Source: an uncultured Chloroflexia bacterium
Lineage (GTDB): Bacteria; Chloroflexota; Limnocylindria; Limnocylindrales; CSP1-4
Direction: 5' to 3'
NCBI GenBank assembly: GCA_963734535.1
Contig: CAVTHS010000006.1
Coordinates: 1-64,000 of the forward strand
Length of the DNA: 64,000 nucleotides
Shown here: piece after piece, positions 1-64,000 of the stretch
Position numbering within the stretch: position 1 is the stretch's first letter
How the letters are laid out: the number at the start of each line of letters is the position of its first letter
Translations under genes and position numbers: made by a program
Notes under the pieces: model-generated
The model's input: only the letters and a program-made list of their open reading frames with translations
What the model was told of the DNA's origin: nothing
The model's database searches: none

Positions 1-115
1 ACGCCGCAGTCGGCTGTGACGTCTCGATGCGTGGTCGCTTGGCGTTGATCACGAGAGCCGCGACGATGGCGGCCGTTCCGACGAAGACGGCAATGAAGAC
101 GGACTTGAACGACAT
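1..115 (-). CDS. N-terminus (partial, runs off window) of a membrane-anchored protein, probably a multiheme c-type cytochrome
   Basis: Read by hand: ATG at 115 gives MSFKSVFIAVFVGTAAIVAALVINAKRPRIETSQPTAA, with GGAGG upstream and a hydrophobic N-terminal anchor. It resembles N-termini of Myxococcota multiheme cytochromes. Heme motifs would lie outside the window. Confidence 0.5.
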   Translation of the reverse strand, partial: MSFKSVFIAVFVGTAAIVAALVINAKRPRIETSQPTAA

Positions 116-178
116 GACGCGCCGGGGATCCTCCACCCAAACGCTCGTTCGGTGGGAGTAATTCGGCGGACAAACACG

Positions 179-676
179 TCAGGCGGTGGGGACCGCTCCG
201 GGGCTCGAGCCAACTCTTGCCAGTACGTCGGCGACCCGAGCCTCGATTTGCGGTCCGTCTCGATGCGGCGAGACCGCCAGCGATTGGAGGCGGCTCATTC
301 GTTCCAGGACGGCACCCGCACCGGCGCCGACCGTCGCATCGGCCTGTTCGTACAGTCCACCTGGCTCCTCTTCGAGGCGGTTGTGCTCCACGAGGATGGC
401 GCGAATCCCCCTGATCAGCTCCGCACGCGGAGTCGGTATCAAGAGCGTGGCGAGCGCCGAATGATCGTGCCGCAGGCGCCCGATGAGCTCCGATGTTCTT
501 TCGACTTGCCGCAGCGGCGGCATCACGAGCTTTTCTTCCCAGGCGATGTGGCGCAAGAGCCCCGCGCGAAAGCTCGCGAATGCCTCGAGGTGGATGCTGC
601 CGTCGGGGCGAAGGGCACGTTCGAGCAGGGCGTCGAGACGCCGGTGGTCCTCGGACAGTCGCTCGGAAAGCAGCAT
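179..676 (-). CDS. Hemerythrin (HHE cation-binding) domain protein
   Basis: From MLLSERLSEDHRRLDALL: DH..., HIAWEE, HDH and HNRLEE motifs typical of hemerythrin-like domains. Confidence 0.75.
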   Translation of the reverse strand: MLLSERLSEDHRRLDALLERALRPDGSIHLEAFASFRAGLLRHIAWEEKLVMPPLRQVERTSELIGRLRHDHSALATLLIPTPRAELIRGIRAILVEHNRLEEEPGGLYEQADATVGAGAGAVLERMSRLQSLAVSPHRDGPQIEARVADVLARVGSSPGAVPTA

Positions 677-722
677 CTCGGGCCTTCCGAAGCTAGCGCA
701 CCTGGGAACCGCCGTCTCGAGA

Positions 723-738
723 TGGCACGGCGAATGCT
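723..738 (+). promoter_or_regulatory. sigma54 (-24/-12) promoter
   Basis: TGGCACG-GCGA-ATGCT matches TGGCACG-N4-TTGC(A/T), about 70 nt upstream of the cytochrome c' gene. Confidence 0.65.
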
Positions 739-806
739 TCGCGTGGACGTCATGCTCCACGTTCGAACAAACCCCACCGCAGCCCGACGACGTCCACTTC
801 TCGGGC

Positions 807-1237
807 ATGTTCGCAGCACTCGTCGTCGCAGCGGCGGTGTTCGGAGCCTGCCACGAGACGCAGCACGACCACGGCGCCGCGGCTTCGGCCGTGCCCGCAG
901 GGCTGAACCCCGTGCAGAACGAGATGCGTCTGTTGCTCGATGCCATGCGCGACACGGTCACGGGCATCGCCAACGGGAAGGTCACGACGGTCCCGGAGAG
1001 CCTGCGCAAAGTGCACGCGGCCAAGGAAGCGACCGCCGCCGCGCTGAAGGCCGGCAGCTACAAGCCGCCGAAAATCCGGACCAGATCGCGCGCTTCGTCG
1101 AGCTCGACAAGGCCTTTCACGGCGATCTCGAGAAACTGGTCGAAGCGGCATCCAAGAACGACGTCCCGGGCACCGGTCGTGCGCTCGGACAAGCGTTGTC
1201 CAGTTGCCAGGGGTGTCACGAGCAATTCCGGCTCTGA
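807..1237 (+). CDS. Cytochrome c'-like (class II) lipoprotein cytochrome, one frameshift near 1071
   Basis: Signal/lipobox MFAALVVAAAVFGAC in one frame continues, after an A-run at ~1071, into NPDQIARF...CQGCHEQFRL. A single C-terminal CxxCH in a helical protein is the cytochrome c' pattern. Confidence 0.7.
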
Positions 1238-1246
1238 GCGCGCGCG

Positions 1247-1633
1247 ATGAGCCTCCTCCTGCTAATCCGTAGTCTCTTCTCCCGCTCACGCGAGCCCGTC
1301 GACTTCGGGACGCCGACCGAAGCCGTGGTTCCCGGTACGCCCGAAGCACGGGTTCTCGAGGTGCTCACGACCGTGCTCGACCCCGAGCTCGGGATCGGCA
1401 TCGTCGATCTTGGGCTCATCTACGGCATTCGCGTCGCTGAGCACGCCATTGAAGTCACGATGACCATGACCACTCCGGCCTGTCCCATGGGCGGGCTGAT
1501 CAAGAGTCGCGCTCGCGAGGCCATCCGGCGCGCGCGACCCGACTCCGAGCTCCGTATCCGGCTCGTGTGGAATCCGCCCTGGACTGCGAGCCGCATTTCC
1601 TCCCAAGGCCGAGCACAGCTCGGCTTCGATTGA
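1247..1633 (+). CDS. Metal-sulfur cluster assembly factor (DUF59/SufT/PaaD-like)
   Basis: VLDPELGIGIVDLGLIY, MTMTTPACPM and LVWNPPWT motifs. Confidence 0.9.
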   Translation: MSLLLLIRSLFSRSREPVDFGTPTEAVVPGTPEARVLEVLTTVLDPELGIGIVDLGLIYGIRVAEHAIEVTMTMTTPACPMGGLIKSRAREAIRRARPDSELRIRLVWNPPWTASRISSQGRAQLGFD

Positions 1634-1656
1634 GCCGAGCCGGAGCAGCTGTCGGC

Positions 1657-2677
1657 CTACTCGTCTGCCACGAGCCCCAACGTGCTGAGCTTGCGCCAGA
1701 GCGTCGTGCGCGCGATGCCGAGGACGCGCGCCGCGTCGATTTGCGGGCCTTCGCAGGCGTCGAGCACGCGCGCGACGTGCTCGCGCTCGACGTCGGCGAG
1801 CGTGCATCGATCGTCGAATGGGCGCGCAGCTGGCGACGGGCTCACCACATCCTCGGGAGATCCTCGGCAATCGACGTCGGCACCCCGGCGAGCACGGCGC
1901 CGTGCTTCACCGCCTTTGCGAGCTCGCGCACGTTGCCGGGCCACGGGTGGGTTTCGAGGCCGCTCCTCGCGCGACGGTCGAGCTCCCGTGGTGACCTCCT
2001 TGTCCGGAAATGTCCGTGCGAGCGGCAGGACGTCCTCTCTCCGCTCTCGGAGCGGCGGAACGTCAGCGTGAGGACTTCTCAGTCGGTAGTAGAGGTCCTC
2101 GCGGAAGCGCCGCACGGCGATGCCGGCGCGCAAATCCTCGTGCGTCGCACACACGATTCGGACATCCACCAAGAACGCGTGGGTCTCACCCACGCGACGG
2201 ATCTCGCCGTCTTGCAGCGCACGCAGCAGCTTCGCCTGGAGCGCGAGCGGCATCTCGGCGATCTCGTCGAGCAGGAGCGTGCCGCCGTCGGCCGACTCGA
2301 GCATGCCGCGCTTCGGCGCTCCCGCGCCCGTGAACGCACCCTTCGCGTGACCGAACAACTCCGACTCGAGGAACTCGGCGGGCAGCGCCGCGACGTTCAT
2401 CGCCACGAACGGCTTGCTCGCCCGCGGGCTGTTGGCGTGCAGGGTCCGGGCGACGATCTCCTTGCCGGTGCCGGTCTCACCAGAAGATGACGGGCGCGTC
2501 GCTGGCCGCGATGGGCGCGGCTCGGAGCATCAGGGCGCGCATGGGCGCGCTCTCAGCCACCAGCTTCGAGCAGCGCCGCAAGCCCGGTGCCTCGGGAGCA
2601 AGGCGGCAAACGGCGCAAAGCCTGGGCGCTCGCTCGAAGGGAGCTTGGCAGGGCGGTGAGAGCGGCACTCGTTTCAT
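1657..2677 (-). CDS. sigma54-dependent enhancer-binding transcriptional activator (AAA+ and Fis HTH), several frameshifts
   Basis: GETGTGKE Walker A (after a shift at ~2481), ESELFGH, GAFTGA, LLDEI Walker [18 protein letters not shown] in an adjacent frame, and C-terminal [19 protein letters not shown]. Confidence 0.85.
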
Positions 2678-2679
2678 GC

Positions 2680-2696
2680 TGTTTCATTATGAAACA
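2680..2696. promoter_or_regulatory. Palindromic operator / putative enhancer (UAS) TGTTTCAT-T-ATGAAACA
   Basis: Perfect 8-1-8 inverted repeat, AT-rich in a GC-rich background, lying between the activator start codon and a sigma54 promoter. Confidence 0.55.
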
Positions 2697-2759
2697 TATC
2701 CCAGCTTCGGTCCACAGGCAACCACGAGGTCTCGGCCCGAACTTGCTCGCTCACGCCGT

Positions 2760-2775
2760 TGGTACGGGACCTGCT
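2760..2775 (+). promoter_or_regulatory. sigma54 (-24/-12) promoter
   Basis: TGGTACG-GGAC-CTGCT has correct GG-N10-GC spacing, is divergent from the activator gene, and is followed by GAAGGA-ATG at 2787. Confidence 0.55.
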
Positions 2776-2931
2776 TTACCGAAGGAATGCTGGACCCTCG
2801 CCACACGCAGAGCCGAGCGGTCACATGATTCGGTTCGACGAGTTCGGTGACTTCATCGACGCCGAGCCAAATGCCGGACAAGACATCGGGACCGCTCCCG
2901 ACGAGATGAGGGAGCCCGGCTCCGACGCCGA

Positions 2932-5343
2932 GCCAAGGCGGTCGTCATCATCTCGGCCGGCTTCAAGGAGGTGGGTCCGGAAGGAGCGGATCTGGAGCGT
3001 CGGATCCTGGACACGGCCCGGGCCAACGGGATGCGAATCGTCGGGCCGAACTGCCTGGGCGTCATGCGCCCGCCCACCGGCCTGAATGCCACCTTCGCGG
3101 CCGGGATCTCGGCCCCGGGGACGGTCGGGTTCGTCAGCCAGAGCGGCGCGCTCCTCACGGCGGTCCTCGACTGGAGCAAGCGGGAGAAGGTCGGCTTCAG
3201 CGCCGTCGTCTCGCTCGGCTCGATGCTCGACGTTGGCTGGGGCGACATCATCACCTACTTCGGGAACGATCCCGCGACGCAGAGCATCGTGGTCTACATG
3301 GAGACCATCGGGGACGCGCGGGCCTTCCTGTCCGCCGCCCGCGAGGTGGCGCTCACCAAGCCGATCATCGTCATCAAGCCGGGTCGAACCGCCGAGGCGG
3401 CCAAGGCCGCGGCCTCCCACACGGGCTCGCTCACCGGCTCCGACGAGGTCCTCGCCGCCGCCTTCCGGCGCGTGGGCGTGCTCCGGGTCGACGCCATCGC
3501 GGACCTGTTCAACGCCGCCGAGGTTCTTGCCAAGCAGCCGCGCCCGAAGGGCCGCCGCCTGACGATCCTCACCAACGCGGGCGGCCCGGGCGTCCTCGCG
3601 ACCGATGCCCTGATCACCGGCGGCGGCGCGCTCAGCGAGATCTCGCCGGCGACGATGGAGGAGCTCAACGGCTTCCTTCCCGGGCCGTGGAGTCACAACA
3701 ACCCGATCGACATCATCGGCGACGCGGCGCCGGAGCGCTACGCGAAGGCCCTCGAGATCGCGGCCCGCGATCCGGGCAGCGACGGGCTCCTCGTGATCCT
3801 GACGCCCCAGGCGATGACGGATCCCACGGCCACGGCCCGCGAGCTGACCCGGTTCTCGAAGATCGAGGGCAAGCCGGTCCTCGCAAGCTGGATGGGCGGC
3901 TCGGACGTCGAGGAGGGTGCCGCGATCCTCCGCGAGGCGGGGATCCCGACGTTCTCGTATCCCGACGAGGCCGTCAAGATCTTCAACGATACGTGGCGCT
4001 TCGCCAGCCACCTGCGCCAGATCTACGAGACGCCCACGCTCCCGTCGGATGACGAGCACCCGGTGGACCGGGCGCGGGCACGGGCGCTGATCGACGCGGT
4101 CCGGGCCGAGGGCCGGACGCTCCTGACGGAGGACGAGTCGAAGGACCTCCTCGCCGCTTACGGCATCCCGATCACGGAGACGGTCGTCGCGCCGACGCCG
4201 GACGAGGCGGTGGCCGCCGCAGACCGGATCGGCTACCCGATCGTCGTCAAGCTCTACTCGCACACCATCAGCCACAAGACCGACGTCGGCGGCGTCCAGC
4301 TGAACCTCAAGGACGCGGCGGCGGTTCGCCAGGCGTACGAGTCGATCCGGGCGTCGGTGACCGAGAAGAAGGGCGCCGAGCACTTCGAGGGCGTCACCGT
4401 CCAGCCGATGGTCAACTGGACCGGCTACGAGCTGATCCTCGGCTCATCGATCGACCCGCAGTTCGGGCCTGTGCTCCTGTTCGGCATGGGAGGCCAGCTC
4501 GTCGAGCTCTTCAAGGATCGCGCCCTCGGCCTGCCGCCGCTCAACACGACGCTGGCCCGGCGGATGATGGAGCAGACGAAGATCTACACGGCCCTCGGGG
4601 GCATCCGCGGCCGGCGCGGCGTGGACCTCGACGCGCTGGCGCAGCTGCTGGTTCGGTTCAGCCAGCTCGTCGTCGAGCAGCGCTGGATCAGCGAGCTGGA
4701 CATCAACCCGCTCCTGGCCTCGCCCGAACGCCTCATCGCCCTCGATGCCCGGGTCGTCCTCCACGATCTCTCGATGACAGAGGACCAGCTGCCGCGCCTC
4801 GCGATCCGGCCATACCCGCGCAAGTACGCCGGGACGTGCACGTGCAGCAACGGCGAGATCCTGCGGGTCCGCCCCATCCGTCCGGAGGACGAGCCGCTGG
4901 TGGTGGCGTTTCACCGGACGCTCTCGGAGGAGACCGTCTTCCAGCGCTACCTGGCCCACCTGGGCCTCGACGAGCGAACCGCGCACGAACGGCTCATCCG
5001 GATCTGCTTCGTCGACTACCACCGCGAGATGGCGCTCGTGGCCGAGCGGGACGACCCTGTCACCGGCCAGCCGGCGATCGTGGGGATCGGCCGCCTCAGC
5101 CGCATCTTCGGGACCGACGACGCCGAGTTCGCGGTGCTCGTGACCGACGCCTGGCAGGGGCGGGGAATCGGGACGGAGCTGCTCCGCCGGCTCGTCGAGA
5201 TCGCGCGGGCCGAAGGCGTCGCGGTGCTCGGCGCCCAGATGCGCGCCGAGAACATGGGGATGCGGAAGGCCAGCGAGCGGCTCGGCTTCACCATCACTCC
5301 CGGATCCACCGACGTCGTGGTCCGGGCGGAGATGCAGCTCTAG
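2932..5343 (+). CDS. Bifunctional acetate-CoA ligase-like / GNAT protein lysine acetyltransferase (Pat/PatZ family), 5'-truncated
   Basis: Begins mid-domain at [13 protein letters not shown]. Contains GPNCLG, SQSGAL, ASHTGSL, NAGGPG, an ATP-grasp ([15 protein letters not shown]) and a C-terminal GNAT ([11 protein letters not shown]). No homologous N-terminus upstream. Confidence 0.9.
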
Positions 5344-5414
5344 TCGGCGCGCCGGCTGCGGCCCGGAATCGCCGACGACTGCTGTGAGGTGGCTGAGCGA
5401 AGGGAATCGATCCG

Positions 5415-5900
5415 ATGCCGATCACGCATGACCAGGCGCGAGTGACGCTCGCGCGCTGGCAACCGATCCTGCGCCTTGCGGACTGGGACATCGACCTTCG
5501 CATGGTCACGGGGGAATGGCGCAAGTCGGGCGACATCAAGGTTGACCTCGACGACCGCAAGGCGGTCCTGCTCCTTCACGCCGAGCACGAACGGGACCTC
5601 GAGGAGACGGTCGTCCATGAGCTGATCCACGTGCGCCTCTATGCCCTCGATCAGATGCTCAGCCAGCTGCTCGACGCGGTCTTCGGGACCGACCCGGCCG
5701 AGCCCCGGCGAGCGTTCGCCGAGACCCAGTTCATGCGCCTGCTCGAGTCGACGACCGAGGACATCGCCAAGGCACTCCTCGCCGCCAGCGGAAGCCCGGA
5801 CCGGCTGTCATTCGGGCGTCTCGAGGCGGAGGTGGCGCGGGAGGTCGCGCCCGGGGCGACCACGAGCCAGGGGCTATCTGCCGGCGGCAAGGAGGCGTAG
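5415..5900 (+). CDS. Hypothetical protein with HEXXH zincin-like motif
   Basis: AAGGGA RBS, typical codon usage, ETVVHELIH motif. Confidence 0.6.
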   Translation: MPITHDQARVTLARWQPILRLADWDIDLRMVTGEWRKSGDIKVDLDDRKAVLLLHAEHERDLEETVVHELIHVRLYALDQMLSQLLDAVFGTDPAEPRRAFAETQFMRLLESTTEDIAKALLAASGSPDRLSFGRLEAEVAREVAPGATTSQGLSAGGKEA

Positions 5901-5928
5901 CTCGCGGCCCGGGAACGCCGCCCGTCCG

Positions 5929-8475
5929 TCAGCCCCGGACGACGATGTTCACGAGGCGGCCGCCGCCTGCGTGGATGACGCGGTCCGGTGTCTTCCCGGC
6001 GAGCGCGGCCACGACCTTCGGACGGGCCAGGACGAGTGCCTCGACCTGCGCCTCCGAGAGGCCGACCGCGATCTCCACCCGGTCGCGGACCTTGCCGTTC
6101 ACCTGGACGGGCAGCTCCCGCGTCGCCACGGCCGCCGCGGCGGCGTCGACAGTCGGCCAGCGCTCCGTGTGGATCGATCGCCAGGCCTCGCCGCGGGCGG
6201 CCAGCCGCCGCGACCAGAGCTCCTCCGTCACGTGCGGCGCGGCCGGGGCCAGCATGAGGAGAAGCAGCGCGATGGCCTCGTCCCAGGCAGGGCCACCCGC
6301 GACCTCGGTCCCGCGGTAGCGGAAGAGCAGGTTCGAGAGCTCCATGAGCCGGGCGACCATCGTGTTGAAGTGGAACGCCTCGTAGTCGGCCGTGACCGTG
6401 GCGAGCGTCCGATGCGCGGCCCCGCGTATCGCGCGCTCGGCCGTTGTCGCGTCCTCGCCGGCGGGCAGTGAGCCGGAGCCCGGGTCCCCGGGCTCGGTGC
6501 CGTGCGGGTCGAGCGCGAGCGTCCACGCCCGCCCGATGAATCGAGCGACCCCGCCGATCCCCGTCGGGCTCCAGGGTCCGCCCTGGTCCCATGGACCCAT
6601 GAACATGAGGAAGAGCCGGACCGTGTCGGCTCCGTACTGGGAGACGAGCTCATCGGGGTCCTGGACGTTGCCGCGCGACTTGCTCATGCGCTCGCCGTCG
6701 GCGCCCAGCACCTGGCCCTGGTTGAAGAGGCGCAGGAATGGCTCGCGCCCGCTGACCAGGCCACAGTCGGCCATGGCCTTGGTGAAGAAGCGGCTGTAGA
6801 GCAGGTGCATCACGGCGTGCTCGGCGCCGCCGGTGTACTGGTCGACCGGCGTCCAGCGGTCGACCAGCGCACGGTCGACGGGACCCTCCTCGAATCCCGG
6901 CGAGAGGTAGCGGAACCAGTACCACGACGAGTCCATGAAGGTGTCCATGGTGTCCGTCTCGCGCGTGGCCGGTCCGCCGCAGCGAGGGCACGTCGTGTCC
7001 AGGAACGCGAGATCGCGGCGGAGCGGGTTCTCGCCGCTGCCCTGGTAGTCGACGGTCTCCGGGAGCCGGACCGGGAGCTGATCGTCGGGGACGGGCACGA
7101 TGCCGTCGGCATCGCAGTACACGACCGGGATCGGCGTGCCCCAGTAGCGCTGGCGGCTGACGAGCCAGTCCCGGATCCGGTAGGTGACGGCGAAGTCCGC
7201 CTTCCCCTCCGAGCGCAGCCACTCGACGATCGCGCGGAAGGCCGCCGGCGCTGGCTGGCCGTCGAATCGCCCCGAGTTCACCAACATGTCGCTCTCGGAC
7301 TTGGAGACGTACGCCGCCGCCAGCCCGTCCTCCGGGGCCCGCGCGCCGGCCGCCCGGATGACCTCGACGATCGGCAGCCCGAACGCGGTGGCGAACGCGA
7401 AGTCACGCTCGTCGTGGGCGGGGACCGCCATGATCGCGCCCGTGCCGTAGCCGGCCAGCACGTAGTCCGCGATCCAGATCGGGATGCGAGCGCCATTGAC
7501 CGGGTTGATCGCGTCCGCGCCCAACGGGACGCCCGTCTTCTCGCGGTCGGTCGACAGGCGCTCGATCTCGGTCGCCGTGCGCGCGGTCGCCACGTAGGCC
7601 TCGACGTCAGCGCGCCGGCCGGGCGCGGTCAGCTTCGCGACCAGCGGGTGCTCGGGCGCGAGAACCATGAACGTCGCGCCGAAGAGCGTGTCGGGTCGCG
7701 TCGTGAACACCCGCAGCTCGTCGCCGCCCGGCTGGTGGTCGTCGGGAGCGGTCGCGAAGACGATCTCGGCACCCTCGGACCGGCCGATCCAGTTCGTCTG
7801 CATGATCCGGATCGGCTCGGGCCAGTCGATGCCGGTGAAGTCCAGCAGCTCGTCGGCGTACTTCGTGATGCGCAGGTACCACTGGGCCAGGTCGCGCTTC
7901 TCGACCTTCGCGCCGCAGCGCCAGCAATGTCGGTCCGCGCCCTCCACCTGCTCGCGGGCCAGCGTCCCGTCGTTCGGGCACCAGTCCACGGGCGAGGTCT
8001 GCCGGTACGCGAGCCCGGCCTCGAGGAAGCGCAGGAAGAGCCACTGGTTCCAGCGGTAGTAGGACGGGTCGCAGGTGACGACCTCGGCGTCCCAGTCGAA
8101 TGCGGCGCCCATGGTCCGCAGCTGGCGGCGCATGGTCTCGATGTTCCGATAGGTCCACGCCGCGGGGTGGATCCCGTTCTTGATCGCGGCGTTCTCCGCG
8201 GGCAGCCCGAAGGCATCGAAGCCCACCGGGAAGAAGACGTTCTCGCCGTGCATCCGGTGGTAGCGGGCCAGCGCGTCGGTCGGCGTCTTCACGTACCAGT
8301 GGCCGACGTGCAGGTCGCCCGACGGGTAGTCGTACATCGTGAGCAGGTAGTACTTCGGCCGCGTCGCATCGAGGAGGTCGGTCCGGAAGAGGTCGAGCTC
8401 GGCCCAGCGCGCCTGCCAGCGCGGCTCCACCGAGGTTGGGTCATAGCGTTCGATCCGGGTCCGTTCGGTCGTCAC
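5929..8475 (-). CDS. leuS: Leucine--tRNA ligase
   Basis: [10 protein letters not shown] (HIGH), [51 protein letters not shown] (KMSKS), QVNGKVR. Confidence 0.98.
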
Positions 8476-8496
8476 GTTCTGGGCCTCTTGGATGCG

Positions 8497-8531
8497 AAAC
8501 GACCCCCCCGCCGCACGGGCGTGGGGGTCGT
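8497..8531 (-). terminator. Intrinsic terminator-like hairpin downstream of tRNA-Ala
   Basis: ACGACCCCC...GGGGGTCGT stem followed by a short T run on the minus strand. Confidence 0.55.
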
Positions 8532-8554
8532 GTCTGCGGCACTGGTCAGGGGGC

Positions 8555-8630
8555 TGGTGGAGCTACGGGGGTTCGAACCCCGGACCTTCTGAATGCCATT
8601 CAGACGCTCTTCCAGCTGAGCTATAGCCCC
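8555..8630 (-). tRNA. tRNA-Ala (GGC)
   Basis: GGGGCTATAGCTCAGCTGGAAGAGCG-TCTGA-ATGGCAT-TCAGA-AGGTCCGGGGTTCGAACCCCCGTAGCTCCACCA: 76 nt with CCA end. A TATACT -10 lies upstream. Confidence 0.97.
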
Positions 8631-8721
8631 ATTCGTCCGGAGGCGGAGTATAGCGCAGGCGAACGTGGGCGCGCCGCCGCCGGTCACCGAGGGCCGGTTG
8701 CGCGTGTGGCACGATTCCCGG

Positions 8722-9531
8722 ATGCCGCTCCGCCCGCCCGGCCGCCGCGAGCCCGCGATCGAGACCCAGGCACGCACCCGGCTCCCGGGGGGCGAGCTCG
8801 CCTACACCCTGCGCCGGTCCGCCCGGGCCCGCCACCTCCGCGTGACGGTCGATCCCGGCCGCGGCGTCGTCGCGACGGTCCCGGGCGTTCGAACCTCCGA
8901 GGCGCGGGCACGGGCGCTCGTCGAGCCGTTCCTGGCGCAGCGCGAGGCGTGGCTGCGGGGGCATCTCGCCCGCCACGCGGCCGCCGCCGCCGAGCTCGCC
9001 GCGGCGGGACCCCTCCGCGACGGCTCCTCCCTCCGCTATCGCGGCGAGCGCCATCGGGTTCGCGTCGTCGCCGGCTCGCCGAGCAGCCGGCGCTCGCACG
9101 TGGAGCGTGTCGGCGGGGACGAGGAGGACCAGCTCGTGGTCGTGCTCGCACCGACCGAGCGACGCGCTCTCGCCGCGATCCTGGAGGCGTGGCTCCGGGT
9201 CCGCGCGCGGGACGCGCTCGACACGGCGATCGCCCGCCACGCGGCGCCACTCGGCGTGGTCCCCGCCCGCGTCACCGTGCGCGACACGCGGAGCCGATGG
9301 GGGAGCGCGTCACGCGCGGGCCGGCTCTCCTTCTCGTGGCGCCTCGTGCTCGCGCCGCCGGGCGTCCTCGAGACCGTGGCCGTGCACGAGCTGGCCCACC
9401 TCCGCGTCTTCGGCCACGGCCCGGGCTTCTGGGCGCTGGTCGCGGCCCGCGTTCCCGATCACGCGGCCCAACGGCGCTGGCTCCGGGCCCACGCCGCGGA
9501 GCTCCACGCCGCGCTCGCCGGGGCCGGCTGA
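8722..9531 (+). CDS. YgjP/DUF45 (SprT-like M48) zinc metalloprotein
   Basis: RRSARARHLRVTV N-terminal motif, SRWGS, SFSWRL, VAVHELAHL..GHGPGFW. Confidence 0.88.
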   Translation: MPLRPPGRREPAIETQARTRLPGGELAYTLRRSARARHLRVTVDPGRGVVATVPGVRTSEARARALVEPFLAQREAWLRGHLARHAAAAAELAAAGPLRDGSSLRYRGERHRVRVVAGSPSSRRSHVERVGGDEEDQLVVVLAPTERRALAAILEAWLRVRARDALDTAIARHAAPLGVVPARVTVRDTRSRWGSASRAGRLSFSWRLVLAPPGVLETVAVHELAHLRVFGHGPGFWALVAARVPDHAAQRRWLRAHAAELHAALAGAG

Positions 9532-9765
9532 CTGGGCGACGGCGCCCCGGCCGAGACTGGCACGCGATTGATGCGTGTCACGACCGTGAGTGGCCCGTCA
9601 CGCGGCCCTGCAGGGCCCACGCCACCTCCTGGACGGTGGGTCGCGAGACGCTGCGGGGGGCGGTTTCGGCCCCATCCGCTACGATCGCGGAATGGACGGA
9701 CGCGCTGTCGCCGCGCAGCGGCTCCAGCTCGCGAGCACGATCGGGTGACCCGGCCTCCCCATCAG

Positions 9766-12012
9766 ATGGCCCGCCGGGTCGCTCCGGTCGCGCCGGCCCA
9801 CGCGGATCGTCGGGGTGACATCGAGGGCCTTCGCGCCGTTGCCGTGGTCCTTGTCGTCCTGTTCCACGCCTCGATCGGGGGCGTCCCCGGCGGCTTCGTC
9901 GGCGTCGACGTCTTCTTCGTCATCTCCGGTTTCCTGATCACGGGGCTCCTCCTGCGCGAACGGACCGGCAGCGGGACGATCTCCCTCTCGAGCTTCTACG
10001 CGCGACGGGCACGCCGCCTGCTGCCTGCGGCCGTCCTCGTCCTCCTCGTGACGCTGGTTGCGTCGATCCTGGTGCTTCCGCCACTGCTGGTCCCCGGGGT
10101 GGCGACGGACACGGCCGCCGCCGCGCTGTACGTCTCGAACATGGGGTTCGCGGCACAGGCGACGGACTACTTCGCGGCCGGCCAGGCGCCGTCCCCGATC
10201 CTCCACTTCTGGTCGCTCGGCGTCGAGGAGCAGTTCTACGTCTTCTGGCCGGCGGTCGTCCTGCTCGTGACGAGGGGCGCGATCCGACCGGGGCGTCGTG
10301 TCGGGATCACCGTGGTCACCATCGCCGTCGCCTCGTTCGCGTTTGCCCTGTGGCTGACGTCCGCGGCCGAGCCGTGGGCCTTCTTCTCGCTGCCGACGCG
10401 CGCCTGGGAGCTGGCGCTCGGGGGCTGCCTCGCCGTGGCCGGAACCCGCCTCAGCCTCCTCCCGGAGCGCGCTGCCGTGGCAGCCGGCTGGATCGGTCTG
10501 GCGCTCATCGTGCTCGCCGGGGCCGCCCTGAACGAGACGACCCCGTTCCCCGGGACTGCCGCCCTGTTGCCCACCGTGGGCGCCGCCCTGGTGATCGTAA
10601 GCGGCGCGCGGCCGACCGCCTTCGGCCCTGCCCGGATCCTCGGGATGGCAATCCCCCGCTTCCTTGGACGGATCTCGTACTCGCTGTACCTGTGGCACTG
10701 GCCGGTCCTCGTGCTTCCCGCGGTCGCGGCCGGCGTTCCACTGCCCCTGCCGGAGCGCGCGGCACTGGTCGTCGCGTCGGTTGTCCTGGCCGCGGCGACG
10801 AACCGGTGGGTGGAAGAACCCTTCCGACACGGGCGGTTCATCGGGACCCTGCCGCGGCGCAACCTTGCCATGGCGGGCGCATTGACGGTGGCCGTTGCCA
10901 TGGTCAGCGTTGGCGTCGACACGTCGGCCGCGGCGACCCTGCGTGGAAGCGGGACCGTGTCGACGCCCGCCGCCAACACGCGGAAGCTCGACTCCATCCT
11001 GAACGCCCTTGGGAGCGAGGTGCCGGCAGCGCCGTCCGGCGCGGCAGCGCCGGGGGGCAGCGCGTCGCCGCCCGTCGGATCGCCATCCGGCGCGCCGTCC
11101 ATGGGTCCATCGCCGACAGCCACGCCGGTCCCATCACCAAGCCCGCCCCCGCCCCGGCCACCGACCGCGGACGGTCGCGTCCCGTCGGACCTGCAGCCCG
11201 CGCTCTGGGCGGCCCGCACCGACCTCCCGCTTTCGTACCGGGATGGCTGCCATACCCAGACCGAACAGCCGCCGTCGACCGCGCCCTGCGTCTATGGCGA
11301 CCTCGCGTCCAGGACGACGATCGCGCTGTTCGGCGACAGCCACGCCCTCAGCTGGTTCCCGGCGGTCGAACAGATGGCCGAGGATCGCGGTTGGAAGCTC
11401 CTCAGCCTGACGATGTCCGCCTGCACGCCGGCGGACATGCCCGTCTGGAACGCCAACTTCAACCGTGTCTCGGCCGCGTGCGCGAACTGGCGGTCGCTGG
11501 CGATCGCCCGCCTCGTCCGGGCGCGTCCGGCGATCATCCTCGTGACCGGGACCCGCGGTTTCGCAGTCGTCGACGCGTCCGGCAAGCTGCTGACCGGCGA
11601 TGCCCGGACGCGCGCCTGGGACGCCGGGATGCATCGCACGCTGGCCAAGCTGGTCCCGGCGGCCGGCGAGGTGATCATGATCGCCGACACGCCGCTCTCA
11701 CTGGTGGACCCGCCCGTCTGCCTGTCCCAGCATCCGTCGAGTGTCCTCGCCTGCGCCACCCCGGTGAAGGACGCGATCAACGACGCGTGGTTGGCAGAGG
11801 AGCGGCGCGTGGCCGACCTCGAGGGCGTGGGCTTCATCGATCCGACGCGCCTGGTCTGCCCGTCGAGCCCGTGCCCTGCCGTTCTCGGCAATTTCCTGGT
11901 CTACCGGGACGGCGGCCACCTCACCGCGACCTTCTCGGCGGCCCTGACCGATCGACTCTACGCGGCGGTGGTCGCCGACCTGAAGCGGCGCCGGCCAGGG
12001 GTAGTGTTCTGA
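9766..12012 (+). CDS. Acyltransferase-3 family membrane O-acyltransferase with C-terminal SGNH domain (OafA/OatA-like)
   Basis: IEGLRAVAV, GVDVFFVISGFLIT, HFWSLGVEEQFY, SYSLYLWHWP, GDSHA (SGNH), and D-x-x-H (YRDGGHL). Start codon approximate. Confidence 0.92.
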   Translation: MARRVAPVAPAHADRRGDIEGLRAVAVVLVVLFHASIGGVPGGFVGVDVFFVISGFLITGLLLRERTGSGTISLSSFYARRARRLLPAAVLVLLVTLVASILVLPPLLVPGVATDTAAAALYVSNMGFAAQATDYFAAGQAPSPILHFWSLGVEEQFYVFWPAVVLLVTRGAIRPGRRVGITVVTIAVASFAFALWLTSAAEPWAFFSLPTRAWELALGGCLAVAGTRLSLLPERAAVAAGWIGLALIVLAGAALNETTPFPGTAALLPTVGAALVIVSGARPTAFGPARILGMAIPRFLGRISYSLYLWHWPVLVLPAVAAGVPLPLPERAALVVASVVLAAATNRWVEEPFRHGRFIGTLPRRNLAMAGALTVAVAMVSVGVDTSAAATLRGSGTVSTPAANTRKLDSILNALGSEVPAAPSGAAAPGGSASPPVGSPSGAPSMGPSPTATPVPSPSPPPPRPPTADGRVPSDLQPALWAARTDLPLSYRDGCHTQTEQPPSTAPCVYGDLASRTTIALFGDSHALSWFPAVEQMAEDRGWKLLSLTMSACTPADMPVWNANFNRVSAACANWRSLAIARLVRARPAIILVTGTRGFAVVDASGKLLTGDARTRAWDAGMHRTLAKLVPAAGEVIMIADTPLSLVDPPVCLSQHPSSVLACATPVKDAINDAWLAEERRVADLEGVGFIDPTRLVCPSSPCPAVLGNFLVYRDGGHLTATFSAALTDRLYAAVVADLKRRRPGVVF

Positions 12013-12040
12013 TCGTCCGGATGGGCGAAGGCGCCGCGGC

Positions 12041-13762
12041 TCAGGCGCCGAGAAACCGCAGGATGTTGAGCGTGAGGCGAGCGAAGCCCGGCGGGACCTC
12101 GTGCTGTCGGCCCCAGCCCGGCTCAAGCGCCCAGCCCCAGTAGAACGTTCCGGCGCTGAACACGCGGCCGCCGCTGGGGAGCTCGCGCCAGACGGCCTCC
12201 GCCGTGTATCTCGACGCCGGATCCCGGCTCTCCAGGTCCCCGGCGACGGCGAACCGGTGGTCGTACGCGCCTCCGAGCGGTCCCCACCATTCGGCGTACG
12301 GGTAGACGCCGTCGACCTCGCCGCCCGCGATGAAACCGAGCGACCCTCCGGCCGCGATCCCGGTGCCCTCGAGGAGGCGCGCGTCGGCACCCGCAGGAAG
12401 GATCGAGTAGCGCCCGAGAACCGAGGTGATCCCGCGGTACCGGACGCCGAAGAGCGGTTCGCCCATGAAGCTGCCGACATACGGGCCGGCTCCCGCTGGT
12501 CCTACCGCCTGGTAGCCCGGAAGGCTTCGCTCCTCGGTGTCGTTCGGGGCCGGCGTGGCGCCCGGGGCCTCGGATGGGTCGGGGGTCTGCCCCGGCGGCA
12601 GCATGGACGGCGGCACGGGCCCGCTCTTGAGGCACACGATGTCGCGCGGACCGTCCGGCGTCTGGCCGGCGAAGCTCACCGGCCAGTAGGCGCTGTCCGC
12701 GGCGAGCATCGCGATCCCCATGTCGCCGGCCGTGACGTGGCGATCCAGCCAGTCGTAGAGCGGCACGCCCCAGTACTCGGCGTGGCCGTTGAAGACCACG
12801 ACCCGGGCCGGCGGCTGTGCGTCCGGCGCGAGGGAGAGGTCGTAGTCGGTCGTGTAGGCGACGTCGAGGCCCTGGCGTTCGAGCCACGCGATGAGCGGCA
12901 GCTCCAGGAAGAAGAGCTGCCCTGCGCCGTCGTCATTCGCATAGGGCCGGTCGAACGAAACCCCGAGCGCCCGGCGAACGCCCGGGGCCGGCTCCCCAAG
13001 GGTCGACCCGTACAGGCTGGAGCCGCCCCAATCGTTGTAGGCCTGCCAGGTGAGCGCGTTCGAGACGACGAGGATCGAGTGGGCCGAGGGGCTGCGGACC
13101 ACGAATGGGACATACGCCTGGACGCCATCGCTGCTCGCGAGTCGGACGAGGTAGACCCCGGACTGCCAGGACGCCGGGATCGGGAACGTGTACGTATAGG
13201 CCCAGCGAGCGGCGACGATCTTCGTCGTCGGATCGACGGTCCGCGCGGACCGGACGCGACCCGGCACGTTGGCCGCCGAGGCGACCTGGACAAACGGGCC
13301 ATCGATCGGGGCCTTGCCCGAGACCACCCAGATCGTGAGGTCGTAGGACGGCGCGGTCGTCGAGACCGCGAGGCGGAGGGTCTCGCCCGGCAGGTACGAC
13401 GGTCGCGAGGCGTAGCCTTCCAGCACGTTTCCGCCCGATGGTCGCGCCTGGATCTGCCAGGGCCGGGGGCCCATGAACTCGAACGTCGGGCGCGACAACG
13501 GGACGTTGTCCGCGGCGATGATGGGGGTCTGGCCCGGTGGCAGCGTCTGCCCCGGCAGGGCCGACGGTTGGACCGGGCGGCCGGTCGAGATCGGCAACGG
13601 CCCACCACCGGGACCCGTCCCGGGCGGTGTCTCGGAACGAGGAGCCTGGGGGCCCAGGCCGGTGGCGAGGAGGAGGGCGGCGATGGCCACCAGCGCCACG
13701 AGCGTGAGCGCGATCCCGACGCGACGCCGTCGGTGTTGACCGCTCGTTGACGGTGTGTCCAT
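12041..13762 (-). CDS. Membrane-anchored N,N-dimethylformamidase beta-subunit-like (DUF6605) protein
   Basis: N-terminal TM helix, EGYASRPSYLPGE, TWQAYNDWGGSSLY, VSFDRPY, GHAEYW, GRVFSAGTFYW. Confidence 0.75.
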   Translation of the reverse strand: MDTPSTSGQHRRRRVGIALTLVALVAIAALLLATGLGPQAPRSETPPGTGPGGGPLPISTGRPVQPSALPGQTLPPGQTPIIAADNVPLSRPTFEFMGPRPWQIQARPSGGNVLEGYASRPSYLPGETLRLAVSTTAPSYDLTIWVVSGKAPIDGPFVQVASAANVPGRVRSARTVDPTTKIVAARWAYTYTFPIPASWQSGVYLVRLASSDGVQAYVPFVVRSPSAHSILVVSNALTWQAYNDWGGSSLYGSTLGEPAPGVRRALGVSFDRPYANDDGAGQLFFLELPLIAWLERQGLDVAYTTDYDLSLAPDAQPPARVVVFNGHAEYWGVPLYDWLDRHVTAGDMGIAMLAADSAYWPVSFAGQTPDGPRDIVCLKSGPVPPSMLPPGQTPDPSEAPGATPAPNDTEERSLPGYQAVGPAGAGPYVGSFMGEPLFGVRYRGITSVLGRYSILPAGADARLLEGTGIAAGGSLGFIAGGEVDGVYPYAEWWGPLGGAYDHRFAVAGDLESRDPASRYTAEAVWRELPSGGRVFSAGTFYWGWALEPGWGRQHEVPPGFARLTLNILRFLGA

Positions 13763-13807
13763 GCGGCTCGATGACAAGGCAGGTTCGGGATGAGGATGTG
13801 GGGGAGA

Positions 13808-13883
13808 TGGTGGAGATGAGGGGACTCGAACCCCTGACCCCCGCGATGCGAACGCGGTGCTCTTCCGGCTGAGCTACATCCCC
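13808..13883 (-). tRNA. tRNA-Ala (CGC)
   Basis: GGGGATGTAGCTCAGCCGGAAGAGCA-CCGCG-TTCGCAT-CGCGG-GGGTCAGGGGTTCGAGTCCCCTCATCTCCACCA: 76 nt. Confidence 0.97.
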
Positions 13884-14023
13884 ACGGCAAGGCCGATCGC
13901 TGGGCCGCAGGCGATCACCGGGCGAGAGTGTAGCACCCCTCCGGAGCCGGCAGCCCCGCCCGCTCTCGATGCAGCCCTGCGGCCGGGGGATGTCATGACG
14001 CCCCACATGCCCCTTCCAATTAT

Positions 14024-14037
14024 CGAACAGATGTTCT
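14024..14037. promoter_or_regulatory. LexA (SOS) box upstream of imuA
   Basis: CGAACAGATGTTCT = GAAC-N4-GTTC, adjacent to a TATCAT -10 element. Confidence 0.85.
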
Positions 14038-14052
14038 ATCATTGGGTGTCCG

Positions 14053-15261
14053 ATGGACCGCCACCCCGAACGCGCCGCCGTCGTCCTCGCCTCTCTCCGG
14101 GAGCGCTGGGGCGCGGCAGCTCCGCGGCCGGCGACGGAGGTGTTCGGCGCGCTCGCGTTTGCCCCGCACCCGGCGATCGCCCCGCACCCGGCGATCGCCC
14201 CGCGTCTCGCGACGAACACGCCGGCATTGCTCCCGCTGCCCGACATCGGGACATCGATCCCCCCCTCCGTCCAGCCTCGCTCCCGGCCCGCACCGGCCGC
14301 GACCGACCGGACGATCCCGACGGGATTTCCCGCGCTGGATGCGCTCCTGGCCGCCGGTGGTCTCCCGCGGGCCGGGACCGTCGCGCTCGCGGGGGCGGGG
14401 TCCAGCGGCGCGACGACGCTCGCGCTCCGCGTGCTCGCCGAGGCGCAGGAGGGGGGCGCGCTCGCCGCCTGGGTGGACCTCCCGCGCGCGCTCGACCCCG
14501 TCGAGGCCGTGGCTCGCGGCGTCCGCCTCGAGTGGCTCGCGGTCCTGGTCCCGGACGGCCCGGCCGAGGCGCTTGCGATGGCCGGCTCGCTGCTCCAGGC
14601 CCGCGCGGTGGACATCCTGGTGCTGGACCTGGGGACGGCACGCGCGGGAGTAGCGGCATCGAGGTCGCCGACGGCCACCACGCCGACGGCTACCACGCTC
14701 CCGCCCCGGCATGGTCCGCGCCCGCCCAGCCTCGCCGATCAGCTGGCCCGGCTGGTTGCGTTCGCACGGCGGGCCGGTGCGCTCCTGCTCGTCCTCGAGC
14801 CTGCCGGGACCCCGGCGCCACTCCGGGCCGCGCTCGACGAGGGTGCCGGCCTGCGCCTGGAGCTCCGGCGGAGCGGCTGGGTCCGGCTGGGTCGCGAGGT
14901 CGTGGGGCAGCGGACGGAGGTCCGCGTCGCGAAGGACCACCACGGAGCGCCCGACCGGCGGACCATGCTCCGGATCCTCTACGCGGAAGGCGGGCCGCGG
15001 GACCGCTGCCTGGCCCGCGACGAGCTCCTGGTGGAGGAGCCCGTCGCGGGGGCGCCGCCCGGCATCCTCCGCCCGGGCGCCGCCACCTTCCCCGGGCCCA
15101 CCCCCGCCGTCCCACCCCGACCGCAGCACGAGCCCCACTCATCGACCGATGCGCCTCCTCCATCTCTCCTGGCCACATCTCGCGCTCCGGCTCGCCCGGC
15201 AGCGGCCGCCCGGAAACCTGCCCGACGGGCCGCTGATCCTCGGCGGGCAGCCGTGGGATGA
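14053..15261 (+). CDS. imuA: ImuA-like (RecA/SulA-fold) mutasome accessory protein
   Basis: IPTGFPALDALL, degenerate Walker A (GAGSSGATTL), AWVD, LDP..A, DILVLD. SOS box upstream and imuB downstream. The low-complexity C-terminus overlaps imuB. Confidence 0.8.
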   Translation: MDRHPERAAVVLASLRERWGAAAPRPATEVFGALAFAPHPAIAPHPAIAPRLATNTPALLPLPDIGTSIPPSVQPRSRPAPAATDRTIPTGFPALDALLAAGGLPRAGTVALAGAGSSGATTLALRVLAEAQEGGALAAWVDLPRALDPVEAVARGVRLEWLAVLVPDGPAEALAMAGSLLQARAVDILVLDLGTARAGVAASRSPTATTPTATTLPPRHGPRPPSLADQLARLVAFARRAGALLLVLEPAGTPAPLRAALDEGAGLRLELRRSGWVRLGREVVGQRTEVRVAKDHHGAPDRRTMLRILYAEGGPRDRCLARDELLVEEPVAGAPPGILRPGAATFPGPTPAVPPRPQHEPHSSTDAPPPSLLATSRAPARPAAAARKPARRAADPRRAAVG

Positions 15262-16438
15262 CGGCGTCGTCCTCGACGCGAACCAGGCGGCCCGGGATCT
15301 CGGCGTCCGGCGGGGGATCCCGCTCGGGCAGGCGCACCGGCTCGCCCCGGAGGCCACGTTCGTACCGCCCGATCCCGGGGCGGACGCGACGGCCGTCGAG
15401 GCGGCGCTGGACGCGCTCGCGGCGTTCAGCCCGGGCATCGCCGGCCCGTTCGACGCGGCCGATCCCGCGTTCGGGACGCTCGAGGTCCAGCTCGACGGCC
15501 TGGAGCCGCTCTGGGGGCCGGAGCCGGTCCTCCTCGCCAAGATCCGTGCCGCCCTCGCGCCGCTCCTCCCGGGGACGCCGCGGGCGGGGATCGCCGGGAC
15601 CCGGTTCGCGGCCGCGCTTGCAGCCGCCACCGGCCCGGGCCCTGCCGCCGTCCCGTGCGTCTGCGTGCCTCCCGGCGGGGATGCCTCGTTCCTCGCCTCG
15701 TTCCCGTCCGCGGCCCTCTCGCGCGACCCGGACGTGCGTGCCCGGCTCGCCCGGTTCGGCCTCGCCACGATCGGGGAGGTCGGCGCGCTGCCCCGCTCGG
15801 CGCTCGTGGCGCGCTTCGGGACCGAGGCCGGCGCGCGGCTCCACGATCGGGCGACCGGCCGCGAGACGGAGCCGTTCCGCCCGCGCCGCAATCCCGAGCG
15901 GCTGGCGCTGGGGCTCTCGCTGGACGAGCCGATCGTCGGGCTGGAGGCGGTCCGCTTCGTGCTGCGGCGGGTCGCGGGTGCGCTCGCGGCCCAGCTGGAC
16001 GCGCGTGGCTCCGCGGCGGGCCGCGCCCGGCTGACGCTCACCCTCGACCCGACGTTCCGGCCGGGCCGGCTCCCGCTCCCCGGCGAGGACCTCCCGCGGC
16101 GGATCGTTGAGCAGCGGCTCCCAGAGCCCTCCGCGGACCCGGAGGCGCTGGAACGGCTCTTCCTCGCGCGGCTTGAGAAGGACCCACCCGCCGCGCCGAT
16201 CGCGCGCCTGGACCTGGAGCTGCTCGACGTCACGCCCGCCGCCGGCCACCAGCTGGCGCTCTTCGTGCCCCAGGCGAACGCGGCCGCCCGGCTCGGCTGG
16301 CAGCTCGCCCGGCTCGCCGTTCGCTACGGGGAGGGCCGGGTCGGCCGGCTCGTCCTCGCCGACCCCGAGGCGCCCCTCCCCGAGGCACGCTGGACCTGGC
16401 ATCCCGTGGCGGCCGACGGCGTGGAGCCGGCCCGGTGA
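15149..16438 (+). CDS. imuB: ImuB, catalytically inactive Y-family polymerase
   Basis: ANQAARDLGVRRGIPLGQA, LARFGLATIGEV HhH, QLALF clamp-binding-like motif. Lacks the DinB catalytic Asp motifs. Confidence 0.85.
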   Translation: MRLLHLSWPHLALRLARQRPPGNLPDGPLILGGQPWDDGVVLDANQAARDLGVRRGIPLGQAHRLAPEATFVPPDPGADATAVEAALDALAAFSPGIAGPFDAADPAFGTLEVQLDGLEPLWGPEPVLLAKIRAALAPLLPGTPRAGIAGTRFAAALAAATGPGPAAVPCVCVPPGGDASFLASFPSAALSRDPDVRARLARFGLATIGEVGALPRSALVARFGTEAGARLHDRATGRETEPFRPRRNPERLALGLSLDEPIVGLEAVRFVLRRVAGALAAQLDARGSAAGRARLTLTLDPTFRPGRLPLPGEDLPRRIVEQRLPEPSADPEALERLFLARLEKDPPAAPIARLDLELLDVTPAAGHQLALFVPQANAAARLGWQLARLAVRYGEGRVGRLVLADPEAPLPEARWTWHPVAADGVEPAR

Positions 16439-16683
16439 CGCGCCTCCTGCGCGAGCACCCGGCCGTGGAGGCGGAGCTGGACGAAGCCGGCCGCCTGGTC
16501 GCGATTCGCTGGGCCGGCCGCCGCGAGCCGGTGGAGGTCTGCACGCGCTGGCGCGTCGACGAGGCGTGGTGGGGTCGCCCGATCGCGCGCGACTATTTCA
16601 AGGTCGTCGGACGCCAGTGGCTCGCCCTCGTCTACCTGGACCGCGTGGACGGCTCGTGGCACCTGGAGCGGCTCTACGACTGA
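16435..16683 (+). CDS. Small protein resembling the ImuB C-terminal domain (DUF6504-like)
   Basis: GTGA overlap with the imuB stop, GGAG RBS, RWRVDEAWW...RDYFKV...WHLERLYD motif. Confidence 0.7.
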   Translation: MTRLLREHPAVEAELDEAGRLVAIRWAGRREPVEVCTRWRVDEAWWGRPIARDYFKVVGRQWLALVYLDRVDGSWHLERLYD

Positions 16684-16770
16684 CCGCGGCCACGCGGGTC
16701 CGCGCACCGTCGGCCCGTGGACGCCGCCGGACTGCCGCGCCGGACGGCTCGGGCCGCTGGGACGTCCGCC

Positions 16771-16902
16771 TCAGGCGAGGAACGCCGCGAGCGCAACCGG
16801 CTTCGCGCCGGAGGCACCTGCCGCGACGATCACGACGATCAGGACAACGAGGACCAGCACCAGGATGCCGGCGCCCAGCCACTCGCGTGCCGTCGGTCGC
16901 AT
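16771..16902 (-). CDS. Small (43 aa) single-pass membrane protein, not in the ORF track
   Basis: AAGGAG RBS then ATG: MRPTAREWLGAGILVLVLVVLIVVIVAAGASGAKPVALAAFLA, stop TGA at 16771-16773. Confidence 0.65.
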   Translation of the reverse strand: MRPTAREWLGAGILVLVLVVLIVVIVAAGASGAKPVALAAFLA

Positions 16903-16932
16903 CGGTCGCGCTCCTTCGCTCGGTCCGCCTGC

Positions 16933-17454
16933 TCAGGGCCGGGGGCAGCCCGCGCCATAGTAGACGGTCACGAAGTACATCCCGCCGAGCGGCCGGACGA
17001 CCACCAGCGCCCGGCAGGCCGCGCTCGCGCCGGCCGCAGAGATGTCGCGGCTGCCGTCTTCGCCGGATGTCGTACCCACCAGCGACCAGCCGGCCGCGGC
17101 CAGGGAGGTCTCGATCCGTCGTGCCGCCTCGGCCACGCCGAGGCCCGTCGTGAACGCGCCGCTCGACGGTCCCTCGACGGGGTCGGCGGGCTGCGCCGGC
17201 CTGGCATCCGGCGGGAGCGGGAAGCTCGCCGGCACGCGGTCCCAGATCCTGCCCCAGGCGACCGCCACGACCGTCGCGGCACCCGCAGCGGGCGTGGCCG
17301 CCGCGAGCGTCGAGGCGGGAGTCGACGCAGATGGGGCCGGGCTGGACGGCGCGGGGCTCGCGGCGCCGACGCACGAGGCGAGGAGGCCGGTCGCGGCCAG
17401 GACGCCTGCGAGGGCGCGCGCGCTGAAAGCCTGGGCGGGTCGTCGGGGCGGCAT
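16933..17454 (-). CDS. Putative lipoprotein
   Basis: Lipobox LLASC after a signal-like N-terminus, Pro/Ser/Ala linker, C-terminal domain with two Cys. Confidence 0.65.
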   Translation of the reverse strand: MPPRRPAQAFSARALAGVLAATGLLASCVGAASPAPSSPAPSASTPASTLAAATPAAGAATVVAVAWGRIWDRVPASFPLPPDARPAQPADPVEGPSSGAFTTGLGVAEAARRIETSLAAAGWSLVGTTSGEDGSRDISAAGASAACRALVVVRPLGGMYFVTVYYGAGCPRP

Positions 17455-17525
17455 CGTGGCCATCCTAGTCCGCGCCTCGTGTCCGGGTCCAGACGACGTT
17501 CGGTCGCATCCCCGGGTCTTGACGT

Positions 17526-17547
17526 CGATAGAACGCATGTTCTATCG
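17526..17547. promoter_or_regulatory. LexA (SOS) box upstream of dnaE2
   Basis: CGATAGAAC-GCAT-GTTCTATCG, an extended palindrome containing GAAC-N4-GTTC. Confidence 0.88.
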
Positions 17548-17618
17548 TTTGCCTGGCCCCGCCGGCCGCGACGGCCGCGCCGCCGTCCATTCCCGACGCT
17601 GTCTCACCGGGTCGTGCC

Positions 17619-20600
17619 ATGCCCGTGCCGCCCTATGCCGAGCTCCACGCGCACACGAACTTCTCCTTCCTCGACGGCGCCTCGCCGCCGGCCGACCTCG
17701 TCGCGCGGGCCGTGGACCTGGGACTCTCGGGCCTCGCCGTCACGGACCACGGGGGCCTCTACGGGGTTGTCCGCTTTGCGACGTCGGCGGAGGAGGCGGG
17801 CCTCCACCCGGTGATCGGGGTGGAGGTGGAGCTCGTCGACCCGCTGGTCCCGGATCCGGGCGGGCTCGTCATGCCGGGTCGCCGGCGTGCCCGGCGGCCC
17901 AGCGTGCCGGCCCCCGGTGGCGTCGGCGCGGAACGGCCGCTCGCCGGCCTGCCCGCGAGGCCGCGCCCGGAGCGCGCGCGCCTGCCCGGCGGCCGGGAGG
18001 CGACGAAGGAGGATCACCGCGGCGTGGGGACCGCCCAGCGTGGGCCGCACCTCGTGCTGCTCGCCCGCGACGCGACCGGGTACCGGAGCCTTTGCAGGCT
18101 CCTGAGCCGCGCGAACCTGGCCGGGACCAAGGGCGCGCCACGGCTCACCCAGGCGCTCCTCGCGGACCACGTGGAGGGGCTCGTGGCGCTCTCGGGCTGC
18201 CGGGAGGGCGAGCTGGCACGGCGGCTCCGGGCGGGGGACCGGGCGGGCGCCCGGGCAGTCGCCGAGGAGTACGCGCGCCGGTTCGGCGGTCGCGGCGAGA
18301 CGCTCGCCGGCGCGGGCTTCGTGATCGAGCTCGCCCATCACCTCCTGCCCGACGACGACTGGCTCGTGGCGGAGTCCGCACGCCTGGCCGCCGAGCTTGG
18401 CCTCCCGGTGGTCGTCACGAACGACGTCCACTACGCGCGCCCGCGAGGACCGCGAGCTGCACGATGTCCTGGCGGCCATTCGCCACGGCCGGAGCCTCGA
18501 GACGCTCGCCGACCTGCGCACCCCCAGCGGTGAGCACCATCTCAAGTCCGCCGCCGAGCTGGCGGCGCTTCCCCCCGGCGACCCGGCAACCTCGGACCCG
18601 CGGACGGCGCGCGCGTGGGCCGAGGGCCTCGCGAACGCGGGGACGCTCGCGGCGACCTGCACGGTTGACCTTGGCTTCGAGCGCTACCGCTTCCCGGGCT
18701 TCGACGGTTCCCGGCGGCGAGACGCCGTTCTCGTACCTCGTGGAGCTCTGCCACGGCGGGATCCGGCGCCGCTATCACCCGGTGACGCCGCCGGTCGTCC
18801 GCCAGCTCGCCCACGAGCTCGATGTCATCGAGCGGACCGGCCTCGCCGAGTTCTTCCTCATCTGCTGGGACCTGATGCGCTTCGCAAAGGAACGCCGGAT
18901 CCCCGCCCAGGGGCGGGGGAGTGCCGCGGACTCGATCGTGGCCTACGCGCTCGGGATCACCCGCGTGGATCCCATCCGCCACAACCTCCTCTTCGAGCGC
19001 TTCATCAACGAGGGCCGGACCACCTACCCGGACGTGGACATCGACTTCTCATCGGCCCGCCGCGAGGAGGTGATCCAGTACGTCTACGAGCGGTACGGCG
19101 CCGAGCACACCGGGATGGTCTGCAATCTCGTCACGTACCGGGCACGCTCGGCGGTCCGGGAGGTCGGCACCGCCCTCGGCTTCCCGCGGCCGCTCGTGGA
19201 CCGGGTGGCGAAGGCGCTCGAGACGTACGACTCGGTCATGGTCCGCCGGGACCTGGAGGCGGACGGCGGCTTCGCGGAGTTCTTCCGACGGCCGGGTGAC
19301 GTCCCCGACGGCGAAGCCTCCGCCCGTCGGGCGCGCGCGCGCGGGCTCGTCGACGAGATGGGGCAGCTCGAAGGCTCGCGCCCCGCGATCCGGCCCGGCG
19401 GGACGTCGGACGACAAGGGCGGTCCGGGCGACTCTCCCGCGAGCGTCGCGTGGCTTGCCCGCGGCGCCCCCGGCACGGTGGACGGCCGGGCGATCGACGC
19501 CGAGTCGGGGGCGCTGGAGCCTCCGCCGCGCTCGGTGGACTCGCTGGGCCGGCCCCGGCACTGGGATCCGCCGCCCGTCCCCGTCGCGGCATCGAACGCT
19601 GGACGGACGCCCGGGATGGCCCCTGGGATCGTCTCCGCGACCCCATCGCCGCCGCGCGGCGGGAGCGTGGCCGGCCTCTCGCCGTGGGAGCGCTGGCTGG
19701 AGCTGTGCGGGCGGATCGACGGCTTCCCGCGTCACCTCAGCATCCACAGCGGCGGCATGCTCGTGACCGCCGCCCCGCTCATCGACATCGCGCCGCTGGA
19801 ACGCGCGACCATGCCGGGCCGGGTCGTCGTCCAGTTCGACAAGCGGGACGTGGAGACGCTCAAGCTCATCAAGCTGGACCTGCTCGGCCTCGGGATGCTC
19901 GCCGCGATGGACGAGACGCTCGCGCTCGTGGAGCACGACTGCGCGACGTGCGTGGACCTCGACCGGCTTCCCGAGGAGATCCCGGAGGTCTTCGCGATGC
20001 TCCAGGCGGCCGACACGGTGGGTGTCTTCCAGGTGGAGAGCCGGGCCCAGATGCAGACGCTCCCAAAGTCGCGCCCCACCTGCCTGGACGACCTCGTGGT
20101 GGAGGTCGCGATCATCCGGCCGGGCCCGATCCAGGGGAACGCCGTCCACCCGTACCTGCGCCGCAAGCAGGGGCTGGAGCCGGTGACCTATCTGCACCCA
20201 TCACTCGAGCCGATCCTCCGCGACTCGATGGGCGTGATCCTCTACCAGGAGCAGGTGATGCGGATCGCCATCGAGGTTGCCGGCTTCTCGCCCGGGGACT
20301 CCGACGGGTTCCGCCGCGCGATGGGAACGTGGCGCTCCAGCGCGGAGATGGAGAAGCTTCACGCCCGGTTCGTCGACGGCTGCGTGCGCGTCCAGGGGAT
20401 GCCGCGGGTCGATGCGGAGGAGCTCTACCGCGGGGTCGCCGCCTTCGCGAGCTTCGGGTTCGCGAAGAGCCACGCGGCAGCCTTCGCCCGGACCGCCTAC
20501 GAGTCGGCGTTCCTCAAGCTCTTCTACCCGGCCCAGTTCCTCGCCGGCCTGGTCAACGCCCAGCCGATGGGCTTCTACCCGGTCGAGGTGCTCGTGAACG

Positions 20601-21637
20601 ATGCGAAGCGTCACGGCGTGGTGGTCCTCCCGGTGGACGTCAACGCGTCCTTCCATCGAACCACGACCGAGTGGGCGGGCCGGCCCGGCTGGGCGCTCGC
20701 GGGCGCGGCCGGTGACGGCGGGCGCCACGACAGGGACCCAGGAGAGCCGCTTCCGGGCGATGCCGGGGTCCCGGCACGCCCGCGCCCGGTCCGCTCGCCG
20801 GCCTGCGTGATCCCCGCCGCCGCAGCGCGGGAGCGATGGGCCGCCGAGGGCGCCGTGGGCTGGGGAGTCCGCCTGGGGCTCCACCTCGTGAAGGGGATCG
20901 GTGAGGAGCACGCCCCCCACCTCGACGCGGAGCGGGCGCGCGGTCCCTACACGTCGCTGCCGGACGTCGTGGAACGGACCGGCCTCCCCGAGGAGGTGCT
21001 CGAGCGGCTGATCCGCGCGGGTGCGCTCGACTCGCTGGGACGGCCACGCCGCGAGCTCCTCTGGCAGCTGCGGGAGGTGGCGCGGCCCGCGAAGGGAGTG
21101 CCGCGTGGCGGCGGCCGTGCCGCCGGCCGACCCCTGGACCTGCGGCTCCCGGCCACGCCGGCGCCGGACCTCCCGCCGCTCACCGAGCTGGAACGGCTCG
21201 GTGACAGCTACGCGATCCTCTCGCTCGACGCGCGGCGCCAGGTGGTGGGGCTCTTCCGACCAGCGCTGGAGCGGCTGGGCGCGGTCACCAACGCGGCGCT
21301 CGCGGAGCGGCGGCCGGGACGGGTGCGGATCGGCGGCCTGGTCGTGACCCGCCAGCACCCGATGACGGCGAAGGGAACCGTCTTTCTTGCGCTCGAGGAC
21401 GAGACCGGGATGGTCAACGTGACGCTCTGGCCCGACGCGTGGACGCGCCTGCGGGGGGTGGTCCGGCGCAACGCGCTCCTGGTGGTCGACGGAATCCTGC
21501 AACGCGAGTCGAGCGTCGTGAACGTGGTGGCCCGCGAGATCCGCCCGCTCGTCGAGATGACCCGGCCGGCCGGCGGTCCGGAACGTCCGGATGGCGTGCG
21601 CCAGCTGGGGCACGCCGGCATGCGACGGCTGGGCTGA
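17619..21637 (+). CDS. dnaE2: Error-prone DNA polymerase III alpha (DnaE2/ImuC), two frameshifts (~18442, ~18705)
   Basis: YAELHAHTNFSFLDG PHP domain, TNDVHY, GRGSAADS, PDVDIDF, FPRHLSIHSGG, KLDLLGLGML, GVFQVESRAQ, and OB fold RQHPMTAKGTVFLALEDETG. Confidence 0.93.
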
Positions 21638-21685
21638 CGACCGGCGGGCCGGGCGTCCGTCAGCGCAACCCCGATCGGCGGGAGA

Positions 21686-22402
21686 TCAGCGGCGCTTCGA
21701 CTTCGCCGAGACCGGGCGGGGCGGGGTCGACATCGCGAGGAACCGCCGGTAGAACCCGGCGAACGCTCCGACGAGGAGGCCGAACGGCACGGAGGTCAGG
21801 ACCGCGTTCAGGATGATCCCGATCTTCTGGTCCGATGTCATGGTGTAGGTGAAGCCGAGCCCCGTCTGGACCGAGTTCGTGAAGACCCCGAAGAGCAGTC
21901 CGTACGCGATCGCGTTGGCGAGGGCCACGATCCCGCCCACCAGCCAGGCGCCGCGCGGCGCCAGCATGCCGCCCAGGAACGGCAGGATCATCGGCGGCGG
22001 CTGGAGCGCGAGATTCCCCAGCAGCGCGACGAGCGGGTTCCGCGAGATCCCGGGGATGAAGAAGAGCGCCGTGACGCCGCCGATCGCGGCGAGCGGTACC
22101 CAGAGCGCCTTCGAATGGAGCGCGATCGACGGCAGCGCCCGAAGATCGGCAGCGATGTCCGCCGGACCCGCCGCGCGGCGCAGAGCCGGGAGGAACCCGG
22201 GGCGTGGCGGCGGCGAGGCGTCACGTCGCGCGGCCGTCCCTGACTCGGTCCGTCGAGCGCGGTAGCTGCGCGCGGGGGCCGGCGACGGTTCCTCGTCGTC
22301 GGCAGCCTCGTCCAGCTCGAGGTCGAGATCCTGGGGGGCTCCGGCGAGGGAGCGGTTGCGGCGGCGAGCTTCGGCGCGCTCGGTCCTCTTCGCGCGGGCC
22401 AC
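21686..22402 (-). CDS. Hypothetical multi-pass membrane protein
   Basis: AGGAGG RBS, charged N-terminus, about four hydrophobic segments. Confidence 0.7.
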
Positions 22403-22575
22403 GAATCCTCCTGGGTCAGCTGGGGGGCGGCGGTGCGTGCCGCGCGGAGCATCGTAACCCGCCTGCGGATAAGCGATCGGTGAGCGGCGCGTGGTACACC
22501 CGGCGTGTCACTGCCGCCGCGACGCCCGCCCCGCCAGCCATCCATCGCCGCAGCCTGCCCGCCGGGAGGTCGTCC

Positions 22576-25500
22576 ATGCGCGCCCCGAGGAGCGCCGCGT
22601 TCGGCGCGGTCGCCAGCCTGCTCCTGCTGTCCACGCTGATCGGCGGCCCGCCGCGGCCCGAAACGACACGAATGGCGAACGTGCGCCCGGCGGCGACGGT
22701 CACGTGGCCACCCTCGGCTGGGCTCCTCATCGCGGAGGTGGTCACCGGTGGCGCCTCCGCCTCGGACGAGTACGTCGAGATCACGAATGCCGGCGGCGTG
22801 CCGGCCGACCTCGCCGGCCTGGAGCTCGCCTACGTCACGTCGTCGGGTTCCACCGTCACCAGGAAGGCGACCTGGAGCGAGCTGACGTTGCTCGCCACGG
22901 GACAGCACCTGCTCGTGGCGAACGCCCTTGGGACGTATGCATCGACTGCCGATGCCACGTACTCGGGCGGATTCGCGACGACAGGTGGCGTGCTCGTGCT
23001 CCGCCCTGTCGGCGGCGCCCCTGTCGACGCAGTTGGCTGGGGAGATGCGACGAATTCGTTCGTCGAAGGGGCCGCGGCCGTGGCGCCGCCGGCGGGCCAG
23101 AGCATCGAGCGCCGGCCTGGGGGGAGCGGCGGCAACGTCGCCGACACGAACCAGAATGCCGCTGACTGGAGCCTGCTCACGGCGCCGATCCCACAGAACC
23201 GGTCAGCGGTCCCCGTGCCGTCCGCGACGCCGGGCCCGTCTCTCTCGCCGACTCCGTCGGGCACGCCGTCGCCCAGCCCCGACCCGAGCGCCACGCCGAC
23301 CCCAGCGCCGTCACCCAGCCCCGACCCCAGCGCCGCGCCGACCCCGGAGCCGAGCGGACAACCGAGCGCCGCGCCGACCACGGGTCCCTCACCCAGCCCG
23401 GCGCCGAGCCCTGAGCCAACGCCGACGCCCCAGCCGAGCCCGGAGCCGAGCCCGGCGCCGACGGAGATGCCCGAGCCGAGCCCAACCCCGACACCAACCC
23501 CCACGCAGACGCCGCCACCGAGCCCAGCGCCAACGCCGACGCCCACGCCGAGCCCATCACCGAGCCCAACGCCAACGCCGATCGCCACGATCTCGATCGC
23601 CGCCGCACGGGCAGCCGCCGACGGGACTTCCGTCACGCTGGAGGGCGTCCTGTCCACCCCGCTGGGCGTTCTCGAGGCCGGTCGGGGCGGGTTCCTCCAG
23701 GACGAGACCGCCGGGATCGCGGTCTACGCCGCCTCGGCACTGGAGCCGGTCGCGGCCGGGTGGCGGATCCGCGTCACAGGCAACATCGATGATCGCTACG
23801 GGCAGCGCACCGTCCGACTGGACGGCCCGCCGATCATGCTGGCCGCCGGCCCCGCCCCGTTCCCGGTCGAGACGACGACCGGCGCCGCGCTCGAGCCACT
23901 CGAGGGCCGTCGTATTCGCGTCCGCGGGACCGTCCTCGATGCGGCCACGGCCCTGAGTGACGGCCCCGCCATCACGGTCGACGATGGATCGGGATCCGTA
24001 CGGGTCATCTTCGCCGGGATCGCCGGCGCAAACGTGCCGGCTCGCGACAGCGTCATCTCCGTGGCCGGGACGCTGGGCCAGCGCGACTCCTCGGGAATCG
24101 GGACGTCCGGCTATCGCCTCTTCGTCATCGACCCGCTCGACGTCGTCGAGGAACCGGCGCCGTCTCCATCGCCGACTCCGACCGACGAGCCGGTGCCATC
24201 TCCGTCGCCGTCGGCAGCCCCGAGCCCCACGCCCACCCTCACCCCCACACCAACACGGACGCCGAGCGCGAGCTCGAGCCCAACGGCCACCCCGACCGTC
24301 ACGCCATCGCCGACGCCCACGCCGTCGCCCACGGGCGAGCCGACGACGATCAGGTCGGCCCGTGGGGCGGCCATCGGGACCACGGTCCACGTTCGAGGCG
24401 GCGTCACGGCCGAGGCCGGACGCGTGGGGCTTCCTCCGCTCGGCGTCGTGGCCGATGAGACCGGCGGCATCTTCATCCGGTTCCCCGACGGCATCCTGCC
24501 GGCCCGCGGGGCGCTCCTCGACGTGACCGGCCGTCTCGCGGATCCGTATGGGCAGCTCGAGATCCGTCCGACGGCGGAGGGCATCCGGTTCGTCGGCGCG
24601 GCCGCCATCACGGACCCCCTGCCGATCGGGGCAGCCTCGCTCGGCGAGGCCGTCGAGGGTCGCGTCGTGACGCTCGATGCCAGCCTCGACGCGGCCATCG
24701 TCCGCGAATCGAGCGGCGACCTCGTTCTGCGCCTCCGGGACGCGGCAGGTGCCCCGTTCACGGCCCGTGCGACGCGCGCAAGCGGCCTCCAGCCGGACCT
24801 CGCGCGGCGCGGAGACCGGGTTCGCCTCGTCGGCATCGTCGGCCAGCGTGCGTCCGCTCGCGGAAAGCTCGACGGCTACCGTCTCTGGCTGCGGAGCACG
24901 GCGGACCTGTCCCGCTCGGCGGGTGGGATGCCGGGTCCGACGCCCTCGCCGGGGGCGACGCCGCGTCCGGGGGCATCGGCTTCGCCGAGCGTGACCATCG
25001 CGGCCGCGCTGCGCCTCGGCTCCGGGAGTGTCACGGTGGAGGGCACGGTCAGCGTTGCGAGCACCCTCCTCGATTCGACCGGCCGCCGATCGGTGGTGCA
25101 GGACGCCACTGCCGCCGTGGAGTTTCTCGTCCCGCGCGACGCCTCTGCGCCGCGACCGGGGGACCGCGTACGGGTCGTCGGGTCGCTCGGCCGCGCATAC
25201 GGGGCGCCGCGGATCACGGCCACGACGCTCGTGATCCTGGGGCACGCGGCGGAGCCGGTCCCGCTTGTCGTCCGCGGGGCGCTGTCCGCCTCGCTCGAGT
25301 GGCGGCTCGTCAGTGTCGAGGGCATCGTCGCCGAGCAGCGGCGCCTTGGCGACCGCTGGCGCGCCGAGCTCGACGCTGCCGGGGGCTCGATCCCGGTCGC
25401 GGGTCTGCCCGGTGCAGGGATCGCGGCGTCGGCCCTCGTGGAGGGCAGCCGTGTCCGCATCGTCGGGATCGTTCGCCGCCCGAACCCCGCCGCGTCCGAC

Positions 25501-26292
25501 CAGCACTTCGTCATGGTGCCGCGCTCGCCCGCCGACATCCGGGTCCTCGCCCCCGCCCCCGCCGCTGGCTCCGGGGGGACTCGCGTGGGCGCGAGCCGTG
25601 GCGGGGCGGTGGCTGCCTCCGCGGCCTTCGGTCCGGTCGGGGCGGGCGACGCGAACGCTCCAGTGTCGGCCGACGCCGCGGCCCTGGCAGGCCTCGCCGG
25701 CCGTTCCGTCCTCGTCGGCGGCCTCGTCGTGACGGTGGATGCAGTGGGACTCGTGGTGGACGACGGAACGGGCAGCGCTCGCGTCGAGCTCGTGGGCGAT
25801 GCCCGCTCGCTGCTGCCGCTCCTCGGACCCGGTGACGCGATCGGCGCTGCCGGCGTCGTCGAGGCCGGAACACCGCCCATCGTCCGCGTGACGGATCCGG
25901 CGAGCCTCGTCCGGCTCGGCGACCTCGGCGAGGCGCTGCCCCTCGGAGACGAGGTGGTCCGGCCCGACGACGCGGACACAGGCTCGTTCGGCAGCCCGGC
26001 CGCGGACCCGGCGGGATCCGCGCCGGCCGCGCCGGACCCGGTCCGCGCAGGTCCGTCCGCCTCCATGACGGCCGGGGCGGGCTCGATCGGTGCGCTCGCA
26101 ACGGCCGGGGCGCTGCTCATGGTCGCCCGCCGACGCCGCGAGCAGCGCACGAGCCGGGCGCGGATTGCGCGACGGGTTGCCGAGCTGGGTGCCCTGTTTG
26201 CGGGCGGGCGGGTGCCGCCGCCGACCGCCAGCTCGAGCGAACTGGACCCGCCGAGCACGGTCCCGGGCAATCTCGTGCGGGAACCGGCTTGA
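22576..26292 (+). CDS. Secreted/membrane-anchored lamin-tail-domain protein with repeated OB-fold modules and Pro/Thr/Ser linkers
   Basis: Signal-like N-terminus, [22 protein letters not shown] (LTD), PT linkers, repeated modules starting TISIAAAR / TTIRSAR / VTIAAAL with QDETAGI-type motifs, C-terminal hydrophobic helix plus RRRR. Confidence 0.8.
23215..23580 (+). repeat. Low-complexity Pro/Thr/Ser coding repeat (linker)
   Basis: Imperfect tandem [13 protein letters not shown] / PTPTP units. A second tract lies at ~24155-24330. Confidence 0.8.
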
Positions 26293-26318
26293 CGCTCCGA
26301 CGCGGCGCGGACTACCGT
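26289..26318 (+). promoter_or_regulatory. sigma70-type promoter for the DUF5679 gene
   Basis: TTGACG-18 nt-TACCGT. Confidence 0.5.
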
Positions 26319-26461
26319 TGCGCGAGTTCGCGCCGCCTCGGATCTGACGGCTTCGAGGAATCCGCTCCAGATGGCTGCGCCGAACCCGTATCGCTGGTAC
26401 AGGATGAGCGCCGGGCGAGGGGCCCGTCGACGTCCACCGTGACGAAAGGGAGGCTCCCCGA

Positions 26462-26602
26462 GTGGCCGAGGCGTACTGCGTCAAGTGCAAGGCAAAGCGC
26501 GAGATGAAGAACGCGCAGCAGATCACGATGAAGAACGGCAAGCCCGCCGCCCAGGGCACCTGCCCGGTGTGCGGCACCAAGATGTTCCGCATCGGCGGCT
26601 GA
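26462..26602 (+). CDS. DUF5679-type small zinc-ribbon protein (46 aa), not in the ORF track
   Basis: GGGAGG RBS, GTG start: MAEAYCVKCKAKREMKNAQQITMKNGKPAAQGTCPVCGTKMFRIGG with two CxxC motifs. Confidence 0.88.
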   Translation: MAEAYCVKCKAKREMKNAQQITMKNGKPAAQGTCPVCGTKMFRIGG

Positions 26603-26618
26603 CGCACCTCGCGCGATC

Positions 26619-26659
26619 GATCGACCCCTCACCGGTGACGGCGGGGGGTCGATCCGTTT
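26619..26659 (+). terminator. Intrinsic terminator-like hairpin
   Basis: GATCGACCCC...GGGGTCGATC stem followed by CGTTT. Confidence 0.6.
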
Positions 26660-27002
26660 CCGGACCTTCGATCCGCGGCGATGTGGCGGGCCGTTCGGAC
26701 CGCCATGCCGGGACGCTCGGCCCGACGGACACCCAACAGGCGCTTGGTAGAATGCTGCGTGTTCCCGTCGCATTCACGAGGTCAAGTGTCCCCACGGCCT
26801 GATCGCGCCTCCGACGTCGGCGGCGCGTCGCCATGTGCCGCCACGTGTCGCCCGGCGCGCCACCCCGGCTGGCCGGTCGCGACGGGTACCTCGCGCTCCG
26901 GCGCGAGCCCGGCATCCCTGCGTCCTCGTGCATCTCACCCGGCCGCGACCGTCGCGGGCGGGTTCCCAGGATCCAGCTAGCCGCACAGCGGAGGTTCGAA
27001 TC

Positions 27003-28010
27003 ATGTCCGTACGCGTGGGCATCAACGGCTTCGGTCGCATCGGCCGTCAGTCCCTCAAGGCACTCCTCGAGCGGGCGCCCGACATCGAGGTCGTGGCGGT
27101 CAACGACATCGTCGACGTCCCGACCAACGCGCTCCTCTTCAAGCACGACTCCACGTACGGCGCCTTCGCGGGAACCGTCGAGCACACCGACGACGCGATC
27201 ATCGTCGACGGCCACGAGATCAAGGTCCTCCAGGTCTCCGATCCGTCGCAGCTGCCGTGGAAGGCGCTCGGCGTCGACATCGTCATCGAATCGACGGGCC
27301 GCTTCACGGATGCCGACAAGGCCCGCGTGCACATCGATGCCGGCGCCCGGAAGGTGCTCATCAGCGCCCCGGCCAAGAAGGAGGACGTGACCATCGTCCT
27401 CGGCGTCAACGATGCGGCCTATGACCCTGCCAAGCACCACGTCATCAGCAACGCGAGCTGCACCACGAACTGCCTCGCACCGGCGGCCAAGGTCGTCCAC
27501 GACGGGTGGACCATCCGGCGCGGCCTCATGAACACGATCCACTCGTACACCAACGACCAGAAGATCCTCGACGTCGCCCACAAGGATCCGCGACGCGCCC
27601 GTGCCGCGGCCCTGAACATCATCCCGACGACGACCGGTGCGGCGAAGGCCCTCGCGCTCGTCATCCCCGATCTCAAGGGCAAGTTCGACGGCTTCAGCCT
27701 CCGCGTCCCCACGCCGACCGTCTCAGTGGTCGACTTCACGGCCGAGCTCGAGCGCGAGACGACCGTCGAGGAGCTCAACGCGGCCTTCCGGGCCGCCGCG
27801 GCCGGACCCATGAAGGGCATCCTCGGCGTCAGCGATGAGCCGCTGGTGAGCTCCGACTTCCGCGGCGATACCCGCTCCTCGATCATCGACAGCGCGTGCA
27901 CGATGGTCCTGGGCGGCAACTTCGTGAAGGTCATCGCGTGGTACGACAACGAGTGGGGGTACAGCTGCCGCGTTGCCGACCTCGTCAAGGTCATCGCCGA
28001 GAAGCTCTGA
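27003..28010 (+). CDS. gap: Type I glyceraldehyde-3-phosphate dehydrogenase
   Basis: [37 protein letters not shown]. Confidence 0.98.
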
Positions 28011-28066
28011 TCGTCGCCGTGATCAGCCCGCTCGATACCCCCCGCTAGCGGAGGCAGCCGCCTGCC

Positions 28067-30606
<2,540 letters not shown>

Positions 30607-30700
30607 CCCTGGCGTACCTCGCGGCCCCGACCGGCACGCCGGTCGGGGCCGCGTGCGTCCCGGAGACGCTCGGCGGTGACGGCGCGGGACTGCCACGCCG

Positions 30701-31291
30701 ATGAGCCGATTCCTGGGTCGGTTCGTGGACCGGGGCGCGATCTTCGCCGGCTGGGTCGGGGTCGGCATGGCGATGACGATCGCGGTCAGCTTCCTCCTGG
30801 TGATCCCCATCGAGCCCGTCTTCTGGCTGATGGCGCCCATCGCCGGGGTCCTGATCGGCTATTACGCGAACGCTCGGGCCGACCGGCGTGCCGGCCCGTG
30901 GGTCCGGATCCTGCTCAACGGGATCTACGCCTCGCTCCTGACCGCGGTCACGCTCGCCGCGCTCTTCGTCGGCACGAAGGCGATCTTCTTCTTCGCCGAC
31001 AACGGCTACCGCGATGCCAGCCAGGGCGGCCCGATCGCGGGTTGCGTCTCGGGTGCCGATTGCGTCTACCGGCGCTACCTCGCCGAGGACGGCAAGGCCG
31101 CGCAGTTCCAGAACGTCGGGGTCACCGACGTGGCCTCGTTCTCGGCGTTCTACTGGCGCGAGCAGCTGGGGACCACCGGCACGGTCACGATGCTGTGCCT
31201 TGCCGGCGGCGTCCTCGGAGCCGCGATGTACGGGTTCGCGCGTCCGAAGACCCGGCGTCCCGAAGCTGCGCCCGGAGTCCCGACGGCCTGA
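30701..31291 (+). CDS. Hypothetical membrane protein
   Basis: About four TM segments and an extracytoplasmic loop with a Cys pair (GCVSGADC). Confidence 0.7.
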   Translation: MSRFLGRFVDRGAIFAGWVGVGMAMTIAVSFLLVIPIEPVFWLMAPIAGVLIGYYANARADRRAGPWVRILLNGIYASLLTAVTLAALFVGTKAIFFFADNGYRDASQGGPIAGCVSGADCVYRRYLAEDGKAAQFQNVGVTDVASFSAFYWREQLGTTGTVTMLCLAGGVLGAAMYGFARPKTRRPEAAPGVPTA

Positions 31292-31317
31292 CCGCCGAGG
31301 GCCGGGCCTGCCGGATA

Positions 31318-32184
31318 TCAGCCGCCGACTGCCAGCATGATTGCCCCTGCGGCGATGCCCGCGGCACCGCCCAGTCGCCACGCGGCCCCGTCGCGCTCGC
31401 CAAGGCGCAGGACGCCCCACCCGGCCGCCAGGACGGTCGCCGACTCGCGGAGGGGCGCCACGCCCGCGAGCGGGGCGATCGCGAGGGCCGTGAGGACGAG
31501 CGTGTAGCCCGCGACCATGAAGATCCCCGCGCCGAGCGGGCGGCGCCAGCCCGGGTCTGCGTCGCCGCCACGAACGGGCTTCGCGCCGACGATCCGGAGC
31601 GGCGCGATGGCGAGGACGGCAGCGAGCCCGATGCTGCCGCCCGCGAAGAGCAGCCACCCGTAGAGCCAGGCGGGTCCCGTCCGCGCCCCCAGCCGGTCCA
31701 CGAACGTATAGGCGGCGATCAGGACGCCGATGGCCAGGGCGGGGGCGAGGGAGCGTCGGGCGGCCCCCGGCACGGCAGCCGCGAGCGTCCCGCCCAGGAG
31801 GAAGCCGACGCCGGCGAGCTGCAGGGGCGCGAGCTTCTCGCCAAGTATCGCGATCCCGATCAGGGCGCCGAGCAGCGCCGCTGATCCGCGCGCCACCGGG
31901 TAGACGGTCGAGAGAGCGCCGCCGCGGTAGGCGGCGCCCAGGGCGACCCAGTAGACGACCTCGAGGAAGACCGAGATCGTCACGAGCGGCAGCGCGCTGT
32001 CCGTGAACCCGGGCCGCCCGTCGAGGAGCCAGGCCGCAGCCGCGAACGGGGTCGCGACCGCCGTGCCGAGCCAGACGGCGCGCGCCGTCGCACGCAGCGG
32101 CTCGCCCGACGACTTGACCGATGCGTTCCACGCCGCGTGCAGCAGCGCAGCGAGCAGGACGAGGACGGTCGCAGCCAGCGGCAT
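31318..32184 (-). CDS. EamA/DMT family transporter
   Basis: AALLHAAWN, YPVARG, LGE..., APLRES; about 10 TM segments. Confidence 0.88.
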   Translation of the reverse strand: MPLAATVLVLLAALLHAAWNASVKSSGEPLRATARAVWLGTAVATPFAAAAWLLDGRPGFTDSALPLVTISVFLEVVYWVALGAAYRGGALSTVYPVARGSAALLGALIGIAILGEKLAPLQLAGVGFLLGGTLAAAVPGAARRSLAPALAIGVLIAAYTFVDRLGARTGPAWLYGWLLFAGGSIGLAAVLAIAPLRIVGAKPVRGGDADPGWRRPLGAGIFMVAGYTLVLTALAIAPLAGVAPLRESATVLAAGWGVLRLGERDGAAWRLGGAAGIAAGAIMLAVGG

Positions 32185-32425
32185 CAGGCGAGTCTACGAG
32201 CCGCGCCCGGCGCGCGAGGGTCCCGTGGCGGGGCGACGACGGGGCCACCGCACGCGATCGCCGTGCCGTCCCGGATCACGCAGCCGTCATTCGCCTGGAG
32301 GCTGCCGCGGGCGTCCGGCCCGTCGCCGGGCCCAGGAATCGTGCGACCCCGGGCGATGCCCGGGGTCGTAGAGGTCGTGCGGCGGGTAGTGGCGCCGATT
32401 CGCGGGCGCCGACGGCCTTCTCGGC

Positions 32426-33171
32426 CTACTTCTTCGGCGTCGCCTTGGCCTTGGCAGGTGCCTTGGCCTTGGCCGGTGCCTTGGCCTTGGCCGGTGCCTT
32501 GGCCTTGCGGCGTCGGCGTCGGCGATCTTCGCCTTCGGTGCCGACTTGGCGGCTGCCTTCGGCTTTGCGGGCGCCTTGGCGGCGGCAGCGGCCCTCGGGG
32601 CGGGCTTGGCCGCCGGCTTCTCGGCCAGGGTCGTGGCGGCCTTCGATGTGGCACGAACGCGCGCCCTGGGGGCGGTGGCCGGCGCCGGTGTGGCCGCCTT
32701 GGTCGCCTCGACGTCGGTCCGGCCAGCCCGCGCGATGGCGGCCTTGGCCTTCCCGGCTGCCGTCTGGGCGCCCTTGGCCTTCGCCGCCTTGCCGGCCGCG
32801 ATGCGTGCCTTGGCGGCCTTCGCCGCGGCTGCGGTGCCGGTGATCTTGGTGATCTTGGCCGCTGTCTGGACGGATGCGCCGCCGATCGCGGCCGCCACCT
32901 TGCGGGCCAGGCGTGACTTGCGCCGCGCTGCCGTGTTCGGGTGGAGGGCGCCGACCTTGGCGGCCTTGTCGAGCGCGCTCATGGCCTCGGCGAGCGAGAC
33001 GGTCGCGTCGCCCTCGACCTGGCCGGTCGCGATCCTGAGGGTCTTGGTGACGAGGGTCTTGGCCTTCGTGCGCCGCGGGGCGTTGATCGCCTCACGACGT
33101 TCGGCCTGACGGACCCGCTTCAGGCCGGACGGCGTCCGTGTGCCGGTCCAGCCGCGGGGCGAGTGAGCCAC
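32426..33171 (-). CDS. rpsT: 30S ribosomal protein S20 with a long Ala/Lys/Pro-rich C-terminal extension (one frameshift near 32508)
   Basis: SGLKRVRQAERR..N...KT, LDKAAKVGALHPNTAARRKSRL S20 core, divergent from lepA. The tail ends KAKAPAKAKAPAKAKAPAKAKATPKK-TAG. Confidence 0.88.
32442..32506 (-). repeat. 18-bp tandem repeat encoding KAKAPA (about 3.5 copies)
   Basis: GCCTTGGCCTTGGC(A/C)GGT repeated on the plus strand. Confidence 0.85.
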
Positions 33172-33415
33172 TGGCGTTCGGTCCTCTGGTGGGGAAGGAT
33201 TGTCCTTGGGTGGGTGCCGCGCAGCGGGAGAGGACACCGCGACGGCGCGACCGCGAATGGTACCAGACGCGCCGGGGGGCGACCAATGTCTTGTCCCTGC
33301 TCAGTGAATCTGTCAGGGCGAACAATGGCTCGCCAGGGCGGTCCGGGTGGCGGCCATTGACCCGCCGGTGATGCCCGTTCGCGGGCCCGACAGCGTCCGC
33401 TACACTCGCAGCCCG

Positions 33416-35230
33416 ATGTCGATCCCCCAGTCACGCCTGCGCAACTTCTCGATCATCGCCCACATCGATCACGGCAAGTCGACGCTGGCGGACCGCCTGC
33501 TCGAGCAGACCCACACGATCGACCCCCGGCAGATGACCAGCCAGGTCCTCGACTCGATGGACCTCGAGCGCGAGAAGGGGATCACGATCAAGGCGCGCGC
33601 GGTCCGGATGGAGTACGCGGCCGCCGACGGCCTGGTCTACGGCCTCAACCTCATCGACACGCCCGGCCACGTCGACTTCGCCTACGAGGTGAGCCACAGC
33701 CTGCAGGCCTGCGAGGGCGCCGTCCTCGTCATCGACGCGTCCCAGGGGATCGAGGCCCAGACGCTCGCCAACGTCCACCTGGCGCTCCGCCAGGACCTCG
33801 TGATCGTGCCGGTCATCAACAAGATCGACCTGCCGTCGGCGCAGCCGGACGTCGTGATGGACGAGCTGGAGAACGTCCTGGCCATCCCGCGCGAGGAGGT
33901 CCTCCTGGCGTCGGCGAAGGACGGAACCGGGATCATCGAGATCCTGGAGGCGATCGTGGCCCGAGTGCCTCCGCCGAAAGGGAATCCCCGGGGTCACCTC
34001 CGCGGGCTGGTCTTCGACTCCCACTACGACCAGTACAAGGGCGTCGTGACCTACGTCCGCCTGGCGGAGGGCACCATCCACGAGCACTCGCGGATCCGCA
34101 TGATGGGCTCGGGAGCGGAGACCGAGATCCTGGAGCTGGGCGTGTTCCGCCCGCAGCTCGTCCCGGTGCAGCAGCTCGCAGCGGGGGAGGTCGGCTACAT
34201 CGCGACGGGCCTCAAGAGCGTCCGCGACGCGCAGGTCGGCGACACGGTCACCGACGCCGCGGCCCCCGCCTCCGAGCCGTTGCCGGGCTATCTGCCCGCC
34301 AAGAGCCTGGTCTTCGCGGGGATCTACCCGATCTCCGGCGAGGATTACCCGCTCCTCCGCGACGCGATGGAGAAGCTGCACCTCAACGACGCCAGCTTCA
34401 CGTTCGAGGCCGAGAGCTCGATCGCCCTCGGCTTCGGCTTCCGCTGCGGCTTCCTTGGCCTCCTCCACATGGAGATCGTCCAGGAGCGACTGGAACGCGA
34501 GTTCTCGCTGGAGCTCATCGCGTCGGCGCCGTCGGTGGAGTACCGGGTCACGCCCATGGGGGGCGGGCCCGTCCTCGCCGTCGACAACCCCGCCCTCATG
34601 CCCTCGGCCGGCGAGATCGAGACGATCGAGGAGCCATGGGTGAAGCTCTCGGTGATCACCCCCTCGACGTACATCGGCCCGCTCATGGAGCTGTCCACGA
34701 ACCGACGCGGCACCTTCACCAGCATGGAGTACCTCGACCCCACCCGGGTCCTCCTCTCCTTCGAGATGCCGCTCGCGGAGCTGATCATCGACTACTTCGA
34801 CCAGCTCAAGAGCCGCAGTCAGGGCTACGCGTCGATGGACTACGAGGAGCTGGGCTACCGCGCGGCGCGCCTCGTCAAGCTCGACGTGCTGGTGAACGGC
34901 GAGCCCGTGGACGCCCTGTCCCTGATCGTGCACCGGGACAAGGCCCAGACCGCCGGCCGGCAGCTCACCGAGAAGCTGAAGGAGCTCATCCCGCGCCAGA
35001 TGTTCGAGGTGCCCGTGCAGGCCGCGATCGGGTCCACGGTGGTGGCGCGGGAGACCATCCGCGCGATGCGCAAGAACGTCCTCGCCAAGTGCTACGGTGG
35101 CGACATCACGCGGAAGCGGAAGCTGCTGGAGAAGCAGAAGGAAGGCAAGCAGCGCATGAAGCGCGTCGGATCCGTGGAGATCCCGCAGGAGGCCTTCCTC
35201 GCCGTCCTGCGCATGGGCGAGACCGGCTAG
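33416..35230 (+). CDS. lepA: Translation elongation factor 4
   Basis: [52 protein letters not shown]. Confidence 0.98.
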
Positions 35231-35246
35231 GCGCCGCGGCCGTCCG

Positions 35247-36011
35247 GTGGAGGAGCTGCTCCGCGCTCTCGTGACGCTCGGCATCGCGGGCCTGCTGTGC
35301 CTCCTGCGCCTCGAGGCCGCCACGTTCCGCGCCGCGGAGTACGACGAGCCGTCCGCGGACGGACGGGCAAGCACGTTCCGCCTTCGGATGGGCTGGTACG
35401 TGCTGGGGCTCTCCATGGTCGTGGCGGCCCTGGTCATCCACCCGGCGCCCGCCAGCGACCTCCTTCTCGGGCCGGGCGATCGGGCCGGCGCGATCCTCGG
35501 CGGTTTCGCGCTCGGGGCCATCGGGACGGGGCAGGCGGTGCTCTTCGCACGACGCCGCTACGCCCGGCTGCGGATGCCTCCTCTCTGGTCGTACCCGGAC
35601 GCCCTGCTCAACGCGCTCGGGACCGCGCTCATCGACGAGGCCACCTTCCGTGGCCTCGTCCTGGGCTTCCTTCTCCTGGCCGGCATCGATCCGACCCTCG
35701 CGATCATCGCCCAGGCCCTCCTCTATGTGCTCGCCACGCGCACGGCCGCCCCGGGCCGCAGCCCCTACGTCTTCGGCCTCGCGCTGTGGATGGGGCTCGC
35801 CGCGGGCTGGCTGACGGTGGTCACGGGCGGAATCGGCGCGGCATTCCTGGGGCACGCGGTCACCCGGATCGCCGTCTTCGTGTGCACCGGCCACGCCGGT
35901 CAGCCGGCGGCGCGCGGCCACGAGGCCGAGGACTCGTGGGAGTACCGACGATCGCCGGACGGATGGAGGCAGGCGGAGAGCCCGGGCGAGGAGGCGCGGG
36001 CGGATCGATGA
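35247..36011 (+). CDS. CPBP/Abi family intramembrane protease-like protein
   Basis: Multi-TM, DEATFRG (EExxFRG-like), C-terminal GH motif. Confidence 0.7.
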   Translation: MEELLRALVTLGIAGLLCLLRLEAATFRAAEYDEPSADGRASTFRLRMGWYVLGLSMVVAALVIHPAPASDLLLGPGDRAGAILGGFALGAIGTGQAVLFARRRYARLRMPPLWSYPDALLNALGTALIDEATFRGLVLGFLLLAGIDPTLAIIAQALLYVLATRTAAPGRSPYVFGLALWMGLAAGWLTVVTGGIGAAFLGHAVTRIAVFVCTGHAGQPAARGHEAEDSWEYRRSPDGWRQAESPGEEARADR

Positions 36012-37252
36012 CGAGCGGCGACGGGCCGGCGCCCACGGCCCCGGTCGCCCTGTACATGCATGTCCCCTTCTGCCGTTCGCTCTGCCCGTACTGCGACTTC
36101 GTGGTCGTTGCCGGCGCAGCGGCCGTGGGTCCGCGCAGTCGCGTCGCCGGCTACCTTCGCGCCGTCGGGGTCGAGCTGGACCTGCGCGCGAACGCGCTCG
36201 ACGCGGCATTCGGGGCGCCGGGAAGCTCCACGCGGCCGCGCCTCGAGACCGTCTACCTCGGCGGCGGGACGCCGTCGCTGCTGCCAGGCGAGGCGATCGC
36301 CGGGCTGCTCGACCAGGTCCGAGCCCGCTACGGGATCGCGCCCGGTGCGGAGGTCACGCTCGAGGCCAACCCGGGGCGTGACGACCGGGGAGACCTGGCC
36401 GGCCTGGCGAGGGCCGGCATCACGCGGATCTCGATCGGTGCCCAGAGCCTCCAGCCCGACGAGCTCCGGGCGCTCGGCCGGCGTCACCGCCCGGCCGATG
36501 TCGCCGCGACGGTCGCCGCGGCACGCGACGCGGGCATCGCCAGCGTGAGCCTGGACCTGCTCTACGACGTCCCGGGCCAGACGCTCGCGAGCTGGACGGA
36601 GACGCTGGAGGCCGCCGTCGCGCTCGGGCCCGACCACGTCTCGGCCTACGCGCTGACGCTCGACGATCCCGAGGCCGAGGGCATCGCGGGGCCGACCGGC
36701 GATCACCTTCCCACCCCGCCAGGCGCCAGGCGGTGGCGCGCATCGGCACGCGCGGCACAGGACGAGGACCGGGCCGCCGGGGCCTACGGGCTTGCCGATG
36801 CGCTGCTCGAGGGGAGCGGCTATCCGTGGTACGAGCTCTCGAACTGGGCGCGCCCCGGTCACGAGAGCCGGCACAACCTCGTCTACTGGGAGCGTCGACC
36901 CTACGCCGCCGTGGGTCCCGGGGCGCATTCCTTCGACGGCGCGACGCGACGCTGGAACGGCGCACGCCTCGATGCGTGGACGGCCGCGCTCGCGCCCGCC
37001 TCGGCGGAGGTCGCGCCGAGGCTGCCGCCGGGCGGATCGGAGCCGGTGGATGCGGCGGCGGCCGAGACGGAGGCCCTGTTTCTCGGTCTGCGCCTCGCGC
37101 GCGGCATCCCGCGCGAGGTCGCGCTCGGCAGGATCGAGGCCTTCGCATGGGCCACCGAGCATGGCCTCGTGGAGGACCGCCCGGGGGACCGCGTGCGCCT
37201 GACCCTCCGCGGACGGCTCCTTTCCAACGAGCTCTTCTCCCGCCTCGTCTGA
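36008..37252 (+). CDS. hemW: Radical SAM heme chaperone HemW (HemN-like)
   Basis: YMHVPFCRSLCPYCDF, GGGTPS, EANP, RISIGAQS, YELSNWA, HNLVYW. Confidence 0.93.
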   Translation: MTSGDGPAPTAPVALYMHVPFCRSLCPYCDFVVVAGAAAVGPRSRVAGYLRAVGVELDLRANALDAAFGAPGSSTRPRLETVYLGGGTPSLLPGEAIAGLLDQVRARYGIAPGAEVTLEANPGRDDRGDLAGLARAGITRISIGAQSLQPDELRALGRRHRPADVAATVAAARDAGIASVSLDLLYDVPGQTLASWTETLEAAVALGPDHVSAYALTLDDPEAEGIAGPTGDHLPTPPGARRWRASARAAQDEDRAAGAYGLADALLEGSGYPWYELSNWARPGHESRHNLVYWERRPYAAVGPGAHSFDGATRRWNGARLDAWTAALAPASAEVAPRLPPGGSEPVDAAAAETEALFLGLRLARGIPREVALGRIEAFAWATEHGLVEDRPGDRVRLTLRGRLLSNELFSRLV

Positions 37253-37285
37253 CCTCGCCCTTCCGAGCCGCACGGGTGCACACGA

Positions 37286-37315
37286 TTGACACGCGCGCGC
37301 GTCCCCTGCTACGAT
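37286..37315 (+). promoter_or_regulatory. sigmaA promoter of the hrcA operon
   Basis: TTGACA-18 nt-TACGAT with an extended -10 TG. Confidence 0.75.
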
Positions 37316-37327
37316 CCGTCCGAGCAG

Positions 37328-37354
37328 TTGGCACTCTATAGAGGAGAGTGCTAA
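37328..37354. promoter_or_regulatory. CIRCE element 1 (HrcA operator)
   Basis: TTGGCACTC-N9-GAGTGCTAA. Confidence 0.95.
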
Positions 37355-37360
37355 CAGGAT

Positions 37361-37387
37361 CTGGCACTCGCACCGACTGAGTGCCAA
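37361..37387. promoter_or_regulatory. CIRCE element 2 (HrcA operator)
   Basis: CTGGCACTC-N9-GAGTGCCAA. Confidence 0.9.
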
Positions 37388-37403
37388 CAGGAGCAGGACA
37401 CCC

Positions 37404-38477
37404 GTGACTCGTGGCATTCGACGCAGCTCCGGCCCGCTGGACCAGCGGGCCCAGGTGATCCTGCGCGCCGTCATCGAGGAGTACATCACGAGCGCGGCCC
37501 CGGTTGGCTCGCAGATGCTCGTCGAGCGGTATCGCTTGCAGGTGAGCTCGGCGACCGTCCGGGCGATCCTGGCGGAGCTCGAGATGGAAGGGCTGCTCTC
37601 GCACCCGCACACGTCCGCCGGCCGCGTTCCGACCGACGCCGGCTACCGCTTCTACGTGGAGGGCCTGATGGGCGAGGTCCCCCTCTCGCCCATCGAGCAG
37701 CTCACGATCCGCCACCAGTTCGGGCAGGTGGAGTTCGCCTCGGACCAGTGGTTCCGGCTGGCTGCCACCACGCTCGCGTCCGCGACGCGCTCGGCGGGCA
37801 TCGCGACCCCGGCCAAGCCGCGTGCCGCGCAGATCCGGCGCTTTGAGCTGCTCATGATCGGCGACCGCATGGCGAGCCTGATCATCGTCCTCAACGAGGG
37901 GACCCTGAAGCAGACGCTCCTGACGCTCGACCCGGCGACAACCGAGAGGGAGCTCGACGAGGCTGCTCGCCGCCTCAACGCGTCGTGCGCCGGGAGGAGC
38001 GCTGCTGACGTCGCCGAGCACCTCCGCTGGTTCGACCAGGCCCCGCCCGACGACGCGATCTTCGCGCTTGTCCGCCGTGCCGGCGATCGCGCGCTGCGCC
38101 TCCTCCGCGAGTTCGACGCCGCGAGCGTCGAGCAGCTCTTCAGCGACGGCCTGCTCAACGTCATGGCGGCCCCCGAGTTCGCCAGCTCCGAGAAGCTGCG
38201 GCGTGTCTTCGAGGCGCTCGAGAACCGGAGCTACTTCGCCGAGCTCTTCGACGCCGTCACCATCGACGGGGGCCTGCGGGTCTACATCGGGCGGGAGAAC
38301 CGTCCCGACGAGATGGCGGACGTGAGCCTCGTGATCGGACCGTACGGCCGCCCCGGTGCCGCCGTGGGTTTCGTGGGCGTGCTGGGTCCCACCCGCCTCC
38401 GGTACCCGCAGGCGATCGGGACCGTGCGCTTCGTGTCCGGCCTCATGAACGATCTCGTGGATCACCTCTACACCTGA
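37404..38477 (+). CDS. hrcA: Heat-inducible transcription repressor HrcA
   Basis: PVGS, SSATVR, PHTSAGRVPTDAGYRFYV, GVLGPTR. Confidence 0.97.
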   Translation: MTRGIRRSSGPLDQRAQVILRAVIEEYITSAAPVGSQMLVERYRLQVSSATVRAILAELEMEGLLSHPHTSAGRVPTDAGYRFYVEGLMGEVPLSPIEQLTIRHQFGQVEFASDQWFRLAATTLASATRSAGIATPAKPRAAQIRRFELLMIGDRMASLIIVLNEGTLKQTLLTLDPATTERELDEAARRLNASCAGRSAADVAEHLRWFDQAPPDDAIFALVRRAGDRALRLLREFDAASVEQLFSDGLLNVMAAPEFASSEKLRRVFEALENRSYFAELFDAVTIDGGLRVYIGRENRPDEMADVSLVIGPYGRPGAAVGFVGVLGPTRLRYPQAIGTVRFVSGLMNDLVDHLYT

Positions 38478-38493
38478 ACCGCAGGGACACACC

Positions 38494-39072
38494 ATGCCGA
38501 ACCATCCTGACCAGCCCGTGCCGCGCCGCCGGACGCGCGCCGATGACCGGATCGCGGAGCTCGACGTGAGCGCCACGTCGCTTCTCGCCCAGGTCGAGAC
38601 GCTGACGGCCGAGCGTGATGCCGCGCTCGCCAGGGCCGACGAGAACCTCCTGACCGCCCAGCGGGCGGCCGCCGACTACGCGAACCTCAAGCGCCGCTCG
38701 GAGGCCGACCGGGAGCGCGATCTCGACCGCGCCCGCGAGAGCCTGCTGTCGCGCGTCGTGGAGCTCGCCGACGACTTCGACCTGGCCCTCGACCACCTGC
38801 CGCCCGAGGCGCGCGACAACCCGTGGCTCGAGGGGATCGTGGCCATCGACCGGAAGCTGCGGGCGCTCCTGGAGCGCGAGGGCGTCACGCCGATCGAGGC
38901 GCTCGGGCGGCCATTCGACCCGAACGAGCACGAGGCCCTGAGCCACGTGTCCGGGAGCGGCGCTCCCGAGGGCGACGTCGTGCTGGAGATCCGGCGCGGC
39001 TATCTCCTGCGGGACCGCGTGCTCCGCCCGGCGCTGGTCGCCGTCAGCGACGGCAGCCCGCGCCTGAACTGA
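38494..39072 (+). CDS. grpE: Nucleotide exchange factor GrpE
   Basis: [31 protein letters not shown]. Confidence 0.96.
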
Positions 39073-39122
39073 CCATCCACCCACCCCCAACCCCACCCCG
39101 AACACCAGGAGACCTGCACGCA

Positions 39123-41060
<1,938 letters not shown>

Positions 41061-41198
41061 CCCCGGCGCCGCGCCAGCGGCGCCGCCTGCCGACGCTCAA
41101 GCGCACGAGGCCCGGCTCAGCCCGGGCCTCGCGATTCCCGGACCCGCCGGCGAACCGCGGTTGGCCCCTCGCCGCGTCGCCGGATACACTCGGCTCCC

Positions 41199-42137
41199 AT
41201 GCTCGAGACGCCGACCGCGCCGCTGATCCGTGCCCGCGCGCTCACGAAACGCTTCGGGGCGTTCACGGCCGTGGACGCCATCGACTTCGACGTGGCGCCC
41301 GGCGAGGCGTTCGGATTCCTCGGCCCGAACGGCGCCGGCAAGACGTCCGCCATGCGCATGATCGGGTGCGTCTCGCCCGTGTCGGGCGGCGAGCTGTCCG
41401 TCCTGGGCATGGACCCGCGCGCCGACGGGCCGTCGATTCGCGCCCGCCTCGGGGTCGTGCCGCAACAGGACACGCTGGACATGGAGCTCACGGTCTCCGA
41501 GAACCTGTCGATCTACGGGCGCTACTTCGGCCTTCCTCGCCGCCTCATCCGCGAGCGGGTCGCCGACCTGCTCGAGTTCGTGCAGCTCTCCGAGCGGGCC
41601 CGTGACCAGGTCGAGTCGCTCTCGGGCGGGATGAAGCGGCGGCTCACGATCGCGCGCAGCCTGATCAACGAACCGGAGCTGCTGCTCCTCGACGAGCCGA
41701 CGACCGGCCTCGACCCGCAGGCCCGCCACCTCCTCTGGGACCGGCTCTACCGGCTCAAGCAGAAGGGCGTCACCCTCGTCCTGACGACGCACTACATGGA
41801 CGAGGCCGAGCAGCTGTGCGACCGGCTGGTGGTGATGGACAAGGCGCGAATCGTCGCCGAGGGCTCGCCGCGCCAGCTGATCGAGCAGCACAGCAGCCGC
41901 GAGGTCCTGGAGATGCGCTTCCCGGTCGGGGTCCAGGACTCGCTCGACGGCGCGCTCGACGGGCTCGGCGATCGCGTGGAGCGCCTCCCGGACCGCGTGC
42001 TCGTCTACGCGGACGACGGCGACGCCGCGGCGATCGCGGCGCACGAGCGGGGCCTGCGACCGGAGATGAGCCTGGTTCGCCGCTCCTCGCTCGAGGACGT
42101 CTTCCTCCGGCTGACCGGCCGGAGCCTGGTCGACTGA
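41199..42137 (+). CDS. ABC-2 exporter ATP-binding protein (NodI/DrrA-like)
   Basis: GPNGAGKT, LSGGMKRR, LLDEPTTGLDPQ, TTHYMDEAE. Confidence 0.92.
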   Translation: MLETPTAPLIRARALTKRFGAFTAVDAIDFDVAPGEAFGFLGPNGAGKTSAMRMIGCVSPVSGGELSVLGMDPRADGPSIRARLGVVPQQDTLDMELTVSENLSIYGRYFGLPRRLIRERVADLLEFVQLSERARDQVESLSGGMKRRLTIARSLINEPELLLLDEPTTGLDPQARHLLWDRLYRLKQKGVTLVLTTHYMDEAEQLCDRLVVMDKARIVAEGSPRQLIEQHSSREVLEMRFPVGVQDSLDGALDGLGDRVERLPDRVLVYADDGDAAAIAAHERGLRPEMSLVRRSSLEDVFLRLTGRSLVD

Positions 42138-42144
42138 CGGCCAG

Positions 42145-42951
42145 ATGGCGCTGCCGCCGGCGCTCCGGGTGCTCGAGCACGAGCTGCTGCTCTATCGCCG
42201 CGTCTGGCGCGGGAGCATCGTCAGCTCGTTCCTGAATCCCGTCCTCTTCCTGGCCGCGATGGGCGTCGGCCTCGGCAGCTATGTCGGCCAGAATGCGGGG
42301 ACGGCGGGCGCGGCCTCGGGCGGCGGGGCCGCGGCGCTCGGCGGCGTGAGCTACCTCGTCTTCATCGCGCCGGGCCTGCTCGCCTCGACCGCGATGCAGA
42401 CGGCCGCCGGCGAATCGACCTTCCCGATCATGGGCGGCATCGTCTGGGACCGGACCTTCCTGGGGATGCTCACGACGCCGGTCCGGGTCCTCGACGTCCT
42501 GCTCGGCAAGATCGCCTACATCGGGCTCCGGCTGGCGCTCGTGTGCGGCGTCTTCTTCGTCGTGATGCTGCTCTTCGGCGCGACACACGGGCTCCAGGCG
42601 ATCCTCGCCGTGCCGGCTGCCGTCCTGACGGGCCTCGCGTTCACGACGCCGATCGTCGCGTACTCCGCCACGCAGAAGGACGCGACCGGCTTCAACGCGC
42701 TCTTCCGGTTCGGCGTGATCCCGCTCTTCCTGTTCTCCGGGACGTTCTTCCCGATCGCGCAGCTGCCCGGGATCCTGCAGCCGCTCGCCGTCATCACGCC
42801 GCTGTGGCATGGCGTGGACCTGTGCCGGACGCTTGCGCTCGGGACGGCCGATGTGCCGGGCGTGCTGATCCACGTGGCGTACCTCGGCGCGATGGCGGCC
42901 GGTGGCCTGGTCCTCGCCAATCGCACGTTCCGGCGCCGGCTCGAGCTGTGA
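42145..42951 (+). CDS. ABC-2 permease (NodJ-like)
   Basis: YLVFIAPG, PLFLFSGTFFP, TPLWHG; six TM segments. Confidence 0.9.
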   Translation: MALPPALRVLEHELLLYRRVWRGSIVSSFLNPVLFLAAMGVGLGSYVGQNAGTAGAASGGGAAALGGVSYLVFIAPGLLASTAMQTAAGESTFPIMGGIVWDRTFLGMLTTPVRVLDVLLGKIAYIGLRLALVCGVFFVVMLLFGATHGLQAILAVPAAVLTGLAFTTPIVAYSATQKDATGFNALFRFGVIPLFLFSGTFFPIAQLPGILQPLAVITPLWHGVDLCRTLALGTADVPGVLIHVAYLGAMAAGGLVLANRTFRRRLEL

Positions 42952-42961
42952 CGGAAGCGCC

Positions 42962-43765
42962 ATGGCCCTGATTGCCCGCGTCGTGCCGCCGGCCCTCCTC
43001 GGGGGCCGTCGCGCCGGCCTCCTGATCGAGCGCAACCTGGTGGTCTACCGGCGCGGCTGGCTCATGATCGTCTCGGGCTTCTTCGAGCCGCTCTTCTACC
43101 TCCTCTCGATCGGGCTCGGCATCGGCGCGCTGGTGGGGGCGATCCCGCTCGGCGACGGGCGCACGGTCCCCTACACGGCCTTCGTGGCACCGGCGCTCCT
43201 CGCCAGCTCCGCCATGAACGGCGCCATCTACGACTCGACCTTCAACGTCTTCTTCAAGCTGAAGTACGCCAAGACGTACGACGCGATCCTCGCGACGCCC
43301 GTCGGAGTGGCAGACGTGGCCGTGGGCGAGATCGGCTGGGCCCTCATCCGCGGCGCGCTCTACGCGGGCACGTTCCTGCTGGTGATGCTGGCGATGGGCC
43401 TCGTCCGCTCGCCCTGGGCGATCCTCGCCTTTCCGGCCTCGCTCCTGATCGGCTTCGCGTTCGGTGCCGCCGGAATGGCAGCGACATCGTTCATGCGGAC
43501 CTGGCAGGATTTCGACCTGGTCCAGCTCGTGATCCTGCCGCTGTTCCTCTTCTCCGGCACGTTCTACCCGGTCACGACCTACCCGGAGCCCATCCGCCTG
43601 CTCGTCGAGCTCACGCCGCTCTATCACGGGGTGGACCTCGTCCGTGGATTGACCACCGGTGCGCTGGGGCCGGGAATGCTCGTCCACGTGGCATACCTCA
43701 CGGTGATGGGCCTCGTCGGGCTGGCGATCACGTCGCGGCGCCTGGAACGGCTCCTCCTCAAGTAG
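42962..43765 (+). CDS. ABC-2 permease (NodJ-like)
   Basis: YTAFVAPA, YDAILATP, PLFLFSGTFYP, TPLYHG. Confidence 0.9.
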   Translation: MALIARVVPPALLGGRRAGLLIERNLVVYRRGWLMIVSGFFEPLFYLLSIGLGIGALVGAIPLGDGRTVPYTAFVAPALLASSAMNGAIYDSTFNVFFKLKYAKTYDAILATPVGVADVAVGEIGWALIRGALYAGTFLLVMLAMGLVRSPWAILAFPASLLIGFAFGAAGMAATSFMRTWQDFDLVQLVILPLFLFSGTFYPVTTYPEPIRLLVELTPLYHGVDLVRGLTTGALGPGMLVHVAYLTVMGLVGLAITSRRLERLLLK

Positions 43766-43895
43766 GCGCAGGACAGAACCGCCGGACCGCGCGGTCGCGG
43801 CGGTGCCCGCCTCGCCACGTGTGGGCGGGCGGCGACGGTCCGCGCTCCGCGACGGTTCGAGCGGCTGCGCAGCACGGGGCGTATCCTGCGACGCC

Positions 43896-44843
43896 ATGAG
43901 CCCACGAGCGAAGCGCACAGCACCTGCCGCCCCCCGGACCGCGATCGGCATCGACGTCGGCGGGACCGGCGTCAAGGCCGCCGTGGTGGACCTCGAAACC
44001 GGCGCCCTGGCGTCGCCCCGGCTCCGGGTGAAGACGCCGCAGCCGGCGACGCCGGAGTCGGTCGTCGAGGTGATCGGCGGGATCGTCGACCAGCTGGTCG
44101 CGGACGGGCACGTCACGCCCGGCATGCCGGGCGGCGCCGGGCTGCCGGGCGTCGTGAAGGCGGGCCGGCTGCTCACCGCCGCGAACATCGACAAGTCCTG
44201 GATCGACGCGCCCGCCGAGGCCATGCTCGCGGCCCGGCTGGGGCGGCCCGTCCGCCTCGTCAACGACGCCGACGCGGCGGGCCTCGCCGAGGCGACCTTC
44301 GGCGCTGCCAAGGGCGTGCCGGGAACGGTGCTCCTGCTCACGATCGGGACGGGGATCGGCAGCGCCCTCTTCATCGACGGCCACCTCCTCGACAGCACCG
44401 AGTTCGGGCACGTGACGTACCGCGGAAGGGACGCCGAGACCCTGGTCTCCGGGGCTGCCCGCGAGCGCCGCGGGATCGGCTGGAAGAAGTGGGCCCGCGA
44501 GTTCAGCGAATACATGGCCCTGCTCGAGCGCTGGTTCTGGCCCGACCTCATCATCCTCGGTGGCGGGGTCAGCAAGGAGTACGCGAAGTACTCGCGCTTC
44601 CTGACGTCGCGCGCGCCCATCGTCACGGCGCAATACCTGAACACCTCGGGGATCGTCGGCGCGGGCCTGGCCGCGGCCGGCGTCGGGATCGCCGCCGCGG
44701 TGCTCGCGCGCGAGGATGCAACCAACCCTGCGACGGCCGCCCTGCCCCGGGCGGACGGCGACGGGGCCTCCGCTGCCCGCGCCGCTGCGCAGGCCGCCGA
44801 GGTCGCGGCATCGCTCGTCATCGAGGACCAGCCGACGCACTGA
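43896..44843 (+). CDS. ppgK: ROK family polyphosphate glucokinase
   Basis: GIDVGGTGVK, TAANIDKSW, NDADAAGLAE, TIGTGIGSALF, TEFGH, GGGVSK. Confidence 0.85.
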   Translation: MSPRAKRTAPAAPRTAIGIDVGGTGVKAAVVDLETGALASPRLRVKTPQPATPESVVEVIGGIVDQLVADGHVTPGMPGGAGLPGVVKAGRLLTAANIDKSWIDAPAEAMLAARLGRPVRLVNDADAAGLAEATFGAAKGVPGTVLLLTIGTGIGSALFIDGHLLDSTEFGHVTYRGRDAETLVSGAARERRGIGWKKWAREFSEYMALLERWFWPDLIILGGGVSKEYAKYSRFLTSRAPIVTAQYLNTSGIVGAGLAAAGVGIAAAVLAREDATNPATAALPRADGDGASAARAAAQAAEVAASLVIEDQPTH

Positions 44844-44967
44844 CGGGCCCGGGGCTCGACGATCCGATCGGGCCGGACGTCGTTTGGTCGATCCCGGTTC
44901 GCGGCCCGGGACAGCCGGAGCGGCTGCGGGACGCCCCACGACGCGCCTCCCGTAGACTTGCGGGCGC

Positions 44968-46098
44968 ATGGCCACCGAACGCGACTACTACACGATCCTC
45001 GGCGTACCCAGAACCGCGAGCGACGCGGAGGTCAAGCGCGCCTTTCGCAAGCTGGCCCAGCAGTGGCACCCGGACGTCAACCGCGACTCCGGCGCGGACG
45101 AGCGGTTCAAGGAGATCAACGAGGCATACCAGGTCCTGTCCGACCCGCAGCGCCGCCAGGCCTACGACATGTTCGGTGCAGCCGGCGTCAACGGGTCCGG
45201 CGGCTTCGACGGGTCGCAGCAGGGCTTCGGCGGGTTCTCTGACCTCTTCGACGCGTTCTTCGGCGGCACGGCCGCCGGGGGCGGGGCCGCGAGGCGCGGC
45301 CGGGCGGTCGTCGGCTCCGACCTCCGGTACGACCTGCGGGTGACCTTCGAGGAATCGATCCGTGGCACGGAGAAGGAGATCGACTTTCCCGTGCTCGACC
45401 GCTGCGCCACCTGTTCGGGATCAGGCGCAAAGCCCGGCTCGACGGCGATCAGCTGCCCGCAGTGCCAGGGCCGCGGCGAGATCCGGCACGTGCGACAGAC
45501 GATGCTGGGCCAGATGGTCAACGTCGTGGCTTGCCCCCGCTGCCGCGGCGAAGGCAAGGTCGTCGAGACGCCCTGCGAGGCGTGCGGAGGCGACGGCCGG
45601 CGTGAACGCACGAAGCGGCTCCGCGTCAGCGTGCCCGCCGGAATCGACGACGGCCACCAGATCCGCCTCTCCGCCGAGGGCGAGGTAGGGCCGCGCGGCG
45701 GCCCGCCCGGCAGCCTCTACGTGGCGATCCACGTGACGCCGCACCCGTCGCTCAAGCGCGAGGGAACCGAGCTCTTCCACGACCTCTCGCTGTCGGTCGC
45801 CCAGGCAGCCCTGGGGACGACCGTCCGCGTGCCCACCGCGGACGGCGAGGAGGACGTCGAGATCAAGCCCGGGACGCAGCCCGGCACGGAGATCCGGCTG
45901 CGCGGTCGCGGCGCCCCCCACCTTCGTCGCGCCGGCGCGCGCGGCGACCTGCACGTCCTGGTGGACGTCCGGATCCCGACCAGGCTCAGCCGGGAGCAGC
46001 GCGAGGCGCTCGAGGCGTTCGCCGCGGCCTCCGGCGAGACCGGCCTCGGCACCGGAAAGGTCGGGGTCCTCGACCGTCTCAAGGACGCGCTCGGGTGA
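44968..46098 (+). CDS. dnaJ: Molecular chaperone DnaJ
   Basis: HPD J-domain, G/F region, four CxxCxGxG repeats. Confidence 0.97.
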   Translation: MATERDYYTILGVPRTASDAEVKRAFRKLAQQWHPDVNRDSGADERFKEINEAYQVLSDPQRRQAYDMFGAAGVNGSGGFDGSQQGFGGFSDLFDAFFGGTAAGGGAARRGRAVVGSDLRYDLRVTFEESIRGTEKEIDFPVLDRCATCSGSGAKPGSTAISCPQCQGRGEIRHVRQTMLGQMVNVVACPRCRGEGKVVETPCEACGGDGRRERTKRLRVSVPAGIDDGHQIRLSAEGEVGPRGGPPGSLYVAIHVTPHPSLKREGTELFHDLSLSVAQAALGTTVRVPTADGEEDVEIKPGTQPGTEIRLRGRGAPHLRRAGARGDLHVLVDVRIPTRLSREQREALEAFAAASGETGLGTGKVGVLDRLKDALG

Positions 46099-47107
46099 TC
46101 CGGGTCGGGGTCGCCGACCCCGTGTCTGACGGGCTCGTCGGCGACGACGCGTGGCTCGAGCTGGCCGTCACCTGCGACCCGGAGGCGGTCGAGGCGGTCA
46201 GCGAGATCCTGTCGCGCGTGGCCCCCGGCCGGCGTCAGCGTCGAGCCCGGCTTCCGACTGACCGACGAGGGCCTCGGCGCCGTCACCGACCCGTCCCGGC
46301 CGGCCACCGTGCGCGCCTTCCTCCCGGCGCGCGACGCGCGGGCCGTGCGCGAGGCCGTCGCGAGCACCGACCGGGCGCTCGGCCACCTCCAGGCCTTCGG
46401 CCTCCGCGAGATCGGCGAGCTCGCGACCTCGGTCGTCCACGAATCCGAGTGGGCGACGGCCTGGCGGCGGCACGTCCACGTGATGCGCATCGGGAGGCGG
46501 ATCGTGATCCGCCCGACGTGGCGGCGGCATCGGCGCCTGCCCGACGACGTGGTGGTCGCGATGGATCCCGGCATGGCGTTCGGGACCGGCCTCCACCCGA
46601 CCACGCGCCTCTGCCTTGCCGGCATCGAGCGCTGGGCGGACGAGGGTCTCCTCGGGGCGGGCGCCGCGCCGGACGGCCGGGCGCGGCTGCTCGACGTCGG
46701 CTGCGGCTCCGGGATCCTTGCGATCGCGGCCGGCCTGCTCGGGGCAGGGGAGCTCGTCGGCGTGGACACGGACCCGATCGCGGTCGATGCGACGCTCGCG
46801 AACGCGCGGCGCAACCGGCTCGCCCGCCGCGTCCGGGCGTGGGTCGGCAGCGTCCCGACCGGCGCGGGTCCATTCGACCTCGTTGCCGCGAACCTCGTCG
46901 CGTCCGTGCTGGTCGCGATCGGCGCCGGAGTTGCATCACGAGCTGCGGCCGGGCGGGCGGCTGCTCGCGTCGGGCATCTTCGTCGACCGCGAGGACGACG
47001 TGCGGTCCGCGCTCGATGCGGCCGGCCTCGCGATCGTGCGCCGCGACGCGGAGGGTGACTGGGTTGCCCTCGACGTGGAGCGTCGCCCCAGTGGAGGCCG
47101 TTCGTGA
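46095..47107 (+). CDS. prmA: Ribosomal protein L11 methyltransferase, two frameshifts (~46230, ~46921)
   Basis: EWATAWR, DPGMAFGTGLHPTTRLCL, LDVGCGSGILAI, FDLVAANL, then GGRLLASGI in the next frame. Follows dnaJ. Confidence 0.9.
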
Positions 47108-47451
47108 GCACCGACTGCCTGTTCTGCCGGATCGTCGCGGGCGAGATCCCGGCCGCGAGGGTGCACGAGGACGACCTCGTGATCGCCATCCGCGACCTCC
47201 ACCCGGTCGCGCCCGTGCACGTGCTCCTCATGCCACGGGCGCATATCGGCTCGGCGCTCGACCTCGACGAGTCCGATGCGCCCCTCGCGGGGCGGCTGCT
47301 GGCGTGCGCGGCCGCGCTGGCGCGCTCGGAGGGGATCGCGGATGGCGGCTACCGGCTCGTGGTGAACGCGGGCGTCGACGGCGGGCAGACCGTCGGCCAC
47401 CTTCATGTCCACCTGCTGGGCGGTCGCGAGATGCGCTGGCCTCCGGGATGA
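47104..47451 (+). CDS. hinT: Histidine triad (HIT/HinT) nucleotide-binding protein
   Basis: DCLFCRI, HLHVHLLGG, WPPG end. Confidence 0.93.
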   Translation: MSTDCLFCRIVAGEIPAARVHEDDLVIAIRDLHPVAPVHVLLMPRAHIGSALDLDESDAPLAGRLLACAAALARSEGIADGGYRLVVNAGVDGGQTVGHLHVHLLGGREMRWPPG

Positions 47452-48036
47452 CGGGCCGTCGCCGGCCGGGTGGCTTCCGCCGGCCGGGTGGTGTGCCCGG
47501 CCCGGGCTGGGCGCTTGGCGCAACGTTCGTCGTGGCGGGCACCCTCCTTGCCGCGTGCGTCGGCGGGGCGCCGGCCCCGCGCACGCCCGGGCCGCTCCCG
47601 ACGGCGCAGCCGAGCACGTCCGCCGCCGTCGAGGCGACGCTCGCGCAGGTCGACGTGGCGCTCCGCGCTCGCGGGCTGGTCGTGGAATCGACGCTCACGG
47701 CGGTCCGTCCGGCCGAGCCGCCGTCGTTCGCCGGGGTGGCGCGATGGCCGTTCCACGCCGTGCTCCCCGACGACCCGGCCGGTGGCTACCTCGTGATCTA
47801 CGAGTTCCCGGGGCCCGCCCTCGCGGCCGACGGAGGGCACGACCTCGCCGCCTACGTCTCCAGCGGCCCCGGGCGGGTCCAGTACGCGCCGGACATCCGG
47901 TTCGTGCTGCGCCAGGTGGGCTCGACGCTGGTCTTCTACTCCGTGGTCGCCGGCCTCCTCGCCCGACCCGCGGACGCCGGACCTGGCCGCGGCGCTCGCG
48001 TCGGTGGGGTCGGAGGTCCCGATCCCGCTCGGCTGA
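47448..48036 (+). CDS. Putative lipoprotein, one frameshift near 47942
   Basis: ATGA overlap with hinT, lipobox LLAAC. Coding signal continues in an adjacent frame to TGA at 48036. Confidence 0.6.
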
Positions 48037-48067
48037 GGCGCAGGCGCGTCGCGGACCGATCCCCGGC

Positions 48068-49759
48068 CTACGCGCCCTCGATGACGGGAAGCGGCGCGGA
48101 GACGGCCGCCCAGGCTCGCACCTGGTCACGCTTCACCTTGAGGGTCAGCGTGCGCGGGAAGTCGTCCTCCGGCCAGAATCGCCACGCCGCCACCCGGGCC
48201 TGGACCGCGAGCGTCGCGTTGGCGGCCTTCACCGCGGCGTCGACCTCGGCCCGGACCCGCGCGATCTCGTCCGGGTCGTCGAATGCCGCGGCCGGCTGCG
48301 CAGCGGCGCCGGCCCCGGGGACCGCGGGTGCTGCGGACGGGGCGAGGACGATCGCCTCGATCCGGCCGGGTTCCGTCTCCAGGACGATCGAGTCCCGGAT
48401 GCCCGCGACACGGAGCGCGTTCTCGATGTCCTCGGGGAAGACGTTCTGGCCGTTGGGCAGCACGATGATGTCCCGCTTCCGACCGTGCAGGACGAGCCGG
48501 CCGCGTCCGTCGAGCCGGCCCAGGTCGCCCGACCGGTAGAAGCCGTCCGTCGTGAAGGCAGCCGCGGTTGCCACCTCGTCTTCCCAGTATCCCCGGGTCA
48601 CGCTGGGCCCCCGGAACAGGATCTCGCCGTCCTCCTCGATCCGGATCTCCATCCCGGGAACCGGTCGACCCACGCTGCCAACCGGATGGTCCCGCCAGGT
48701 CGTGCACGCCCCCGACCCAGTCTCCGTGGCGCCGTAGCCCTGCATCACGACGACCCCGATGTCCTCCCAGCCCTGCTGGACGGCCGGCGGGAGGAAGGCA
48801 CCGGCCGACACGAGGAGCCGGAGGCCGCCGCCGAGCTGCGCGTGGATCCGCCGGAAGATCCAGCGCCGCGCTGCCATCGGGAGCCGCCGGGCGACCGCCC
48901 GGGCACGCCCGAAGGTTGCGGCCTGACCCTGTCGCTGGATCTCGCGCTCGAGGCCCGCCCAGAACACCTCCAGGAGCTGCGGCACGAGGATCATCGCCGT
49001 GGTCCGATGCGCGCGGATCGATTCGAACACGACCCGCGGATTGCGCGTCCGGACGTACAGGACGTCGGCGCCAAGGTCGAGGAGGAGGTACAGCCCGATG
49101 GCCTGCTCGAAGAGATGGGCAAGCGGGAGGACGGAGACGACCCGGTACGCGATCTCCGGGACGAGCCGGTGGAAGCCGTCGATGCCCGCGATCGTGTTCT
49201 CGTGGGCCAGCACGACCCCCTTCGGCGTGCCCGTCGTGCCGGACGTGAAGACGAGCAGGTACGGGTCCTCCGGGGCTGGTCGCGCCCACGAGCCGAGGGT
49301 CTTCTCCCAGTCCGCCGGGAAGCCCGCGCCGGGCTCTGCGCACAGGTCGTCGATCGTCATGGTCGGGACATGGTCGAGGTCGGACTCGGCGGGATCCGGA
49401 GCGTCGCGCCCGGTGCCGATGGCCAGCTGCGTCGCCCCGGACCGGTCGGCGATTCGCCGGACCGTTGCCGGGGCCATCCGCAGGTCGAGCGGGACGAGGA
49501 TGAGGCCGGCCCGCATCGCCCCGAAGTAGACCGCCGCCAGCTCCGGGCACGACGCGGACCACGTCAGCAGCCGATCGCCCGGCTGCAGCCCGCGGGAGCG
49601 GAGCCGCCACGCGGCGAGCCGGCTCCGGCGGTCGAGCTCCCGGTAGCTCCACGCCCCGATCGCGCCGTCGTCGCGCCGGATGCGGAGCGCAGTGCGGTCG
49701 CCGTATCGGGCCGTCGCCCCCTCGAGGAGGTCGACCAGGGTTCGCCGGGTCGTGGTCAC
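48068..49759 (-). CDS. Long-chain acyl-CoA synthetase (AMP-binding enzyme)
   Basis: FTSGTTGTPKGV, QGYGATE, GYW, YRSGDLG, GRKRDII, TLTLKVKR. Confidence 0.9.
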   Translation of the reverse strand: MTTTRRTLVDLLEGATARYGDRTALRIRRDDGAIGAWSYRELDRRSRLAAWRLRSRGLQPGDRLLTWSASCPELAAVYFGAMRAGLILVPLDLRMAPATVRRIADRSGATQLAIGTGRDAPDPAESDLDHVPTMTIDDLCAEPGAGFPADWEKTLGSWARPAPEDPYLLVFTSGTTGTPKGVVLAHENTIAGIDGFHRLVPEIAYRVVSVLPLAHLFEQAIGLYLLLDLGADVLYVRTRNPRVVFESIRAHRTTAMILVPQLLEVFWAGLEREIQRQGQAATFGRARAVARRLPMAARRWIFRRIHAQLGGGLRLLVSAGAFLPPAVQQGWEDIGVVVMQGYGATETGSGACTTWRDHPVGSVGRPVPGMEIRIEEDGEILFRGPSVTRGYWEDEVATAAAFTTDGFYRSGDLGRLDGRGRLVLHGRKRDIIVLPNGQNVFPEDIENALRVAGIRDSIVLETEPGRIEAIVLAPSAAPAVPGAGAAAQPAAAFDDPDEIARVRAEVDAAVKAANATLAVQARVAAWRFWPEDDFPRTLTLKVKRDQVRAWAAVSAPLPVIEGA

Positions 49760-49838
49760 CCGTGCATCGTGGACGACCGTGGCCGGCTCTGCAACGGGAT
49801 CGGGTCCGCGGCGTACCGTGGGGCGCGGAGGTTGCCCC

Positions 49839-50201
49839 ATGCACGAACACGTCGAATCGGTCTTCTTCATCGCCGACCTGGTCGCGGACGCGCCACATGT
49901 CGCTCGCGGCATCCACAGTCAGACGCTGTACGAGGGACCGGACCTCCGGCTGGTGCTCTTTGCGTTCGCGCCCGGTGAGGAGCTCTCCGAGCACACGGCG
50001 GCGCGACCCGCCGTCGTCCATGTCCTCGATGGCGAAGGCGGAGCGGTCGTGGACGGTGAGGCCCGCGCACTCGGCCCCGGCACGTGGTTCCGGATGCCGG
50101 CCGGGACGGCACACTCCATCCACGCGCGGACCCCGCTCCGGATGGCCCTCTACCTGCTCCCCGGTGCCGCCATCCCGGCCGATGGCGGGAACGCCGGGTA
50201 G
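49839..50201 (+). CDS. Cupin domain protein
   Basis: [12 protein letters not shown]...HVLDG...[16 protein letters not shown]. Confidence 0.85.
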
Positions 50202-50365
50202 CCGCGCCGTCTCCCACGTGCGTTTGCCAGCGGCACCTCGCCCGGGCTACACTCGGCCCGCCCGGTCGCCGCGTATGCACGCGTGCGCCGAGCACGCGTG
50301 CGCCGACACTCGCCCGGCGGCGCCGCGGGCCAGACGATCCCAGGGCGGAGGAGGTGATCCCGGCA

Positions 50366-50548
50366 TTGGCAGAGATCCGAGTTGGTGAGAACGAGACCTT
50401 CGAGAGCGCGCTTCGCCGCTTCAACAAGAAGATCCAGCAGTCCGGCATTCTCGCCGAAGCCCGCCGTCGCGAGCACTACGAGAAGCCCAGCGTGAAGCGG
50501 AAGCGGAAGGAAGCAAAGCGCAAGAAGGCCGCCCGCCAGCAGGGTTAG
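50366..50548 (+). CDS. rpsU: 30S ribosomal protein S21
   Basis: GGAGGTGA RBS, TTG start, FESALRRF...[11 protein letters not shown]. Confidence 0.95.
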
Positions 50549-50742
50549 CCGCCGGGACCGGCGGCGCGGGAGCCAAACGGCCGAATCCGGCCGATCACCC
50601 GACCCGCATCCACCGCCGGTTCCACCCGCTTCCCCGGCCCGCATCCCGGGCCCCCGAGGCCCCCAGCGCACATCGACGTCGAGCCACGACCCCGCCTGCG
50701 AGGCGGGCCGCCCGGCGCCGGACGCGACAGGAGCCACCGCCG

Positions 50743-51264
50743 GTGTCCCTTCGAGATCGCCTTCACGACGACATCACGACCGCCATGCGGTCGGGTGACG
50801 CGCTGCGCCGCGACACGCTCCGGATGGTATGGAGCAACGTCTACGCGCAGGAGAAGCGCGATCTCGCCAACCTGTCCGACGATGCCACGCTCGGCGTCCT
50901 GACCCGCGAGGTGAAGACGCGCCGCGAGTCGGTCGAGGCCTATCGCGCGGGGGGCCGCGAGGACCTCGCCGCGAAGGAAGAGGCCGAGATCGCGATCATC
51001 GCCGCATACCTCCCGCCACCTCTCACCGAGGACGAGCTGCAGACGCTCATCGCCGACGCCATCGCCACGACCGGCGCCGCGTCGGCCCGGGACCTCGGCC
51101 GGGTGATGAGCCGGCTGGCCGCCCCGACCCGCGGCCGCGCGGACGGAAGGCACGTCAGCGGGCTGGTCGTGCAGGCGCTCGCGGCCGCGGATCTCGCGGC
51201 CCACGATGCGGCTCCCCACGCTGGCGGTGGCACCGGGTCGACCGGCGGCACGCCCGCGGGCTGA
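50743..51264 (+). CDS. yqeY: GatB/YqeY domain protein
   Basis: KTRRESVEAY..GGREDLAAKEEAE, AYLP, DLGRVM, GRADG. Confidence 0.92.
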   Translation: MSLRDRLHDDITTAMRSGDALRRDTLRMVWSNVYAQEKRDLANLSDDATLGVLTREVKTRRESVEAYRAGGREDLAAKEEAEIAIIAAYLPPPLTEDELQTLIADAIATTGAASARDLGRVMSRLAAPTRGRADGRHVSGLVVQALAAADLAAHDAAPHAGGGTGSTGGTPAG

Positions 51265-51267
51265 CCG

Positions 51268-53424
51268 ATGCTCTCCCGCAGCTTCGACCGCGTCACCCGC
51301 TTCACCCGGCAGGATGCGGGACGGCTTGCCGTCGCCACGATCCTGCTGGTCGGCGGCCTGACCGCGATCCTTTCGATCGGCGACCTTCCGCAGGCCTACA
51401 ACCTCCAGGAGGGCAGCGTCGCGCCCCAGCAGATCCGGTCGCCACGGGCGATCCGGTTCGTGTCGGCGGTGCAGACGGCCACGGCACGCCAGGCCGCCAG
51501 CGACGGCGTGGAGCCGCAGTACGACTTCAGCGCCGACACGGCCTCGGCGCTCGCGCGGCGCCAGCTGGAGGCCCTCGCCAAGACCATGGCACCCGTGGAC
51601 GCTGCGTTCATCGGGCCGCTGACCGCAATCGGACGGAGCGTCGCGCTCGCCGGGACGCTTCCCGGAATCTCCGCGACCGCGCGAAAGACGCTCGACGCGA
51701 TGGCCGTCGAGCGATGGTCGATGGTCGCTGCCGAGGCGACCCGTGTGCTCGGGATGCTCCAGCGCTCGGAGCTGCGCGATTCGGAGATGGAGGGCACGCG
51801 GCGCAACCTCGGTGGGCTGTTCTCGCCACAGCTGACCGACGACGAGCGCGGGCTCGCGACGGAGATCGTCGACCCGCTGCTCGTGCCGAACTCGACGTAC
51901 AGCGCCGAGCTCACGGCCCAGAAGCGCCAGGCGGCCGCAGATGCCGTGACGCCGGTGGAGGTCGCGGTCGCCAAGGGCGAGGTCGTCGTGGATTCCGGGC
52001 GGAGGGTCGACGCAGCCGATATCGAGAAGCTGGCCGCGCTCGGCCTCACCGAGGCACGCCTGGACATCGCGCGCATCGCCGGCTGGTTCCTGCTGGCGGG
52101 GCTCATCGTCATCCTCTACCTCGCCTGGCTGTGGCGCTACCGCCAGGAGCTCTGGCACCGGGCACGGACGCTGGCCCTGCTCGGCCTCGTCCTGCTGGTG
52201 ACCGCGCTGGCCTACAAGCTCACGGCCGGGCGCTCCGTCGTGCCGTTCTTCGTCCCCGGCGCCGGGGCGGGCATGCTCGTCGCCATCCTCCTCGGAGCCG
52301 GGCCGGCGACCGTCCTTTCGTTCTTCCTCGCGGTGATCGCCGGTACCTCGAACGATCTCTCGCTCGAGCTCGCGACCTATGTCTTCGTCGGCTCGCTGAC
52401 CGGGATCCTCGCGGTGCGTCGAGGTGACCGGGTCGCCGTCTTCCTGCAGGCCGGCATCGCGATCGCGATCGCGAACGTCGCCGTCGTCTCCATCTTCTCG
52501 CTCCTCGGGACGCGCGACATCACGGGCGTCATCCAGCTTTTCGGGGCGTCCGCGGCCGCCGCCGCCGGGGCCGCCGTGGCGACGGTCGGCACGTTCCAGG
52601 TCGTCGGCAACGTGTTCGGGATCCTGACGGTCTTCCAGCTGCTGGAGCTGGCCAACCCGTCCCAGGCGCTGCTCCGCCGGCTCCTCCTCGAGACGCCGGG
52701 CACGTATCACCACGCCCTGATGGTGGGAAACCTTGCAGAGCGCGCAGCGGAGGCGATCGCCGCGGATTCGCTGCTGGCCCGGGTGGCCTCGTACTACCAC
52801 GACGTCGGCAAGCTCGAGAACCCCGCCGGTTTCATCGAGAACCAGGCGGGCGGCGAGAACGTCCACGACCACCTGTCGCCGGAAGCCAGCGCCCAGCTCC
52901 TCAAGGCGCACGTGTCGGGAGGAATCGACCTGGCCTATCGGTCCAAGCTCCCGAAGCCGCTCATCGCCTTCATCCCGCAGCACCACGGGACCGCCCGGAT
53001 GAGCTACTTCTGGGCCAAGGCGCGCGAGGAGGCGGCGGCGCCGCATGGCGGTCTCGGGACGAGCGCCGGGCTCGCGGCAGCCGATGCGCTCGACGAGCGT
53101 CGCTTCCGCCACAACGGCCCCAAGCCCCAGTCGAAGGAGGCGGCGATCCTGATGCTCGCGGACGGGGTCGAGGCCTCGGTCCGCTCGCTCGCGAGCCACG
53201 ACGAGCCCACGATCCGGGGGATGGTCAGCCGGATCATCACCGAGCGGTTGGAGGACGGCCAGTTCGACGAGTGCGAGCTGACGCTGCGCGACATCGAGCG
53301 GGTCCGCGAGGCGTTCGTGGCCCAGCTGCTGGGGATGTACCACCAGCGAATCGCATATCCCCAGAACAAGATCGTGGAGCTGGAGGCGCGCCGCGAGGCG
53401 TCCGCCGGCGGACGCGGCACGTGA
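51268..53424 (+). CDS. 7TM-HD family phosphohydrolase (PgpH/YqfF-like, putative cyclic-di-AMP phosphodiesterase)
   Basis: Extracellular domain, multi-TM region, PGTYHH, YYHDVGK, FIENQ, QHHGT, GPKPQSKE, MLADGVEA, RIAYP. Confidence 0.9.
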   Translation: MLSRSFDRVTRFTRQDAGRLAVATILLVGGLTAILSIGDLPQAYNLQEGSVAPQQIRSPRAIRFVSAVQTATARQAASDGVEPQYDFSADTASALARRQLEALAKTMAPVDAAFIGPLTAIGRSVALAGTLPGISATARKTLDAMAVERWSMVAAEATRVLGMLQRSELRDSEMEGTRRNLGGLFSPQLTDDERGLATEIVDPLLVPNSTYSAELTAQKRQAAADAVTPVEVAVAKGEVVVDSGRRVDAADIEKLAALGLTEARLDIARIAGWFLLAGLIVILYLAWLWRYRQELWHRARTLALLGLVLLVTALAYKLTAGRSVVPFFVPGAGAGMLVAILLGAGPATVLSFFLAVIAGTSNDLSLELATYVFVGSLTGILAVRRGDRVAVFLQAGIAIAIANVAVVSIFSLLGTRDITGVIQLFGASAAAAAGAAVATVGTFQVVGNVFGILTVFQLLELANPSQALLRRLLLETPGTYHHALMVGNLAERAAEAIAADSLLARVASYYHDVGKLENPAGFIENQAGGENVHDHLSPEASAQLLKAHVSGGIDLAYRSKLPKPLIAFIPQHHGTARMSYFWAKAREEAAAPHGGLGTSAGLAAADALDERRFRHNGPKPQSKEAAILMLADGVEASVRSLASHDEPTIRGMVSRIITERLEDGQFDECELTLRDIERVREAFVAQLLGMYHQRIAYPQNKIVELEARREASAGGRGT

Positions 53425-54003
53425 CCGCGGCCGGGCCGATCGCCGCTCCGCGCCCGTTCTACCTCCCGCCGTTCCGCATCGACCTCGAGATCCGCGCCGG
53501 CGTGCCACGCGTGCTCCCGGCGGCGGCGATCGCGCGGGACCTTCGCGCCGCGCTGGTGGCAGGCGGGGCACCCGAGCCGGCGTCAGTCGGCCTGGTCCTC
53601 GCCGACGACCCGGAGCTGGCCCGGCTCAACCGGACCTTCCTGGGCAGGGCGGGCGCGACCGACGTTCTCTCGTTCCCGCTCCTGCCGCCCGATGCCTACC
53701 CGCCGCATCCGGGCGCACGCGCGTCGGGCCGCACGGTCCGTCTCGGCCACCGCCCGGGCGTTCCTGCTGCCGCCCGGGACGCGGCTGCACCTGGGCGACG
53801 TCGTGGTCTCCGTTGAGCGCGCGGTCCGCCAGGCAGTCGAGGGCCGCGGCGGCCAGGCCGGTGACGTCCGGTGGGCACCGGCCGACGAGCTGCGCCTGCT
53901 CGTCGTCCACGGCGGGCTCCACCTGTGCGGCTGGGACCACGCGGAGCCTGCCGAGGAAGCCGCCATGCGCGCGCTCGAGCGGACCGTCCTCGCCGCCGGA
54001 TAG
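53421..54003 (+). CDS. ybeY: rRNA maturation RNase YbeY, one frameshift (~53730-53760)
   Basis: LNRTFLG...TDVLSFP, then LGDVVVS and VHGGLHLCGWDH (H3xH5xH). Confidence 0.88.
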
Positions 54004-54088
54004 CCGCGCCGAGGCGGGGCGCGGTACCATCCCGCCAAGGCCCGGTCCGCGCGGATCCGGGCCGTTCGGCGTGTGCAGCGGAGGAAGC

Positions 54089-54781
54089 GTGAAGGTCGTC
54101 GTGGGGCTCGGGAATCCGGGCGAGCAGTACGCGAAGACACGCCACAACATCGGCTGGATGGTGGTCGACCGGCTCGCGGACCGTGCTGGCTGGGCGGGGC
54201 GCGGGCGGACGCGTGATGCCAGCGCCGTCGTGCAGGGCCGCTTCCACGGCCTGGACCTCGTGCTCGCCAAACCGCTCACCTTCATGAACGACTCCGGCGT
54301 TGCGGTCCGCAAGCTGATCGCCCGGGAGCGCGCTCCCCTCCACGAGCTGCTGGTGGTCACCGACGACTTCAGCCTCCCGTTCGGGAAGATGCGCTTCCGC
54401 GAAGGCGGAAGCCACGGCGGCCACAACGGCCTTCGCTCCATCATCGAGGAGCTGAGCACCGAGGCCTTCCCCCGCCTCCGGATCGGGATCGGCGAGCCCG
54501 GACGGGACGCCGTGGACCACGTGCTCTCCGTCTTCCAGCACGCCGAGCGACAGCGGCTCGACGAGCTGCTCGACGCGGCCGCGGATGCGACCGAGGCATG
54601 GGCGCGGGACGGCCTGAGCAAGGCCTCCAACCGGTTCAACGCCTTCGTGCTGCGGCCGGCCGACGAGACGCGGACCGCGCCGCCCGGCGAGGTCGACGGG
54701 CCGCCCGGTCCCGACGGCGTTCGGCGGACCCGGACCGGCTGGCGGCGAGCCCGGCCGGGTGGCCCGGACGAGCCCGCGTGA
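54089..54781 (+). CDS. pth: Peptidyl-tRNA hydrolase
   Basis: VGLGNPG..Y..TRHNIG, KPLTFMN, GSHGGHNGLRSI, RLRIGIG. Confidence 0.96.
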   Translation: MKVVVGLGNPGEQYAKTRHNIGWMVVDRLADRAGWAGRGRTRDASAVVQGRFHGLDLVLAKPLTFMNDSGVAVRKLIARERAPLHELLVVTDDFSLPFGKMRFREGGSHGGHNGLRSIIEELSTEAFPRLRIGIGEPGRDAVDHVLSVFQHAERQRLDELLDAAADATEAWARDGLSKASNRFNAFVLRPADETRTAPPGEVDGPPGPDGVRRTRTGWRRARPGGPDEPA

Positions 54782-57700
54782 GCGGACGCCATCCGGTTGC
54801 CGGCGGCCGGTCAGAGTCCGGCGGCCGGGCAGCTGCCGTTCCCGGATCGGGGCAGGCCATCACGACCTCCGGTGTCCCGATGCGCGGCGTCGAGCCCGAG
54901 GACCGCGGCGCGCGCCGGCGGATCCCCGATCTCGCGGTCCTGCCGCCGCTCCTTCACGGCACCGCGCCGTTCCTCGCGCTGAGCGGGGCGCTCGGGCCGG
55001 GCGGCTCGGCGCCCGGTCCCCGGGGCCGACATGCGGCCGTGACCGCCGTCCCGCACGGCGCCAAGACGTTCCTGGCTGCCGCGCTCGCCCTCGCAGGCGG
55101 CGAGCGCGTCTGCTGGATCGCGCGCGACGCGGAGATCGGCGATCGCGTCGCGGAGGAGCTCACGGCATGGCTCGGGGACCCGGCCGCCGTGGCCGTCCTC
55201 GAGCCGCGCACCGCCCTCGCCTACGAGCGGAGCGAGCTCGTCCGTGACGAATCGGCGGCCCGCGTGGCGGCGCTCGCTGCGTGGCGAGCCGGGCGCGCCA
55301 GGGTGCTCGTGGCCTCGGTCCAGGCGCTCCTCCAGCCGACGCTCGGCGGAGACGACCTGCCGGCCGCGCCGCGTTCCATCCGTGTCGGGGACCGGCAGGT
55401 CCAGGGCGCCCTCCTCGCGGAGCTGCTCCGGCTGGGCTACGAGCCGGTGATCGAGGTCGCCGGTCGGGGCGAGTTCGCGCGGCGCGGCGGGCTCGTGGAC
55501 ATCTTCGCCGCCGGAGCGGACCTTCCCGTCCGGATCGAGTTCTTCGGCGACGAGATCGACAGCCTGCGCCGGTTCGATCCCGCGGACCAGCGCACGGTCG
55601 GGCCCGCCGAGGTCGTCGACCTGCTGCCTGCAAGCGAGTTCCTCCTCCCCGTCTCGGGCATGGCGGGCATCCGGTCGCGGCTGGGCTCCCTGGCAGGGAA
55701 GCTGCCCGAGCGCCTGGGCGCCGATCTCGCCCGTTTCGAGGGAGCCGACGAGGCCGGGCCGGCGACGGCCAGCGGGACGCGCGCCCTCGAGGCGGGCGAC
55801 GCGGCCGAGGTCTGGGCCGCGATCCTGTGTCCTGCCTCGGGGATCGATCACCTCCCGCCCGACACCCTCCTGGTCCTCGACGAGCCGGCCGACGTTGCCT
55901 CCGCAGCCCAGTTCCTGTGGGAGCAGGCCGCGGAGCGGCGACGCGACCTGATCGCCGCGGGCGAGCTGCCCGGCGAGTGGCCGGACGCCTACGTCGGGCC
56001 ACGGGACTGGAAGGCGCGCCTCGTCCGTGGCCGCACGCTCGAGCTCACCTGGGAGCCGGGGCCGGTCGAGGCGATCGGCGGCGGGCCGGCGACCGAGGAC
56101 CCGTTCGGCTGGCGCGAGCCGATGCTGCCGCCGGGCAGGAGCGCGAGCCTCCCGCGCGCCATCGAGCGCTGGCGTGCCGGCCGGTCGGCCACGGTGCCGA
56201 TCGCCGAGGAGGAGGCCGACGACGTCCGTCCGGCGGTCCCGCCGGGGATCGTGTCCTCGCGCCATGCGCCCGGGGCCCAGCGATCGCCGGCGCCGCGGAT
56301 CGTGCTGGCCTCCGACCAGGCGCCCCGCCTCTCCGAGCTCCTGGGCCAGGCCGGGATCCCCGCCGGCGTGACCTTCCACCCTGCCGTCGCCCCGCCGCCC
56401 GGGGCGGTGACGCTGGTCGGGCGGAGCTTGAACGCCGGGTTCGCCGGCGGGCCGGACGGCCTCGTGCTGGTCACCGACCGCGAGCTGTTCGGCGCCGTCC
56501 GCGTCCGCCGGCCGAAGGCGCTGCGACGCGTCGTGCCGCGCGACATCCTGGAGCGCCTCACGCCGGGCGACCTGGTCGTCCACGTCGATCACGGGATCGG
56601 CCGCTACGAACGGATGCTCCGGCGCGGGAGCGACGGCGGAGAGCGCGACTACCTCGAGATCGCGTTCGCCGGCTCGGACCGGATCTTCGTGCCCGTCGAG
56701 CAGATCAACCGCATCAGCCGGTACGCGGGTGCCGAGCGGCCCGGCCTCTCGAAGCTCGGCGGCGGGGAGTGGGCCCGGACCAAGGCCCGCGTCCGCCAGG
56801 CCGTCAGCGACCTGGCAGAGGAGCTTCTCGAGCTCTACGCCGCCCGGGCTGCCGCGGAGGGCCACGCCTTCCCGTCCGACACGCCCTGGCAGCAGGAGCT
56901 CGAGGCCTCGTTCCCCTACGAGGAGACTCCGGACCAGCAGCGAGCCATCGTCGACGTGAAGGCGGACATGGAGGCCGGCCGGCCGATGGACCGGGTGGTC
57001 GTCGGCGACGTCGGCTACGGCAAGACCGAGGTCGCCCTGCGGGCGGCGTTCAAGGCAATCCAGGACGGCCGCCAGGTGGCGGTCCTGGTCCCGACGACCA
57101 TCCTTGCCGACCAGCACATGCGCACGTTCGCCCAGCGCTTTGCGGCCTTCCCCATCACGGTGCGGCTGCTCTCGCGGTCGGTGCCGCCGCGCGAGCAGCA
57201 GGCCACGCTCGCCGGGCTGGCAACCGGCTCGGTCGACCTGATCGTCGGGACGCATCGACTCCTCTCGAAGGACGTCGTGATCCGCGACCTGGGCCTCCTC
57301 GTCGTGGACGAGGAGCAGCGCTTCGGGGTCGCCGCGAAGGAACGTCTGAAGCAGCTTCGCCGCGAGGTGGACGTCCTGACCCTCTCGGCGACCCCCATCC
57401 CGCGGACGCTCAACCTGGCACTCGTCGGGGTGCGCGACCTGTCCGTGATCGAGACGCCGCCCGAGGACCGCCTGCCCATCCAGACGCGCGTGGCCGAGGC
57501 GTCCGCCGGGCTCGTCAAGGACGCCGTGCTGCGCGAGCTCGATCGGGGAGGGCAGGCGTTCTATGTCCACAACCGGGTGGAGACGATCGAGGCGCAGGCG
57601 GACCAGCTCCGGCGGCTCCTGCCGGGCGCGCGGATCGTGGTCGGCCACGGACAGATGGACGAGCGACAGCTCGAGGAGGTCATGCGCAGCTTCGCGGGCG

Positions 57701-58626
57701 GCCAGGCGGACGTCCTCGTCTGCACCACCATCATCGAGTCCGGCCTGGACATCCCGAACGCGAACACGATCGTGATCGACCGCGCCGACACCCTGGGCCT
57801 CGCCCAGCTCTACCAGCTGCGCGGCCGCGTGGGACGGAGCTCGCGGCGCGCCTATGCCTACCTCCTCTACCGGCGCCGCGACCGGCTCTCCGACGAGGCG
57901 CGCAAGCGACTCCAGGCGATCTTCAACGCCTCGGAGCTTGGCGCGGGCTTCCAGATCGCGCTCTCCGACCTGGAGATCCGCGGCGCGGGCAACATCCTGG
58001 GCGGCGAGCAGTCGGGCCACATGGCGGCCGTCGGGTTCGACCTGTACACGAGGCTCCTCGCGGAGGCGGTCGAGGAACGCAAGGCGACCTGGGAGGGTCG
58101 TGCGCCGACGCTCGCCCCGGCGGGCGCCACGGTGGACCTGCCCGTCGACGCCCACCTCCCGGACGCCTACGTTCCCGACGAGGCGGCGAAGCTCGAGCTC
58201 TACCGGCGCCTGGCGCGCGCCCGGACCCGCGGGGATCTCGCCGCGTTCCGGCAGGAGGTTGCCGACCGCTTCGGGCCGCCGCCGCCAGCGGTGATCCGGC
58301 TCGTGGAGGTCGCGGAGCTGCGTCTCGCCGCGGAGGCCGCCGGGATCAGCTCGCTCGCTCGCGAGGAGGGCCAGCTGGTGGTCCGCTTCGGATCGGGCCT
58401 TTCGCGAGGCGAGGCGATGCGCCTCATCGCCGGCGCGCCGCTTCCCGGCGTGCGGCCGGGCGACATGACGTTCGCGGCGAGCCAGGTCCGTATCAGGATC
58501 CCGCGGGACGCTGCCCGGGCGTGGGTCCTGACCCAGGCCATCGTCACCCGCGTGGCCGCGGCGCGCGGACCCGACGGCGCGGATCAGGCGTCTCCTGCCG
58601 CCTCCTCGCCCCCCCGGAACCGGTAG
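54778..58626 (+). CDS. mfd: Transcription-repair coupling factor
   Basis: GEFARRGGLVDIF, GDLVVHVDHGIG, GDVGYGKTE, DEEQRFG, SATPIPRT, QLRGRVGRS, DLEIRGAGN, C-terminal TRCF domain. Start approximate. Confidence 0.97.
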   Translation: MSGRHPVAGGRSESGGRAAAVPGSGQAITTSGVPMRGVEPEDRGARRRIPDLAVLPPLLHGTAPFLALSGALGPGGSAPGPRGRHAAVTAVPHGAKTFLAAALALAGGERVCWIARDAEIGDRVAEELTAWLGDPAAVAVLEPRTALAYERSELVRDESAARVAALAAWRAGRARVLVASVQALLQPTLGGDDLPAAPRSIRVGDRQVQGALLAELLRLGYEPVIEVAGRGEFARRGGLVDIFAAGADLPVRIEFFGDEIDSLRRFDPADQRTVGPAEVVDLLPASEFLLPVSGMAGIRSRLGSLAGKLPERLGADLARFEGADEAGPATASGTRALEAGDAAEVWAAILCPASGIDHLPPDTLLVLDEPADVASAAQFLWEQAAERRRDLIAAGELPGEWPDAYVGPRDWKARLVRGRTLELTWEPGPVEAIGGGPATEDPFGWREPMLPPGRSASLPRAIERWRAGRSATVPIAEEEADDVRPAVPPGIVSSRHAPGAQRSPAPRIVLASDQAPRLSELLGQAGIPAGVTFHPAVAPPPGAVTLVGRSLNAGFAGGPDGLVLVTDRELFGAVRVRRPKALRRVVPRDILERLTPGDLVVHVDHGIGRYERMLRRGSDGGERDYLEIAFAGSDRIFVPVEQINRISRYAGAERPGLSKLGGGEWARTKARVRQAVSDLAEELLELYAARAAAEGHAFPSDTPWQQELEASFPYEETPDQQRAIVDVKADMEAGRPMDRVVVGDVGYGKTEVALRAAFKAIQDGRQVAVLVPTTILADQHMRTFAQRFAAFPITVRLLSRSVPPREQQATLAGLATGSVDLIVGTHRLLSKDVVIRDLGLLVVDEEQRFGVAAKERLKQLRREVDVLTLSATPIPRTLNLALVGVRDLSVIETPPEDRLPIQTRVAEASAGLVKDAVLRELDRGGQAFYVHNRVETIEAQADQLRRLLPGARIVVGHGQMDERQLEEVMRSFAGGQADVLVCTTIIESGLDIPNANTIVIDRADTLGLAQLYQLRGRVGRSSRRAYAYLLYRRRDRLSDEARKRLQAIFNASELGAGFQIALSDLEIRGAGNILGGEQSGHMAAVGFDLYTRLLAEAVEERKATWEGRAPTLAPAGATVDLPVDAHLPDAYVPDEAAKLELYRRLARARTRGDLAAFRQEVADRFGPPPPAVIRLVEVAELRLAAEAAGISSLAREEGQLVVRFGSGLSRGEAMRLIAGAPLPGVRPGDMTFAASQVRIRIPRDAARAWVLTQAIVTRVAAARGPDGADQASPAASSPPRNR

Positions 58627-59309
58627 CCCACGCCGTAGCTCGTGGCGATGAACCGGCGCGTCGGCGCGGCCTCGGCGAGCTTGGCCCGCAGGTTGCGCAT
58701 CGTCACCCGGAGCAGGTGGAGGTCGTCGCCGTAGCCCGGGCCCCAGACCGCGGTCAGCAGGTCGGTGTGGCCGACGACGGACTCCGGGCGCTCGGCGAGA
58801 TGGCGCAGGAGGCGGTACTCGGTTGGGGTGAGGTGGACCTCGCGGTCTCCGGCGGTCACCCGGTGATCCCGCCCGTCGATGACGAGGCCCGGGTGGCGGA
58901 GCTCGTCGCCCGCGATGGCCATGGCACGGGCGTTCGCGCGTCGGAGGACGGCTTCGATGCGCGCCATCAGCTCCGGGAAGCTGAGCGGCTTCGTCATGTA
59001 GTCGTCGGCGCCGGCGCCCAGGCCGCGGATCTTGTCCTGCTCGGCGTCCCGCGCGGTCACGAGGAGGATCGGGACAAGGCTCGTCGCCCGGATCCGCTCG
59101 ATCACCTGCCAGCCGTTCAGGCGCGGCAGGCTGAGGTCAAGCAGGACGAGGTCCGGCTCCTCGGCCTCGAAGCTGACGACCGCCTCGGCCCCGTCGTGCG
59201 CCACCCGCGGCCGCCAGCCGTGCCGCTCCACCCACAGCGCGAGGAGGTCCGCGAACTCCGGCTCATCCTCCACGATGAGGATGCGTGCCCCGGGCGGCGG
59301 GTCGGGCAT
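58584..59309 (-). CDS. OmpR/PhoB-family response regulator
   Basis: ILIVEDE, DLVLLDLSLP, GADDYMTKP, wHTH (LTPTEYRLL, GVGYRF). Confidence 0.93.
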   Translation of the reverse strand: MPDPPPGARILIVEDEPEFADLLALWVERHGWRPRVAHDGAEAVVSFEAEEPDLVLLDLSLPRLNGWQVIERIRATSLVPILLVTARDAEQDKIRGLGAGADDYMTKPLSFPELMARIEAVLRRANARAMAIAGDELRHPGLVIDGRDHRVTAGDREVHLTPTEYRLLRHLAERPESVVGHTDLLTAVWGPGYGDDLHLLRVTMRNLRAKLAEAAPTRRFIATSYGVGYRFRGGEEAAGDA

Positions 59310-60910
59310 CACTGGAGGACGGGGAGCCGGAACGAGATGGACATGCCGCGCCGGGTCGTGTCCAGTCGGATCCAGCCGCCGTGCGCCTCGACGAGCCGCC
59401 GGCAGACGTAGAGCCCCAGGCCGCTCCCCGGGATGCGCGACTCGCGCATCCGCCCGCCCCGGAAGAACCGGTCGAAGACCTGCGCCTTCTCTCCCGGGTC
59501 GATCCCCTCGCCGTCGTCGGCGAAGGTGACCACGACCGAGTCCGGGGGCAGGTGGCGCGCCCGGATCGTGATGGACGCCCCCGGGCCCGCGTACTTGTGG
59601 GTGTTCGCCGCCAGGTTCGCGAGGACCTGCCGGATGCGGCGGGCGTCCACGTCCACCTTCGGCAGCACCGGGACGTCGAGCGTGATGGCCGGAGCCCCGG
59701 CAAGCTCGCCATGCTCCGCGACGAACGCCTGCAGGAGGGCGCCGAGGTCCGTCGGCGCGCGATCGAGCTGGAGCTGGTCGCTCTCGAGCCGGGACACGTC
59801 GATCACCTCGTCGACGAGGGCCCCCAGCCGGTCGACGGCGTCCCCGATCCGCTCCAGGTGGTGCCGGCTCGTCGGGGCGTCGAGGCCCAGGTGCAGCAGG
59901 CTCTGGGAATGCCCGCTGATCAGGGCGAGGGGCGTCCGCAGCTCGTGCGAGATCGTGGCCACGAAGCTCGACTTGAGCGCGTCGAGCGCCCTCGTGACCC
60001 GCAGGTCGCGCAGGACCGCGACCGCGCCCGATGGGGAGCCTGTCATCCGCGCGTAGCTCGCCGCGACCGGGATCGGTGTTGCGTCCACGCCGCCGACCAC
60101 CTGCTCGCGGACCAGCGGCCGCCCGTGGGCCAGGACCTCCTGGAACGGGCACGTCCTCCCGCAGCCGCGGTTGCCGCCCCTCTCGGGCAGGCAGCCCAGG
60201 AACGCCTCGCAGGTCGCCCCGATCCCTTCGCGTTCGGCCGCCCCGACGAGCCGCGCCGCCGCGCCGTTGAGGCGCGTGATCCTCCCGTCCGAATCGACCG
60301 CGATGATCGCGTCGCTGGCGCCGTCGAGGATCGCGGCGAGCGTCGCCCGCTCCCGGAGGAGGGCGCCGCGCAGCTGCGCCGAGCGAAACGCGAGGGCGAG
60401 CTCGCGCCGGACGAGCCCGAGATAGCGGGCATGCCGGACGTCGAGCGCCTGGCCCGGCAGCGGCCGGATGGCAAGGTAGCCCAGCGCGACGCGCCCCTCC
60501 CCGCCGACTCCCAGGGCGCGGCTCTCCTCGAGCGGGACGCCGAACCAGCCGGCCCGGGCCGCCCAGCGACCGGCCGCCGTAGAGTCGGGGAACGAGGCGG
60601 GGAGCTCGGCTGGGTCGCCGGTTCCACCGACCGGATGCTGCCCAGCGGGTGGCAGCGAGGCGACCCGGTGGAGCGTCCGACGCGCGGGCGTCGCGAGCCA
60701 GAGCACCGCGTCGCCTGCGCCGCTCGTACGAGCGATCTCGGCGAGGACGGCCGGGGCCAGCTTCGCGAGGTCGTCGCCGGACGCCAGCAGCTGGCTCAGC
60801 TGGTACTGGGCAAACATCGCGTCGGCCTCTCGCTGGGCCTCGTCGAAGGTTCGCCGCCGCTCATCCTCCAGGCTGGCCACGCGCGCCCGGAGCACGTCCA
60901 GCTCGGTCAC
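59309..60910 (-). CDS. Soluble sensor histidine kinase (coiled-coil, GAF-like, PAS, HisKA, HATPase)
   Basis: No TM segment. PAS (ILDGASDAIIAVD..GRITRLNGAA), ISHELRTPL H-box, NLAANTHKY, DDGEGID, GSGLGL. Stop overlaps the regulator start. Confidence 0.9.
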   Translation of the reverse strand: MTELDVLRARVASLEDERRRTFDEAQREADAMFAQYQLSQLLASGDDLAKLAPAVLAEIARTSGAGDAVLWLATPARRTLHRVASLPPAGQHPVGGTGDPAELPASFPDSTAAGRWAARAGWFGVPLEESRALGVGGEGRVALGYLAIRPLPGQALDVRHARYLGLVRRELALAFRSAQLRGALLRERATLAAILDGASDAIIAVDSDGRITRLNGAAARLVGAAEREGIGATCEAFLGCLPERGGNRGCGRTCPFQEVLAHGRPLVREQVVGGVDATPIPVAASYARMTGSPSGAVAVLRDLRVTRALDALKSSFVATISHELRTPLALISGHSQSLLHLGLDAPTSRHHLERIGDAVDRLGALVDEVIDVSRLESDQLQLDRAPTDLGALLQAFVAEHGELAGAPAITLDVPVLPKVDVDARRIRQVLANLAANTHKYAGPGASITIRARHLPPDSVVVTFADDGEGIDPGEKAQVFDRFFRGGRMRESRIPGSGLGLYVCRRLVEAHGGWIRLDTTRRGMSISFRLPVLQ

Positions 60911-61632
60911 CGGCGCCTCAGGGACCGGCGGCCGCTCGTCCGCCCATCGAGCATCGAGCGGAACAGGAGGAAGCACGAGGTTGCGCCCGGATCTCGGTGG
61001 CCGCGTGAACGCTCGCCGAGGCGCAGGGCGAGGCCCCGCCGGGCGACCATGGGGATCGTGGCCCGGACGCCCGCCCGCGCGGCCCGCGCCGCGCGCACGA
61101 AGGCCTCGTCCGGCGGGATGCCGGCGGCCGATCCGGCCTGGAGCGCCCGCACCGCGGGCTCCAGCGCGTCGAGGATGGTCTTGTCGCCGAGTCGGCACCT
61201 GCCGCGACGGGCAAGGCCGGCCCGGCCCGCGTCCAGCGCGCGCGCGAGCGTGGGCAGGTCGACCGCGTGGCGGCCGTCGAGCGCGAATCCCGTCTCGATG
61301 AAAAGCGTCCCGTACAGGGGGCCGCTTGCCCCGCCGACGCTGGCAACCAGCGTGTGGCCGATGCGGCGAAGCAGGGCCCCGACGTCGAGCGGTCCGGCCG
61401 CCTCGGCCGGTGCTTCGTCCTGGAGCGCCCGGATCACCGCCTGCAGGCCCGTGCTCATGTTCGTGCCGTGGTCGCCGTCGCCGAGCGCCGCGTCGAGCCG
61501 GTCGAGCAGCGCCTCGTGGCGCGCGATGGTGACGGCAGCACGCCCGACGAAGGCGACGACGTCCTCGGCGGTGATCGCGACCGCGGAGGCGCCGGCACCC
61601 GCCGCGGCTCGGTCGGGTCGCCCTAGACTCAT
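60907..61632 (-). CDS. dhaL: DhaL paralogue (Dak2 domain) with altered GRASY loop
   Basis: LDAALGDGDHGTNM, GGASGPLYG, GDKTILDAL, GERSRGHRDPGA. The canonical KGRASY is replaced by RGLALR. Confidence 0.85.
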   Translation of the reverse strand: MSLGRPDRAAAGAGASAVAITAEDVVAFVGRAAVTIARHEALLDRLDAALGDGDHGTNMSTGLQAVIRALQDEAPAEAAGPLDVGALLRRIGHTLVASVGGASGPLYGTLFIETGFALDGRHAVDLPTLARALDAGRAGLARRGRCRLGDKTILDALEPAVRALQAGSAAGIPPDEAFVRAARAARAGVRATIPMVARRGLALRLGERSRGHRDPGATSCFLLFRSMLDGRTSGRRSLRRR

Positions 61633-61709
61633 GCAGCCAGAGTCTACCCTTCGCCACGAGCAGGTCCGCGGCGATCCGGGCGGACGCCGGACAGCTCGGG
61701 AGGTGTTCG

Positions 61710-62174
61710 ATGGTCGCGCTCGTCCTGGTGGGCCACAGCCCCGAGCTCCTGCACGGGCTCCGCGCGATGCTCGCCCAGGCCGCGGCCGGCGTCCCCGTCC
61801 GCGTGGCCGGCGGCACAGATAGTGGTGCGCTGGGGACCAGCGCGCCGCGGATCCTGCACGCGATGCGCTCCGCCCTTGCGGATGCCCCGGACGGAGCGAT
61901 CGTGCTGCTCGACCTCGGCAGCGCCGCGCTCGCCCTCGAGATGGCGCTCGATGAGCTCGAGCCGTCCGCACGTGCCCGTGTGCGGGTGAGTCGGGGCGCG
62001 ATCGTCGAGGGAGCCGTGCGAGCCGCCGTCGAGGCTGCCGGCGGCGGGTCGCTCGCGGCCGTGCTCGCGGCCTCGGAGACGCCGCCGGCCCGGGACAAGC
62101 TTCCCGAGGACTGGCCGGCGGACGGGGCGGCCCCCGGCACCCCGGGGGAGACCCCGGGTCGGCCGGCCCGGTGA
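61710..62174 (+). CDS. dhaM: Dihydroxyacetone kinase phosphoryl donor subunit (PTS EIIA-Man domain)
   Basis: LVLVGHS, AGGT...GTS, DLGSA, AIVEGA. GGAGGT RBS. Confidence 0.88.
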   Translation: MVALVLVGHSPELLHGLRAMLAQAAAGVPVRVAGGTDSGALGTSAPRILHAMRSALADAPDGAIVLLDLGSAALALEMALDELEPSARARVRVSRGAIVEGAVRAAVEAAGGGSLAAVLAASETPPARDKLPEDWPADGAAPGTPGETPGRPAR

Positions 62175-62816
62175 GCGGGGCGCTCGTCGTCGCCTGGCTC
62201 CGCCTCGCGGCATCTCGCGTCGCCGCGGAGCGCATGCGCCTGACCGACCTCGACGCCGCCGTCGGCGACGGGGACCACGGGATCAACCTGGATCGCGGCT
62301 TCGCTGCCATCGAGGCGCGGCTGGCAGCTGGCGACGTCCCGACGGAGGCTCCAGCCCCCATCCTCGCCCTCGCGGCCCGAACCATCACGGGCACCGTCGG
62401 TGGGGCCAGCGGCGCGCTGTACGGCCGCGCGCTGCTGCGGGCCGACTGCGGCGGTGGAGCTCTGGCCCGTCGGCGCGGGAATGTCGGTGGCCCAGGTCGC
62501 GGCCGCGCTGCGGGCCGCGGTGGAGGGGATCGCTACCCTCGGCCGGTCCCTGCCCGGGGAGAAGACGATGCTCGACGCGCTCGTCCCGGCGGTCGCCGCG
62601 CTCGAGGAAGCTGCGGTCTCCGGCCTGGGCCTCCCTGACTCCCTGCGCCGAGCGGCGGACGCGGCCGACGCCGGTGCCCGGGCGACGGTCCCGATGCTGG
62701 CCACGAAGGGTCGCGCAAGCTACCTGGGGGAGCGCTCGATCGGCCATCTCGACCCTGGCGCCGTCTCGAGCACGCTGCTCCTCCGGGCCCTCGCGGACGC
62801 CGCGAGAGGCGCCTGA
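62171..62816 (+). CDS. dhaL: Dihydroxyacetone kinase ADP-binding subunit DhaL, one frameshift (~62447)
   Basis: [23 protein letters not shown], then GEKTMLDAL and [19 protein letters not shown]. Confidence 0.9.
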
Positions 62817-62869
62817 CCCCCGCCGCGGGTCGGAGTCGTCGGCGCCCGCGGCACCCTCGGGGCCGCCCA

Positions 62870-62909
62870 CCCGCAACGTTCCCGCAACCTAGACGTTTCC
62901 TTGACGTTT
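62870..62909 (+). promoter_or_regulatory. 11-bp-period direct repeats upstream of glpF (putative OmpR-type operator)
   Basis: CCCGCAAC at 62870 and 62881, then CTAGACGTTT/CTTGACGTTT at 62889 and 62900. TACCGT -10-like hexamer at 62928. Confidence 0.5.
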
Positions 62910-63076
62910 TTCGCCATGCCGCGGGCGTACCGTTTCGGCAACAGTGCTCGAGGGCACTGTGGCGTCGGCGTGATCGGCCGCCACGCGACCCGGGCCGGGG
63001 TCGCGGTGGTGGCAGCGGAGGGATCGAGCGAGGTTCGCAGCCGGCGTGGGTGTCCAACCCAATAGAGGGAGTGAGC

Positions 63077-63811
63077 ATGAGCACGGAGAAATTCGTAGCG
63101 GAACTGATCGGGACCATGATCCTGATCCTGCTCGGTGACGGCGTCGTCGCTGGCGTCCTTCTGAACAAGTCCAAGGCGTTTGCGGGCGGCTGGATCGTCA
63201 TCACCCTGGCGTGGGGACTTGCCGTCTTCTCGGGCGTCGTGGTTTCGGGCCCCTACAGCGGCGCGCACCTGAACCCGGCGGTCACCCTCGGTCTCGCCAT
63301 CACCGGCGCGACCCCGTGGGACCAGGTTCCGATGTACCTCGTGGCCCAGTTCCTGGGCGCGTTCATCGGCGCGACGCTGGTCTTCCTGCATTACTACCCG
63401 CACTGGGCTGAGACCGAGGACCCGGGCCTCAAGCTCGCTGTCTTCTCGACTGGCCCGGCCATCCGCAGCCCGCTCTGGAACCTGATCTCGGAGATCATCG
63501 GGACGTTCGTCCTCGTCTTCGTGATCCTGACCTTCGGGAAGAACACCGCGAGCCTCGGCCCCTTGGCCGTTGCCCTCCTCGTCGTCGTGATCGGCCTCTC
63601 GCTCGGAGGTACGACCGGGTACGCGATCAACCCCGCCCGCGACCTCGGGCCGCGGATCATGCATGCGATCCTGCCGATCCCCGGCAAGGGAGGCAGCGAC
63701 TGGGAGTACGCGTGGATCCCCGTGGTCGGTCCGCTCATCGGCGGCGCGATTGCTGCGGTCTTCTGGGTTGCCCTCTACAAGGACTTCATCCTGAAGGCCT
63801 TGCCAAACTGA
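63077..63811 (+). CDS. glpF: MIP family glycerol/dihydroxyacetone uptake facilitator
   Basis: [28 protein letters not shown] (aquaglyceroporin NPARD). Confidence 0.95.
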
Positions 63812-63917
63812 GCCGCGCCAACCCGTTCGCGCCGGCGGCTTCGGCCCTGCCGCCGGCGCTCCGCACTCTCGTGAGCATCCCGAGCATCGGTTGGTTGACC
63901 CGCCATTGGAGGAGCGC

Positions 63918-64000
63918 ATGAAGAAGCTCATCAACACCCCGGAGCGCGAGGTCGACGAGGCGCTCGCCGGTATGGCAGCGGCCCACCCTGACCTGCTCCG
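63918..64000 (+). CDS. dhaK: Dihydroxyacetone kinase subunit DhaK (N-terminus, runs off window)
   Basis: GGAGGAG RBS, MKKLINTPEREVDEALAGMAAAHPDLL; dha gene context. Confidence 0.85.
   Translation, partial: MKKLINTPEREVDEALAGMAAAHPDLL

Follow-up and report, generated by a model that had tools for sequence, protein, structure and literature searches.

A diverged DhaL paralogue coupled to a soluble GAF-PAS histidine kinase in a candidate signalling module of Candidatus Limnocylindria

Genomes of the class Candidatus Limnocylindria encode a candidate signalling module whose core is dhaM placed divergently from a three-gene unit for a DhaL paralogue (here DhaL'), a soluble histidine kinase and a response regulator. 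We consider it about an even bet (probability roughly 0.5) that DhaL', a paralogue of the subunit that binds ADP in the PTS-dependent dihydroxyacetone kinase, has been neofunctionalised and, charged by DhaM~P, serves as a protein co-sensor for the histidine kinase, by analogy with DhaR and DhaL. If so, a modified spare DhaL would tell the kinase how busy the glycerol/dihydroxyacetone pathway is. The original prediction for this DNA had likewise cast the extra DhaL as a sensor or co-regulator of the kinase, a reading that is partly supported by the present analysis, and we found no published description of the dhaL'-kinase-regulator architecture.

In the window, the 64-kb stretch of DNA that was analysed, gene calls and domain scans confirm the expected minus-strand unit with overlapping stop and start codons. 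The dhaL' gene (60907-61632, minus strand; 241 amino acids; Dak2, 2.3e-47) is joined by GTGA at 60907-60910 to the kinase gene (59309-60910, minus strand; 533 amino acids, GTG start), and the kinase stop is joined by TGATG at 59309, with one base common to both, to the start of an OmpR/PhoB-family response regulator gene (58584-59309, minus strand; 241 amino acids; Response_reg, 5.8e-26, and Trans_reg_C, 1.9e-20). The divergent plus-strand arm begins with dhaM (61710..62174), whose 154-residue product consists of an EIIA-Man domain only (EIIA-man, 5.7e-15; TIGR02364, 3.1e-26), and continues with the second DhaL paralogue, dhaL2 (62171..62816), and with glpF (63077..63811), encoding a MIP-family glycerol facilitator (MIP, 4.7e-47), for which the true start is likely the ATG at 63077, preceded by a Shine-Dalgarno sequence, GAGGGAG. 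The beginning of dhaK (63918..64000, plus strand; TIGR02363, 6.9e-05 over 26 residues) leaves the window. The predicted arrangement of divergent dhaM-dhaL followed by glpF-dhaK thus holds for dhaM, glpF and dhaK but not for dhaL as an intact gene: dhaL2 is frameshifted in the window, its two Dak2 pieces (profile positions 2-84 and 95-195) lying in different frames because a single base has been inserted near 62446-62449, as comparison with five relatives that have the gene intact (L003, L004, L005, L008 and L010) shows. In the relatives a full dhaK is followed by dhaL3, glpK and glpD, which places dhaL3 just past the end of the window; therefore the locus has three DhaL paralogues, and while dhaL' is indeed a separate, extra one, the earlier count of two does not stand. 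The dhaL2 frameshift, the third dhaL and a set of four conserved cysteines in the kinase PAS domain had all gone unmentioned.

With the kinase sensor as the anchor of a scan, 77 loci were retrieved, of which two (L076 and L077) were dropped as PAS-only matches; 70 of the remaining 75 could be judged. The predicted triplet beside dha genes proved to be conserved: the kinase gene is immediately preceded by dhaL' in 66 of 70 loci, or 68 of 70 if L058 and L075, with their fragmented kinase matches, are counted, and is immediately followed by the regulator gene in 67 of 70. Wherever it could be scored (62/62), dhaM is divergent from dhaL' at a distance of at most 500 nt. In 62 of 67 loci the dhaL' stop codon shares sequence with an in-frame kinase start, the overlap measuring 4 nt in 55 of them and 1 nt in the other 7. 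A histidine is present at DhaM positions 8-12 in 64 of 64 cases, and the dha arm includes ptsH in eight loci and ptsI in five. It could be argued from the GC content of about 75%, and from long spurious ORFs overlapping all three genes, that the adjacency is an annotation artefact or an accident of one genome; this idea is refuted by the strong family matches of all three proteins and by the occurrence of the arrangement in some 70 species-level genomes, with kinase identity as low as 39%, which is far beyond chance. At two loci, L039 and L045, the kinase stands without dhaL'. No true DhaL'-kinase fusion was found; three candidates (P0092, P0241 and P0319), all singletons, probably reflect artefactual frameshifts, given that the DhaL tail of P0092 is in an alternative frame and that P0241 lies on the fragmented contig of L075.

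Phylogenetic analysis bears out the expectation that DhaL' forms a clade of its own, with all 69 DhaL' rows united at a support of 100 (FastTree, 182 rows) and 24 of 24 at an SH-aLRT of 100 on a stem of length 1.02 (IQ-TREE, 66 rows). The AF2 model of DhaL' superimposes on E. coli DhaL (3pnl_B/2btd) with a TM score of 0.91 and an rmsd of 1.8 Å at 36% identity. Motifs were compared column by column across 69 DhaL', 52 DhaL2 and 56 DhaL3 sequences and E. coli DhaL. The sequence GRASY, invariant in E. coli DhaL and in the DhaL2 and DhaL3 clades (108 sequences from the same loci), is replaced in DhaL' by GLALR (residues 200-204; 61021..61035, minus strand), which the model places in a short helix spanning residues 201-209. 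In E. coli numbering, at least 91% of DhaL' sequences carry the changes R178L, S180L and Y181R, 88% carry T27D, and at least 97% carry I33L, M130I and K176R, whereas at these positions at least 88% of both other clades match the E. coli residue; R38, R45, R89, H93, E113, R143, C146 and C220 are specific to the DhaL' clade. Retained, on the other hand, are D30, D35, D37, H38, G77-G81, K128, T129 and D132 (E. coli numbering), the first four of which correspond to D47, D52, D54 and H55 in the Mg/nucleotide loop of DhaL' (61468..61494, minus strand) and are invariant in all three clades. With the fold and the Mg/nucleotide site kept, DhaL' is most likely still able to hold ADP and to accept phosphate from DhaM~P, giving its ATP form.

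The same conservation leaves room for a catalytic role, because DhaL' retains every Mg/nucleotide residue and scores 170.9 bits against the NCBIfam DhaL equivalog TIGR02365, above the cut-off of 138.3. DhaL' could then be a further catalytic isoform, merely co-transcribed with a kinase that senses alone through its GAF pocket or its four-cysteine PAS domain, and in the window, where dhaL2 is broken, a spare DhaL could help. We consider this combined reading unlikely, although it is the one to be taken most seriously after the co-sensor proposal. It does not sit well with the rewriting of an otherwise invariant GRASY, and dhaL' never adjoins dhaK but always the kinase gene, usually with the stop/start overlap described above. 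Moreover, of the 52 loci for which 8 kb of sequence upstream was available, 45 already encode two intact catalytic-type DhaLs, and at L066, where ptsI-ptsH-dhaM adjoins dhaL'-kinase-regulator, dhaL' is paired with the kinase while no dhaK, other dhaL or glpF occurs within 8 kb. Finally, the divergence of the kinase sensor is tracked far better by DhaL' than by the other DhaLs: across 37 loci, mirror-tree correlations with the sensor are 0.943 for DhaL', 0.852 for DhaL2 and 0.794 for DhaL3, and the partial correlation is 0.845 for DhaL' given DhaL3 and 0.225 the other way round, a type of signal that shared history alone can produce.

DhaL' might instead act on the enzyme, as a decoy or buffer: by competing with the catalytic DhaLs for DhaM~P or DhaK it would throttle the dihydroxyacetone kinase, dhaL' being the first regulated gene of the two-component system and nothing more. 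The retained fold and nucleotide site, the constant adjacency to dhaM and the position of dhaL' at the head of the kinase-regulator operon, where it would be autoregulated, all agree with such a role, but it leaves unexplained the 4-nt overlap with the kinase start, the correlation with the kinase sensor in excess of that seen for the paralogues, and L066, which lacks a dhaK or catalytic dhaL nearby. This role appears improbable as the whole explanation, and it is compatible with co-sensing rather than exclusive of it.

As predicted, the kinase lacks transmembrane helices; its Kyte-Doolittle hydropathy, averaged over 19 residues, peaks at 1.21. Pfam recognises PAS_4 at residues 195-304 (8e-08), HisKA at 313-377 (1.1e-15) and HATPase_c at 422-531 (3.8e-24), and gives no match in residues 1-190. 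The AF2 model of the sensor (pLDDT 84.7) accounts for this region and confirms the suggested coiled-coil/GAF-like N-terminus followed by PAS: helix 3-43 leads into an α/β GAF-like domain at 48-150 (together 60431..60910, minus strand, with invariant columns), and linker helix 160-197 into a PAS domain at 201-302 (residues 161-304; 59999..60430, minus strand). The GAF assignment is consistent with the nearest Atlas clusters of the N-terminus (scores of 0.92-0.94, a lead only) and with the Pfam GAF domains of distant full-length profile matches. The catalytic core (residues 305-533; 59312..59998, minus strand) has the DHp H-box SHELRTP at 321 and the N, G1 and G2 boxes of the CA domain at 430, 465 and 495. 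The near-invariant motif D30..FAQYQLSQLLA43 (nt 60776-60838) marks the best candidate docking surface.

GAF and PAS domains also bind ligands themselves, and the top structural matches of the sensor include FixL and DosP, in keeping with a kinase that senses unaided. In such a kinase the GAF pocket might take up a small molecule, such as dihydroxyacetone phosphate or glycerol-3-phosphate, or the four-cysteine PAS site would respond to metal, an Fe-S cluster, redox or oxygen. The PAS motif C234-x5-C240 ... C250-x3-C254-x-F (60149..60211, minus strand) is a candidate metal or Fe-S/redox site and a candidate independent input to the kinase. Of 57 intact kinases 52 possess it, the spacer being 7-43 residues long; across 48 sequences C234, C240 and C254 do not vary at all, and the conservation of C250 is at least 90%.

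Possible control elements flank the divergent genes. The 77-nt dhaM/dhaL' intergenic region contains a palindrome, TAGACTC-N9-GAGTCTA (61624..61646), that spans the dhaL' start codon and, in 11 near-clade sequences, has conserved arms and a variable spacer; it probably represents two face-to-face TANNNT -10 boxes, in which case dhaL' would be leaderless. No common regulator box was found in this region. Upstream of glpF, direct repeats with an 11-bp period (GCAAC twice, GACGTTT twice; 62873..62909, plus strand) are candidate regulator boxes: the final repeat overlaps a -35-like hexamer, TTGACG, GACGTTT-N4-GACGTTT occurs once in the window against 0.12 expected, and the repeats are kept in the near clade and, in degenerate form, across clades. 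The glpF leader itself (62934..63076, plus strand) is conserved, near-invariant in nine loci, and apparently structured, with 47 pairs predicted by RNAalifold, three of them with compensatory changes; it has no match in Rfam at E values up to 1.

In the co-sensor scheme that we favour, phosphate would pass from EI through HPr and DhaM to DhaL', which is made in fixed proportion to the kinase because the two genes overlap stop to start. While dihydroxyacetone is being phosphorylated, the catalytic DhaL3 and DhaL2 would drain DhaM~P, and DhaL' would move toward its ADP form. The N-terminal helix/GAF region of the kinase would bind DhaL' and read its ADP/ATP state, and this readout would set the phosphorylation of the OmpR-type regulator, which would act at the promoter of glpF-dhaK-dhaL3-glpK-glpD.

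The closest known system is DhaR of E. coli, for which DhaL::ADP is the co-activator and DhaK the co-repressor. Its gene too is set divergently from the dha genes, and its GAF-PAS region senses a subunit of the Dha kinase and not a small molecule, as we propose for the kinase here. DhaR is, however, a one-component DNA-binding activator, whereas here a HisKA/HATPase kinase works with an OmpR-type regulator, and its ligand is the working DhaL, where ours would be a dedicated, sequence-diverged paralogue. A structure search with the kinase sensor model placed the DhaR(N)-DhaK and DhaR(N)-DhaL entries 4lry, 4lrx and 4lrz at ranks 6, 8 and 11 of 350,542 chains, with 4lrz aligned over 304 columns. 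The suggested parallel with DhaR is to that extent upheld, but the match is no stronger than those to FixL, WalK, PpsR, DosP and bacteriophytochromes; in sequence any homology is weak (hhalign probability 21.7%), and a profile search of PDB sequences returned no DhaR match. Canonical DhaL (E. coli 2btd/3pnl; L. lactis 3cr3) shares with DhaL' the fold, the Asp triad and the glycine-rich loop, but carries GRASY in place of GLALR, and the gene partner of dhaL' is the kinase, not dhaK. Binding of a cytoplasmic protein to a histidine kinase, setting its kinase/phosphatase balance, is familiar from PII (GlnB) with NtrB, EIIA-Ntr with KdpD and PhoR, and PhoU with PhoR, where the partner reports metabolism through its modification or ligand state; EIIA-Ntr is itself a PTS component. 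These partners belong to protein families unrelated to DhaL', and to our knowledge none of them signals via a protein-bound ADP/ATP cofactor. PTS-Ntr with KdpDE is the subject of PMC9239096, and PhoU with PhoR that of PMC9239213. Our proposal that one subunit of the Dha kinase has a paralogue dedicated to co-activating the regulator of a dha operon has a counterpart in Lactococcus lactis, where, according to PMC7590123, DhaQ co-activates DhaS; there, a paralogue of the substrate-binding subunit DhaK acts with a TetR-family regulator, whereas here a paralogue of DhaL would act with a two-component system.

The minus-strand unit near the end of the window was borne out as originally predicted, all three of its genes having firm family matches: an OmpR/PhoB-type response regulator (58584-59309, minus strand; 241 aa; Pfam Response_reg and Trans_reg_C), a histidine kinase (59309-60910, minus strand; 533 aa with a GTG start; Pfam HisKA and HATPase_c) and a DhaL paralogue, here termed DhaL' (60907-61632, minus strand; 241 aa; Pfam Dak2, 2.3e-47), which with 170.9 bits exceeds the cut-off (138.3) of the NCBIfam DhaL equivalog TIGR02365. 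The claimed stop/start overlaps are both present, GTGA at 60907-60910 between dhaL' and the kinase and TGATG at 59309 between the kinase and the regulator. The G+C content of the region is about 75%, and long spurious open reading frames overlap every real gene. Across 77 bases, on the opposite strand, lies dhaM (61710-62174, plus strand), which encodes an EIIA-Man domain only. The prediction of a divergent dhaM-dhaL pair stands for dhaM and fails for an intact neighbouring dhaL: dhaL2 (62171-62816, plus strand) is split into two Dak2 pieces in different frames, one covering profile positions 2-84 (N-terminal) and the other 95-195 (C-terminal). Alignment with five relatives that carry an intact gene places one extra base near 62446-62449, and the frame break is due either to an error of sequencing or to recent decay into a pseudogene. 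Further along the plus strand come glpF, which probably begins with the ATG at 63077, preceded by the Shine-Dalgarno sequence GAGGGAG, and dhaK, with only its first 27 codons inside the window. Past the window end, the gene order in relatives is dhaK, a third dhaL, glpK (FGGY kinase) and glpD (FAD oxidoreductase), with an additional second dhaM in some clades. Because dhaL3 follows dhaK in the relatives (examples among loci L002-L075 of the genome scan are L005:3336-4025 and L074:3153-3887, both minus strand), the locus has three DhaL paralogues: DhaL', DhaL2 and DhaL3. Most genomes of the class carry three at one locus; some clades have only DhaL2 or DhaL3. On the regulator side, the 3' ends of mfd (plus strand) and the regulator overlap convergently by 43 nt (58584-58626), and mfd comes after the regulator in 45 of the 62 loci with at least 3 kb of downstream sequence. 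An AAA+ (sigma-54 activator-like) domain at 1660-2481 (minus strand), matched by E. coli DhaR in tblastn (27% identity, E 1e-21), is by its position unconnected with the dha locus.

In the protein collection, the sensor region of the kinase has 247 relatives at E ≤ 1e-3, and the few that are named are labelled Chloroflexi or Candidatus Limnocylindrales. The sensor-region alignment was scanned against one genome per species, which yielded 183 pattern matches; 78 of them were confirmed, and these fall in 77 loci. Two of these, L076 from Leptospira and L077 from Hylemonella, were dropped, as only 45-56 PAS residues matched and no kinase was found; 74 of the remaining 75 are titled Chloroflexota of some kind and one (L055) Rokubacteria. 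Conservation of the triplet beside dha genes, as anticipated, is extensive: dhaL' immediately precedes the kinase in 66 of the 70 loci with at least 700 nt upstream, or 68 of 70 when L058 and L075, in which dhaL' is present and the kinase fragmented, are counted in, and it is never paired with dhaK. The regulator is directly downstream of the kinase in 67 of 70 loci (missing in L039, L041 and L075), and dhaM is divergent, at most 500 nt from dhaL', in 62 of 62. In 55 of 67 loci the dhaL' stop shares 4 nt with an in-frame start codon of the kinase, and in a further 7 it shares 1 nt. Where the full 8 kb upstream is available (52 loci), glpF is found in 51, and further DhaL genes number two in 45 loci, one in 3 and none in 1 (L066), the other 3 counts being fragmentation artefacts. 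Two loci, L039 and L045, have the kinase and neither dhaL' nor dhaM; in L045 a stretch of about 760 nt that appears to be non-coding (858-1621) separates glpF from the kinase, and only remnants are seen at L039:900-5800.

Three database proteins that appear to fuse DhaL to a kinase were rejected as such. In P0092 (822 aa, Dak2 and kinase domains) the DhaL tail is in an alternative frame, like the spurious long open reading frame of the window; P0241 derives from L075, a fragmented contig, and P0319 is a partial singleton. All three are probably frameshift artefacts, P0092 and P0241 as read-throughs of long-read assemblies. A further apparent fusion, P0413, consists of 343 aa with a Dak2 tail and a kinase N-terminus.

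The expectation that DhaL' would form its own clade was upheld by two trees. The first was built with FastTree from 180 sequences of the loci (11 fragments skipped), the DhaL' of the window and E. coli DhaL (182 rows), and groups the 69 DhaL' rows in one clade with support 100; DhaL2 also forms one clade (support 87), and DhaL3 has the shortest branches. The second, an IQ-TREE mixture-model analysis, uses 66 rows drawn from 23 loci, four rows with long branches having been excluded, and unites its 24 DhaL' rows with SH-aLRT 100 on a stem of length 1.02. When 69 DhaL', 52 DhaL2 and 56 DhaL3 sequences were compared column by column with E. coli DhaL, DhaL' was found to retain the three Mg-binding Asp residues (E. 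coli D30, D35 and D37), the following His-Gly, the GGASG loop and the KT..D motif, the Mg/nucleotide site (three Asp and the GGxSG loop) being invariant in all 69; the role of the Asp residues in this site follows PMC9136124 and PMC10848957. Fixed changes in DhaL' at positions where both other clades and E. coli agree are T27D, I33L, M130I, K176R, R178L, S180L and Y181R. The E. coli segment GRASY (177-181) is thereby rewritten to GLALR (residues 200-204 of DhaL'), with L178 in 96%, L180 in 91% and R181 in 99% of the sequences. R178, S180 and Y181 are kept in DhaL2, DhaL3 and E. coli DhaL, so that DhaL' lacks what we took as the mark of a working DhaL, and both DhaL2 and DhaL3 retain all catalytic motifs. 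Conserved residues particular to DhaL' are R38, R45, R89, H93, E113, R143, C146 and C220, two of them (C146 and C220) clade-specific cysteines. The AF2 model of DhaL' (pLDDT 83.3) has the eight-helix Dak2 fold, with a Foldseek TM of 0.91 and an rmsd of 1.8 Å to E. coli DhaL (3pnl_B/2btd), and it has a short helix (201-209) at the GLALR segment. According to PMC9136124, E. coli DhaL has a ten-residue helical cap over the nucleotide that inserts into DhaK and DhaM, and the modelled helix 201-209 may be its counterpart. Consulted for a role of R178, S180 and Y181, the FakA papers yielded information on the three Asp residues and the helical cap alone.

The kinase was predicted to be soluble and to lack a transmembrane helix, which agrees with a highest 19-residue hydropathy mean of 1.21 and no membrane-spanning stretch. 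All boxes of a HisKA-type kinase (H, N, G1 and G2 at 321, 430, 465 and 495) are present, and by Pfam its OmpR-family partner has both receiver and winged-helix output. An AF2 model of the first 309 kinase residues, based on a 48-sequence alignment (pLDDT 84.7), begins with a long helix (3-43), after which a second long helix (160-197) links an alpha/beta GAF-like domain (48-150) to a PAS domain (201-302), a helix-GAF-helix-PAS layout that matches the coiled-coil/GAF/PAS N-terminus guessed from the sequence. At greater distance, the full-length proteins matched by the sensor profile have a GAF-PAS-HisKA-HATPase architecture, and a feature search, taken as a lead only, also indicates GAF. Together, the family matches, the gene overlaps and the sensor model confirm the earlier observation.

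When the sensor model is compared by Foldseek with 350,542 PDB chains, the complexes of DhaR(N), the sensing region of E. coli DhaR, with DhaK and DhaL (4lry, 4lrx and 4lrz) rank 6, 8 and 11 (E 3e-8 to 9e-8), chain 4lrz_H aligning over 304 columns; FixL, WalK, PpsR, DosP and bacteriophytochromes have similar scores. The DhaR sensing module and the kinase sensor have in common a GAF domain followed by PAS via a long helix, as judged by AF2 and distant Pfam GAF and PAS matches. At the sequence level, hhalign relates the sensor weakly to DhaR(N) (probability 21.7%, E 1e-3) over 99 columns spanning the GAF end, the linker helix and the PAS start; a profile search of PDB sequences with the sensor returned generic PAS matches and no DhaR, and tblastn gave a single marginal match between DhaR 158-324 and the L053 kinase (E 9e-5). 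The modelled architecture of the kinase sensor thus resembles the DhaR sensing module, a likeness of layout and fold that may or may not extend to family membership.

Within the PAS domain, a motif C-x5-C ... C-x3-C-x-F with a variable insert (kinase residues 234-254; 60149-60211, minus strand) contains three cysteines that are invariant and a fourth that is at least 90% conserved among 48 sequences; the full four-cysteine motif is found in 52 of 57 intact kinases. Judging by this pattern, a metal, Fe-S or redox site may lie here, which would give the kinase a second possible input. It is mainly for this reason that we put the probability that DhaL' serves as the sensor at no more than about 0.5. 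Across the 37 loci with all four proteins, the pairwise divergence of the kinase sensor was set against that of each DhaL; r is 0.943 for DhaL', 0.852 for DhaL2 and 0.794 for DhaL3, and the partial correlation is 0.845 for DhaL' given DhaL3 and 0.225 for the reverse. The correlation would fit co-evolution of sensor and DhaL', and could also stem from a shared history.

Several gene arrangements connect the locus to the phosphotransferase system (PTS). The dha arm includes an HPr gene in 8 loci and an Enzyme I gene in 5, and the histidine of the DhaM encoded beside dhaL' is retained in 64 of 64 loci; the dihydroxyacetone kinase of the class is therefore of the PEP-dependent type. The ptsH and ptsI genes in the dha locus belong to deep-branching clades (L066:4816-7109, minus strand; also L050, L053, L059-L062 and L071), and in L061 a single unbroken alignment to E. 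coli DhaM covers both DhaM and HPr, which may be fused there. L066 is reduced to ptsI-ptsH-dhaM beside the dhaL'-kinase-regulator triplet, with dhaK, the other dhaL genes and glpF all absent within 8 kb, and by its predicted gene content has the whole path for phosphoryl groups down to DhaL', alongside a two-component system.

As to the output of the system, the 77-nt spacer between dhaM and dhaL' contains a palindrome, TAGACTC-N9-GAGTCTA, over the dhaL' ATG (61624-61646), with conserved arms and a varying spacer, and a conserved CCGCGGA 17 nt upstream. These are probably promoter elements, with dhaL' leaderless; the palindrome could represent two face-to-face -10 boxes of divergent promoters, or an operator. 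Upstream of glpF, direct repeats at 62873-62909 (plus strand) contain GCAAC twice and GACGTTT twice with 11-bp spacing; the last GACGTTT overlaps a TTGACG hexamer, and TACCGT, which resembles TANNNT, lies another 21 nt along. The GACGTTT pair occurs once in the window against 0.12 expected, and a degenerate form is kept across clades. Since the repeat is confined to the glpF upstream region and has no copy in the dhaM/dhaL' spacer, one regulator box common to both promoters was rejected. The repeat geometry suits an activator of the OmpR/PhoB type and marks a candidate regulator-dependent glpF promoter. The glpF leader (62934-63076, plus strand; about 145 nt) is almost invariant in nine related genomes, longer and different in distant clades, and is predicted to fold into several hairpins with a long-range closing helix, 3 of the 47 predicted pairs having compensatory changes; it is a candidate cis-regulatory RNA, and Rfam has no family in 58400-64000 at E ≤ 1, two chance miRNA matches aside.

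On established knowledge of the family, EI, HPr and DhaM would hand phosphate to ADP on DhaL proteins, and the catalytic DhaL3 and DhaL2 would relay it to DhaK-bound dihydroxyacetone. DhaL' would be unable, or poorly able, to relay phosphate because its GRASY segment is rewritten, and, not relaying it, would mirror in its ADP/ATP state the drainage of phosphorylated DhaM. The kinase would sense this state via its conserved N-terminal helix and GAF domain and tune phosphorylation of the regulator, which would in turn govern glpF-dhaK-dhaL3-glpK-glpD. Taken as a whole, these steps would constitute a new route from the PTS to a two-component system, in which a non-enzymatic DhaL' holds ADP tightly, phosphorylated DhaM converts it to ATP and the helix and GAF domain of a soluble kinase read the result, perhaps with a metal or redox input from the four-cysteine PAS; dihydroxyacetone kinase flux, not metabolite level, would then set transcription of the glycerol and dihydroxyacetone genes class-wide. 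We regard this full scheme as tentative, its odds falling somewhat short of those for the sensor role of DhaL' itself. As the components are small and soluble, the model is directly testable in vitro, though the organisms are uncultured. With three DhaL paralogues per locus and GRASY rewritten in one only, the class would also offer a natural experiment on how the catalytic and signalling surfaces of DhaL can be separated.

Dihydroxyacetone kinase subunits are textbook enzymes that double as protein ligands of transcription factors (DhaR in E. coli, DhaS/DhaQ in Lactococcus), and similar logic operates in kinases under the control of small signalling proteins, such as PII-NtrB and EIIA-Ntr-KdpD. 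A full-text literature search found no paper tying DhaL or Dak2 to a histidine kinase, and a term search of a dha-regulon genomic-context study (PMC4777399) gave neither "two-component" nor "histidine kinase". DhaS-DhaQ, as described in PMC7590123, is a relative in logic. By analogy, the coupling of a histidine kinase to a dedicated and well conserved DhaL paralogue would follow a logic akin to that of DhaR and DhaS. If so, it would connect the PTS with a two-component system in a phylum whose signalling is almost unstudied and represent a third independent solution beside DhaR and DhaS/DhaQ, making the use of an enzyme subunit as sensor a general logic.
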